NCBI GenBank assembly: GCA_030390025.1
Contig: CM059431.1
Coordinates: 128,280,001 to 128,344,000 of the forward strand
Reading direction: 5' to 3'
DNA from: Squalus acanthias
Lineage: Eukaryota
DNA: 64,000 nucleotides
The notes beneath the pieces are model-generated. The model ran no database searches. It saw only the letters and a list, made by a program, of their open reading frames with translations, and was not told the DNA's origin. Position numbers and translations under genes: made by a program. Position 1 is the stretch's first letter. Every line of letters starts with the position of its first letter. Below, piece after piece: positions 1 through 64,000 of the stretch.

Positions 1-538
1 TTTAAGGTACATTTATCCTCCTAAGGGGTTGCTTTTTTACTTCCCATGTTTTTATTTGAAGTGGCTTTCACTTCCCTCCAAAAGGTTTTTTCTGCTATCT
101 TAAAAATCCCATGAGCAGAGATTAAAGTTAAAAGTTATAACACAGTTTCTGGACTGCAATAAGAGGAGCTTAGAACAGTAGGGGTGTTTCTGTGATCCAA
201 GGCTTCCAACAGAGAATAGTGTTTGCATGAGCTGTATCTCAGGAATTTGTGGAAGTGGAAAATTACAAATGTCACTCCATTATTTCAGAACAGACTGATC
301 AAAGAGAATCAGAATGGACTTATGAAGGATAGGTCATGTCTGACAAATCTAGTTGAATTTTTTGAGGAGGTCACTAGCATAGTGGATAGCGGAATGTCTA
401 TGGATGTTGTCTATATGAACATTCAGAAGGCATTTGATAAGGTTCCGTACAAGTCACTATTAGTAAAATTGACAGTGTAGGGAATCGGAGATAACCATGT
501 GACATGGGTAAGTAATTGGTTGGGAGGTAGGAGACAGA

Positions 539-1404
539 GGGGTGCAAATATCGTCTGGACGCAAATATTAGCGCCTGGCGCTAATTATCGGCACTGACTG
601 GAAACTTCACTTTTACCGCCCCGGGAGGTGAGTGGAGCGCTAAAGCAGGCGCTGCACACCTGTCTTAAGGCGCAAAGGCCAAGGAGTGAGGCGCTACCTC
701 AGAGCGCTGGCGAAGCTCATGTAATGTCAGTCAGCAATGGAATACACACACAATGGCACGGGCCAGTTCTTAAAGGGGATGGTTAATCTTGCTTTCCATC
801 CACATCCTGTTCATTGCAGCCTTGAATCTCGGCCTGGAGAGACTTGCACATCAAATGTGCTGGAAAGAACAATGGAGAGTACCAGGCAAAGAGCTCAGAG
901 TGCAGCTCCCACAGTCTCTGCTAAATCGATACAAGGAATGGCAACTCAAAATGAACCTGCAAAGTGCTGCTCAGTACCCAAAACTCCTTCACACAACGTT
1001 GAATCTCTCCAGAAGTCTCTCCCTCTCTCTCTCAGAATGCGTAGTTCAAAAATGCCACCAACAATAAAAGGCAGGAAGAGGCCCCCTTTAAATAGCGCCC
1101 CCCCCCAGCCCCACAGCGATTGATAGCATTCCAGTCTTCTGGTCGTTGGATGTGCCAGGCGGTAAGGCAGGGGGCGCCACTCAATTTCCGCTCCGGGGCG
1201 CCACAAGGGCGTTGCACCATGGAATGACGTCACAATCTGCGCGCGCAGGTGGTCGCAGCGGTAAAGTTTAGCACCGCCGCACAATCTCTAGTTAAGTTCC
1301 CGAGCGGCGCAAACATCGCTGCGCCCGGGCGTTAGCGGCTTTGCGCCCCATTAGCGCCCTCTTAAGGCGCTAACGGGAGGCGCAACCAACTGAATTTTTA
1401 CCCC
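539..1404. mobile_element. Non-autonomous PIF/Harbinger element (MITE-like)
   Basis: Imperfect TIRs ggggtgcaaat / atttttacccc; 3-bp TSD aga (536-538, 1405-1407); removal restores the CR1 sequence gagacagagagta; GC/CpG-rich subtermini. Confidence 0.75.
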
Positions 1405-1863
1405 AGAGAGTATTGTACAGAGCCTTGGTCAGACTTCATCTGGAGTACTGCGCTCAGTTTTGGGCACCAAACCTCAGGAACTGTATATTGGCCTTGAAGT
1501 GGGTGTAGTGCAGATTCATCAGAATGATACCAAGGCTTAAAGGGTTAAATTATGACAGGTTGCATAAACTTGGCTTACATTCCCTGAGCTTAGAAGTTTG
1601 CGGGGTGATGTAATCAAGGTATTTAAAATGATGAAGGGATTCAATAATGTAGATACAGAGAAGCTATTTCCTCTGGTGGGGAATCCAGAACAAGATGGCA
1701 TAATCTTAAAATTAGAACTGGGCCATTTAGGAGTGAAATCAGCAAACACTGTTTCACACAAAGGGTAATGGAAATCTGAAACCCACTGCCCCAAAAAGCT
1801 GTGGATGCTGGGTCAATTGAAATTTTCTAGACTGGCATCAAGGGATTTTTGTTAGGTTTGTTA

Positions 1864-2300
1864 GGGCAACACGGTGGCATAGTGGTTAGCACTGGTGCCT
1901 CACAGCGCCAGGGACCCGGGTTCGAATCTGACCTCGGGTGACTGTCTGTGTGGAGTTTGCACATTCTCCCCGTGTCTGCGTGGGTTTCCTCCGGGTGCTC
2001 CGGTTTCCTCCCACAGTCCAAAGATGTGCGGGTTAGGTTGATTTGGCTATGATAAATTGACCCTTAGTGTTAGGGGGGATTAAATATGTGGGGTTATGGG
2101 GATAGGATGGGATATGTTAGGGGGAATTAAATACGTGGGGTTACGGGGGTAGGGTGGGATATGTGTACTGTGGGGATTAAAGCAGGGACAGGGTACTGGA
2201 TTTGGATGATCAGCCATGATCGTATTGAATGGTGGAGCAGGCTTGACGGGCCGAATGGCCTACTCCTGCTCCTAGATTCTATGTTTCTATGTTTCTATGT
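1864..2300 (+). mobile_element. tRNA-derived HE1/V-SINE-like element with CR1-type 3' tail
   Basis: Box A/B head (tggcatagtgg, gggttcgaatc), conserved body gtgtggagtttgcacattctccccgtgtctgcgtgggtttcctccggg, tail ending (ttctatgt)n. Confidence 0.85.
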
Positions 2301-3384
2301 AAGGGTAAATAAAGATTATGGAACAAATGCGGGTGAATGGAGTTGAGGTACAGATCAGCCATGATGTAATTGAATGGAGGAACAGGCTCGAGGGGCTCAA
2401 TGACTTACTTCTGTTCCTACGTTCCTGGATTTTCTGTCCTTTATATGAATGGATGGAAAATCACAGATTTCCCAGCATGCACTCCCTGCTCATTGGTCAT
2501 GCCAGATTCCAAATCACCTCTGTTGTCTTTCCACCTCTGAGACCTGTGCTTAAATCTGGCCAAGATTGATGAAATGACTGTCTTTTTTACTCTTTGAACC
2601 CTAAGTGAAATGAATTTGGGCCGTTTCAACTTAGTTGCCAGTGGACACGATTCCACAGCACCACACTGCCCACAGTTCTACATTCATTAGCATTAAATTG
2701 GCAATCTGATCAGAAGTTATGATGATGATTAGTGTGGGAACTACACACTGGAGGTCCAGCTGTTCCAATTTTTGTGTGAACCTCGATTTAGGCGGTAGTC
2801 ACTTCCGCCAGAAACAGACCGAAGCCTAATTATAATATTCAAACTGGGTTAACTGACAATTTAAAATGCTGCAAAAGTTTGGAAGATAATTTGCTGGTAG
2901 CTTTTAGAGGTTTTGGCTTCTTAGATGATTATAAAGTGCTTGTGGTAGCTGTACAACCATCTGAATACTTAAGGGACATCTGGCAATGCACATTTTTCGA
3001 CATGGGAACCCCTCTGGCAATTCAACCCGGGCTAGAGAAAGAGGAGGAAGAGGGCCACTGGCAACAAGAGGAAAGAGCAAATAGAGATGTAGCTGGAGGG
3101 AGACCAAATAAAAGGAGAGGTGCTTGCAGGAATTCTTAGGGCTAAAAATTCAGAGGCTTAACGCCACCTCTTACCGGCGTATCTTTACGTAAAGAGGGCG
3201 GCCGCCACTCTTTCGCCAGCTGGTGGGCGGTCCCGTGGTGTCCGCCATTTTCCAAGGCCCAGCAGCATTGTTGGTAAGATCGATGGCCCTGCAGTTTTAA
3301 ATGAAGGAGAGGTGACGTCAGTCAGCCTACAACGCCGACTTAACGTCACCTCGGTGAAGTTGGACCTTTGAGTTCAGTGCTGGA

Positions 3385-5245
3385 CTCTCCTCTTCTTAGG
3401 CAGTCCTCGGAACCGAGGATGACTTGCTTCCACACTAAAAATGAGTTCTCAAATGACTGATGAATCCAATGCAGGACCTACAGTCTCTGTCACAGGTGGG
3501 GCAGACGGTGGTTGAAGGGGCGGGTGGGTGGGGTGCTTGGGTTGATGTGCGCTCCTTCCGCTGTTTGTGCTTGGCTTCCGCTTGTTCCCGGCGAAGAAAC
3601 TCATGTTCGGCGCCTTCCCGAATGCTTTCCTCCACTTTGTGCGGTCTTGGGCCAGGGATTCCCAGGTGTCGGTGGGGATGTTGCACTTTTTCAAGGAGGC
3701 TTTGAGGGTGTCCTTGAAGTGTTTCCTCTGCCCACCTGGGGCTCTCTTGCCGTGTCAGAGCTCCGAGTAGAGCGCTTGTTTTGGGAGTCTCGTATCGGGC
3801 ATGCAGACAATGTGGCCCGTCCATCGGGGCTGATCGAGCGTGGTCAAAGCTTCGATGCTGGGGATGTTGGCCTGAGCGAGAACACTGACATTGGTGCGCC
3901 TATCCTGCCAATGGATTTGCAGGATCTTGCAGAGGCAGCGTTGGTGGTACCTCTCCAGTGCTTTGAGGTGCCTGCTGTATATGGTCCATGTCTCTGAAGC
4001 ATACAGGAGGGCAGGTATCACTACTGCTCTGTAGACCATGAGCTTGGTGCTGGGTTTGAGGTCCTGGTCTTCAAGCACTCTCTTCCTCAGGTGACCGAAG
4101 CCTGCACTGGCACACTGAAGGTGGTGTTGGACTTCATCATCGACGTCTGCCCTTTTTGACAGTAGGCTTCCCGAGGTATGGAAAGTGGTTCACATTGTCC
4201 AAGGCCTCATCATGGATTTTGATAATCGGGGAGCAGTACTTGGTGGCGGGGGCAGGTTGGTAGAGGATTTTTGTCTTACGGATGTTTAGTGTAAGGCCCA
4301 TGCTCTCGTACACTTCGGTGAAGGTGTTGACGATGGTTTGGAGTTCGACCTCAGAGTGTGCGCAGATGCAAACATCATCTGCATACTGTAATTCGATGAC
4401 AAAGGATGGGATGACCTTGGATCTGGACTGAAGGCGACGGAGATTGAACAGTTTCCCATTTGTTCTGTAGATTAGCTCCACTCCAGCAGGGAGCTTACTG
4501 AAGGTGAGATGGAGCATTGCAGCCAGGAAGATCGAGAAGAGTGTTGGTGCGATGGCACAGCCTTGCTTGACCCCGGTCTGTACGTGAAATGGGTCTGTGG
4601 TGGATCCGTTGGTCAGGATCACGGCTTGCATGTCGTCGTGAAGCAGGCAGAGGATGGTGACAAACCTTTGAGGGCAGCTGAATTTGAGGAGGACACTCTA
4701 TAATCCCTCACGGTTGATGGTGTTGAAGGCCTTTGTGAGGTCAAAGAAGGCCATGTACAGCTATTGGTGCTGGTCCCTGCATTTCTCTTATAATTGACGT
4801 GCAGTGAAGATCATGTCCATTGTGCCCCTTAGTGGGAGGAATCCGCATTGCGACTCTGGGGGGAGCTCTTCAGCCACTGGGAGAAGGCGATTGAGGAGGA
4901 TTCTTGTGATGACTTTCCCTGTGGCAGACAGCAGGGAGACTCCTCAGTAATTACCGCAATCGGACTTGTCACCTTTCTTGGAGGCGGTCACGATTACGGC
5001 GTCTCTGAGATCCCCTGGCATGCTTTCCTCCTTCCAAATAAGAGAAACGATTCATGTATTCACACCAATAGTGCTTCTCCGCCATGTTTTAGTGCCTCGG
5101 CAGGGATTCCATCTGCTCCTGAGGCCTTGTTGTTCTTCAGTTGTTGGATGGCCTTTTCAACCTCATGCCGGGCTGGGGTTGTGCTGAGGTGGTGGCGGGT
5201 AGCATGCTGCGGGATGGAGTTGAGGACACTTGCGTCGAAGACAGA
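3385..5245 (-). mobile_element. 5'-truncated RTE-clade LINE (BovB-like), frameshifted
   Basis: ORFs with GVKQGCAIAPTLF, LQYADD, LLYASETWT and CPTCDRDCRSCIGFISHLRTH; 22-bp TSD gacctttgagttcagtgctgga at 3363-3384 and 5246-5267. Confidence 0.92.
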
Positions 5246-6027
5246 GACCTTTGAGTTCAGTGCTGGATTCTAAGCTTGCTATGTAAACCTAGTGTGCAGC
5301 AGACTGACAGAGGCACTGTCAGCACCTCTTAAAGAGACACACACATCTTACAGGTAAGTTTGCAATTAAGCTTTGGGATTGGTTTTTAAAAGTATTATTG
5401 AAGTAGTGGCTTGCTACAATACATGTTAAAAGTTTTTTAAGTGTGTAGGGAGTGCTGTTGGACACTTGCAAAGGCCTCAAATGGTAAAGGAAGGCCTCTG
5501 AGAAGACATAAAAATGCTGCAAATACTCAGTAGGTCAGGCAACATCCGTGGAGAGAAAAACAGAATTCACGTCTCAGGTCGAGATGCTGCCTGACCTGCT
5601 GAGTATTTTCAGCATTTTATGCCGTTATTTCAGATTTACAGCATCCACTCACAGAAGGAAGAGGAAGAAACGGAAGAGGAAGAAACATAAGAGGAATAAG
5701 ATGATTAGGACAAAGCAGAAGAGGAGGAAGCAGAAGGAAGGATACAACCCAGACAGCACCTTTGTGGCTGAGATATCCAGGATGGAATCATCTGCCTGTG
5801 GTACCAGTGATCACATTTCCCCTTTCAACATTTGTCCCACACCTTACCTTTCCTCTGTTATTGACCATCACAGCGTCCTCTTGGCCACGATATCATGCAG
5901 TACTACCCCATTGGCTGCAGTATGACTGGTAGAAGGCTGCTGAATTTCAGTGGGGACACTGCAAATGGCCTTGCTGGTCGACCTTGAGGAGCTGGTGGCT
6001 GGGAGTGTCAAATCGAGTGATGGTGTT

Positions 6028-6078
6028 TCTTCTTCTTCTTCTTCTTCTTCTTCTTCTTCTTCTTCTTCTTCTTCTTCT
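6028..6078. repeat. (TCT)~17 microsatellite; reads as poly-Glu on - within the Harbinger Myb gene remnant
   Basis: Direct reading of the sequence. Confidence 0.9.
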
Positions 6079-7961
6079 CTCTCCTCTCCTTCTTATTGGT
6101 CACCCACTGGCTGTGCAGGCTGCATTTCTTGGGTGTATGACATGAGGAAGGCACAGGGGTGGAGCTGTTGTGAGGGGAGGTCGGGGAAGCAAGAGGTGAC
6201 TGCCAGGAGGAGGATAACGTATGAGGATACCAGCATCTTGTAACCTTTCAGCCCTGACACTGGCCAAGGGCTCAGCCATGCCACTGCCAAGAATGGCCAG
6301 CACCGTCTCCTCCAAGGGGGTGAGGTGAAGCTAGGAATTGGAGATGTGCCTCGTGTTTGGTACAGATTGGTGGTAAGTGAATGATTGGAGGGGGGTGGGG
6401 AAATTATGCATTGAGCAGTGTGCATTGAAGATGCATTCACTGACCTTGACCAGTGGTCTGAGGTCATGAAGCTTCTTTGGGCACTGGAGCCGGGTGGTGG
6501 GGGCGACACTGCTGGCAGTGACGGTCTCGGTGATCTGGTCCCACATCGTTCTGTCTGGAGGACCTCCTTGCACCCTGTGGGTAGAGGACCTGTCTTGCAG
6601 TGTTGACCCCCTGCACAAAGCTGGAATGCTGCATTCAAAACCCTGGGTGCCCCTTCCCGGGCTTGCTGAGCCATTTGTGTTAGTGCTGAAGCACTTTTCC
6701 CAGTTTCTGAGGTGTGGAAGGGAATTCAGCTTTAAGAACTGAAGACTCCCGTTTGGGACTTCTTTTTAATGTTATTTTTTTTTTAAGGCAGTAAGGGCTG
6801 AAAACTGCATTTTTAAATTTCATTTTTATTTTTATTAGTTCAGAAGGCATTCCCCTTTTAATGCATTGCCCTTTTAATTTCCCATAATGCCTAGCAAAGC
6901 CTTGCTTCCAGAGGCTGTTGGAAGTTCGATTGCCGATTATGGACAGTGACTTCGCCTCCGATGCCTGCACTAACATCACCAGGAGGGTGTTACATGGTAA
7001 GTTAGCGCTGGGTTAAAAGTCTGTAGCCCCCCCAGCGCAAATTTCTTTCATTGTACCGCTTCGTCCATTTTCAGTGGCTGTTAACCCGAGGCCACAGTGA
7101 TACCAGCAACTCTCGTGGCAGCCACAAATCTTTAGCCCTAGGTCTCCCAACAGTGTGTATAGGGCTAGAACAGCATACAAGCACTTATCTAAGGAATCGT
7201 GCATAAGGAGGCTGCGCTTCTCCAGGAAAACTATCACAGAGTTATGTCGCCTCTTGCACAGCCAGCCAGCATTGAATTGCCTGTTACAATGAAGGTCATT
7301 GCAGCCTTCAGCTTCTTTGCTATTGGGTCCTTCCAGGCTGCAACAGACGATATCAGTGATATCAGTCAGTCTGTCATTCATGCTTGCATTAAGCAGGTGA
7401 CTGATGTCATGTTCACTAAAGCAAACACATTTGTAATTTTTGCCATGGCCAACTGGAAACAGTAGGATCGGGCTTTGGGGTTTGCACAGATAGCATGCTT
7501 CCCCCAAGTCCAATGCCTCATTGACTGCACCTACTTCACTCTGGGGGCTCGTTCAGACAAGCCTACTGCTTTCATGAATCGCAAGGGCTGTCATGTTATC
7601 AATGTGCATCTGCTGTGTGATCACCAGCAGCACATCGTGCAGGTCTCTGCCTTCTTTTCTAGTAGCTGCCATGATGCATTGATATTGCCGCTATACTCCA
7701 TCCCTCCATTCTTTGATCCTGTACAGCAAGTGAGAGGGCAGCTGCGTGGGATAAACCCTGCACACTTGGCTCATGACTCCTTTCAGGAACACATGCTTAG
7801 CAGAGAATCTGTGCTAAAACCAGATCCATGGGTCAACTAGAGACCTCACTGAGCAGACCATTAGAGTCCTCAGGCACCGACTCCACTGCCTGGACAAGTC
7901 TGATGACTTTCTCAATACTGCTCAGGAAGAGTATGCGTATGAGAGTGATTTGCTGTATGTT

Positions 7962-8962
7962 TTTGTTTATTCGTTCATGGGTTCTGGGCGTCGCTGGCAA
8001 GGCCAGCATTTATTGCCCATCCCTAGTTGCCCTTGAGAAGGTGGTAGTGAGCCGCCTTCTTGAACTACTGCAGTCCGTGTGGTGAAGGTACTCAAACAGT
8101 GCTGTTAGGGAGGGAGTTCCAGGATTTTGACCTAATGACGATGAAGGATCGGCGATATACTTCTAAGTCAGGATGGTGTGTGACTTGGAGGGGAACTTGG
8201 CGGTGGTGGTGTTCCCATGCATCTGCTGCCCTTGTCCTTCTAGGTGGAAGAGGTCGCGGGTTTGGGAGGTGCTGCCGAAGAAGCCTTGGCGAGCTGCTGT
8301 GCATCTTGTAGAGGGTACACACTGCAGCCACGGAGCGCCGGTGGTGGAGGGAGTGAATGTTTAAGGTGGTGGATGGGGTGCCAATTAAGCAGGCTGCTTT
8401 GTCCTGGATAGTGTCAAGCTTCTTGAGTGTTGTTGCAGCTGCACTCATCCAGGCAAGTGGAGAGTATTCCATCACACTCCTTACTTGTGCCTTGTAGATG
8501 GTGGAAAGGCATTGGGGAATCAGGAGGTGAGACACTCACCGCAGAATACCTAGCCTCTAACCTGCTCTTGTTGCCACAGTATTTATGTGGCTGGTCCAGT
8601 TAAATTTCTGGTCAATGGTGACCCCTAGGATGTTGATGGTGGGGGATTCGGCGATGGTAATGCCATTGAATGTCAAGAGGATGTGGTTAGACGCTCGCTT
8701 GTTGGAGATAGTCATTGCCTGGCACTTCTGTGGTGTGAATGTTCCGTGCCACTTCTCAGCCCAAGCCTGAACATCATCCAGGTTTTGTTGCATGCGGACA
8801 TGGACTGCTTCATCATCTGAGGAGTTGCGAATGGTGCTGAACATTGTGCAGTCATCAGCAAACATCCCCATTTCTGACCCTATGTTGGAGGGAAGGTCAT
8901 TGATGAAGCAGCTGAAGATGGCTGAGCCTAGGGCACTGCCCTGAGGAACTCCTGCAGTGATG
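7962..8962 (-). mobile_element. 5'-truncated CR1/L2-supergroup LINE (second family)
   Basis: GVPQGSALG, MFADDCT, VRSVMEYSPLAWMSAA; interrupts the transposase motif VICCM|LH. Confidence 0.85.
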
Positions 8963-9364
8963 TAATGTTGCATTACTTTGCTCTACAACAGGGACAACTC
9001 ATGGAGCCAGCATTGGATGAGAACATTCTGCATGATGAGGGAGCTGACACTGATGACATAGAGGATGGTGAAGAAGCTGGAGACTCCAACACGTCCCTTC
9101 AGCTAGAGCTCTTCAGATCATTAAAGAGTGTCTCAGCGAAATAACTCCAACTCCCCTGCTTTAAAAGTTATGTCCAACATCTGCCCCGCTCCTTCCACCC
9201 TCCAATAAACTACATCTGCCCAAAGGTCAACGTTGTTATGCATGTCATCTGGCATTGCAGGGTCACCAGCTACTACAGGAACATACTCTGTACACAATGA
9301 TTTCAAAAGGGTTTAGCATTTTTCTGGCTTACACAAATGTCTACACACTAATTATCAACCAATA

Positions 9365-9545
9365 CCATAGGATCTTTTGCATCCACCTGAGAACTCAGAC
9401 ACGTCCTCATCTTACAGATGGCACCTCTGACAGTACAGCACTGAAGTGTCAGCCTAGATTATGTGCTTAAGTCCCTGGAATGGGACTTGAATCCACAACC
9501 ATCTGACTCAGCGACGAGCATGCTGCCACTGAGCCACAGCTGACA
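9365..9545 (-). mobile_element. tRNA-derived Deu/SacSINE-like SINE fragment
   Basis: Reverse complement gives gtggctcagtggcagc...gagtcagatggttgtggattcaagtccc (box A/B); a similar copy lies at about 22370-22570. Confidence 0.65.
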
Positions 9546-10027
9546 CACAAACCTCGATACGTTCAGTCTATTAGCTTGTCAAAGGCAAAGGTGATGGCGG
9601 AACCCAGAACTTGCATGGCCCCAGTGTGAGCATCCCTGAGAGATGCTACTACTGGTGGCTCAGACTCCTTGAAGGAGGACCCAGCTGCAGCGTCCATTGA
9701 GGTGACCACACCATCCATTGTTGACTACAGAGTGTCGATGCCATGCACCTGATAGCAGTTGATAGCCGACTCTCCCACCATCTGTGACATGTTGCAGTAG
9801 CTCCTGGGTAGGCAGTTCAATACATATTACATTTGTTGGTGCATGGAAGACATTTTTCTTTAGAAGGCTGCATCCTAAAATGTGCTTTTTTGTTCTCCAG
9901 CAGAACAAAGACCTAAGTTTTCCCTCCAGTAATCCAGTTCTTGGATTTTCCTTCCCACCTGCTCCTGCGCACGTGTGCTCTATGAATCACTCTATGCAGG
10001 CCCCTCCAACTCACTATCTATACCATC

Positions 10028-11220
10028 TGTGCTGGTGCTTAGAAAGGTAAGAGCAAGTTACGGTGCATCCACAGCGGTTCCCCTGAAGGGATAATTACTA
10101 GTCCTAGCCCCTTTAGGGCTACCCCAGATCAGGCGTATTTCTCAGACGTTCACTTTCAACTAAAGTTTGAGGCAGCCGAATCCTAAAGATGCTTAATTGG
10201 GTCTAAAGGTCTGGACCCTCTCTCCCTAAAGGAAAGGAACAACCTGAAAATGTTACCGTCCTCCAGATAGCACTTTTAATAAGTTTAGCTAGACTGTAAG
10301 GTTCCGGATATTATGAGGGTCTGGAAAACTCCCCCAGAATTCTGCAACTCCTCACCAAAGAATGTACAGAGATTGAGTTTGCGAGTTTGATACAGATGTC
10401 TTAAGTGAAACAATTCTAAAAATATATAGATTTATTAAAGAACCGACATGTAACTTACAGTTGGTGAGTCAATCGCAACATTAACAGTTCCAAAAAGTGA
10501 AAGCTTACAATTCTATCAGAGAACCTACTCTCAAATCTTAACTTCGCTACAGTTTTACAGTTCTCAGTTTTTTCAGGATATCCACCAAAATCAAATACCT
10601 TTGATACCTGAGGTACAAAGAGTTGGAGACTTACAGAGCTGCCTCTGAAGCCAAGAATCGCCTTGCCCCTTTAAAGCGAATCTACTATCCCATTTGAGAG
10701 TTCAATATTTATACCCTTTTCCAGAGGTATTTGCTTCAAGGTTTTCTGCTGATGTAAGCTAATTATCTCTAGTCATTTTTCTGCTGACCCCTGCAATTCT
10801 TACAGTCACCTCAGCTGGTAGCATTACAGAATTATGTCTCTTCTCTAGGTGTTCTAAGTTTACCATAAAAAACAGTGTAACGGCAGGTGCGTTTTACTTG
10901 ATGTCATTTTTACGAAGGCAGATGTTTCTTAATTTTATGAGCTTCTTTACAAAGTGTAAATTAGAACACCTTAACCAGGGTGAACCAATGTCTTCTTCCG
11001 AAAGATTCAGACTGTTGGGAGCCTTTAACCTTCTGTTTCAATAAGGTTATTGATTCAGTGTCAACAATTATCTTATCTCTATAGCCAGAATGCTTTCACA
11101 GCTTTTTCATAGATAGGTTTCTAGATTTCCAGACCCAGTTTGTCATGTTTTAATAAGGCCAGAATTCTTTCATAGAATGGTGCATTTTTCTGAATAGGTT
11201 ATATGGCTTATTCCTTCACA
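10028..11220 (-). mobile_element. Possible solo LTR (about 1.2 kb)
   Basis: TGTG...CACA ends; flanks catc/cacc (4-bp TSD with one mismatch); minus-strand TATAAA near 10710 and AATAAA near 10431; no ORF. Confidence 0.4.
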
Positions 11221-11294
11221 CACCCTCTCTCTGTGCGGCTGCAGGGCCCAAGTTATCTGAAGGATCAGGAAAAAGCATAAAGGGACAAGGTTTA

Positions 11295-11940
11295 GTACAT
11301 AGGAACATAGGAACAGGAATAGGCATTTCAGCTCCTCGAGCCCGTTCCGCCATTGAATGAGATCATGGCTCATGATCTGCGACCTAACTCCATATACCTG
11401 CCTTTTGTCCATATCCATTGATACCTTTGGTTTACAAAAATTTAACAATCTCAGATTTAAAATTAACAATTGATCTGGCATCAATTGCTATTTGCAGAAG
11501 AGAGTTCCAAACTTCTACCAGCCTTTGTGTGTAGAAGTGTTTCCTAATATCACTCCTGAAAGGTCTGGCTCTAATTTTTAGACTACGCCCTCCAATCCTA
11601 GACTCCCCAACCAGCGGAAATAGTTTCTCTCTATCTACCCTATCTGTTCCCCTTAATATCTTGAAAATTTCAATCAAATTACCCCTTAACCTTCTAAATT
11701 CTAGGGAATACAACCCTAATTTGTATAATCTCTCCTCGTAATTTAACCCTTGGATTCCAGGTATCATTCTGGTAAACCTACGCTGCACTCCCTCCAAGGC
11801 CAATATATCCTTCCTAAGGTGTGGTGCACAGAACTGCTCACAGTACTCCAGGTGTGGTCTAACCAGGGCTTTGTATAGCTGCAGCATAACTTCTTCCCCC
11901 TTGTATTCTAGTCCTCTAGATATAAAGGCCAGCATTTCAT
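11295..11940 (-). mobile_element. CR1 LINE 3' fragment
   Basis: ORF 11432..12007 has LQLYKALVRPHLEYC and LEFRRLRG; (cataggaa)n tail. Confidence 0.9.
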
Positions 11941-13944
11941 TAGTACACAATGTAAAGAGTATGTAATAGTGGATGAATGGCAATGCAATGCAGCCCCAGT
12001 ATGTCATGCTGTGTGTGTATACAAGCTAGAGAGTTAAACCGAAAGAAAAAAGGGAAAATGCCCAAATACCCTACTGTGCTTGGTCTCCAGCCTCTCCATC
12101 TCCAAAGCTGTGTGCCCTCACTCTGCGAATGATGTTGATGCGGCATCCTCCATTGGAGTTAAAATTTGCAATGTAGTAGAACCTCCACTTGTTCTGTAGA
12201 TCTCCCTCCAAATTGTGGGCTCCTTTTCTTGCAAGAACAGAGGGATTGGGTTAGTATGAGTCCTGCTGAAGGGTTGAAGATGTATGAAGCAGAATAACAT
12301 ATTGCGATGCTGAAAGGAAGGAGTAGTGTGTGTGGGCAAGAGGTGGAAGTTGTTGTGAGGGGAGTAGCACTTGAAGAAAAGGGTTGTGAAGCAGGGGAGG
12401 GAAGCATTGCTCATGCACTGGGCTAAAGCCTAGTGTTGCAGCGCTGTACAGAGATTAAGAGAGATATGAAGGGAATCTTACCTTGGCAATCTTGGTAAGG
12501 TCATTACTTTTTTCCTGTACTTTTTTCCAGGTCCTAGGTACTATGCTGCTGATCTGCTCTCTCTACTGCTGCTGGCTAATTTTCTGGGGCACCAATTGCC
12601 CATCCTTAGGAAGGAGGACTTCCTTCCTATTCCTCACTTGCTCCATGAGGACCTCCACAGCTGCATCAGAGAATCATCATGCTACCAGCTGCATCAGTAA
12701 TGCGCACTGTTCACTGACCACCTTTGAAAAGTGCAGCTTCCCTTTAAGATCTGCATGCTGCCTTTATGTAGTGGCAGAAACACTGGATTTTCTGCCCTTC
12801 CACACTCATCTGTTCTACTTCAGTGAGGCCCGCCACGAATATCCATTAGGCATCCTACCAATGCATTTGTGGGCGGAGTGAATGCCCTGCCCAGCGTCCG
12901 CCCGATCTGTCCTCCACACCAAAACTGACACCAATTTCTACAAAGTAGCTCTCTTTTACTCATTTCACCTTTGAATAGCTGATGCTATCTTTCAGAAGAG
13001 CGTCAATATTTGCGAAGGGTATCAGAGAGTATGTCAGCATTGGCAGGGGATTGGTGGGAGTGTGTCAACATTTATTGCGGATTCCCCATGCAGAAATGTT
13101 TGAAAACTAGTGACATATAATGTCAGTGAATCAGAAATCAAGATTTTTGAACTTTTTGGTCGTTCTTGGTACTTTTTGGTTGTTCTGAGGACTACTACAG
13201 AAAAGTATTCCTGGTGCTGTATGAATTATAGAAACAAGAACATTTTATTCATTTGTATCCGCATATAAGTTTGTAAATCACTGTCAATATTAGTCACAGC
13301 TTATTCCAATGATGAAGCTACATCAGTAGTAATTTATTGATGAATTTCTAGCCGTATAATTCATAACAAGAAATTATAATTCATGATTAGCAAACACAGT
13401 AGATAAAATAATTAACTCATCAAGAAATAACTATGCAGTTACAGAAATAATTTTAAAACATTTTATCACCATATCACTGAACAAACCATTGTGGCAGTGC
13501 TTACCCATAAATTGCAATCAATCCCCTCTGTGTGCTGCTTTTAATACACTGCTAATGTGCTTGCATTAAATTCCTGTCTGTGTTATTTTAATACAGTCAT
13601 TAATCTATGTAAAGTAAACTGGCTAAAGACTGCATTAAAATAGCACATAAAGGAACTTGATATGAATATGTTAACTAATGAATTAAAAACACAAACAGAG
13701 GAAATTAGATCACAAATATTTCAATCTCTCCTTTGGATAGAAAACAACAGTGAAAACCAAATGAGATTGTCAACACAGGTTGCCATTTTTATTTAAAGAC
13801 ATATTAAGAACATAAGAACATAATAATTAGGAGCAAAGTAGGCCACACGGCCCCTTGAGCCTGCTCCACCATCAATAAGATCGTGGCTGATCTTTGACCT
13901 CAAATCCACTTTCCCGCCCGATCCCCATATCCCTTGACCCCTCA

Positions 13945-15170
13945 AGTTGAACCTCTCCAATCAAGATTCCAACCCTGTCCCAGCACTGAAGCAGCACTAA
14001 TCAAAGTGACAAATGACATCCTCTGTGACTGTGACCATAGAGGACTATTCCTCATTGTCCTTCTTGATCTCTCTGCAGCCTTTGATGCAATTCTCCCCCA
14101 ATACCTACCGTCCACTGTCCAGCTGAGTAGGACTGCCCTCGCTTGGTTCCAATCTTACCTATCTAATCATAGCCAGATCATCTCCAGCAATTGTTTCTCT
14201 TCCCAACATACACCGTTCCATCTGGAGTCCACCAAGGATCTATCCTTGTCTCCCTCCAATTTCTCATCTACTTGCTGTCCCTCAGAACCATCATCCGAAG
14301 ACAAGGCATCAGGTTCCACATGTATGCTGAGGACACCCAGCTCTAACGGTCCACCATCTCTCTCATCCCATTCCTTATATATGTGTTGTCAGCTTGCTTA
14401 GCTGATATCCAGTCCCAGATGATCAGAAATTTCCTCCAATTAAACTTTGGGAAGATCAAAGCCATTGTCTTCCCCCCCATGCCCAAATTCTGTTCCCTTG
14501 CTACCAATTCCATTCCTCGTCCCAGTCACAATCTCAGGCTGAATCAGACTGTTCGCAACCTCGGAGTCCTATTTGACCACAAGCTCATCTTCTGACCCCA
14601 TATCCTCCCCATTATGAGCCTATCTGCTGTTGAAAACCTCATTCATGCCTTAGTCACCTCCAGACTCAACTTTTGCAATGCTCTCCCTGCCGGCCTCCCA
14701 TCCTGCACTGTTTATAAACTTAAGCTCATCCAAAACTCTGATGCTCATATCCTATCCCACACCAAGTCCCACTTACCCAACACCCTTGTGCGCCCTACCC
14801 TACATTCGCTCCCAGTTTCCAAACGCCTCCAATTTAAAATTATTATCTCATATTCAAATAACATTATGGCCTTGCCCTCCCTATCTCTGTAACCTCCTCC
14901 AACCCTACAACCCTCTGAGAACTCTATGTTCCTCTAACTTTGGCCTCTGACACTTACCCCACTCCCTTCATCCCATTATTGGCAGCTGTCTAGGACAAAG
15001 CTCTGGAATCCCTTCCCATAACCTTTGGATCCCTATACCTCTCTCTTGTACTTTAAGACTCTCCTTTCTACTTATCTCTTTGAACAAGCCTTTAGTATTT
15101 CCTCCAAATATCTCCTTCTTTGTCTCGGTGTCAATGTTTGTCTGATTACATTTACCTGTGTGAAAGGTGC
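13945..15170 (+). mobile_element. Degenerate L2 LINE RT and 3' region
   Basis: QSRFQPCPSTEAALIKVTND, LLDLSAAFD, FLQLN, LIHALVTSRLNFCNALPAGLP. Confidence 0.85.
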
Positions 15171-15990
15171 TTTGTTGCTGCTTGCTGTTGTTATTGTTGC
15201 AGTTGTTAAAGTTGTTGATATTATTATATTGTCTTTATTGCCATGTATTACCAAGTTAGGTTTTACATAGAATTAGATAGAAATTACAGCGCAGAAATTG
15301 GCCATTCAGCCAAACTGGTCTATGCTGCCATTTATGCTCCACATGAGCCTGCCCCTCTTCATCTAACCCCATCAGCATATCAAGTTTTCACCATGTTAGT
15401 CCTCACAACTGATCTACCATTGATAGACAATGTGGATGATTTTCCCTGGATACTTTAGGTGCTAAAGAGCCTCGAGGTGGCCAAGATGGATCTTAAGCTG
15501 CAATGTTCATTTAGTCTGCGTTTAGCGCAAGACGACATCTTGGTAAAGCGTTGAAGCGTGCGCTAGGAATGGCCGCCTCGAGGCTCGCTAAGGGACTGAC
15601 TGACAATTAAATTGCCTGCTAGCGCTCATTAAAGTGGCTGCACAGCATTTTGGTGGGTAGCGCTTCAATTAACGACTTCTCCTAACAGAGACCAGCTGAA
15701 CAAGAGTAAACAAGTCTTTGTTCAGGATTTCGAGCGCTACTTAAAGCCATGCTCAACTTTCAATGTTCACTTACTGATTGAGATCGACTGACTACACTGC
15801 GTCTGAAGTGGACTTTTGAGACACATCGAGAGACATTCTGGGACACTTTGTCAAGACTTCACCAACACTCTATTGACATTTATTCTGGAAATTCTCTAAA
15901 AAGTGTAAGTGCTGTGCTACTCTAACTTATTGGACACGTTATAGGAGTCACCAGGCGAAAGGGAGTGTTTGGTCATCAGCATCTTGCTAG

Positions 15991-18900
15991 GACAACTGAA
16001 GAACAACAAGGCCTCAGGAGCAGATGGAATCCCCGCCAAGGCACTAAAGCATGGCGGAGAAGAACTACAGGTGCGAATTCATGAACTCATTTCTCTTATC
16101 TGGAAGGAGGAGAGCATGCCAGGGGATCTCCGAGATGCCGTAATTGTGACCATCATCAAGAAAGGTGAATAAGTCCGATTGCGGTAATTACAGAGGAGTT
16201 TCCCTGCTGTCTGCCACAAGGAAAGTCATCGCAAGAATCCTCCTCAATCGCCTTCTCCCAGTGGCCGAAGAGCTCTTCCCAGAGTCACAATGTGGATTCC
16301 GCCCACTAAGGGGCACAATGGACATGATCTTCACCGCACGTCAATTACAAGAGAAATGCAGGGAACAGCACCAACCGCTGTACATGGCCTTCTTTGATCT
16401 CACAAAGGCCTTCGACACTGTCAACCGTGAGGGATTATGGAGTGTCCTCCTCAAATTCGGCTGCCCTCAAAAGTTCGTCACCATCCTCTGCCTGCTTCAC
16501 GACGACATGCAAGCCGTGATCCTGACCAACGGTTCCACCACAGACGCAATTCACGTATGGACCGGGGTGAAGCAAGGCTGTGTCATCGCACCAACGCTCT
16601 TCTCGATCTTCCTTGCTGCATTGCTCCATCTCACCTTCAGTAAGCTCCCCACTGGAGTGGAGCTAATTTACAAATGGGAAACTGTTAAACCTCCGTCGCC
16701 TCCAGTCCAGATCCAAGGTCGCCCCATCCTCTGTCGTCGAATTACAGTATGCAGACGACGCTTGCGTCTGCGCTCACTCGGAGGTCGAACTCCAAACCAT
16801 CATCAACACCTTCACCGAAGCGTACGAGAGCATGGGCCTTATGCTAAATATCCGTAAGACAAAGGTCCTCTACCAACCTGCCCCCGCCACACAATACTGC
16901 CCCCCGATTATCAAAATCCACGACAAGGCCTTGGACAACGTGAACCACTTTCCATACCTCGGGAGCCTACTGTCAACAAGGGCAGACATCGATGACAAAG
17001 TCCAACACCGCCTTCAGTGTACCAGTGCAGCCTTCAGTCACCTGAGGAAGAGAGCGTTTGAAGACCAGGACCTCAAACCCGGCACCAAGCTCATGGTCTA
17101 CAGAGCAGCAGTGATACCCGCCCTGCTGTATGCCTCAGAGACATGGACCATATACAGCAGGCACCTCGAAGCACTGGAGAGGTACCACCAAAGCTGCCTC
17201 CGCAAGATCCTGCAAATCCATTGGCAGGATAGGCGCACCAACGTCAGTGTTCTCGCTCAGGTCAACATCCCCAGCGTCGAAGCTTTGACCACGCTCGATC
17301 AGTTCTGATGGACGGGTCACATTGTCCGTGACATGAATCTTGTCATTCATGTGGAAATGACTTATGAAGTAATACTGGGCGGCCTGTGGGTGGTGCTGTC
17401 CAGGGAGAGTATAAATACTCGGGCATGGGCCCAGCTTGCTCAGGACATTCTTTAACAGGAACTAGTGAAGGATGCAACTAGACCTCCATGTTGAAAAACA
17501 GTTGATTAAAGCTTTGTTTAACGCTTAGACCAAGTGCCTAGTAGTTTTCTTACGTCAATTTAATCAACTGGACCTGCTCCACGCTCTGAGTAGTTTTGGG
17601 AACAGACGGCTACAACTCAAACGGTGGAAGGGAAGCAGAAGTAGTAATCATGGATAAACTATGCTCCCTAACACGTTGCATTCCATCAGGTCTCTCCTTT
17701 CTATATCCACCAATGTTACTCCTCACGAACGATTCTTCGGGTTCCAGCGTCGCTCCACTCATGGGACGTCCCTACCATCATGGTTGGCAGCTCTGGCTCT
17801 GGGCTGCTCCGAAGATTTGTCCGATCCTCCAAGAGTGATCTCCTCGTCGACGAGGTGGAACTAACGGATGTCAATCCTACATACGCGTACATGTAGTACC
17901 CTGATGGCCGGGCGTCCACAGTTTCACTTCGGGATCTGGCTCCCTGCCGAACCGGTCCCACGGACCCAATCGATAGAGAGATCCGTATTAACGACGCCGA
18001 TATTCCTGCGCTCCTCCGAGGATGACGCCCTACCTGGGACAACAAGGGATCTGCCAGCTTCTCCGCCGGATCAACCCGGGAACAGAGCGCACCCCACGGG
18101 ATGGCCACCCAAAACCAGAACGCCAGGTCAATCACCAGCTACTGAGCAGGATGAAGCCAGCTCTGCGCCGGTGGGGACCTGCATCCGGAGCCACGATTTC
18201 CCCAGTCCCCCTCAGGTCGATCAAGGCGACACGGACTCTGCCAGCCTGCCGGTACGGACCAAGCGACCCAGGGACCAAAAAACAGTCCGAGGAGACGTGC
18301 CTTCCGGCCTCCAACGGAGATCCAAGCGAGTGCGTCTATTCTTAGTCCGATTAATTCGGTAGAAGGAAGCCGCCGGACTTCCAATCTTTCAGGCGGGAAG
18401 AATGACATGAATCTTGTCATTCATGTGGAAATGACTTATGAAATAATACTGGGCGGCCTGCTGGTGGCGCTGTCCAGGGAGAGTATAAATACTCGGGCAT
18501 GGGCCCAGCTTGCTCAGGACATTCTTTAACAGGAACTAGAGAAGGACACAACTAGATCTCCATGTTGAAAAACAGTTGATTAAAGCTTTGTTTAACGCTT
18601 AGACCAAGTGCCTAGTAGTTTTCTTACGTCAGTCCGCATGCCTGATACGAGACTCCCAAAACAAGCGCTCTACTCGGAGCTCTGGCATGGCAAGAGAGCC
18701 CCAGGTGGGCAGAGGAAATGCTTCAAGGACACCCTCAAAGCCTCCTTGAAAAAGTGCAACATCCCCACCGACACCTGGGAATCCCTGGCCCAAGACCTCA
18801 CAAAGTGGAGGAGAAGCATCCAGGAAGGCGCCAAACACCTCGAGTCTCTTCGACGGGAGCAAGCGGAAGCCAAGCGCAGGCAGCGCAAGGAGCGCAAATC

Positions 18901-19048
18901 AACCCAAGCACCCCACCCTTCATCCACCGTCTGCCCCACCTGTGACAGAGACTGTAGGTCCCGCATTGGACTCATCAGTCACCTGCGAACCCATTTTTAA
19001 TGTGGAAGCAAGTCATCGTCGGTTCCGAGGGACTCCCTAAGAGAAGAA
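15991..19048 (+). mobile_element. 5'-truncated RTE-clade LINE interrupted by an LTR element
   Basis: ORFs 15969..17308 (NYRGVSLLS, PESQCGFR, FFDLTKAFD) and 18608..19000 (C-terminal Cys/His motif); RTE sequence resumes at 18632. Confidence 0.92.
17329..18631 (+). mobile_element. Internally deleted Ty3/Gypsy LTR retrotransposon (TRIM-sized, 1303 bp)
   Basis: Two 229-bp LTRs (17329-17557, 18403-18631; TGAC...GTCA; about 8 differences); 5-bp TSD gtccg (17324-17328, 18632-18636); purine tract aggcgggaagaa before the 3' LTR; integrase C-terminal remnant (LHSIRSLL..TNVTPHERFF; LVDEVELTDVNPTYAY..PDGRASTVSLRDLAP). Confidence 0.93.
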
Positions 19049-19391
19049 GGGAAGAAGGGAAGAGGGGACCCCCTTGGTCTGCAGGAGGATGCAGAGCAGC
19101 ACGAGCTGCTGCAGGAGAGAGGGACAGGAGGGACAAGGGCGAGGTGGACTCCTTCCACCCAACGGATACAGGACCTCATCCCCCAGGACCTCCAGTGCCG
19201 TGGTTGAGAAGCTGTGCGCCCTCTCACTCGGTCTCTGAGCCATCCTGCAACGTGCCGCTGAGTGTCAGCCAACACAATCACACCTTCAGTGGAAGTGGGT
19301 GAGTGGAGCCCACATTTACTGCTCCACGAAAGTTGCATCTAATCAATGCTTGAGTGCTAAACCTGCAGAGCTCTCTGTTCTACTACCTCCA

Positions 19392-20484
19392 ACCTACGTC
19401 GTCCAGTACTTCCCAGGAGCGGAGAAACTATGCCATGTTCTTTGCAGCCTTCAACATGTCATCGATGACGATGAACACCTCGCTAAGGCCATCCCCACGC
19501 CTCCACTACTCGCCTTCAAACAGCCGCCTTACCTCAAACAGACCATCGTTCGCAGCAAATTACCCAGCTTTCAGGAGAACAGCGACCATGACACCACACA
19601 ACCCTGCCACGGCAACCGCTGCAAGACATGCCAGATCATCAACACAGATACCATCATCACACATGAGGACACCACCCACCAGGTACATGGTACATACTCA
19701 TGTGACTCGGCCAACGTTGTCTACCTCATACGTTTCAGGAAAGGATGCCCCGGAGCATGGTACATCAACGAGACCATGCAGACACTGCGACAACGTATGA
19801 ACGGACACCGCACAACAATCACCAGGCAGGAGTGTTCCCTCCCAGTCGGGGAACACTTCAGCAGTCAAGGACATTCAGCCTCCGATCTTTGGGTAACCGT
19901 TCTCCAAGGCGGCCTTCGAGACACACGACAACGCAAAATCGTCGAGCAGAAACTGATAGCCAAGCACCGCACCCATGAGGACGGCCTGAACCGGGATCTT
20001 GGGTTCATGTCACGCTACATGTAACCCCACCTGACGTAGAGTCATCCAGACTCGAGTCGTCGTTGGCTTGTTCTCTCTACACAGATGTGGCTGGACCTGC
20101 TGTGATTTCCAGCAAAAAAAGTTTTTTGTTTTCCATACAGACCCCAGCATCTGCCACATTTGACCCCTTGTGACCCCACCTCATTGTCTTTGATGTAATG
20201 TCTTCCTGACTGACCTGTTTGGACACCATCCACACCTTTGATTGCCGTGATTATCTCTCTGCCGAGGTGTGATAAAGGGCAGTTAGAAAGATTAACTGTA
20301 ATCATCTGGCAGTGCTCTCTGACTATATATGCTGTGCCTATATGTATTTCTTCACTTCACCTGACGAAGGAGCAGCGCTCCGAAAGCTTGTGATTTCAAA
20401 TAAAGCTGTTGGACTATAACCTGGTGTTGTGCGACTTCTCACATTTGTCCACCCCAGTCCAACACCGGCATCTCCACATCATGG
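19392..20484 (+). mobile_element. 5'-truncated Penelope-like element (GIY-YIG endonuclease and tail)
   Basis: ORF 19299..20024: CKTC, SCDSANVVYLI, WYINETMQTLRQRMNGH, GLNRD; 12-bp TSD ctactacctcca (19380-19391, 20485-20496). Confidence 0.92.
20357..20393 (+). ncRNA. Minimal type I hammerhead ribozyme motif in the Penelope tail
   Basis: tcac-CTGACGA-a-ggagc agc gctcc-GAAA-gc-TT-gtga: both core boxes, stem II ggagc/gctcc, stem I tcac/gtga, palindromic minimal stem III (aagctt). Confidence 0.75.
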
Positions 20485-20601
20485 CTACTACCTCCAGACA
20501 AGTTCAAATTATAGTAATCAGCAATTAGGATCAAAATTGCGTGCTAAAAACAGAATTTCAAACAGGCATGTTGTATTAGCGCATCACCCTCAGGACTGAC
20601 T

Positions 20602-21768
20602 TCTTTTTCTTAATTCATTCCTGGGATGTGGGCGTCAATGGCAAGGCCAGCATTTATTGCCCATCCCTAATTGCCCTTGAGAAGGTGGTGATGAACTGCC
20701 TTCTTGAACAGCTGTAGTCCGTGTGGTGAAGGTACTCCCACAGTGCTGTTAGGGAGGGAGTTCCAGGATTTTGACCCAGCGACGATGAAGGAATGGTGAT
20801 ATATTTCCAAGTCAGGATGGTGTATGACTTGGAGGGGAACTTGGAGGTGGTGGTGTTCCCATGCGCCTGCTACCCTTGTCCTTCTAGGTGGTAGAGGTCG
20901 CAGGTTTGGGAGGTGCTGCTGAAGAAGCCTTGGTGAGTTGCTGCAGTGCATCTTGTAGATGGTACACGCTGCAGTCACGGTACGCCGGTGGTGGAGGGAG
21001 TGAATGTTTAAGGTGGTGGATGGGGTGCCAATCAAGCGGGCTGCTTTGTCCTGGATGGTGTCGAGCTTCTTGAATGTTGTCGGAGCTGCACTCATCCAGG
21101 CAAGTGGAGAATATTCCATCACACTCCTGACTTGTGCCTTGTAAATGGTCGATAGGCTTTGGAGAGACATGAGGTGGGTCACTCTCTCCAGAATACCCAG
21201 CCTCTGACCTGCTCTTATAGCCACAGTACTTATGTGGCCGGTCCAGTTAAGTTTCTGGTCAATGGTGACCCCCGAGGATGTTTATGCTGGGTGATTTGAC
21301 AATGGTAATGCCGTTGATTGTTAAGGGGAGGTGGTTAGACTCTCTCTTGTTGGTGATGGTCATGGCCTGGCAATTGTGTGGCGTGAATGTTACTTGCCAC
21401 TTATCAGCCTAAGTCTGAATGTTGATCCAGGTCTTGCTGCATGCGGGCATGGACTACTTCATTATTTGAGGAATTGCAAATGGAACTAAACACTGTGCAA
21501 TCATCAGCAAACATCCCCACTTCTGATCTTATGCTGGAGGGAAGGTCATTGACAAAGCAGCTGAATATGGTTGGTCCTAGGACACTGCCCTGAGGAAATC
21601 CTGCAGCATTAACCAGTGGCTGAGATGATTGACCTCCAACAATCACAACCATCTTACTTTGTGCTAGGTATGACTCCAGCCAGTGGAGAGTTTGCCCCCT
21701 GATTCCCATTGACTTCAATTTTACTAGGGCTCCTTGATGCCGCACTCGGTCAAATGCTGCCTTGTGCT
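20602..21768 (-). mobile_element. 5'-truncated CR1/L2-supergroup LINE (second family)
   Basis: ORFs 20667..21224 and 21404..21784 (PQGSVLGP, MFADDCT). Confidence 0.88.
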
Positions 21769-21779
21769 GAAAAAAAACA

Positions 21780-22200
21780 CCCACAGGATCTTACTAAAAT
21801 CAATCAGTCTGGAGTCCATGCTTGCATCACGCAGCTGCCTAATGCCTTGTTAGCTAGAGCAAACACTTTCATTACTTTCTCCATTGAGAACCCAGATAGG
21901 GCTCCAACTGCTTCCTGACTTGTACCACCTATTGAATGCACCCATGTCCCCCTGCCGGCTCCTTCACACCACCCCACTACCTTCATGAATCACAAGGGCT
22001 TCGACTCCATTAATGTGTGCGGTCACCAGCAGTGCAACGTGCAGGTGTACTGCATTATTGAAGGTGCAGTTTTGCTTTCCTGGCAACTGCCATCACGCTT
22101 TGCCCCTGTACAGCAAGTGAGCGACTGGCTGCTTGGAGACAAGAGCTATCTGCTGCACACTTGGTTCATGACCCCTCTCTGGTACCCACAGACAAGCCAT
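21780..22200 (+). pseudogene. Harbinger transposase fragment
   Basis: IECTHV-like DNA, MNHKGFDSINV, WLLGDKSY..WFMTP. Confidence 0.7.
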
Positions 22201-23644
22201 TTTTGCTGGCCGATCTGATGACATGTCATCGACCTGAACTATTACTTCTCTTTCTCTCTCCACAGATGCTGCCTAACCTGCTGAGTGTTTCCAGCATTTT
22301 TTATTTTTATTCCATTTTTGTTGGTGTTGGTTGCAGAAAGAATATTGATGAAGACACCAGGAAAGCTCAATGATCTTCTTCAAATAGTGCTATGGTATTT
22401 TTCACAGCTCCCTTAGCAGGTAGACAGGGCCTCAGTTTAATGTTTCACCCAAAAAACTGTACCTTCAACAATGCAGTACACCTGCAGTACTGTATTGTGC
22501 TCAAGTAGGTATGGGCTCAAATCCACAACCTCCTGACTCAAAAGTGAGATTACTAACTGAACTAAACTGATACCAGCCTGAATTTTCCTCCTATTGGCAG
22601 GTTAGTGGAAGAGTGGAAATACCATGCGCCAATGTGAATCCATTGTTAATCCATTGCAAGTTCCTTCTGGGGCCCTCATTTGGTATGCAAGACAAGTTTG
22701 TAGTATTACTACTTCTCCTGATAGGTTTAACACCTCTGGAAGGGAGGGAAATACAATTCTGATACAGTCTTTAAAAGGTTGCAGCCAATTAAAAGCCAAC
22801 ATCACATTCTGAGCAGCAGGAAGAAGAATAGTAGCAATGTCTGAAGCAGCAGCAGAAACAACATCCTTGAGTGGGGTGGGGAGGTCAGGAGCTATCTTAG
22901 ATTTAGTAATGGGTAATGAGCCTGAATTAATCAATAATCTAATGATAAGGGGACACCTAGCTAACAGTGACCATAATATCATATAATTCGATATTAGGTT
23001 TGAGCGTGAGAAGGGTGAGTTATGAACCAAGGGTTTAAATTTAGGTACGGCTGACTTTGGAGGGATGAGGCAGGAATTGACCACAATAGAATGACCAGAA
23101 CTATTAACATATAAAACTACAGATAAACAGTGAGAGGTGTTCAAAAAACTATTTGGTAGAATACAAGACCTGTACATAACCATAAAGGGTAAGAGCTCTA
23201 TGTATGTAATTAAACAACCTTCGTCGACAAGGGAAGTGAGAGATGGTATAAAACTAAAAGAAAGGGCTGATATGATTGCAAAGAACAGACTAGGAGAGAT
23301 ACAGCAAAGGGATACTAACCCTGCAAAAAGGGATTAAGAGAAAAAGCTTGCGAGGACAACGCTAAAAGTTTTTACGAATACATTAAGAGAAAATGGGTGG
23401 CTAATAGTAATGTGGGCCACTTAATGACAGATGCAGGTGATATTGTAATTGGAAATCAGGAAATGGCAGACTTACTAAATAGTTACTTTGCAGTAGAGAA
23501 TGAGGATATAATAATTTACAGTAGAGGATGAGGATAAAATACCAAAGATACAAGGAAAACTAAAAATAAATGAAAGAGAGGAACTTACTAGATTCAATAT
23601 AAGTAAACAAAATGTTGATGGAGAAACTAATGTGATTAAACATA

Positions 23645-24906
23645 GAAACATAGAAGATAGGAGCAGGAGTAGGCCATTCGGCTCCTCGAGCCTGTTCCGC
23701 CATTTAATGAGATCATGGCTGATCATCCAAATTCAGTACCCTGTCCCTGCTTTTTCCCCATATCCCTTGATCCCTTTAGCCTTAAGAAATATATCTAACT
23801 CCTTCTTGAATATATTTAATGAATTGGCCTCAATTGCCTTCTGTGGTAGAGAATTCCACAGGTTCACCACCCTCTGGGTGAAGAAATTCCTCCTCATCTC
23901 AGTCCTAAATGGCTTACCCCTTATCCTTAGACTGTGACCCCTGGTTCTGGACTCCCCCGCCATCGGGAACATCCTTCCTGCATCTAGTCTGTCTAGTCCT
24001 GTTAGAATTTTATAAGTTTCAATGAGATCCCCTCTCATTCTTCTAAACTCCAGCGAATATAAGCCTAATCGACCCAATCTCTCTTCATACGTCATTCCTG
24101 CCATCCCAGGTATCAGTCTGGTGAATCTTTGCTGCACTCCTTCCATGGCAAGAACATCCTTCCTCAGATAAGGCGACCAAAACTGCGCACAATACTCAAG
24201 GTGTGGTCTCACCAAAGCCCTGCACAACTGCAGCAAGACATCCTTGCTCCTGTACTCGAATCCTCTCGCTATGAAGGCCAACATACCATTTGCCTTCTTA
24301 ACCGCCTGCTGCACCTGCATGCTTACCTTCAGCGACTGGTGCACAAGGACACCCAGGTCTCGTTGCACTTCCCCTTCTCCCAATCTATTGCCGTTCAGAT
24401 AATAATCTGTCTTCCTGTTTTTGCCACCAAAGTGGATAACCTCGCATTTATCCACATTATACTGCATCTGCCATGCATCTGCCCAATCACCCAACCTGTC
24501 CAAATCATACTGGAGTTTCTCTGCATCCTCCTCACAGCACACACGCCCACCCAGCTTTGTGTCATCTGCAAACTTGGAGATATTACATCTAGTTCCCTCG
24601 TCTAGATCATTAATATATATTGTGAATAGCTGGGGTCCGAGCACCGATCCCTGCGGTACCCCACTAGTCACTGCCTGCCACTCGGAAAAAGACCCATTTA
24701 TTCCAACTCTTTGCTTCCTGTCTGCCAACCAGTTCTCTATCCAAGTCAGTACCTCACCCCCAATCCCATGTGCTTTAACTTTGCATGCTAATCTCTTCTG
24801 CGGGACTTTATCAAAAGCCTTCTGAAAGTCCAAATACACCACATCCACTGGTTCTCCCTTATCTATTCTACCAGTTACATCCTCAAAAAATTCCAGTAGA
24901 TTAGTC
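23645..24906 (-). mobile_element. Young 5'-truncated CR1 with an uninterrupted 391-aa RT C-terminal ORF
   Basis: ORF 23733..24908 (YLDFQKAFDKV, GVPQGSVLGP, KFADDTK); flanking repeat aaacata at 23638-23644 and 24907-24913. Confidence 0.93.
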
Positions 24907-26014
24907 AAACATAAAGATTAACAAGCATAAAGATAGACAAATCCCCAGGACCTGATGGTTTCTACGCCAGAGTGTTAAAGTGTTGATGCGTTAGTCATGA
25001 TATTCCAAAACTCTCGATTCAGGATTTGTCCCCTTGGATTGCCAATGTCAATCTATTATTTAAGAATGGTAAGAGAGATAAACTAGGAAATTATAGGGCT
25101 ATTAGTCTAATGTCTGTTGTGGGGAAGTTATTAGAATCTGTTATTACGGACCAAGTGACTGAGCACGCGCACAAACGTGAATTGATCAGAGAGAGCCAGC
25201 ATGGATTTGTAAAGGGTAAATCATGTCTAACGAACCTAGTTGATGTTTTTGAGGAGGTAACAAATGTGGTAGTTAAGGGAGTGTTGATGGATGTTATTTA
25301 TATGGACTTCTAGAAGGCATTCAACAAGGTTCCTCATAAGAGACTGTTAACAAAAATGTAAAGCATGGAATTGGAGGTAACCTATTAGCTTAGATAGGGA
25401 ATTAATTAGGAGGTAGGAGACAGAGAGAAGGGATAATGGGTATGTACTCAAATTGGCAGGATGTGACTAGTAGCACCCAACAGAGTTCTGTACTGGGGCC
25501 TCAGCTTTTCACTGATTTATAAATGACTAGGATGAAGGAATAGAGAGCCGTATATCTAAGTATGCTGACAACACTAAATTAGGTCGCATGGTAAATAATG
25601 TAAATGTCAGCAGAAAGTTGCAAAGTGACATTGATAGATTAAGTGAGTGGGCAAAACTGTGGCAGATGGAGTTCACTGTGGGAAAGTGTGAGGTCATCCA
25701 CTTTGGACCTAAGAAAGATAGATCAGAATATTTTCTAAATGGTGAGAAGCTAGGAACTGTGGGTGAGCAGAGAGATTTAGGGTCCAAGTACAGAAATCAC
25801 TAAAAGCTAGTGGACAGGTCCAGAAAATAATCAAAAAGGCTAATTATATGTTGGCCTTTATCTTAAGAGTGCTGGAATACAAAGGGGTGGAAGTTATGTT
25901 ACAACTGTACAGACCTCTCGTTAGACCCCATCTGGAGTACTGCATTCAGTTCTGGGCACCACAATTCAGGAAGGATATATTGGCCTTGATGGAGGTGTAG
26001 CACAGATTCACCAG

Positions 26015-26590
26015 AATAATGCTGGAAATACTCAGCAGGTCAAGCAGCATCTGTGGAAAGAGAAACAGTTAACGTTTCAGGTCGATGACCTTTCGTTAGA
26101 ACTGGAAAAAGTTAGAGATGAAACAGATTTTAAGCAAGTGCATGGGGCAGGGAAAGGGGGGATGGGAGGAAAGAACCAAAGGGAAGGTCTGTGATAGGGT
26201 AGAAGGCAGGAGAGATTAAAAGACAAAAGGGATGAAAGTGCAAGGCAAAAGGAGATGGTAATGGGACAAGTTAAGAAACAAAAGAGGAGTCTAGATGAGG
26301 TGTAAATGGGAATGGCAGAATCATCAACAGCTGCCATGTGAAAAAATAGGGGCAGAGGTTATGGTCTGAAATTGTTGAACTTGATGTTGAGTCCAGAAGG
26401 CTGTAAAGTGCTTAATCGAAAGATGAGGAGCTGTTTCTGAAGCATACATTGAGCTTCATTGGAACAGTGCAAGAGGCCGAGGATGGAAAGGTTAGAGTGG
26501 GAATGGAGCTGAGAATTAAAGTGACAGACGACCGGAAGCTCGGGGTCACCCTTACAGACTGAACAGAGGTGTTCTGCAAAGCGATCACCA
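26015..26590 (-). mobile_element. Penelope-related fragment of a second family, with a mutated hammerhead-like motif
   Basis: On - strand: GIY-YIG C-terminus-like DNA (EEQLLIFRL..LQPSGLNI) followed by agtt-ctaacga-aaggtc atc gacct-gaaa-cgtt-aact. Confidence 0.6.
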
Positions 26591-26860
26591 GCGGATTTCC
26601 AGCATCCGCAGTATTTTGCTTTTGTTTCACCAGAATAATACCTCAGCTAAAAGGGTTAAATAATGAGGACAGGTTGCATAGATTAGGCTTGTATTCTCTT
26701 GAGTATAGAAGATTAAGGGGTGGCCTAATTGAAGTGTTTAAGATGATTAAATGATTTGATAGGGTAGACAGAGAGAAAGTATGGGCTAAAAATGTGGACG
26801 TTTAGCACCACCGATTACCGCCATATTTGGGGAAAAAAATGGCAGCCGCCACTTCTGTCC

Positions 26861-27064
26861 ACTGCCGGCAGGTCCCGTGTTGACTGCCGGCAGGTCCCGT
26901 GTTGACTGCCGGCAGGTCCCGTGTTGACTGCCGGCAGGTCCCGTGTTGACTGCCGGCAGGTCCCGTGTTGACTGCCGGCAGGTCCCGTGTTGACTGCCGG
27001 CAGGTCCCGTGTTGACTGCCGGCAGGTCCCGTGTTGACTGCCGGCAGGTCCCGTGTTGACTGCC
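26861..27064. repeat. Perfect minisatellite, 9 x 22 bp (actgccggcaggtcccgtgttg) plus a partial unit
   Basis: Direct reading; overlapping ORFs show a 22-aa period. Confidence 0.95.
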
Positions 27065-27446
27065 ACTTTTGGGTGGCGGGCAGTGCTGCTGATGTCGGCG
27101 CTTGTGAGAAATTATGTAGATGATGCACAACGTGATGTCAGTGCGTCTGCAATGTTCACTTGACGGCCGATCTGCGAGTTTCAACTTTGCCGTTCCACTT
27201 AACAGCATGCCGTAAGTGTGACCAGCTGAGCAAGCATTGACAAGCAGGAATGAGGCTCCAGCAGAGGTATTTAAAGGGATCATCTGACATATTTCTGCAG
27301 TTTGACCGGCTCTGTGCAACTTCCTGCAACTCCAGCAGCATTATAAACGTCTCTCAAGATTCTCAGGTATCAAGGAGTGCTGTTGCAAGTGGAGAACACC
27401 TTCATTATTATTTAAAAGCTGCTGCTCACAACACTTGCTCACACGT

Positions 27447-28721
27447 ATGGGGGCTTTCCTGGCAGTTCCCCTTACACTCGAGTATCTTAGGTAGACAGAG
27501 CGGAGGAAGCGAAGAAAAGGAGAAGATGTGGGCAGACGGAGGAGGGGGGCTGCCAGGAGGGCTCTCAACAGGAGGCCTCACCCATGTAGGGTCTTCCGAA
27601 AGCACTTCTCTTATATCCACTTAAGCGAGGAGCAGTGTATTAGGAGGCTCTGCTTCACCAAGGAGGTGGTCACAGAACTCTGCCACCTCCTGCAATCAGA
27701 TCTGCAGCCTGAGAGCAGGGTGAACAGGGCTCTCCCAGTGGCCCTGAAGGTCACCGTGGCCATCAATTTCTTTGCTGGTGGATTCTTCCAGTCTGCAGCA
27801 GGAGACATAGCTAACATCCATCGCTGCATCCGAGAGGTCACTGAGGCTCTCTACACCAGGAGAAGGGAATACATTTTCTCCTCTCTGAGCAGAGAGAAGC
27901 AGGACGAGTGTTGCATGTCAGGATAGCGGGATTCCCCATGATGCAGGGCGCCATCGACTGCACACACGTTGCCTTGCAGGTGCCACATAACAATTCTGGA
28001 TGTTCCGTAACCACAAAGGCTACCACTCACTTAATATGCACTTGTTGTGTGACCATGCCCCGCGCTGCCTGATGATAAATGCCCACTATCCTGGCAGCAA
28101 TCATGATGCCTTCATCCTGCGTCACTCCGGTGTGCTAGCAATCTTCCAGCCACCTCATGAAACCCGAGGGTGGTTGCTCGGAGACAAGGTCTATCCGCTC
28201 TACACCTGGCTCATGACTGCCCTCCACAACCTCACCACTCGTGCCCAGCAATCATATAATGAGAGCCCTGCTTTTCACCAGGAACATCATCGAGCAGAAC
28301 ATTGTTTACTGAAGCTACGGTTCCGCTGCCTTGACCGCTCGGGAGGAGCCCTCCAGTACTCGGCAGAGCGGGTGTCCCACTTTGTGGTGGTCTGCTACAT
28401 GCTTCACAACTTGGCCATCATGAGAGCCCAGCCCTTGCCTCCAGGGATTGCAGGACCACCTCAGGAGGAGGACGAGGAAGCGGAGAAGGAGGAAGAAGAA
28501 GATGAGCAAGAGGAAGAGGAAGAAAGAAAGACTTGCATTTATATAGCGCCTTTCACGACCATCAGACGTCTCAAAGTGCTTTACAACCAAAGAAGTACTT
28601 TTTGAAGTGTAGTCACTGTTGTAATGTGGGAAACGCGGAGGAGGAAGTGAGGAGGCAGGCAACCATTCCCCCTTCTGGACCAGCTGTCCATGAATGCCTC
28701 ATCAGACTCCGATTCCAATGA
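27447..28721 (+). pseudogene. HARBI1-like DDE transposase, frameshifted; SINE/L2 tail inserted at about 28520-28630
   Basis: LPVALKVTVAINFFAGGFFQ, GAIDCTHV, NHKGYHSLN, YPGSNHDAFIL, WLLGDKVY, LKLRFRCLDRSGGALQY, CYMLHN. Confidence 0.9.
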
Positions 28722-28967
28722 ATGAAATCCCAGACCCCTGTTGCTCATCACATCCCCATCATACCATCCCTCTGTCATGGAATGGCACAAAGCTGAAATG
28801 AGAGCCACCAAAAAAGATTCCAAACAAAATTATTAAATTCATCAACACTCAATTTGCACAAACGCTATCAACTAATCACCCTTGTGCCATCGTTAGTGCC
28901 TGTTGTTCAGGTGCCCTTTCCTGATCTAGTTCTCCTACGAAGTGCTCCCCCAGTGGCTGCAGCATGG

Positions 28968-30277
28968 CTACTGAGTTTCTATGCAGGAGACTTCAGATGG
29001 CCTTGCAGGATGACGTCCAGCAGCTCTGAACCTAGAAGGCCCGGCTGTAGACTGCACCGCCTCGGCATGGGTGGTAGCAGTCTGGGCTGGCTGTCTGATC
29101 GGCAGCAGCAAGGGCAATGGCAGAGTGGCAGTGGTGGGAACAGAAATGCTGTCAACCTGATAGAGGACAATAGTTCCTGAGACATCCCCGGGGTGGCGCC
29201 TCAGCATTCCTAGCAAACGTGAACTTGCCCTCCGGCGAGCTGATCCCCGAGCTAACCTTACCCCCTGGCCTTGCTGCAGCCCACTCGTGCCTGGTGCCTC
29301 AACCTGTGCAGATCCCGCCTCTTTACTACCCTCTAAATTCTGCGCAGTGCCAGTTTCTGAGCTGGTGTCTGCAAGTGTCAGATGCAGTGTAGGTGTCCTT
29401 TCTTCTTCATCTCCACTCTCCTCCATTACTTCGGGGACGGGCTGTGCAGGTGGCAGATCTTGGTCATCTGAAAGCAGAAAGGCACAAGAGTTGGGTTATG
29501 GTGAGGGGAGGGGGGGGGAGCGGAAAGCAAAATATCCATGCATAGAACATCAGCAGCTTGTAAGTGAGAAGAGATTGTGGGATGAGGGTTAAATGAGATG
29601 TGAGAAGAAGGATTAGGAATGATCATACAGTTGTTGTCCCCAAGGGCTTCAACCTTACCAGTTGCCACGGATTCCGTGACCTGCCACCCAATGATCTCCA
29701 GCACTCGCTCCTCCAGTTGGCTCAGGGCCTGTATGGCAGCCTGCCTCCTGCCTGTCTGTCGCTGCTCCCTCCTGTTATGCGCGACCTTGGCCTGCAAGAG
29801 AAAGAGAAGTGTGTGAGTGAGTGTGGTGCAATGTGCTTGGGTGATGTGCCTGCCATAGTTGAAAGCTGTCAGTGTGTGCAAAGTGTGAGCTATGGGTGTG
29901 AGTGCTGAAGCAGTGTTGTGTGTGTGAGGGTGAAGTGAAGGTATGATTGTGAGGTCTGAGTTGTGATAGGTAGAGCTTGTTGGTAGGTGAGTGCTGGTGG
30001 TGAGGTGCATTGAGCAGTGTATGAGGCTTGTGGTGCCTTCACTCACCTTGACCTGCCGTGTGAGGTCATTAAACCTCTTGCGGCACTGGATCGCCGACCT
30101 GGGGACCACAGTGCTGGCCGTCACATAGTCGGCTTTCTCCTGCCAGAGCTTTCTCGATGTATGGGGTGAGGGCTGCAGGAAGAGGATAGTCCGCCTCCTC
30201 TCCACGGCCAACACCAGTCTCTCCAGACCCACGTCTGAAAATCCTTGGTCTCTCTCCCTGTACTGAGGCTCAGCCAT
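28968..30277 (-). CDS. Harbinger Myb/SANT-like DNA-binding protein, three predicted exons (30277-30047, 29791-29629, 29467-28968), about 297 aa
   Basis: FSDVGLERLVLAVERRR..LW..PRSAIQCRKRFNDL; canonical GT/AG at all four junctions; frame stays open across both introns. Confidence 0.75.
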
Positions 30278-31049
30278 CTGTTTCCAGTACTGTCTGCTTC
30301 CAGGTGAAGTTCAAACTGGATTAACAATGAAGTGCTGTAGCATCAATGCACCTCCCCTTTAAGTACTGAATAAAGTCTGTGCCAAACATGACTGGGAATT
30401 AGACTGAACCTGATATTGGCCCACCTGTTGAGTGGTAAGCCAATGAGCAGCAGTTTTAATGCTGAGATCAGCACCATAATTACGTTAATGAGGAATGAGC
30501 ATGAATTTAGTTTGACCTGGCGCAGCTTAACATTGTTGGGCCTGACACCGCCTGTTTTCTGGCCATATCTAATATTTAGTCCTATTGCCTCTGGTTGGGG
30601 AGTTCAGAACAAGAGTGACAACCTTAAAATTAGAGCTAGACCATTCAGGGCTAATGTTAGAAAGCACTTCTTCACACAAAGGGTAATGGAAATCTGGAAC
30701 TCTCTCCCCGAAAAAGCTGTTGAGGCTAGGCCAATTGAAAATTTCAAAATTGAGATTGATATATTTTTGTTAGGCAAGGCTAGTGAGTGTTATGGAACCA
30801 AGGCAGGTAAAAGATCAGCCATAATCTAATTGAATTGTGGAACAGGCTCGAGAGGCTGAATGCCCTACTCCTGTTCCTATATTGCTATGTTCCTATATAC
30901 ATGAATCAGTGGAATAAGTTGATAAATTGTAATAATGTGTGATTTCTTTTGTTGAGGCAAGATACAAATGCTATTAATGAAGTATTTGGGTAGGGTGGGG
31001 GGGAAATCAAAGAAGGATTTTGATTTGCCTTCTCAATTTTGTTTTATTG

Positions 31050-32180
31050 AAAACAATCCACAATTAGTTGCTGCCTCTTCCTCTGGCTGAATGCTGATTG
31101 ATCTCTTGCTCCACCTCTCCCTTTTTTGCAACCTCTTCCAATATGGGGATGGAGGGCAGTCATTCCTTTTTCATCTACATTTTCTTCAAATTCAGGAAGC
31201 AGTAATCTTTTCTGCATTGTGACATTATACAGCACGCATTAAGCTACAATAATTCTAGAAACTCTTGTTGGACTATACTGTAGGGCTCCACCAGATTTGT
31301 CCACGCATCTAAAACGAGACTTCATTATCCAAATGGTCAGCTGCGTTGCAGTTCTCGTAGTCCCATGGGCCTTATTACAAAGATTATCCCACCCTTGTTT
31401 GAGGATGATATGCTAAAGTCATTAGCTGTGACTGCATGGGATTTCTCTAATCATCAGTTAGCCATCTTGATACATGGTCTTGGTCTTAACTACATGGTCT
31501 TGGTCTTAACTACCAAGGTAAAAATGTCATTACAGCTTCCGAGGTAGCAGGTATGATAAGCTAATTGGCATCACACAATAGCTGGATATTGAAAGAATGA
31601 AACCATTTCTATTTATGGAATTAAAGGGCTTCTCTTTTTGGGCTTTCAAGGACCCATGCATTCTGTCATTTGCTCCTTGCTTGGGAATCCTGCCAGTCTA
31701 TGAACTGGGCTGCTTGCTCTCTTTGTCTTATAGGTTACATTGAGAAGGTAATGAATTGTGATGTCCGCCTGAAGAGCTTTAGTGACCTTCTTTATACAGA
31801 GGTGAGCTGCTGCCTGAATAATGCGACTAAAGTCATCTGAGGCTGTCCAGTGGTGAAAAATTCAGTGCAGGGGTAACTTTCACTCTGATGGATAAGGCTA
31901 TCCTCATTGTTAACATGGGCTACAGTCTTCAGCTAGCAGTTGGCATAACTCCCAGTACCCTCCACTGCCAAGTGCAGCCTTCTGAGGCATTGTCGGGCAG
32001 AGAAATCTAAGCCTATAAACCCTCTGGAGTGGGTAAAGACATGTTGGAAACAAACACCTTCTGTGATGCCTCTCTCGAAGTTTCTCCAACCTAGTCTCTT
32101 CCATTTCCTCATCCTTCCCTTCATAGCACAGGAAGTGAGGGATCTCCATTTCCTCAGGCCAAGATTTTAATTTCTCCATT
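31050..32180 (-). pseudogene. Ancient Harbinger transposase remnant
   Basis: Reverse complement of about 31220-31345 reads IMKSRFRCVDKSGGALQYSPTRVSRIIVA*CVLYN; PLQRVYR near 32020. Confidence 0.75.
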
Positions 32181-32573
32181 ACTCATATTAAGTGGAAGGA
32201 GCCCTGTTTTGTGAAGCTCCAGAGCTGAAAAGAACGTAATTGCTGACCTGTGAAAATTTATGAAAACTGCAGTCACTCGAACATTTGAACTGCAGTCACA
32301 ACATAGGGATAGAGCTATGGTGTTCACAGCATCACTTAAATAGTGGTGGTGTTCCTAGTCTTTGGGTTGGGAGCACTAACTGGGCAAAATTGCAGGGAGA
32401 GCTTGGCCATGGCATCTGCCCCTCTTTAAATGTGACAAGGTGAACTCACGGCAAATGGTAATGGTGACTAATGGGTTTATAAACATACAATTGTGGTGGC
32501 TATTTTTGGGGTAGGATGCTGCCAGTATGCCACACTGTCCCATCTTACTTTATAAACCATCTGAAAATGACAT

Positions 32574-34396
32574 GGGCCAAGATTTTGTGGGGGTCAGCGA
32601 GCGTGATCAGTGGCGGGTCAGGTGGGAAAGTGTTTTTATTACCCCAGCAGATCGTGACCCCACTGTGAACCCGCTGCCACGCGCCTTTCCCCAATGTCGG
32701 GTCTGTCAGTGCTGAGCAGACCCAAAACGCAGCGGCGGGGGACCCAATTCAGGTCATTATGACCTTGTTTAGAGATCATTAAAAATACATTTGAGCTCAC
32801 CTTTTGATTTTATGTGCTCGCCCACGGGGTCCTCGCTGCTCGGGGATCACATCTGTTAAACTGAGGTGGGAGATGAATGGCCAATGAATCAGCTGATTAC
32901 TTGACAGCTTGAAATTTGCTATAAAAGCTCCCATCTCACAGCTGTTCACTTTCAAGCTCAGAAGCTGTTGCTTACTGCATTTGGAAGACAGATTGAGCTT
33001 TATGCAATTTGCAAGTGTTTGGAGCAAACTCTCTATCCAGTTTCACCTCATTGGAACAACCTCTCTCACCACTGACAGATCGCTTCTGTCATCTCAACTT
33101 CACCTGCCATCTATCCCATCAGCATGGGTACCATTTATACTCTCTCAACTTGGTCCTCAGAATCTGACCATGATGAGCCCAAACACCAGCAGCACCAGGC
33201 ACACCAGCAGCACCAGGCACACCAGCAGCACCAGGCACACCAGCAGCACCAACAACAACACCAACCTTCACTGCAATCACTTGATGCTGCACAGGACAGA
33301 GGGCATCAGCACCCGACCACATTGCTTCCCGGGAGGCTAGGGTTGTCCTCACCATGGCCAGATTTACTTCACTTGACGCTGTACACCCTGGCTGCCACAT
33401 GATGCACCAGGTTGGCATCCACACCACACCAACACAATAAAGCATCCCTACAATGCCCAAGCCATTTCTTTCACACTCATCAACATTGCAGGGGAAACCG
33501 TTATGTCTCATCATTCACTGCAACTAACTAAGCTACTTCCAAAGGTGCACACAAATCTGTCCAAGAATGCAAAGTGTTGAAAATAAAGGTTTCAATGTTT
33601 GACACCTCATTAACAGAAACTTTACATGAACATTGCATAAAACACCCAAGTGCCTACCCTTGTGTGTTGTGAGTTAGTATGATTGCACTAGGATGAGTGT
33701 GAGTGTGAGGGGTGGCGAGTGAGATGGGGAAGTGATAATATAGATAGAGAGGGATGGGTGGAGGTCTGAGGTAAATTGGTGTGAGCAAGGATGTGCAGGA
33801 GTAGGGTAGCGATGTCAGAGTGATGGGGATGTGATGAGAGGCCAGCAGGATGAGGTTGAGTTTGGCTTTGTACTAATGTTTCGTGATCTACTGAAATCAT
33901 TGAAATGTTTACGGCACTGCACCTGGTCCTCCTGACCACATCCCTGCTTGTGCCCTCCTCTGCAATGTGCAACCAGGCTGTGTTGATCTCCTGTGGAGAT
34001 CTCTTCCACCCATGGGAAGGGAAGAGGACCTCCCTGCGTGCTGTGACTCCCTCCATAAGCATGTGGAGGGAGTCATGGGAGAGCCTGGGTGCAGCCGTGT
34101 ACCTTTCTGCAGTGCTTGTCAGTGTTTGCAGCACCTCAATGCTGTAGAACACTGACAGCACAAATATCAAAATAAATTTGGATATGGTCACTTTAAGGAA
34201 CCCGGCTGATGACACGTCATCAAATGACGTCACCAGACCCACTTCCTCTAATTGGCCGGGATATGTGCTGGGCGGGCTTAACAAGCCCCATCAATGGAAA
34301 TTCATTTCAGACAGTGGGATGGAGACAGCAGCGGAGTCGGGAATCACCACTGACATCACCCGCCATGGACCCACCGAGGTCAGCAAAATTGTGGCC
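32574..34396. mobile_element. Non-autonomous Harbinger deletion derivative (family copy A)
   Basis: Imperfect TIRs gggccaagattttg / caaaattgtggcc; transposase N-terminus on + (33124) and Myb exon 1 on - (PRLSHDSLHMLMEGV..REVLFP..AW). Confidence 0.75.
33184..33251. repeat. 18-bp tandem repeat (caccagcagcaccaggca) x about 3.8
   Basis: Direct reading; single partial unit in the sister copy near 37458. Confidence 0.85.
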
Positions 34397-34639
34397 TCGG
34401 TTTCCAAAGGAAAACTATAGCCCAGGACATCCAAAAATGCAAAAATAAACACACCAGGAGGGGAGAACCTCGAAGAGGGGATATAACATGTTCAGGCAGC
34501 TTTTGCAGAAATTAGTTCAGTATGTTGAATATGGATAATTCCAAATGCCACATATTATTTTAGATTAGAAGTTTGTCGATTTTGAAATTTAACATTTTTA
34601 AAAATTAATCGGAGGGCTCCTGTTTTGAATATACCCAAA

Positions 34640-34825
34640 GGCTCAGTCATTGGGTATATTGAAAACAGAAGTCGATAGATTTCTGACTAGTAAAGGCATC
34701 AAGGGATATGACGATAGGGCCGGTGAATGGAGTTGAGGCAGAAGATCAGCCATGATCTCATTGAATGGCGGAGCAGGCTCGAAGGGCCGAATGGCCTACT
34801 CCTGCTCCTATTTCTTATGTTATTA
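34640..34825 (+). mobile_element. CR1 3' end fragment
   Basis: gaagatcagccatgatctcattgaatggcggagcaggctcgaagggccgaatggcctactcctgctcc. Confidence 0.8.
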
Positions 34826-34975
34826 TGCTCCATTTCCAATGGGAAAATTCTACATTTTCTGAGAAAACATGTCCCAGACCTCCCTAAAATTAGTGGGCAT
34901 GGTGCAGGGGAGCATTTGAAAGGAGTTTGTCCAATTCTAAATTTGTTGCACATGATGCTGACTGGTTCTACAATG

Positions 34976-35189
34976 TCTTTGATGGAAGGAAAGATTGTAT
35001 CTCTGCATTTTTTCTGTGTTTATATTCTGTGAATTTTTGTAGATTCACTCATAGTAACTTTACCTGAAGAAGGGGCTATCGATAGCTCCGAAAGCTTGTA
35101 ATTTTAAATAAATCTGTTGGACTATAACCTGGTGTTGTGCGACTTCTCATTTTTGTCCACCCCAGTCCAACACCGGCATCTCCGCATCA
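34976..35189 (+). mobile_element. Short non-coding Penelope tail insertion carrying a hammerhead motif
   Basis: 13-bp TSD tggttctacaatg (34963-34975, 35190-35202); tail gttggactataacctggtgttgtgcgacttct. Confidence 0.85.
35060..35101 (+). ncRNA. Minimal type I hammerhead ribozyme motif (variant stems)
   Basis: ttac-CTGAAGA-a-ggggctatc gatagctcc-GAAA-gc-TT-gtaa. Confidence 0.72.
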
Positions 35190-36089
35190 TGGTTCTACAA
35201 TGGTATTGGGACTGACTTTTAAGCTGGTTGTCTGTTAATATTATTGGTTCCATTGTAGCCCATGTTGTGGGAAACCAAGTATAAGGTTAAAATTACAGAT
35301 TGGAATAGATGCATATTGAATAAGGAAGGGAAATATTAAAATAGTAAACCTAGAGAATGAAAGGTTTGTAGAGAGAACATAGCAGAATGGTAATAATAAC
35401 TGAGTATTCAGTAAGTTGCACAAGTAAGGAATATGGAATAATGGCTCGTGCAGACAATGAGATAGCAAAGAGATTTTTTACATTTACTAGCATTCTATTT
35501 TGGAGTAATGTTCCCCTATACCATTATAGCATTTAATTTTCTATCAAGTCTGGTAATAATTTGCTCGAAAATGTTGATTTATTGAGTTATTACCCAATGT
35601 AATCAGAACTTATGACTTCCAGTGGAATAAACAAAGGGTACTTCATGCTTCTCAGTGAATTTTATATGATCGTGATGCAAATCAAGGGTTTAGAGGATAT
35701 CATTACTTTTTTATTTTTTAAGTAAGTTGCAAGTTTAAGCTCAAATGGTTTATGTTGATCATCTGACACACAGAATGTATTGCTGTTTTGAGTTCATTGA
35801 GAAGTATCAGATATTATTTCCCATACACTAGTTGGATTTTATTTCCCTGTAAAATAGGTTGCAAGTTGTTCTGCGTTGTTTCACAGATGGAATTCACGCC
35901 ATTAATACACAGATTGATGTCAGCAATCATTTTGTTGTGATATTTTTATTTTCATGTTTCTCAATGACATTTATCTATCTTCTTCAAAACAACAGTAGGC
36001 TGGAATTCTGGAATTGACCACAGCATCATTGCCAGTGCCTGATTTATTTGATGTACCAGCTGTTTGTTCCAATAAAGATAAATCCAATT

Positions 36090-36810
36090 TGTACAAAAGA
36101 AAGCACAGCGTTTTATCCTTGTACAAGGTCTTGGTTAGGCCTCAGTAAGAATTGGTCTCCTCACATGGTGGATGATATTAAGGCTTTGGAACAGTGCAGA
36201 GGAGGGCCACAAGATTCATTCCCAGTTTAAAACAACTTCATTATCCAGATAGACTTCAAGAGCTGGGCGTATATACTTTAGAAAAGCAAAGGCTCAAAGG
36301 AAATTTGACCGATATGTTATAAAATAATGGAGGTACTAGATTGTGTTTATGCGGACCAATTATTTAAACTGGATAGGTTAGGGAGGACCAAGGGTCATGC
36401 GTACAAGTTATGTATGGACAGAATTAGTCTGGATCTTAGGTAAATCTTTTCCCAGAGAAAGGCAGACCTGTGAAACAGGCTTGTGCAATGAATGCTGATT
36501 CACTGTATTCATTCAAGAGAGAGCTTGACCTATTTCTGGCTTTGGCAGAGATCACCTCATATAAGAGGTAGGTACCCTGTAGTATAAATTACCGTCAATA
36601 TGATCTCCAGGATGAGTTTTCATCACCTAAAGAGGATTGATAGGCATTTTCCTGATTTTTTTTCTCCCCTAATTGGCCTGGGTTTTTAGCTACTGTTTTG
36701 CCTTTCCCAGGAGCATAGAGATTGTCTGTATTAGGATGCATAAGGCATCACAACTATATGGGACAGACTAGATGGACCAGTTGGTGCTTTGCTGTCCTAT
36801 GTTCATGTGT
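36090..36810 (+). mobile_element. Old CR1-group LINE 3' fragment
   Basis: Degenerate LYKVLVRP, ALE..QRRATRFIP, TLEKQRLKG and TKGHAYKL motifs in the DNA. Confidence 0.65.
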
Positions 36811-36849
36811 CTGATGTGGGATCTCTGAGGATTAGCTTTATGAAACAGA

Positions 36850-38383
36850 GGCTGGAATTTTGCTGATGCTCAGCGGGTGGAAACGGTGGCGAGTTGGCAG
36901 TGAAATTTGATTTGATTGACAGTGGGTCAGGAACCCACTGTCAAATCGCGCACACTTGCTTTTCCCAATGTCAGGTTTGCCAGCGCTGAGCAGACCTGAA
37001 TGGCAGTGGCAGAGGACCTAATTTAAACATTTATTGGCTTGTTGACAAGCCCTTAAGAGTGAATTTAACTTTACCTTTTGAATTTAACAGCTTGCCCACG
37101 GCTTCCACGCTGCTCCTGTACCCCGTCTGTTAATCTGAGGCGGGGGTTGAGTGGCCATTGAATCAGCTAATGAGTGCCAGCTTGAACTGTAGTTTTAAAG
37201 CTTCCACTTTACACCTGTTCACTTTCCAAGTGCAGAGGCTGTTGCTTTCTTCCTTTGGAAGACAGATTGAGCTTTATGCAGGCTGCAAGTGTGTGGAGCA
37301 AACTCTCCATCCAGTGTCACCTCATTGGAACAACCTCTCTCACCACTGACAGATCGCTTCTGTCATCTCAACTTCAGCTGCCACCTATTCCATCAACATG
37401 GGTGCCCTATATACTCTCTCACCTTGGTCCTCAGAATCTGACCATGATGAGCCCCAACACCAGCAGCACCAACAACAACACCAACCTTCTCCACAATCAC
37501 CTGATGCTGCACAGGACGGAGGACATCAGCACCCAACCACATTGCTGCCTAGGAGGCCAGGTGGGGCCTCAACATGGCCAGATTTACTTCACTTGATGCT
37601 GTACACACTGGCTGCCACATGATGCGTGAGGTTGGCACCACCCCACACCAACACCATAAAGCCACTTCCAAAGGTGCATAGAAATCTGTCCAAGAATGCA
37701 AAGTTTTGAAAATAAAGGTTTCAATGTTTGACACTACATTAACAGAAACTTTACATGAATATTGCATAAAACACCCAAGTGGCTACCCCTGTGTGTTGTT
37801 AGTTGGTATGATTGCACTCGGATGAGGGTAAGTGTGATAGATGGCTAGTGAGATGGGGATGTGATAATATAGATAGAAAGGGATGGGTGGAGCTGCAAGG
37901 TAAGTTGGTGTGAGTAAGGATATGCAGGAGTAGGGTAGGGATGTCAGATTGATGGGGATGTGATGAGTGGCACAGGAGGTTGAGGTTGAGTGTGGCTTTT
38001 TACTAATGTTTCATGATCTACTGAAATTATTGAAACGTTTGCATAAGCATATGGAGGGAGTCATGGGAGAGCCTGGGTGCAGCTCTGTGCCTTTGTGCAG
38101 TCATTGTCAGTGTTTGCAGCACTTCAATGCTGTAGACCACTGACAGCACAAATGTCAAAATAAATTTGGACATGGTCCCTTTAAGGAAACCGGCTGGTGA
38201 TGCATCAGCAAATGACGTCACCAGACCAGCTTCCTCTAATTGGCTGTGAAACGCGCTGGGCGGGCTTAACAAGCCCCATTAGGGAAATTCATTTCGGATA
38301 GCGGGATGGAGCCAGCAGCGGGGACGGGACCCACCACCGACATCGCTCGCCCCTTACCCGCCGAGGTTAGTAAAATCGCCGCC
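36850..38383. mobile_element. Non-autonomous Harbinger deletion derivative (family copy B, related to 32574-34396)
   Basis: Colinear similarity with copy A; TSD aga (36847-36849, 38384-38386); imperfect TIRs. Confidence 0.8.
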
Positions 38384-39974
38384 AGAGATTCACAGATAAC
38401 TTTATGGTATAGTTTTAGGTTATTTTGGATGGTATACGTGATAAATTGCTGTAATTTCACAGTTCAATATGTATTATAATAACAGTCAAGACAGACTGGG
38501 AGTGTTGTTGATTAGTGGACTGTCCTTTTACTTCTGGGACCTGGATTTGACCTGGTTTTGACTGCACTCCAGATTGATAGGATAGAAATCTATTCTCCTT
38601 GTTAACTGTAAGTACCCAGCACAAAATGTATTTGGACAGACTCAACTCAGTTCCTAATAGGCACAGGGCTGGTTGGTGTGGACAAGCTTTCCCCGATGAG
38701 AGGGTTCTCTTCTGGGCTATATTTTACATCTAATTTTGCTATAACGGATTTGACAATGGTTAATAATGATAGCTGGTGAACAAATGCAAAAAATAATCCA
38801 TTTCCCCCACATGATATCTATCACCTTGATGAACATAAATATTTATCAAAAATATAAATTTAATGATGGGTTTCTCAGCCATCGAGGAGCAATTCTGAAC
38901 TGAAACCTCTTTGAAACCTCTGTTAAAATAGAATGATTTGTTTTAACAAATTTGGGCAGAATAGAAAACAAAATTGTTCTGTTAATGTTTGGAACAGCTG
39001 TATTTATGTGGATTCGGAGTGAAGAATCGTTAACAAGCAGTGTAGGGTCTGAACCAGGAAGATAAGTTAGAATATTGAATTCAATGTCAAGTCAGGTACA
39101 GGAAGTGAAATGAAGAGAGGGAAAGAATGAGTGGATTAAGAGATAAAAGATACAGAAAAAAAGTTTTAAAAATCAATTAAATTTTTTAATAAATTTCCAA
39201 CAATAATTAAAGTCTGAAGGAATGAGACTCTACACTTGTAAAGGTTAATTTTCAGTGCCAGAGAGATTGTTTGGCAGCAATTAAGGCTTACCACACCATT
39301 AAAAGGGTACTTTGACCGGAATGGACAAGCCCTAACTTTCTGTGGTGAGTTTAGTCCATAACTACATCGTCAGTATAGGAACTTCACGCCGTTCAATACA
39401 TTTGAATGGGGAGCCAGACGGCGAGATGTCATTTATGCGCGTATCTCGGACAGCAACTTTTGGATTTTCGCGTTTAACTGCGCACGTGCACTCGTCGGAA
39501 GTTGCTGACCAATTTGTGCAGAAATAACCCTGAGCGCTGTTAGGCTCACTGTTACTTTCACAGCAAAATCTAGATCAATAACTGCAAGGCAGGAAGGAGT
39601 GGAGTGGGGGGTAAGATTTATCGGCCGGGAAACCCAGAAGTACAGGTTTCCTGTAGATCCTGCCAATAAGATTTACATTTTTTGAATAGTTTCCTCTGAA
39701 GTTGTTTGACTGATTATCAAGAGGAAGTGACAGCGTTCAACTTACCCAAAGGTTTCTCTTGTTGTTTCATCAATGGATCATTCAATGCCTGCATGTAACA
39801 TGGTACAGATGCATTGGGGTGAATTTTAACTTGCAGGAGTGCTTGGGTTTGGGAGCAGGTAAGTGTTAAGAGCACTGAAATTGAAGGCATGTCGGGAAGC
39901 CGGCTCCAACCCGCCGATTTCCATATTTAACTGCAGCGTGTTAGAAATTAGGGGTGCCTAAAAATATATATAGC

Positions 39975-42840
39975 TATAAGAACATAAGAACATAAGAAAT
40001 AGGAGCAGGAGTAGGCCTGTAGGGGATGGCAGTTTGTGTCAGCTTCACCTCTGACTTCTGAGCGGTTCGAATCGCTCCCACTCCCTTGGTTCTAGACCTT
40101 GGACTTATTTGGGGATTGTGACAAAAAGTGCAGCAGACAACTGGTTTCGATGCAAGAACCTTGATCTTTATTCAAGAAAGTAAAAAACACAACACAAACA
40201 CTCGTAACACTCTAAAAGTGGGGAACACTTCGGTACAAGCGAGGGAAATAACATTAGGAGAATACTTCACCCCTCCCAATCCCACTTCACTAGCTAGGTT
40301 GGACTCCAGAGAACCAGGGATAATGCTCACCAAATGAATCCTTGACAGTTGAGAGTTAGGGTTTAGAGCCTTTTGACTAAAAAGTTTCGTAAGGCCCTTG
40401 TTGCCGCGAGGTGTCCGATGGTCACTGAGGCGGTCACTCTGTTTTTTTCTTGCGTGTCGGCCTGCTTGTTCCTTGCTGCCTGCTTGTTTTGTTGAAATTG
40501 TGTATGGTTGTACTCGAGAACTCCTTTCTGTTGTAACTGTGTAACTGCTTGTCTCCTTGAACTGCCGTGTAACTCTACTGGAGAACTCGAACTCCTGTTG
40601 TAACTGTTGAACTCCTTAACTTGTTGAACTCCCTTCAACAGCTTCTTGCTGAACTCCCTGAACAGCTTCTTGTTTAACTGCTTGCTGAATTCCTTGCTGC
40701 TGTGTAACTCTACTGGAGAACTCGAACTTGAACTGTTGTAACTGCTGAACTCACTTCTTGAGAAAACAGCCTTTCAATTATACTAATTGAAGCTTCCTTA
40801 TCTGTGCATTGTAAGATTTTGGAGGGCTCGTTAATGGTAACGACTTTACTAAGTGTCAAAAGGCTTTTGGGATGGCTTGCGTCCTGTCGATCTCCTTGGT
40901 AGATTACAGTTGATTGGTTTTGTGCTTGGTTTTCTTGGCTGGACTCGGTCTTTCTATAGAATGGGTCTAAGTGATTTGTATTATGCATGTTTCTGATGGG
41001 CCCTGTAATCGGTTTTGATGGGGCCTGTCTTTTGGGTGGGACTGTCTTTTCCCGAGGTCAAAATGTTAATGTCTGCTGGGGCTTGAGTGAGGTCATCACG
41101 GTTCCCCAGACAGTGTAATTAACTGCAATAGCCAAACTGCTTTTACAGAGGTTGAGCCCACGTCCTTATCCCTTTACAGGCCCAGACATGTTTTTAAAAT
41201 GCCAAAACTTGGTTTTTGGTCTTAAATTCCTTATGTTAGGCCCAAATGTATTTTTATCATTCTGAGGTAGTTCCAAAGTCCTTTTTCCTTAGGTTTTAGG
41301 GATCTGTAAATTTTGGAAACCTTACAGGCCATTCGGCCCTTCGAGCCTGCTCCGCCATTCAATTAGATCATGGCTGATCTTCTGCCTCAACTCCATTCAC
41401 CAGCCCTATTGCCATATCCCTTGATGCCTTTACTAGTCAGAAATCTATCGACTTCTGTTTTGAATATACCCAATGACTGAGCCTCCACAGTCCTCTGGGG
41501 TAGAGAATTCCAAAGATTCACCACCCTCTGTGTGAAGAAATTTCTTCTCATCTCAGTCCTGAATGGCCTACCCTTTATCTTGAGGCTATGGCCCCTGGTT
41601 CTAGACTCCCCAGAAACATTCTCCCAGCATCCATCCTATCAAGCCCTGTAATAATTTTATATGCTTCAATGAGATCCCCTCTCATTCTTCTGAATTCAAG
41701 AGAATACAGGCCTAGTTTACTCAATCTCTTCTCATACAACAGTCCCGCCATCCCAGGAATCAATCTCGTGAACCTTCGTTGCACTCCCTCTATGGCAAGT
41801 ATATCCTTCCTTAGGTAAGGAGACCAAAATTGTACACAGGTGTGGTCTCATCAAGACCCTATATAATTGGAGTAAGACTTCTTTACTCCTGTACTCAAAT
41901 CCTCTTGTAATGAAGGCCAGCATACCATTTGCCTTCCTAATGGCTTGCTGCACTTGCACATTCACTTTCAGTGACTCATGTAAAAGGACACCCAGAACCC
42001 TTTGAGCATCTGCATTCCCCAATCTTTTGCCATTTAGTGAATACTCTGCCTTTCTGTTTTTTCGACCAAAGTGGATAACTTCACATTTATCCACATTATA
42101 TTCCATCTGCCATGTTCTCGCCCACACACTGAGCCTGTTGAGATCCCCTTGAAGCCGCTTCACATCCTCTTCGCAACTGACATTGCCACCTAGCTTTGTA
42201 TCATCAGCAAATTTGGAAATGTTACATTTAGTCCCCTCATCCAAGTCATTGATATAGATTGTGATTAGCTGGGGCTCAAGCACCGATCCTTGCGGTACCC
42301 CACTAGTCACAGCCTGCCATCATGAAAAAGATCCGTTTATCCCTTATCTTTGTTTTCTGTCTGTTAACCAATTCTCAATCCATGCAAGTATATTCCCGCC
42401 AATTCCATGTGCCCTAATTTTGTTCACCAACCTCTTGTGTGGGACCTTATCGAAGGCCTTCTGAAAATCCAGATACACCACATCTACCGGTTCCCCTTTG
42501 TGTACTCCACTAGTTATATCCTCAAAGAACTCCAGTAGGTTTGTCAAACAGGATTTCCCTTTCAGAAATCCATGTTGACTCTGCCCAATCTTACTATTAG
42601 TTACTAAGTGCCCAGTTATTGCGTCCTTTATAATAGATTCCAGCATTTTCCCAACTACTGATGTGAGGCTAACAGGTCTGTAGTTCCCCGTTTTCTCTCT
42701 CCCTCCTTTCTTAAATAGTGGGGTTACATTTGCTATCCTCCAATCTGCAGGAACCGCTCCAGAATCTATAGAATTTTGGAAGATGACAACCAATGCATCC
42801 ATTATTCCAATGGCCACCTCTTTCAAAACCCTAGGATGTA
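39975..42840 (-). mobile_element. CR1 LINE (RT to tail) with a solo LTR inserted in its 3' UTR
   Basis: ORFs 41575..42826; (aacataag)n tail at 39975-40000; sequence gtaggcc|attcggccc is restored on LTR removal. Confidence 0.9.
40018..41326 (-). mobile_element. Solo LTR, 1309 bp (ERV or Gypsy type)
   Basis: TGTA...TACA ends; 4-bp TSD ggcc (40014-40017, 41327-41330); minus-strand AATAAA near 40170; internal degenerate repeats. Confidence 0.85.
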
Positions 42841-43139
42841 GGAAAAGACAGGATGAGATAAGAGACTACGGGCTCGATTTTAATTCTCGAGGTGGGTTGG
42901 AGTCGGGTTGCGTGGTGGGTGGGTTCCGGAGCCACTTCCGATGGGACCGGTGCTGATCTTCGAGTTTAATGAAATCCGCTTGTTAAGTTCATTGGGGCGC
43001 GCTGGCTGGTCCAATGAGTGCGATCGGCTCGGCTGGCCGCCTCTGATGACATCATCATAGCAGCTGGTTTTAAAGCTGCCATCCAGCCTAAGCCTTTCTC
43101 TTCTGGATTCTGATACTCAGTGAGATTACTCCATCCACT

Positions 43140-45095
43140 ATGACTTCTTCCAGAGGCAAGGCAGTTCCTCGATTTAATGATGAGTCCCTCCAAGTTCTTG
43201 TGGATGCTGTAAGAGGGCGCAGGGAGATTCTCTTCCCTCCGGATGGCCGGAGGAAGCCTCCTCAGCAGACCAAGGCAGCCTGGCTGCGCATTGCTGAGGA
43301 GGTCAGCACAAGGTCCATATGTTCACGCTCATGAATTCAGTGCAGGAAACGCTTGAATGATCTTTTGTGAACATCAAAAGCGAATATCCCATCAGACTTA
43401 CCTTCAATCTGCTTCTCTTCTCTTCTCATCACCAGCACTCTGCGTTGTAAGCCTGCTCCTCCACATACCACCTTACCCTTACTTCCCTTGCACCCTTACC
43501 TATCCATCCCTGTCTCTGCACTGAATCACTTCAGCATCCTGAATATGCACCCCTTAGACTCGCTCTCACTGTTATGCAGTGACAACAACTAATAACACAG
43601 AGGGAGCTAGCTTCCTCTTGGCACCTTAGCCCATCTTCGTCTCCCTCAAAGCTTCTATGGTAGGGATTCTTCACACTCACTCTATCACTGGTTGTAACTC
43701 TGCTTGTGTCCCCCCTTGCAGGAAAAGATAGCCCACAATAAGAGGGAGAGAGCACTGACTGCAGGAGGGACACCAACCCTAGCAACGTTGACAAGTGTTG
43801 AGGAGGCCGCACACAAAATTATTGGAGGTGGCGAGGATCTGGAAGTGGGCGATGGAGAGATGGGCACACTAGAGGAAGCTAGTGACATAATAGAGTTTCA
43901 TCCCTCTCAGATGGCAATGGCATATGATGTTCATAGAGAGTCGCATTGTATCATCTGCTCAAAAGGATGTGTCTGCTACATCAATATCAGACGTCTAAAT
44001 CATGTCTTTACTCTCCCACAGGACCATCGAGCACCCCCCTCCCCACGATCCAGGACGAAGAGCTGGACAACTCCTCAGAGGAACCTGAAGCCTCTGAGGG
44101 AGCAGCGTCACCAGGACTCAGCGCGCCCAGCACCAGCGCAGCAACGCACAACTCGGTGAGGGCCTCGCAAGTTAGAGTAGTGTTGCCACCTGGTCGATCA
44201 CAGCGCACAAGTGTGCATCAGGAGATGGTGGAGACAGCGACAGCAGTGGAGAGTCCTCGGCGGAGGTTGCAGGACTCTTCTAGCTCTGCTGAGCTGCATG
44301 CAGACGCTGTGCCTCTGGGGCCATCCAGAAAAAGAGCGTCTCGGGAAATACAGGAACAAGTGCAGGTGTCTCTGGAAGGGTTTGCCACCAGGGTTAGTGC
44401 GAGTTTGGATAGAATGGAGGAGTCCATCTCTAACATCAGCACTACTGTCGTGGAGGCAATGGCGCATGAATGCACCACCATGGATAGGATGGCAACCTCC
44501 ATGGATAGGATGGCAACCTCCGTGGAAAGGCTGGCTACCTCCGAGGAAATGCTGGCTACCGCCATGGAGGAAATTAGTCGCCAGAGTCAGGAAAACATGG
44601 TGACTGTTTAAAATAGAATGACATCTCTGGAGGAGCGATGGGCAGCTATTGAGCAGAGCGACCAGAGCTTCATGAACGTCCTTATGATGAGGACTGCCAG
44701 TGCAGGTATGGGTCCTCATGGCCCCCTGATGTGCAACAAGGTGCTCTCCAGCCACTTGCCAGCACTGAGGTGCAGCTGACCCATGAGAGGGATGTTGTTG
44801 GCAGGACACAAGGAAGTGTGGGCTCCTCTCAAAGTGCTCACATGACCATGCCACTGTGGAGCCCTCAGTCAGAGACCCACTTTGCAGAGTCAACTGAGAT
44901 GGCTGTTTCAGCCTCTGCACAGCCGCAGAATAGCAGACTGCTGAAGAGCCCTCCCAGGCTCCCAAACCCAGAGGACACCCACCAAAGGCATCTAAGCGGG
45001 CGCAGCATCCTAGTCAGCAAGGTGCCTCTACATCTGCTGAAGCCACAGGGGCAGCACCACGTAGAAGCATGCATAAGAGAAAGATTAAGCACATA
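43140..45095 (+). pseudogene. Harbinger Myb/SANT-like gene, three exons (acceptors before 43722 and 44022), with stops
   Basis: PRFNDESLQVLVDAVRGRREILFP..AWLRIAEEV..CRKRLNDL; EKIAHNKRERALTAGG; acidic tract; heptad repeat region. Confidence 0.8.
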
Positions 45096-46100
45096 GGCAG
45101 TGTTCTCGGCCCAACCATCTTCAGCTGCTTCATCAATGACGTTCCCTCCAAATAAGGTCAGAAATGGGGGTCGATGATGACTGCACAGTGTTCAGCGCCA
45201 TTCACAACTCCTCAGATAATGAAGCAGTCCATGTCCACATGCAACAAGACCTGGACGACGTACAGGCTTGCGCTGAGGCACACAGCTGCTGCTCCTCCGA
45301 TTATAAGTGGCAGGTCACATTCGCGCCACAGAAGTGCCAGGTAATGACTATCTCCAACAAGCGGGAGTCTAACCATCTCCCCTTGACATTCAATGGCATT
45401 ACCATCACCAAATCCCCCACCATCAACATCCTGGGGGTCACCATTGACCAGAAACTTAACTGGACCAACCACATAAATACTGTGGCAACAAGAGCAGGTC
45501 AGAGGCTAGGTATTCTGTGGCAAGTGTCTCACATCCTGACATCCTGCCTTTCCACCATCTACAAGGCACAAGTAAGGAGTGTGATGGAATGCACTCCACT
45601 TGCCTGGATGAGTGCAGCTGCAACAACACTCAAGAAGCTCGACACCATCCAGGACAAAGCAGCCCGCTTGATTGGCACTCCATCCACCACCTTAAACATT
45701 CACTCCCTCCACCACTGGCGTACTGTGGCTGCAGTGTGTACCATCTACAAGATGCACTGCAGCAACTCACCAAGGCTTCTTCGGCAGCACCTCCCAAACC
45801 CACGACCTCTACCACCTAGATGGACAAGGGCAGCAGGCGCATGGGTACACCACCACATCCAAGTTCCCCTCCAAGTCACACACCATCCTGACTTAGAAGT
45901 ATATTACCGATCCTTCATCGTCGCTGGGTCAAAATCCTGGAACTCCCTACCTAACAGCACTGTGGGAGTACCTACACCACACGGGCTGCAGCAGTTCAAG
46001 AAGGCGGCTCACCACCACCTTCTCAAGGGCAATTAGGGATGGGCAATAAATGCTGGCCTTGCCAGCGACGCCCACATCCCTTAAATTAATCAAAAAAAAA
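45096..46100 (+). mobile_element. 5'-truncated CR1/L2-supergroup LINE (second family)
   Basis: ORF 45164..46036; A-rich tail at 46092-46100. Confidence 0.88.
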
Positions 46101-48106
46101 TATATATATATAGTCAAAAGGGGACTCGCGTGGGTGTTTTGTCTATTTTTTCTGACTGTTCTTGGTTTATGATCCTTTTGTCATGTGTAAAAGAAAAATT
46201 ATGGCAAACAGTTGATTGTGTGGCCTATGTGTTCTGGGAAATGGCAAAAGTGCATTGAGGGCTCAGAGCGACTTGCTTTTGTAATGCTGATGGTGAAAGT
46301 GATCGGAAATAACAGGGTCTAGCAGAGATCATGTATGACGTTGGACAAATGTCGCCTGCAATTACATAGCCTCTATGCTTGAAGAGAAAGCTTATGTGAT
46401 TGTGGCATGGCAGTGTGCATACCCTGCTTGACGGGCAGCAGTGAACTGGAAGGATGTTGCATTGGTCACAATAGGGCCTGCAAGGCACCCCTCGTCCTCC
46501 TCCTCCTCCTCTTCCCAGGAAGATCTGCGCTGAGCCACGCAGCAGCTGCTACTCCGATTATGAGGACCAGGTTGAGAGGACATAAATTTTTCCCATCCCC
46601 TTGTTATAGATTTCATTTGAGGCAGCAAGCTTGCAAGCGCACAGTCGAAGTGGCCTGAAAAAATTCCATTCATGCCACACCGCAGATGGGTGTCAGCTTG
46701 AACAGTCCAACGTCAGTAGAAATCTTATCCCATACCTACAACAGCAAAGTTGTTGCATTTGAATGTCAGCCATGTTTCAGGGGCGCTTTTAAAGTGCTCC
46801 AACAATGAATACAAATCATGTCCTCCAGCAACTCGTCTCCTTGAACCTGGCCTGTTTCTGACAAGACGAGAAACAGGAACCAGAAGCACAAAAATGGGAA
46901 ACCACTATCAAAATAGGATTAGCAAGGCAGTCAACAGGCTGTTAACTGCCTTAACTACCTGTCCCACGGGTTCCAGTCGGGTCAGTTTGGGAGCGGCTGA
47001 CCCGACACTCACGAAAATCGGGTGGGGGCGGGATGGAGGCGGGTTGGGTGTCTGAAGTCATTTTTTCCAATTTTCGCTACAGACCTGCCTCCAAACCCGC
47101 CTCCTCAGAGCTATTAAAATCGAGGCCTATAGCTTTGGAAGGAAAAGGCTGGATGAGATAATGGAAGATAGCCCTCAAGATGTTGTAAGGCAATGATTGG
47201 TCAAGTACAGAAAGCATGTGTAATGGTTGTGAGAAGACCCCTGACAGGTGGGAGATAACAGGAGGGTATACCCTTTTTCCATAGTTTAGACAAAGAACTC
47301 GACATGTTATTGGGCACCTTGTTTTAAGGGGAACCTCTATAGGTTAAATGGTCCTGTCCATATTCTACTCCAGGCCCACCCCTAAAAAGAGAATAAGAGA
47401 AAGACCTAGAGAGCCCTGAGCTCAGACCGTGGAGCGGAGGGCTCCCAAGAGTGAAATCGGTGGTCTAACACTCTTCCAAAGGTAGAACCATGCTGACCCT
47501 AGTCTAACACTCGTGGGTAGTTCAAGAAGAAGAGAGAGAGACATGTGAGACAAGAAGGAGAACGAAGAAGTAAAGTTGTTCCTGCACGCCAGCCATCTTT
47601 CCGATTGGGTCCGGTACCAGCTGCTTGTCACAGTCATATGTTTTTGCTGTATAACTAGCGTGTTATATTCCGTCCTAAACTCCGATTAAACACAATATAC
47701 CCACCATATTGGTTTGCACTCAATCCAGTTTATTTGAAAGACCAGAGATGAGTTAATCTCAACAGCGAGTTAGGTTGTGTGTGAGCAATCCCCTCGGGAG
47801 AGGCGGCTTTTCAATTTTAATATTGTCAACGATATTAACATGGGTTTTGGAATTTAACTGTGGGTGCATGTGTTTCCCGGGCTTCCTGGAACTCGCAAGT
47901 GAAAGCAAGGTGAGAAAACTGTGGCAATTGACGGGGCTGATGACATGACAGCCTGATTGTGTGAAAGGCTTTGTTCACAACACTTGCGCTGAGAGATTAT
48001 GTTCGCAAATATAGAGGTTACTATCACAGCTTTGGAGGTTACTGTCACAATTTTGGAGGTTTGTACATCTGATCTCCACTTTGGAGCTGTGATCTATCTG
48101 ATCAGT

Positions 48107-49262
48107 ATGGGTGCTTCTTATGCTGTTTTACTTTGGACCTCAGATGAGGACCAAGATGACCAGCAGCATCAAAAGCACCACCAGCAGCAGCAGGAGCAGC
48201 AGGAAGAGCACCAGCAGGAGCATCAACAGCCTGCTCCTCACAGACCTGCTGCTCCACAGCGGAGAGGTGCAGCTTGCAGGAGGCCATACCTGCAACACAG
48301 GGTGTACAGGCAGAGGATAAGATTCCTCAACATGTCGGAACACCAGTGTCTCAGGAATATCAGGGTCTCACGTCAGGTGCTGGCAAACATTTGCAGCCTG
48401 CTGGGACAAGACCTGCTGCCAAATGGACCTGGTGGCCACGCTTTACCAGTGGTTGTCAAAGTCATCACCGCCCTCAACTTCTTTGCCCCTGGCTGCTTCC
48501 AGGGCTCTGCCGGAGATATTTGCAGGCTCTTGCAGTCAGCGGCCTACAAATGCATAAGACAATTGACTGATGGATTGTTTGCCAGGGCAGGGAATTATGC
48601 CAGTTTTGCTACTGATGTTGCCAGTCAGAGTGAGTGGGCGCTCGGGTTTGCTGCTCTAGCTGGCTTCCCACAGTTGCAGGGTGTCATTGACAGCACGCAT
48701 GTGGAAATTAAGGCAACCACATCACCCAAGAGTATTCATCAACCGCAATGGCTATCACTCCATCAATGTGTAGCTGGTGTCCAACCACAAAAAGATGCTT
48801 ATGCAAGTATGCTTGCGTGCTATGGCAGTCCACCCTCCCTGATCTCTTCACAACTCGAAGCAGACTTGCTGGCTGCTCGGAGACAAGGGATACCCAATTA
48901 AAACGTGGCTGATGACACCCAACCAATGAGGCCCAGTTGCAATACAATGAAAGCCATATGACAGCGAGATATGTCATTGAGCAAGCCATCGGTATGCTGA
49001 AGATGTGCTTCAGATGCCTAGACAGATCTGGAATAGCACCCTTCAATACGTCCCAGCCAGGGTCCCCAGAATGGTCATGTTGTACTGCGCTCTGTACAAC
49101 ATTGCGCAGCAGCGAGGTTTGGACCTGCAGGAGGAACAAGGCGCAGAGCACAGAGCGTCTTCGGAGAATTCTGAGGAGGAGGAAACGGAAGGTGTTATGA
49201 CCAAGGCACCAGCTGTGGCGCACCTTGCTGCTCGGGATGCCCTCATTATTGCGAGGTGATCT
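48107..49262 (+). pseudogene. HARBI1-like transposase, frameshifted
   Basis: LPVVVKVITALNFFAPGCFQ, AGFPQLQGVIDSTHV, IEQAIGMLKMCFRCLDRSG, CALYNIA. Confidence 0.88.
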
Positions 49263-49600
49263 TAAGTTCCACCAGTCCATCCATCTGACAGCCACATGTA
49301 AAAGCGACTTAACGCTGCCCTCCCTTCCCCCAACGCACAGCAGTCCTGCAAACAACCAAGCATCCCTTTCACAGCCCCCCATTGCTCAGCATCATTTCTT
49401 GTCTTATCACTCATCACAAGTGAAAAGACCACCTGCCAGGCAGCAATCAAAAATGGGCAACACGGGAAAGTGGTGGAAACAACTAATATTTATGTGTCTC
49501 AAAAATAAAACAGAAACTTACCAATCTAACATTGTGTAACACATCTACATACATACCCTTGTGCAACGACAAATCTTTACTCTTCCTCTTCCTAGCACTT

Positions 49601-51344
49601 CTACTTGGTGCAACCCTGTGGCTTCAGCAGAGGTAGAGGCAGGCTACTCAGATCCCTGCTTAGACTGCTGAGAAGCTCTTGGCCGATATCCTTTGGGTTT
49701 TGGAGCCCGTGAGGGCGCCGGCAAAGACTGCTCCACCTGACTCGGCCATCGGGATATGAGGCAGCATGTTGGGTACTGACTTGGGGGGTGGGGGGTGGGA
49801 GGCAACGGGTGAGAAGTGGAAGTGCTTTGAGCTGAGTCCCCACATCCATGTCCTCTTTCACCATCATCCCTCTCATGGCCCACCCGCACATTCCTGCTAG
49901 CAATGAGCTGGAGAGCAGTGGGGCGATGAACGGCCAAGGCTAGGTTTTCATGAATCCTATTTAAGGTGATATTCATAGTGTGCAAGCCATCGGTGAAGGC
50001 CTGCATGCACTTGTTCGATTGTCGCATTTCATGCTTCATGCAGGTGGCCACTCTTTCCATGGACAAAGACATCATTGCAAAGGCCTGTGACATCATGTCA
50101 CTCATGCTTGAGACGGACTCCTCCAATCTGTCTTCAAGCATGCACAGTGTGGCTGGAACGCCTGCCAGTACATCGCACATTCTTTGCTGCTGCTCCAGAA
50201 TTATCCTCTTCACTGACAGCCCCCGAAGTACAGCATCTGCGTACAGCTGAGCAGAGCTTGGAGCATCATGCGGCCTCCGACATGGACTCTCCACTGCTGT
50301 TTCTGTCTCCACCATCTGCTCTTGCTCACTTGTGACGTGTGAGTCACCAGGTGAAAACCCAACTATCTTCCTTACTGGTCCCACTGATGTATGAGTATCC
50401 GAGCTGGTGCATGGTCTGTATGAGTCCTGTGATGGTGCACCCTCAGAGTGAGTGATCTCCTCTGAGGACTCATTGTCATCCTACTGCACCACCTCCTGCG
50501 GGACACTTGAAGGCCCTGTGAGAGATTAAAGACATGAATTAGAACTGTCAAGGTAAGAATGTTTTAAGTGATCATTATGCACATGATCATATTTCATTCA
50601 CTGCTGACATCAAGCGACTGTCTGATATTTAATTCTGTCATCAGGTAGCTGGGAAGCCCCCATCACTCCATCTCTGATGGCCAAGCATACTGAGACTCCA
50701 CTGATGTCCAGCGCTTCCTTCTCTGCAGCTGTCAGTTGCGAGAGCGCTGGAGGGCCACCTCCGGTTCTATGTCTTTTCCTCATGTGCTATGCTCTCTTCT
50801 CCTGCAAGTAGGGAAAGAAGAGATCTATAAGTGAGATTAATGGCATGTGTTGAACAGATGATGGAGAGCATTTGTTGAGGGTGATTATGAGGGAGAGGCA
50901 TAACATTGAATAAAGATGTGTGTGATTGTCAGTGGTGGATGTGCAGATGGAGATGTGAGGAAGTGCATAGACAGAGAGGGATGGATGCACCTGCAAGGTA
51001 TGTTGGTGTGAGGAGTGATGTGCTGGAGTAGGCGTGAGGAGGCAGAGTGAGGGGGTTGGGGTGATACACTCATCAGGATGTAGGTGAATGTGCCACCCTA
51101 CTCACCTTTCCTGCCCTGCTTAGGTCATTGAACCGCTTTTGGCATTGAGTCCACCAGTGTGGCACCACGCTCCTGCTGCTGACCTCATGGGCAACCTCCA
51201 GTCACGCCTTCTTTGATTCACCTGCAGACTTCTTCCTCCCATCAGTGTCTAAGAGTATCTCCCTGCGGGGCCTTACAGCCCCCACAGCACATCCAGGGAG
51301 GCGTCACTAAGACGACGCGGAGCCTCTGAGCGTGTGTGCTCCAT
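49601..51344 (-). pseudogene. Harbinger Myb/SANT-like gene, three exons (exon 1 51344-51106; exon 2 from 50801; exon 3 from about 50515)
   Basis: MEHTRSEAPRRLSDASLDVL, QCQKRFNDL, gtgag donor, RTGGGPP in exon 2, coiled-coil-like ORF 49644..50384. Confidence 0.78.
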
Positions 51345-52714
51345 TCTGTTAATTCGCTGTGTTCTGCTCCCAACTCCAGAATCCATCAAATTTCATGTTT
51401 AGAGTGTCCATTTAAATACTGGAGTTGAAATCGACTCATGTGGGTTGCCATCACACCCACTCGACCTAGTTGGTCGGGAAACTCGGAAATAATACGGTAA
51501 TGCAGTGGCTGGGTTATAAAGCCACTGACAGACGTGCTGCACTTAAATCCGGGTTCCCTGCGCGCTACGGGACCCTCGCCCCCCCACTCCCAGCACGTTG
51601 GCATGTTAAAATCCAGCCCATTAAGTCTCGGGGGGGGGGGGGGGGTTGCATTTCCACTATTTTAAAATGGAATGTATTGGAATGGTGATCCTCCCCCTGC
51701 AGTACCTTAAATCATACCATTATTAGGAAATTGGATTACAGTATTTTTTGGCATATACGTAGTTTGTAGCATTGAATATAAGATTGTGAATATAGAAACA
51801 TTACAATATAGCAGCTAATGTAATGGAGTTAGCCACCTGTTCTACACATAATCAGTGCTCATTGCTATCATGAAGATATAATTATACTACTGCATATCTC
51901 ATTTGAAAATTCATATAAATGAAGGGTTATGGAAATGAAGGGTTATCATCAAAAGTGGCTCAAATACTGTAATTTTTTGTGCTTATTCTGGGTTTATTAA
52001 TTCTCTGTAGTAATATCTTTAAAAAGAACTTGAATTACTTTCAGAAAGAAATAGGAGGTACTTGTAGAGACAGTATCGAGAATATATAATTGATTTAAGC
52101 ATCACTGACATTTCCATTCTTTCTTTCTCTATTGGGAGGTGAGGATCTCAGTCCCTTTGATTGAAACAGTTTCCACTGTTAGAAATAGAATTAATGAAAC
52201 ACTATCACCAAGATCTGAAGCTATTAATGAGCCTGGATATTTTAAACTCTTCAACAATCAATAAATAAGGAAAACAAACACCCCTGGCTTGTTCTTAATC
52301 CCTGATAGGCATTGAACAGAAATACCTGTAAGGTTTTCTTGACAGTGCCAGATCATTATGGCATTGAGTCAGAGTAAGTAGGATCAAGATGCTATGCTTT
52401 GATTAAATTACAATAACTTTGTTAGCTATTCTCTCCCTAAAACATCTTGTTCTCAATCATTTATGTTATGAAACAAATACATTGTACTCTACTTTCCACA
52501 GTGGATTTGCAATACCTGCTCAAGATGTAAATACTTTATTTATCAGTTTCTACTTTCTTCTTCCCTTCTCAAATCTTTGTTTCTTTTCTCAGATTATGAA
52601 AGATATTTCTGTCCCATTTAATCCCACAGTGGATTCTTGCTGAAACTATCATTGGTGTAGCATTGCCCAGGAAGGTTTTCCCACCATTAAATCTCATTTT
52701 ATTTAATGGCTTAG

Positions 52715-54045
52715 AAGCATAGAATCATAGAATAATACAGCACAGAAGGAGGCCATTCGACTCATCTTGCCTATGTCGACGCTTTGAAAAAGCTATTCAA
52801 TTACTCCCACTCCCCTGCTCTTTCCCCATAGCCCCACAATGTTTTTCACTTCAAGTATTTATCCAGTTCCCTTTTGAAAGTTATTATTGAATCTGCTTCC
52901 AGTGCCCTTTCAGACAATGAATTGCAGATCATAACAACTCGCTGCGTAAAACATTTTTTCCTCATGTCGCCTCTGGTTCTTTTGCCAATTACCTTATATT
53001 TGTCACCTCTGGTTACTAACCCTTGTGCCACTTGAAACAGGTTCTTCTTAGTTCCTTTATCAAAATCCTTCATGATTTTGAACACCTCTATTAAAGCTCC
53101 CCTTAACCTTCTCTGCTCTAAGGGGAAGAACTTCAGTTTCTCTAGTTGCTCTGTAGCAAGAAGTCTTTTGCTGATTAAGATTGGCTGTCATTATGCTTGA
53201 CCGAAAGCTGTGTTGCTGGGCAAATTCCATAATCAACAGAACTGCTGCAGTTGCAAGCTATTCACAGATAAGGAAGTAAACAATGAGGTGTTGCAAGACA
53301 AACTTAATTAAACAATCGAACGGTCTCAAGGACCCCTGACTGAATGAAGTAAGCCAACGTGTGCGACAAACTGATTTAAACAATGACAGAAAACGTCTCG
53401 AGGACCCCATACCGAATGAAGTAAGCTGACGTGTGCAAAACGTTATCTGGTGGAAAAGTACCAGAACCAACCCACAGATTTGGACACATGCCAAGAAAAG
53501 CATATAAAAGGGGAGAGTTAACAACCAGAAGGGGCTGCTGTCGGGAGGAGGTGGCCTGGCCAGTCATCTCACCTACGAGGATTTGACTGCAGTCAGAAGA
53601 GGGGTGTGACTTGGTCGGTCGGCCCAAAGAACCTACAATCAACACAAACTGACCATCCGTGGGTGATCGTATGTATTATCCTATCCACAGCATATGTTAG
53701 TGGTGACGGGCATTGTATTGCAACCAGTTTAGTTTTGACATTGTATTGTAACCTTTGATCTCTGATGTCTCAATAAAGTTGAGTTAAGTCGAAATCCGCG
53801 TTTGTGTCAATTGCTCACTTATAATCCTCGGGTCAGAATCTTAAACCCATGACGTCCCGAAAGGAAACGTCTTACAGCTCCATGTAACTAAAGTCGCGCA
53901 TCCTTGGTACCATTCTAGTAAATCTCCTCTGCACCCTATTTAAGGTCTAGACATTGTTCCTAAAGTGTGGTTCCCAGAATTGGACACAGTACTCCAGCTG
54001 GGGCCTAACCAATGTTTTATAAAGGTTTAACATAACTTAACATAA
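52715..54045 (-). mobile_element. CR1 3' fragment split by a solo LTR
   Basis: ORF 52846..53085 (FTQRVV..FKRELDKYLK); RPQLEYC DNA near 53990. Confidence 0.82.
53152..53876 (+). mobile_element. Solo LTR, 725 bp
   Basis: TGTA...TACA ends; 4-bp TSD gctc (53148-53151, 53877-53880); TATAAAA near 53503; AATAAA near 53772; internal duplication of about 70 bp. Confidence 0.88.
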
Positions 54046-54049
54046 CTTA

Positions 54050-56350
54050 AATAATTCTAGGGAATGTAGCCGGGCAAGTGGTAGAAGTATCTGTAGGACA
54101 ACATTTTGGTGACAGTGACCATAATTCGGTGAGATTTAAGGTAGTCATGGAAAAGGACAAAGATGGACCGGAAATAAAGGTTCTAAATTGGGGGAAGGCT
54201 GATTTTAATATGATAAGGCAGGATCTGGCCAAAGTGGACTGGGATCAGCTACTTGTAGGAAAATCCACATCAGAGCAGTGGGAGTCTTTCAGAAAGGAAA
54301 TAGAGTACAACGCCAACATGTTCCCGTAAAGGTCAAGGGTGGGACCAACAAGCCCAGGAAACCCTGGATGTCAAGGGATTTACAAGAATGGATTAGGAAA
54401 AAAAGGGAGGCTTTTGGCAGATACAAAGGACTAAAAACAGTGGAAGCCCTAGAGGAGTATAGAAAGTGCAGGGGGTACTTAAAAAATAAATTAGGAGAGC
54501 GAAGAGGGGGCATGAAAAGACATTGGCGGGCAAAATAAAGGAAAATCCCATGGTGCTTTATTAAGGGCAAGAGGATAACCAGGGAAAGAGTAGAGCCCAT
54601 TAGTGGCAATCTGTGTGTAGAGCCGGAAGAGGTAGGTGAGGTTTTAAATGAATATTTTGCATCTGTGTTCACTATGGAGAAGGACGATGTAGGCATAAAT
54701 ATCAGGCAGGGGGATTGTGATATACTTGAACAAATTAGCATTGAGAGGGAGGAAGTACTAGTGGTTTTAGTGGGCTTAAAAGTGGATAAATCCCCAGACC
54801 CAGACGAGATGTAACACAGGCTGCTTTGTGAGGCAAGGGAGGAGATTGCAGGGGCTCTGACACAAATTTTCAGAACCTCTCTGGCCACAGGGGAGGTGCC
54901 AGAGGATTGGAGGACAGCTAACATAGTTACATTATTCAAGAAGGGTATTAGGGATAAACCAGGGAATTACAGGCCAGTGAGCCTAACATCAGTGGTCGGA
55001 AAGTTATTGGAAAAATTCTGAGGGACAAAATTAGTCTCCACTTGAAGAGGCAAGGATTAATCAAGGATAGTCAGCATTGCTTTGTCAGGGGGAGATCATG
55101 TCTAACCAACATAATTGAATTTTTCGAGGGGGTGACTAGGTGTGTGGATGAGGGTAGTGCAGTTGATGTAGTCTACATGGACTTCAGTAAGGCTTTTGAC
55201 AAAGTCCCGCATGGGAGACTGTTGAAGAAGGTAAGAGCCCATGGGATCCAGGGCAATTTGGCACATTGGATCCAAAAGGGGCTTAGTGGCAGGAGGCAGA
55301 GGGTAATGGTCGAAGGTTGTTTTTGTGACTGGAAGCCTGTGTCCAGTGGTGTACCACAGGGATCGATGCTGGATCCCTTGCTGTTTGTAGTGTACATTAA
55401 TGATTTAGATATGAATGTAGGAGGTATGATCAGTACGTTCGCAGATGACACGAAATTTGGTGGAGTGGTAAATAGCGAGGAGGGAAGCCTCAGGCTACAG
55501 GACAATATAGACGGGTTGGTCAGATGGGCAGAACAGTGGCAAATGGAATTTAACCCTGAAAAGTGTGAGGTGATGCATTTTGGGAGGACTAACAAGGCAA
55601 GGAAATACACAATAAATGGTAGGGCCCTAGGAAGAACAGAGGATCAGAGGGACCTTGGTGTGCATGTACATAGATCCCTGAAGGCAGCAGGATAGGTAGA
55701 TAATGTGGTTAAAAAGGCATATGGGATACTTGCCTTCATTAGACGAGGCTTAAAATATAAGAGCAGGGAGGTTATGTTGGAGCTGTACAAAACGCTAGTT
55801 AGGCCACAGCTGGAATACTGTGTGCAGTTCTGGTCGCCACACTATAGGAAGGATGTGATTGCATTAGAGAGGGTGCAGAGGAGATTCACCAGGATGTTAC
55901 CTGGGCTGGAGTGTTTCAGCTATGAAGAGAGACTGGACAGGCTGGGGTTGTTTTCCTTAGAGCAGAGAAGGCTGAGGGAGGACCTGATTGAGGTGTACAA
56001 AATTATGAGGGGCCTAGATAGGGTAGATAGAAAGGAACTTTTCCCCTTAGTAGAGGGGTCAATAACCAGGGGACATAGTTTCAAGGTAAGGGGCAGGAGT
56101 TTAGAGGGGATTTGAGGAAAAACCTTTTCACCCAGAGGATGGTTGGAATCTGGAACTCACTGCCTGAAAGGGTGGTAGAGGCAGGAACCCTCACAACATT
56201 CAAGAAGCATTCAGATGAGCACTTGAAACGCCATAGCATACAAGGCTACGGACCAAGTGCTGGAAAATGGGATTAGAATAGATAGGACTTGATGGCTGGC
56301 GCAGACACGATGGGCCGAAGGGCCTCTTTCTGTGCTGTATAACTCTATAT
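54050..56350 (+). mobile_element. CR1 LINE (end of endonuclease, RT, tail), with frameshifts and stops
   Basis: GDSDHNSV, NYRPVSLTSVVGK, YMDFSKAFDKV, TFADDTK, RPQLEYC. Confidence 0.92.
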
Positions 56351-56369
56351 GACTCTGTCTGTGACTCTA

Positions 56370-58000
56370 TTTCATCTAGCATGTATCTGCCTATTTCACC
56401 AGTCTTTTTATGTCGTCTTGAAGTCTGTTACTATCCTCCTCACTATTTATTACATTTCCGAGTTTTGTGTCAGCTGCAAACTTTGAAATTATGCCCTGTA
56501 TACACAAGTCTGGATCATTAACATATATCAAAAAGAGCAGTGGTCCCAATATGGACCCCTAGTGGACACCACTGCACATTTCCCTCTAGTCTAAAAAACA
56601 ACTTCGCTAAGGCCATCCCCACGCCTCCACTACTTGCCTTCAAACAGCCGCCTAACCTCAGAAGTACCATCGTTCGCAGCAAATTACCCAGCTTTCAGGA
56701 TAACAGCGACCACGACACCACACAACCCTGCCACGGCAACCTCTGCAAGACATGCCAGATCATCAACACAGATACCATCATCACACGTGAGGACACTACC
56801 CACCAGGTACATGGTACATACTCATGTGACTCGGCCAACGTTGTCTACCTCATACGTTGCAGGAAAGAATGCACCGCGGCATGGTACATCGGCGAGACCA
56901 TGCAGACACTGAGACAACGTATGAACGGACACCGCGCAACAATCACCAGGCAGGAGTGTTCCCTCCCAGTCGGGGAACACTTCAGCAGTCAAGGACATTC
57001 AGCCTCGGATCTGCGGGTAAGCGTTCTCCAAGGCGGCCTTAGAAACACACGGCAACGCAAAATCATCGAGCAGAAACTGATAGCCAAGTTCCGCACTCAT
57101 GAGGACGGTCTCAACCGGGATCTTGGGTTTATGTCACGATACATGACGTGATCCAGACTCGAGTCGTCGTTGGCTTGTTCACAGATGTGATTCCCAGTAA
57201 AAAAGTAAAAATTTTAAAGTTTATCGTTTTACATACTGACTGCAGCTTTTGACACATTAGACCCCCTGTAACTCCACCTCATTGTCTCAGTTGTATCTTG
57301 CTATGTCTTTGATGTGGTAGCTTCCTGGCTGACCTGATTGCCTTTTGTCACACCTCGGCAGATAAACAGTCAGGATGATTAAATTTAGTCGTCTACCATT
57401 GTAAGGTACACATGCATTGTTCTCTATCTATATATGCTTTGGCGATTCTGTATCTCTTTACTTCACCCGACGAAGGAGCAACAGCTCCGAAAGCTTGTGA
57501 TTTCAAATAAAACTGTTGGACTATAACCTGGTGTTGTGCGACTTCTCATTTTTAAAAAACAACTGTTCACCACTATGCTCTGCTTTCTGTCCATTAGCAA
57601 ATTTCATATCCACGCAGCCACTGCTCCTTTAATCCCATGGGCTTCAATCTTGCTAACAAGTTTATTATGTGGTACTTTATCAAACACCTTTTGAAAGTCC
57701 ATATACACATTAACTGCACTATCCTCATCAACCCTCTCCATTACTTCATCAAAGAACTCAATTAACTTAGTCAAACTTGATTTGCCGTTAATAAATCCAT
57801 GCTGGTTTTCATTTATTCACCCATAGTTTTCCAAGTGGCAACTAATTTTGCCCTGGATTAAAAGTTTCCCCACCACCGATGTTAGGCTGACTGGCTTGTA
57901 GTTGCCGAGTTTAACCCTCTCCCCTATTTTGAACAGAGATTTAACATTTTCAATCTTCCAGTCCTCTGGCACCACTCCCATATCTAAAGGCAGATTGCAA
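56370..58000 (-). mobile_element. Older CR1 RT fragment split by a Penelope element
   Basis: ORF 57817..58071 (VPEDWK, NYKPVSLTSVVGK); KFAADTK-like DNA near 56470. Confidence 0.75.
56604..57552 (+). mobile_element. 5'-truncated Penelope-like element (GIY-YIG and tail); hammerhead core mutated (CCGACGA) at 57463-57500
   Basis: ORF 56540..57151: VVYLIRC..C..WYIGET..R..H..GLN; 12-bp TSD taaaaaacaact (56592-56603, 57553-57564). Confidence 0.92.
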
Positions 58001-58244
58001 GATTGTCGCTTAAACTGTATTAAACTGTAAAAATAATGAAGGCCTGGAGTTTCCTCCAAATTACTACCCATTTTGGGGCATATTTGGGGGGGTAAGTGGA
58101 GTAAAATGGGTTCTCAGAGGCAACTGCCTCAGATCCACTGCAAGATATCAGCAACTGAATTATCCTTCCAAACAATTGCTATTCCCCTTGAAGGCTTCCC
58201 AGGAGCCCGATCCACCTCATGTGAATGTGGTCAAACAGTAGAAA

Positions 58245-58455
58245 AAAGAAAGGATTTGCATTTATAGAGCACCTTCCATGACCTCAGGACATCCCAAATC
58301 ACTTCACAGCCAATTAAGTCGTTTTGAAATATAGTCACTGTTGTAATGTAAGAAATTTGCACACAGAAAGGTAACACACACAGCGATGAGATAAATGGCA
58401 AGGTAATCTGTTTTTGGTGATTGAGGGATAAATGTTAGCCAGGGCAACAGGAGAA
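58245..58455 (-). mobile_element. SINE/L2-type 3' tail fragment
   Basis: aaagaaaggatttgcatttatagagcacc...tagtcactgttgtaatgt, the same motif as at 28520-28630. Confidence 0.6.
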
Positions 58456-59289
58456 GCCTTTGATTATATACATTCCTTGTTTTTATGATATTTTAATAAG
58501 CTTTCCTGAAGACAGTTTTCCTCACTAAGTTTTATTTTGACACATTCTACAGAGCAGAAATACAAATAATTGTGAGATTTGATTTGAGCATTGCAGGCGT
58601 TCTTCTGTAAATGGCTTCATAGTTTGGTAATACTATTCAAAGTCCAGCGGATTGCAATGTTTAGCATTTTTATTACACTGGGATTTTTTTTAGTTCTGTT
58701 AACATTATGCTATTATAGCAGCTTATGTGTTACATTTAACTTTCTAGCTCTGGTGCTTTCAAACTTATAACATTCAGACTTAAATCATGGATATATTTGC
58801 TCTTCAGCAATCTGCTACTTATTGTATTTTAGAACAAGTCTTTTTGATGTTGACTGATCTCTGCAAAATGTTTTAAATAATGGTTGTGACTGACAATGAC
58901 AGTAAAAAGCTAAGAGGGACCGTCAGAAGTCAGAAAAATATAAGCAACAGAGCAAATGCAATGAGACACTGTGGAAGAAATGTATGTGGCTCATCAAACA
59001 AGACACTCAACTCACTCTCAGCAGGTTGTAGAGCTGAATCAAGCCAGTAGTTACAGCATGCCTGTGACACTGAGTACACTGAACCTGGAAGGATTTTTTG
59101 TGATCTTGGCAATTATCTGTCACTAGTGTAACTTCAGCTGCAATTATATTACATAATCACTAAGAAACTGGTAGCTGTAGAGGGTAAATCACAACTGGAA
59201 ATATGTGGCTTATACTGTAGGTTGCAACTCACACTCTATCTGCATGCTTTTATGCAGGTGCAGAGCTCCATTGCCCTGTTGGCTATAAA

Positions 59290-60270
59290 AGAACATAAGA
59301 AATAGGAGCAGGAGTCGGCCATTTGGCCCCTCAAGTCTGCTCCGCCATTCAATAAGATCATGGCTGATCTTCTATCTCAACTTCACTTTCTTGCACTATC
59401 ACTATATCCCTTAATTCCCTTAATATCCAAAAAATCTATCGATCTCTGTCTTGAATATACTCCTGATGTGGAGATGCCGGTGTTGGACTGGGGTGGACAA
59501 ATGTGAGAAGTCGCACAACACCAGGTTATAGTTCAACAGTTTTAAAACTGTTGGACTATAACCTGGTGTTGTGCGACTTCTCACATTTGAATATACTCAA
59601 CGACTGAGCCTCCACAGCCCTCTGGGGTAGAGAATTCCACAGATTCACCACCCTCTGAGGGAAGAAATTTCTCCTCATCTCAGTCCTAAATGGCTGACCC
59701 CTTATTCTGAGTCTGTGACCCCTGGTTCTAGACTCCCCAGCCAGGGGAAACATCCGCCCTGCATCTACCCTGTCAAGCCCTGTAAGAATTTTGTATGTTT
59801 CTATTAGATCACCTCTCATTCTTCTAAACTCTAGAGGACATAGGCCTAGTGTACTGAATCTCTCATAGGACAATCCCCCCATCCCAGGAATCAGTCTGGT
59901 GAACCTTCATTCACTCCCTCTATGGCAAGTATTTCCTTCCTTAGGTAAGGAGACCAAAACTGTACACAATACTCCAGATGTGGTCTCACCAGGGCCCTAT
60001 ATAATTGCAGTAAGACGTCTTTACTCTTATACTCAAATCCTCTTGTAATAAAGGCCAACATACCATTTGCTTTCCAAGCTGCTAGCTGTACCTGCATGTT
60101 AACTTTCAATGATTTGTGTACAGGGACACCCAGGTCCCTCTGAACACCAACATTTCCCAGTCTCTCACCATTTAAAAAATACTCTGCTTTTCTATTTTTC
60201 CTACCAATGTGTATAACTTCACATTTCTCCACATTATATTCCATTTGCCATGTTCTTGCCCACTCACTTA
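59290..60270 (-). mobile_element. CR1 3' fragment containing an inverted Penelope-tail insertion
   Basis: ORFs 59556..59882 and 59891..60244. Confidence 0.88.
59463..59589. mobile_element. Penelope tail inserted as a spacer-less inverted duplication
   Basis: 46-bp arms 59498-59543 and 59544-59589 (one mismatch); TSD ttgaatatactc (59451-59462, 59587-59598). Confidence 0.88.
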
Positions 60271-60956
60271 GTTATGTTAAAGATTCAACAGTCTATTCGT
60301 GGGCGGGAGGTTTAACAGGTCGCCTTAGCACTTGTTAAACCTACATCGGACTGGACACGAGCCCAAGTGGTGTGAGATGGTTTCCTAGAGGGGTCTCATG
60401 CTACTTGGTCTAAGTACACTTGAGAGTCAGATCTGGACATGACACACGTGGTGGTAACTCTGGTGGAAAAGCTGTGGAAATTCCCGAAGAAACGCATGGA
60501 CAGCATTTAAGCCACTTTTCCAGAGTATCCATGGCTCTTCGGCTGAAGTTATGGCGGATGAGCAGGAGCACTCCGACAGAAATTCACCCTCATAGGAATT
60601 CACCTCCATGAATTACTCTGCCACTTTCGCAAATTTGTGTACCTGAGACTACTTTAATTCGTGTGAGGGAGGCAGTAGAACATAAAAGTGATATTGAAAT
60701 TAGAAACAACAATGTGCAGGCTTATTTACACATGACAGTTAAAGTATTTTTTGTCCATATATCTATGATTCCAATATCCACAGCAAATGGTTCACAGTGT
60801 CACAATGTTTGGAGAAATCAGGACTCTAAGTTTTTTAGTAGATTTTCAAATTGCTGCCCGAGCGTGAAACTGGTGTTGAAGATTGCCCAACACAATCTGC
60901 CTGATTTTCATTTCCATTGATTTCATGCCTGGGAAGCAAGTTGAAAATCTACCCCT

Positions 60957-61250
60957 ACTTTTTTTATTAATCCTCGAGATGTGGGCATCGTTGACAAGGC
61001 CAGCATTTATTGCCCATCCCTCGTTGCCCGGAGAAAGTGGTGGTGAGCCTTCTTCTTGAAATGCCAGGGGTTTAACACAACTGAGTGGCTTTCTAGGCCA
61101 CTTCAGAGGGCAATTATGAGCCAATCATGTCTGTGTGGGACTGGAATCACACACAGGCCAGACTGGGTAACGACAACAGGTTTCCTTCCCAAGATTAATG
61201 AATCATTTGGGCTATTTTCAATCATCCAACAGCTTCATGGACAGTTTTAC
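60957..61250 (-). mobile_element. 3' tail fragment of the second CR1/L2-supergroup family
   Basis: gatgtgggcatcgttgacaaggccagcatttattgcccatccct matches the tails at about 7980 and 20630. Confidence 0.65.
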
Positions 61251-62654
61251 TGACATTTTATTTCCAGGTTTTTAAAATCAAATTAAAATTGACATGGTGG
61301 CATTTGAGCTCATGTTGTTGGACTATTATTCCAGGCCGCTGGATTACTAATCCAATAATATAACCACTACACAACCGTACCTGTAAATTTGAGGAGGAAA
61401 GAGCCCAGAAGAACGGTAATTCATGAAAGCAGAAGAAAAACATTCCGAACAATTTTCCCAGATGGTATGACCCTCTAAACATACAAGACTGAATCAAATA
61501 ATATTAGCCTGTGTTTTCTTCATCAAAACATAGGCTGGCAGATTTTTGGGGCACATGACCTGTCGCTTCAATAACATAATGCCATGTAACTAGTATCAAG
61601 CACTGTGCACCTCATTACAGGTCAAAGGTAATAGGCAGCATCCTGGATACTGAGATTCAATTGTTACTGGCTACAAAACTCTCAACCATTTTCACATTTT
61701 TCGGGCCTAAAATCAGAGCAACTCTCATGACTGGCCAGAAAATTGAGTCAGAAGCCATTTCCACCAGTTTTCTGCCCCAAAAATAAAGCGCCAGAATTTC
61801 CACGTGATTTGGCCCTTCCTGCCTTGTACCTTCTGAATCCCCAAGCACCTAATTAACATATATTAAAATGATGGTGCTGCAGCTCTGAATTTCCTGGTTT
61901 TACAATCTATGAGGGGTAAGTTAAAATGAGAAATATAAGGTGCAGCTATTGTCAGAATCATCTGTGACTGCTGGAAGTGAGGAATCGTTGAGCCTAAAGA
62001 TATCTGAAATGTTTCAGTAGCGATTACTGCAGCTCAGAATGACTATTTGGAGGGATTTTCTTTTTTTGATTTAAGCCTAGGAAGCATTGAACTTGCTTTT
62101 GACTGCCAGCAGGAGTATGAAACCACTGGAATATTTTGAACCTCCTCCGCACTCCCCTTCACAGCTGCAGGTATGACATTTGCTCTGAGCATATCTAAAT
62201 AATTCATTGTCATGGAGGAAAAGATGGAAGAGCAGGAGAGGATGGAAGAAGGGAGAGTGAGGCATCATTTAAGGAGGATGCACTCAACAAGAAATGAGTT
62301 CCAGCTCAAAGAATATACAGGCAGCATAGAAGCATAGAATCATACAACAAGGTAGGCCATTCGGCCCATTGTGCCTGTGCCGGCTCTTTGAAAGCTATCC
62401 AATTAGTCGCACTCCTCTGCTCTTTCCCCATGGCCCTGTAAATTTTTCTTTTTCAAGTATATATGCAATTCCCTTTTCAAAATTACAATTGAATCAGCTT
62501 CCACCACCCTTTCAGGCAGTGCACTCCAGATCATACTAACTCACGGAGTAAAAATAATTCTCCTCATCTCCCCTCTGAGAGATGAGGAGAAATTGGAAAC
62601 ATATGTCCTATGAAGGTTGAGGAGATGTGCATTAGAAGAGTGTACTTCACAAAA

Positions 62655-64000
62655 GAGTCATAGTCATAGATAGAGTCATAGAGTTATACAGCACAGAAAG
62701 AAGCCCTTCGGCCCATCGTGTCCGCGCCGGCCATCAAGCCCTATCTATTCTAATCCCATTTTCCAGCACTTGGTCCGTAGCCTTGTATGCTATGGCGTTT
62801 CAAGTGCTCATCTAAATGCTTCTTGAATGTTATAAGGGTTCCTGCCTCTACCACCCTTTCAGGCAGTGAGTTCCAGATTCCAACCACCCTCTGGGTGAAA
62901 AAGTTTTTCCTCAAATCCCCTCTAAACCGTCTGCCCCTCACCTTGAAACTATGCCCCCTGGTTATTGACCCCTCTACTAAGAGGAAAAGTTCCTTTCTAT
63001 CTACCCTCTCTATGGCCCTCATAATTTTGTACACCTCAATCAGATGCCCCCTCAGCCTCCACTGCTCTAACGAAAACAACCCCAGCCTGTCCAGTCTCTC
63101 TTCATAGCTGAAGCACTCCAGCCCAGGTAACATCCTGATTAATCTCCTCTGCACCCCCGCCAATGCAATCACATCCTTCCTACAGTGTGGCGACCAGAAC
63201 TGCACACAGTATTCCAGCTGTGGCCTAACTAGCATTTTGTACAGCTCCATCATAACCTCCCTGCTCTTATATTCTATGCCTCGGCTAATGAAGGCAAGTA
63301 TCCCATATGCCTTTTTAACCACCTTATCTACCTGTCCTGCTGCCTTCAGGGATCTATGTACATGCACACCACGGTCCCTCTGATCCTCTGTCATCCCTAG
63401 GATCCTACCATTCATGGTGTATTTCCTTGCCTTGTTAGTCCTCCCAAAATGCATCACCTCACACTTTTCAGGGTTAAATTCCATTTGCCACTGTTCTGCC
63501 CATCTGACCAACCCGTCTATATTGTCCTGTAGCCTGAGTCTTCCCTCCTCGCCATTTACCACCCCACCAATTTTTGTGTCATCTGCGAACGTACTGATCA
63601 TACCTCATACATTCATATCTAAATCATTAATGTACACTACCAACAGCAAAGGACCCAGTACCAATCCCTGCAGTACACCACTGGACACAGGCTTCCAGTC
63701 ACAAAAACAACCTTCATCCATCACCCTCTGCCTCCTGCCACTAAGCCCCTTTTGGATCCAATGTGCCAATTTGCCCTGGATCCCATGGGCTTTTGCCTTC
63801 TTGTCCAGTCTCCCATGCGGGACTTTGTCAAAAGCCTTACTGAAGTCCATGTAGACTACATCAACTGCACTACCCTCATCCACACACCTAGTCACCCCCT
63901 CGAAAAATTCAATTATGTTGGTTAGACATGATCTCCCCCTGACAAAGCCATGCTGACTATTCTTGATTAATCCTTGCCTCTCCAAGTGGAGACCAATTCT
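62655..64000 (-). mobile_element. CR1 LINE RT to tail, running off the window; same subfamily as 54050-56350
   Basis: ORFs 62750..63601 and 63605..63985; shared residues HWIQKGLSGRRQRV and MISTFADDTK. Confidence 0.93.

What the first reader, a model, noticed from the sequence alone, without database searches (positions are those of the whole stretch)
17499..17570. LTR retroelement whose PBS position is complementary to its own LTR: candidate tRNA-independent self-priming
Seen: one base after the 5' LTR end (17557) there is no TGG tRNA-type PBS. Instead tttaatcaactg (17559-17570) is the exact reverse complement of cagttgattaaa inside the LTR (17499-17510; also present in the 3' LTR). Annealed, the 3' end of the LTR segment points into U5, the geometry needed for minus-strand priming. 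Known: Tf1/sushi-group elements self-prime using about 11 nt at the 5' end of the mRNA. Inference: here the complementary segment lies about 90 nt downstream of the TATAAA (near 17409) and overlaps the putative ATTAAA poly(A) signal. It could therefore be a different self-priming mode (internal or 3'-end primer) or a hairpin that masks the 5' poly(A) signal.
Basis: partly seen in the sequence, partly recalled or inferred. Interest (0 to 1): 0.75.

Follow-up and report, generated by a model that had tools for sequence, protein, structure and literature searches.

The report
Self-priming Gypsy retrotransposon with tRNA-like primer
This cut-down jumping gene and about twenty related families from other genomes carry, where a host tRNA normally docks, a short sequence that pairs with the element's own end-repeat, so they likely start copying themselves with a piece of their own RNA, a piece that resembles one arm of a threonine tRNA.

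Summary
Observation confirmed. The 12-mer pair lies in a 1.3-kb, internally deleted copy (17329-18631, 229-nt LTRs, 5-bp target duplication) of a 4.5-kb single-ORF Ty3/Gypsy family without a chromodomain. In 22 families the primer-binding site (PBS) starts 1 nt after the LTR and pairs with that family's own LTR (237 of 242 positions, 15 different 11-mers; 0 of 20,000 permutations), so self-priming is likely. Added here: the duplex ends in AAA directly before a conserved hairpin (16 of 21 families), which marks a likely cut site; the Tf1 'pretzel' helices are absent; PBS variants with 1-2 mismatches were inherited across insertions; the clade motif matches the D-arm of host tRNA-Thr(AGT) better than chance. 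With G-U pairs a tRNA-Ile/Thr 5' fragment fits this family's PBS almost as well as its own LTR, so that rival is weakened, not excluded. The start site could not be mapped. A TATA box 89 nt upstream, shared with a sister family, suggests an internal primer here, but most relatives lack it. The scan already reported this clade several times in this genome and others. New variant of a known mechanism.

The parts
17324..17328 (+). Left target-site duplication GTCCG
   Evidence: Same 5-mer at 18632-18636
17329..17557 (+). 5' LTR, 229 nt, TGAC…GTCA
   Evidence: Direct repeat with 18403-18631, 8 differences in 229
17410..17415 (+). TATAAA, candidate promoter; would put the start near 17442 (inferred)
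   Evidence: Kept in sister family B at the same spacing; 1.2% minority letters in 94 copies against 2.3-5.2% in the LTR regions outside the TATA box and the segment; start site not mapped
17451..17496 (+). Predicted hairpin just upstream of the segment (this family and family B only)
   Evidence: Fold z -2.0 and -1.7, weak
17499..17510 (+). LTR segment complementary to the PBS, the candidate self-primer; 11-nt core 17500-17510; holds ATTAAA at 17505-17510
   Evidence: pairing probability 0.77-0.99 per pair in the folded leader
17511..17535 (+). Predicted hairpin opening on the first base after the duplex; the junction 17510/17511 is the likely cut site (inferred)
   Evidence: 16 of 21 families with P>0.5 against a null mean of 9.1, maximum 15 in 200 shuffles; stem letters listed
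17558..17558 (+). One-base spacer between LTR end and PBS
   Evidence: One base by the register used, A in 19 of 21 families
17559..17570 (+). Primer-binding site, no TGG
   Evidence: unchanged in 84 of the 100 listed of 121 pattern matches in G000
17571..17660 (+). Leader and gag start (ATG at 17650); deletion junction at about 17650-17660
   Evidence: Full-size copies match only internal bases 1-93 here; sister-family alignment
17660..18362 (+). Broken remnant of the integrase C-terminal part (frameshifts, a stop)
   Evidence: Translation matches the end of P0001 from a full-size copy
18391..18402 (+). Polypurine tract abutting the 3' LTR
   Evidence: same tract in full-size copies
18403..18631 (+). 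3' LTR, with the second copy of the segment at 18573-18584
18632..18636 (+). Right target-site duplication GTCCG

Best explanation
The site after the 5' LTR pairs with a 12-base piece of the element's own LTR, and that piece likely serves as the primer for reverse transcription after a predicted cut between its terminal AAA and the hairpin that follows. Shown: identity as an internally deleted Ty3/Gypsy copy; complementarity; a fixed register 1 nt from the LTR end; covariation across families. Predicted by folding: a 12-bp duplex closing a 47-nt loop whose first bases form a hairpin. Inferred by analogy with Tf1: the 5' copy of the segment folds onto the PBS in cis, the element's RNase H cuts at 17510/17511, the new 3'-OH is extended through U5, and the strong-stop DNA jumps using the short R stretch between the cut and the poly(A) site. 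In this family the transcript probably starts near 17442, so the primer would be a fragment of about 70 nt whose last 12 nt pair, not an 11-mer. The same duplex would hide the only poly(A) hexamer in the 5' LTR. Split of my odds: self-priming in some form 0.75, of which 5' copy 0.5 and 3' copy or second RNA 0.25.
For: Chance 3-7 in 20,000. Of 80 metagenome loci, 30 had a gag start, 28 of them enough upstream DNA, and 21 of these 28 have a run of 10-18 complementary bases in the same geometry; control 7 of 269 random positions. Four of the 7 misses are imperfect copies that still show the pair. Five of 7 genome-contig loci show it too. In 22 families 237 of 242 cells are Watson-Crick pairs with 15 distinct PBS 11-mers; cross-family mean 8.0 of 11; 0 of 20,000 permutations. 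Direct compensatory cases: sister family B has a matching one-base insertion on both sides (9 copies); L057 and L061 differ by one matched change. Best Watson-Crick run against 87 distinct G000 tRNA sequences is at most 7 nt in the same register. The own-LTR duplex beats three tRNA fragments in 22 of 24 rows. At the positions where tRNA has G, the PBS has T and the LTR has A, which a tRNA-templated PBS would not keep (reasoning from the standard reverse-transcription scheme). Hairpin at the predicted cut. Tf1 precedent: first 11 bases pair with the PBS and RNase H cuts between bases 11 and 12 (PMC7175516, passages).
Against: No RNA or cDNA end was seen. Most families were entered because a scan found complementarity, and they are related, so the permutation figure overstates the case. 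The window family is one of the 2 of 24 rows where a tRNA fragment pairs more strongly over 20 nt (-19.0 against -14.0 kcal/mol); on the 12-nt core the values are -11.9 (Ile), -10.4 (Thr) and -12.9 (own), and 14% of random tails give the extra Ile pairing. Within the family, PBS changes are almost never mirrored in the LTR (1 matched case, L184, among the 15 variant copies fetched, one of which could not be projected), and PBS variants with one or two mismatches sit at several different insertion sites. The Tf1 pretzel helices were not found. Three of 28 loci show nothing PBS-like.
Confidence: 0.72

Rival explanations
1. Self-priming, but with the 3' LTR copy of the segment, or a second packaged RNA, as primer; the 5' end of the template stays whole. 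This is a sub-case of the best explanation with another donor.
For: Both LTRs carry the segment. A start near 17442 would put the 5' copy 57 nt inside the RNA. An earlier unchecked note (e1-7857552) argued for it.
Against: Among 76 copies, variants at LTR positions 123-166 stay linked to U3 variants (r2 up to 0.85), not to the U5 side; there was no good U5 marker as positive control, so this is weak. The 5' copy is tethered 48 nt from the PBS and folds on it with high probability.
Confidence: 0.25
2. A host tRNA 5' fragment ending at base 24 (tRNA-Thr(AGT) or tRNA-Ile(AAT), D-arm) is the primer, and the LTR segment is only a competing cover for the PBS.
For: With G-U pairs 11 of 21 families pair over 10 or more nt with a tRNA, 10 of them at the D-arm ending at base 24, against 13 of 168 shuffles. 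A matrix from 20 families scores tRNA-Thr(AGT) bases 11-26 above 17 of its own 20 members, P about 1e-5 to 8e-5 after 3,600 windows. The most distant family (L239) has 10 Watson-Crick pairs with bases 31-40 of the same tRNA, a half-tRNA position.
Against: Nine of 21 families reach only 8 nt, near chance, yet pair with their own LTR. The PBS follows the LTR letter at the wobble positions. The tRNA set is small (123 genes, 17 labels) and enriched by my own patterns; the lead was recalled and the matrix window was chosen after seeing the match.
Confidence: 0.12
3. The duplex only hides the 5' poly(A) signal; priming uses something else (a protein, or another RNA).
For: ATTAAA in the segment is the LTR's only hexamer; 14 of 21 families have AATAAA/ATTAAA in the segment.
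Against: Seven of 21 keep the pairing without the hexamer. Masking does not need a register fixed 1 nt from the LTR end, where a primer must stop to define U5, and it leaves the element with no primer site.
Confidence: 0.08
4. The inverted repeat is a DNA-level by-product (template switching at a quasi-palindrome) or chance.
For: L184 has the same change in the PBS and the 5' LTR but not in the 3' LTR, which reverse transcription does not explain.
Against: Same register in families only 48-60% identical in RT-RNase H; chance 3-7 in 20,000 for one family.
Confidence: 0.03

Closest known systems
Tf1/Tf2 (Schizosaccharomyces pombe), Tj1, Tosmo1-3: Tf1/sushi group of chromoviruses
   Same: Ty3/Gypsy order gag-PR-RT-RH-IN; PBS next to the LTR's CA complementary to a piece of the 5' LTR; an 11-nt core equal in length to the Tf1 primer (PMC7175516, PMC10085805, PMC4600332; passages).
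   Different: No chromodomain in 25 of 25 homologues or in P0001; no pretzel helices but a local hairpin at the cut; segment usually holds the poly(A) hexamer; pairing runs 0-8 nt past the 11-nt core; candidate TATA 89 nt upstream in this family; RT motif mostly YxDN.
Plant Ty1/copia TAR lineage (Houba, Osr-1) and Tcn1 clade
   Same: Self-priming predicted from a complement of 10 or more bases in the 5' LTR, starting 0-5 nt after it (PMC6317226, passages); shows that the trait has been proposed outside Tf1/sushi.
   Different: Other superfamily (TAR) or chromovirus (Tcn1); plant hosts.
Half-tRNA-primed copia lineages (Osser, Bryco, Bianca)
   Same: PBS without TGG, complementary to an internal tRNA stretch; L239 fits bases 31-40 of tRNA-Thr(AGT).
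   Different: Reported only for Ty1/copia in that survey (PMC6317226, passages); here the PBS tracks the LTR.
Helenus/Ajax non-autonomous LTR elements
   Same: tRNA-derived sequence inside LTRs, often tRNA-Thr (PMC10886601, passages).
   Different: Those hold whole box A/box B tRNA-like units and no coding region; here at most a 13-16-nt D-arm likeness, with no Rfam match.
Mag lineage and MolGy clades of metazoan Gypsy elements
   Same: Single ORF, two Cys-His knuckles in gag, wide animal range. The link of the double knuckle to Mag is recalled, from no call.
   Different: No labelled reference sequence was available; the passages read of the two surveys say nothing on the PBS (PMC6238403, PMC8556966).

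Membership tests
Ty3/Gypsy LTR retrotransposon | LTRs TG…CA, target duplication, polypurine tract | tested here: met
   5-bp duplication in the window and in 15 of 20 fetched copies
Ty3/Gypsy LTR retrotransposon | Order PR-RT-RNase H-IN | tested here: met
   Pfam on full-size copies; nearest solved structure Ty3 Gag-Pol, E 2.4e-57. The window copy itself keeps only the integrase end.
Tf1/sushi group | PBS complementary to own 5' LTR instead of a tRNA 3' end | tested here: met
Tf1/sushi group | Chromodomain at the integrase C-terminus | tested here: not met
   0 of 25 homologues tested (of 120 listed) at E<=0.1, and none in P0001 at E<=0.01
Tf1/sushi group | Three-duplex pretzel: PBS-adjacent sequences pair with LTR downstream of the primer | tested here: not met
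   0 of 21 families with z<-2, mean z -0.1; U5-end pairing 0.28 against null 0.36. Crude duplex test; short helices could be missed.
Tf1/sushi group | Primer is the very 5' end of the mRNA | tested here: inconclusive
   Only contigs were served. TATA at -89 argues against in this family; a fixed WG 11 nt from the duplex end could be an initiator, but pairing runs past it in 21 of 23 rows.
Tf1/sushi group | RT groups with chromoviruses | not testable with these tools
   The tree of 140 RT-RNase H sequences has no labelled reference or outgroup
Tf1/sushi group | RNase H cuts the RNA duplex to make the primer | not testable with these tools
   Needs biochemistry
Canonical tRNA-primed LTR element | PBS begins TGG and matches a tRNA 3' end | tested here: not met
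   No TGG in any of 24 rows
tRNA-fragment-primed element | PBS is the Watson-Crick complement of an internal tRNA stretch | tested here: inconclusive
   At most 7 nt in register; 10 nt for L239 at offset 2; 9-10 nt at offset 3 to degenerate copies picked by my own pattern; 11-13 nt with G-U for this family. tRNA set incomplete; snRNAs not tested.
Mag lineage | RT/RNase H phylogeny with Mag, SURL, CFG1 | not testable with these tools
   No reference sequences on hand; motif search of the PMC6238403 supplements found nothing

The most novel reading that the evidence does not exclude
An animal-wide, non-chromovirus Gypsy clade turned tRNA-fragment priming into self-priming by taking the D-arm of tRNA-Thr(AGT) into its LTR. 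The captured piece now serves as primer and poly(A) signal, is cut in front of a conserved hairpin, and in this vertebrate family is released as a capped, hairpin-bearing RNA of about 70 nt, a home-made tRNA substitute used by a reverse transcriptase with YxDN in place of YxDD.
Probability: 0.2. Interest if true: 0.82.

Novelty: new variant of a known kind. Interest (0 to 1): 0.57.

Why it matters
Self-priming has been shown by experiment only for fission-yeast Tf1 and is treated as a mark of the Tf1/sushi chromoviruses. A large animal clade without chromodomain and without the pretzel, pairing its PBS with the poly(A)-signal region, would be an independent solution, or a much older one. The fixed geometry names one phosphodiester bond (17510/17511) to test. 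The likeness to tRNA-Thr gives a testable route for how self-priming arises, a question that the Tf1 group alone cannot answer. The window copy itself is a dead deletion product; the interest lies in the clade.

Tried and rejected
RNA evidence: no RNA holder listed; two layings on four runs each gave contigs only, with no start, end or poly(A) information. Viral contigs: three scans, no relative. Rfam over the element: three matches at E 2.7-4.2, below gathering scores, taken as chance. The bacterial promoter scan does not apply and found nothing of use. Copy-level covariation inside the family: not seen. An upstream hairpin as a clade-wide feature: rejected, z at or below -2 in 1 of 24 rows. 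Pretzel and U5-end helices: not found. Linkage test for the strand-transfer point: inconclusive for lack of U5 markers. Search for more distant families in G000 with the gag of L239: of 40 hits fetched, 35 were this family, 1 was family B, 4 aligned poorly or not at all. Sixteen distant or degenerate loci and L241/L244 scanned for a self-complementary PBS: 1 of 17 gave a 10-nt AT-rich hit, not counted. The 10-nt Watson-Crick hit of the window PBS to a 'tRNA-Ile(TAT)' call is to a degenerate copy selected by my pattern and was not counted. snRNAs were not tested. Primary Tf1 papers (PMC109269, PMC230564, PMC231564, PMC1563812, PMC1369541) are not held; Tf1 details come from passages of later papers. 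Ten paper searches found no description of self-priming in a non-chromovirus animal Gypsy clade; Butler 2001, Repbase Reports and GyDB are outside the library, so absence from print is not shown. One supplement of PMC6238403 (a PDF of pictures) could not be read and may bear on the clade name.

Full report
1. Observation. The 5' LTR runs 17329-17557 and the 3' LTR 18403-18631 (229 nt, 8 differences), flanked by GTCCG on both sides. After one A, 17559-17570 is the exact reverse complement of 17499-17510; the window holds only these two sites and the 3' LTR copy. Runs of 12 or more arose in 7 of 20,000 random window pairs and 3 of 20,000 LTR shuffles. TATAAA starts at 17410. ATTAAA at 17505-17510 is the LTR's only poly(A) hexamer.

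2. The element. The internal part is 845 nt: leader, gag start, then directly the broken end of an integrase and a polypurine tract. G000 (3.7 Gb) gave 3,185 candidates, 40 scored. Of 20 copies fetched, 12 measure 4.2-4.8 kb and 15 show a 5-bp duplication. Their frames give protease, RT, RNase H and integrase in Ty3/Gypsy order; the nearest solved structure is Ty3 Gag-Pol. Homologues at 54-75% identity carry names from crustaceans, a nematode, cnidarians, a tunicate and a mussel. None of 25 tested has a chromodomain. A tree of 140 RT-RNase H sequences, rooted on the most distant one, has no labelled reference, so I cannot name the clade.

3. Covariation. Of 80 metagenome loci, 30 had a gag start; 2 lacked upstream DNA; 21 of the other 28 have 10-18 complementary bases starting 1-3 nt after a CA, against 7 of 269 random positions. 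Four of the 7 misses are damaged copies that still show the pair and 3 show nothing. Of the LTR pairs found independently of the scan, 13 show the pair and 2 do not (L118, L119; L119's repeat is a nested element). Five of 7 genome-contig loci show it. I entered 24 rows, leaving out same-family loci (L058, L059, L062, L079, L112, L125) and two damaged ones (L103, L126). With two more near-duplicates dropped, 22 families give 237 of 242 Watson-Crick cells and 15 distinct PBS 11-mers; pairing each PBS with another family's segment gives 8.0 of 11 on average; 0 of 20,000 permutations reach the observed total. Selection by the scan and shared descent inflate this figure, but the matched changes are direct: family B has one extra base on both sides, and L057 and L061 differ by one matched substitution.

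4. Anatomy of the module. In 23 rows the segment ends in AAA (22 of 23 at each position), has G ten bases from that end (23 of 23) preceded by A or T, and is followed by R-C-C-T (23, 21, 21, 19 of 23); pairing runs 0-8 bases past the 11-nt core, mean 3. The bases after the duplex open a local hairpin in 16 of 21 families; shuffles that keep the first four bases give a mean of 9.1 and a maximum of 15 in 200. The flanking helices of the Tf1 pretzel (described in PMC10085805, passages) were not found: 0 of 21 at z<-2. The poly(A) hexamer lies in the segment in 14 of 21 families. The TATA box at -89/-90 is shared by this family and family B, with CA 32 nt downstream in both and a weak hairpin (z -2.0, -1.7) between it and the segment; 3 of the 22 other rows have a TATA-like hexamer, at other distances. 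In 94 copies the TATA box and the segment vary least (1.2% and 1.4% minority letters; PBS 2.1%; other regions 2.3-5.2%); AT-rich sites mutate less, and the two sister LTRs are similar throughout, so this is modest evidence.

5. Results against a simple reading. Inside the family PBS changes are not mirrored in the LTR, with one exception whose 3' LTR is unchanged. PBS variants were inherited: T>G at position 3 in 7 loci with different 5' flanks, three with a second change; C>T at position 10 in 4; C>T at position 7 in 4; C>A at position 7 in 2. The duplex therefore tolerates one or two mismatches, or such copies were primed in trans. A PBS that is copied from the primer on one strand only would pass on such variants in either model.

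6. The tRNA likeness. From recall I noticed that the segment resembles a tRNA D-arm and fetched tRNA genes from G000: 123 genes, 87 distinct, 17 labels, enriched by my patterns. Watson-Crick runs in register reach at most 7 nt. With G-U pairs 11 of 21 families reach 10 or more, against 13 of 168 shuffles, and 9 stay at 8. A matrix from 20 families scores tRNA-Thr(AGT) bases 11-26 at 21.3 bits, above 17 of its own members; P is 1e-5 to 8e-5 after 3,600 windows, and I would allow another factor of 10-100 for choices made after the fact. L239 pairs over 10 nt with bases 31-40 of the same tRNA. The own-LTR duplex is stronger than three tRNA fragments in 22 of 24 rows; the window family is an exception over 20 nt, but the extra pairing is reached by 14% of random tails and on the core the own LTR is slightly ahead. 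Where the tRNA has G, the PBS has T and the LTR has A, at different positions in different families. A tRNA primer would keep restoring C there. I read the likeness as a possible origin of the module, or as a coincidence of an initiator-like hexamer joined to a poly(A) hexamer (initiator consensus recalled), rather than as the present primer.

7. Mechanism. Most likely the 5' copy of the segment folds on the PBS, is cut at 17510/17511 in front of the hairpin, and primes minus-strand synthesis, as in Tf1 (PMC7175516, passages). The nuclease, the cut and the start site are inferred. If transcription starts near 17442 the primer is about 70 nt long, and plus-strand copying of it would have to stop after about 12 nt, perhaps at the upstream hairpin, which ends 2-3 nt before the segment (speculation). 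Choice between start sites controls Tf2 mobility (PMC5341516, passages), so two starts are possible. A linkage test for the 3'-copy model leaned weakly against it and lacked a positive control. RNA data could not decide.

8. Novelty. Works like Tf1; not a member of the Tf1/sushi group by two tested features. Self-priming has also been predicted for plant TAR copia elements (PMC6317226, passages). Ten searches found no paper on this clade's PBS, but key sources are not held. Papers seen as passages only: PMC10085805, PMC4600332, PMC6317226, PMC5341516, PMC7175516, PMC6934838, PMC3601003, PMC6238403 (plus a motif search of five supplements), PMC8556966, PMC10886601. This scan had already reported the clade as self-priming several times; those notes are unchecked and add no support. 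A word search of the notes for the tRNA-Thr likeness found none. Verdict: real feature, new variant of a known kind, interest 0.57.

Noticed in passing
P0001 (L050:3963-6647, minus) and P0002-P0121: The RT catalytic motif is YxDN, not YxDD, in 94 of the 108 proteins where it was called (121 examined, 13 uncalled), including the young family B; YxDD occurs near the root and again in an inner branch. One paper search for the motif found nothing relevant.
   Followed up: partly
L040, L177, L178, L179 (all C6); L023, L181, L182 (C11, within 2 Mb): Copies that share a PBS variant cluster on one chromosome although their 5' flanks differ: local conversion or local spread. L023 and L182 sit in the same host repeat and may be one insertion duplicated.
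   Followed up: partly
L133-L138, L140-L142: Sister family B in the same genome: 215-nt LTRs 99-100% identical, 92% RT-RNase H identity to this family, 13-nt complement; many copies have long open frames.
   Followed up: yes
L239: The most distant relative (48% identity, YLDD) lies on a contig filed under a bacterial genome bin and is probably eukaryotic carry-over; it keeps the 15-nt self-complement and the hairpin.
   Followed up: partly
window 16150-17328 and 18637-19000: The element interrupts a non-LTR retrotransposon ORF (RTE-like by recall, not tested); a second copy of that LINE lies at about 3435-4700 on the minus strand.
   Followed up: no
window 19239-20024 and 56522-57151: Two related ORF pieces resembling the GIY-YIG endonuclease end of Penelope-like elements (label recalled), 94% alike.
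   Followed up: no
window 26856-27064: Tandem array with a 22-nt unit.
   Followed up: no
window 27991-30310, 33688-34290, 43698-44611, 47993-50480: Several ORF pieces resembling Harbinger-type transposase and Myb/SANT-like partner genes (labels recalled).
   Followed up: no
L119:2789-2971: An element of the L059/L060 family is nested in reverse orientation inside another clade member.
   Followed up: no
L060 and relatives: In some invertebrate-type families the leader is only 17-20 nt and the paired PBS reaches the gag start codon, so the duplex might also govern translation.
   Followed up: no
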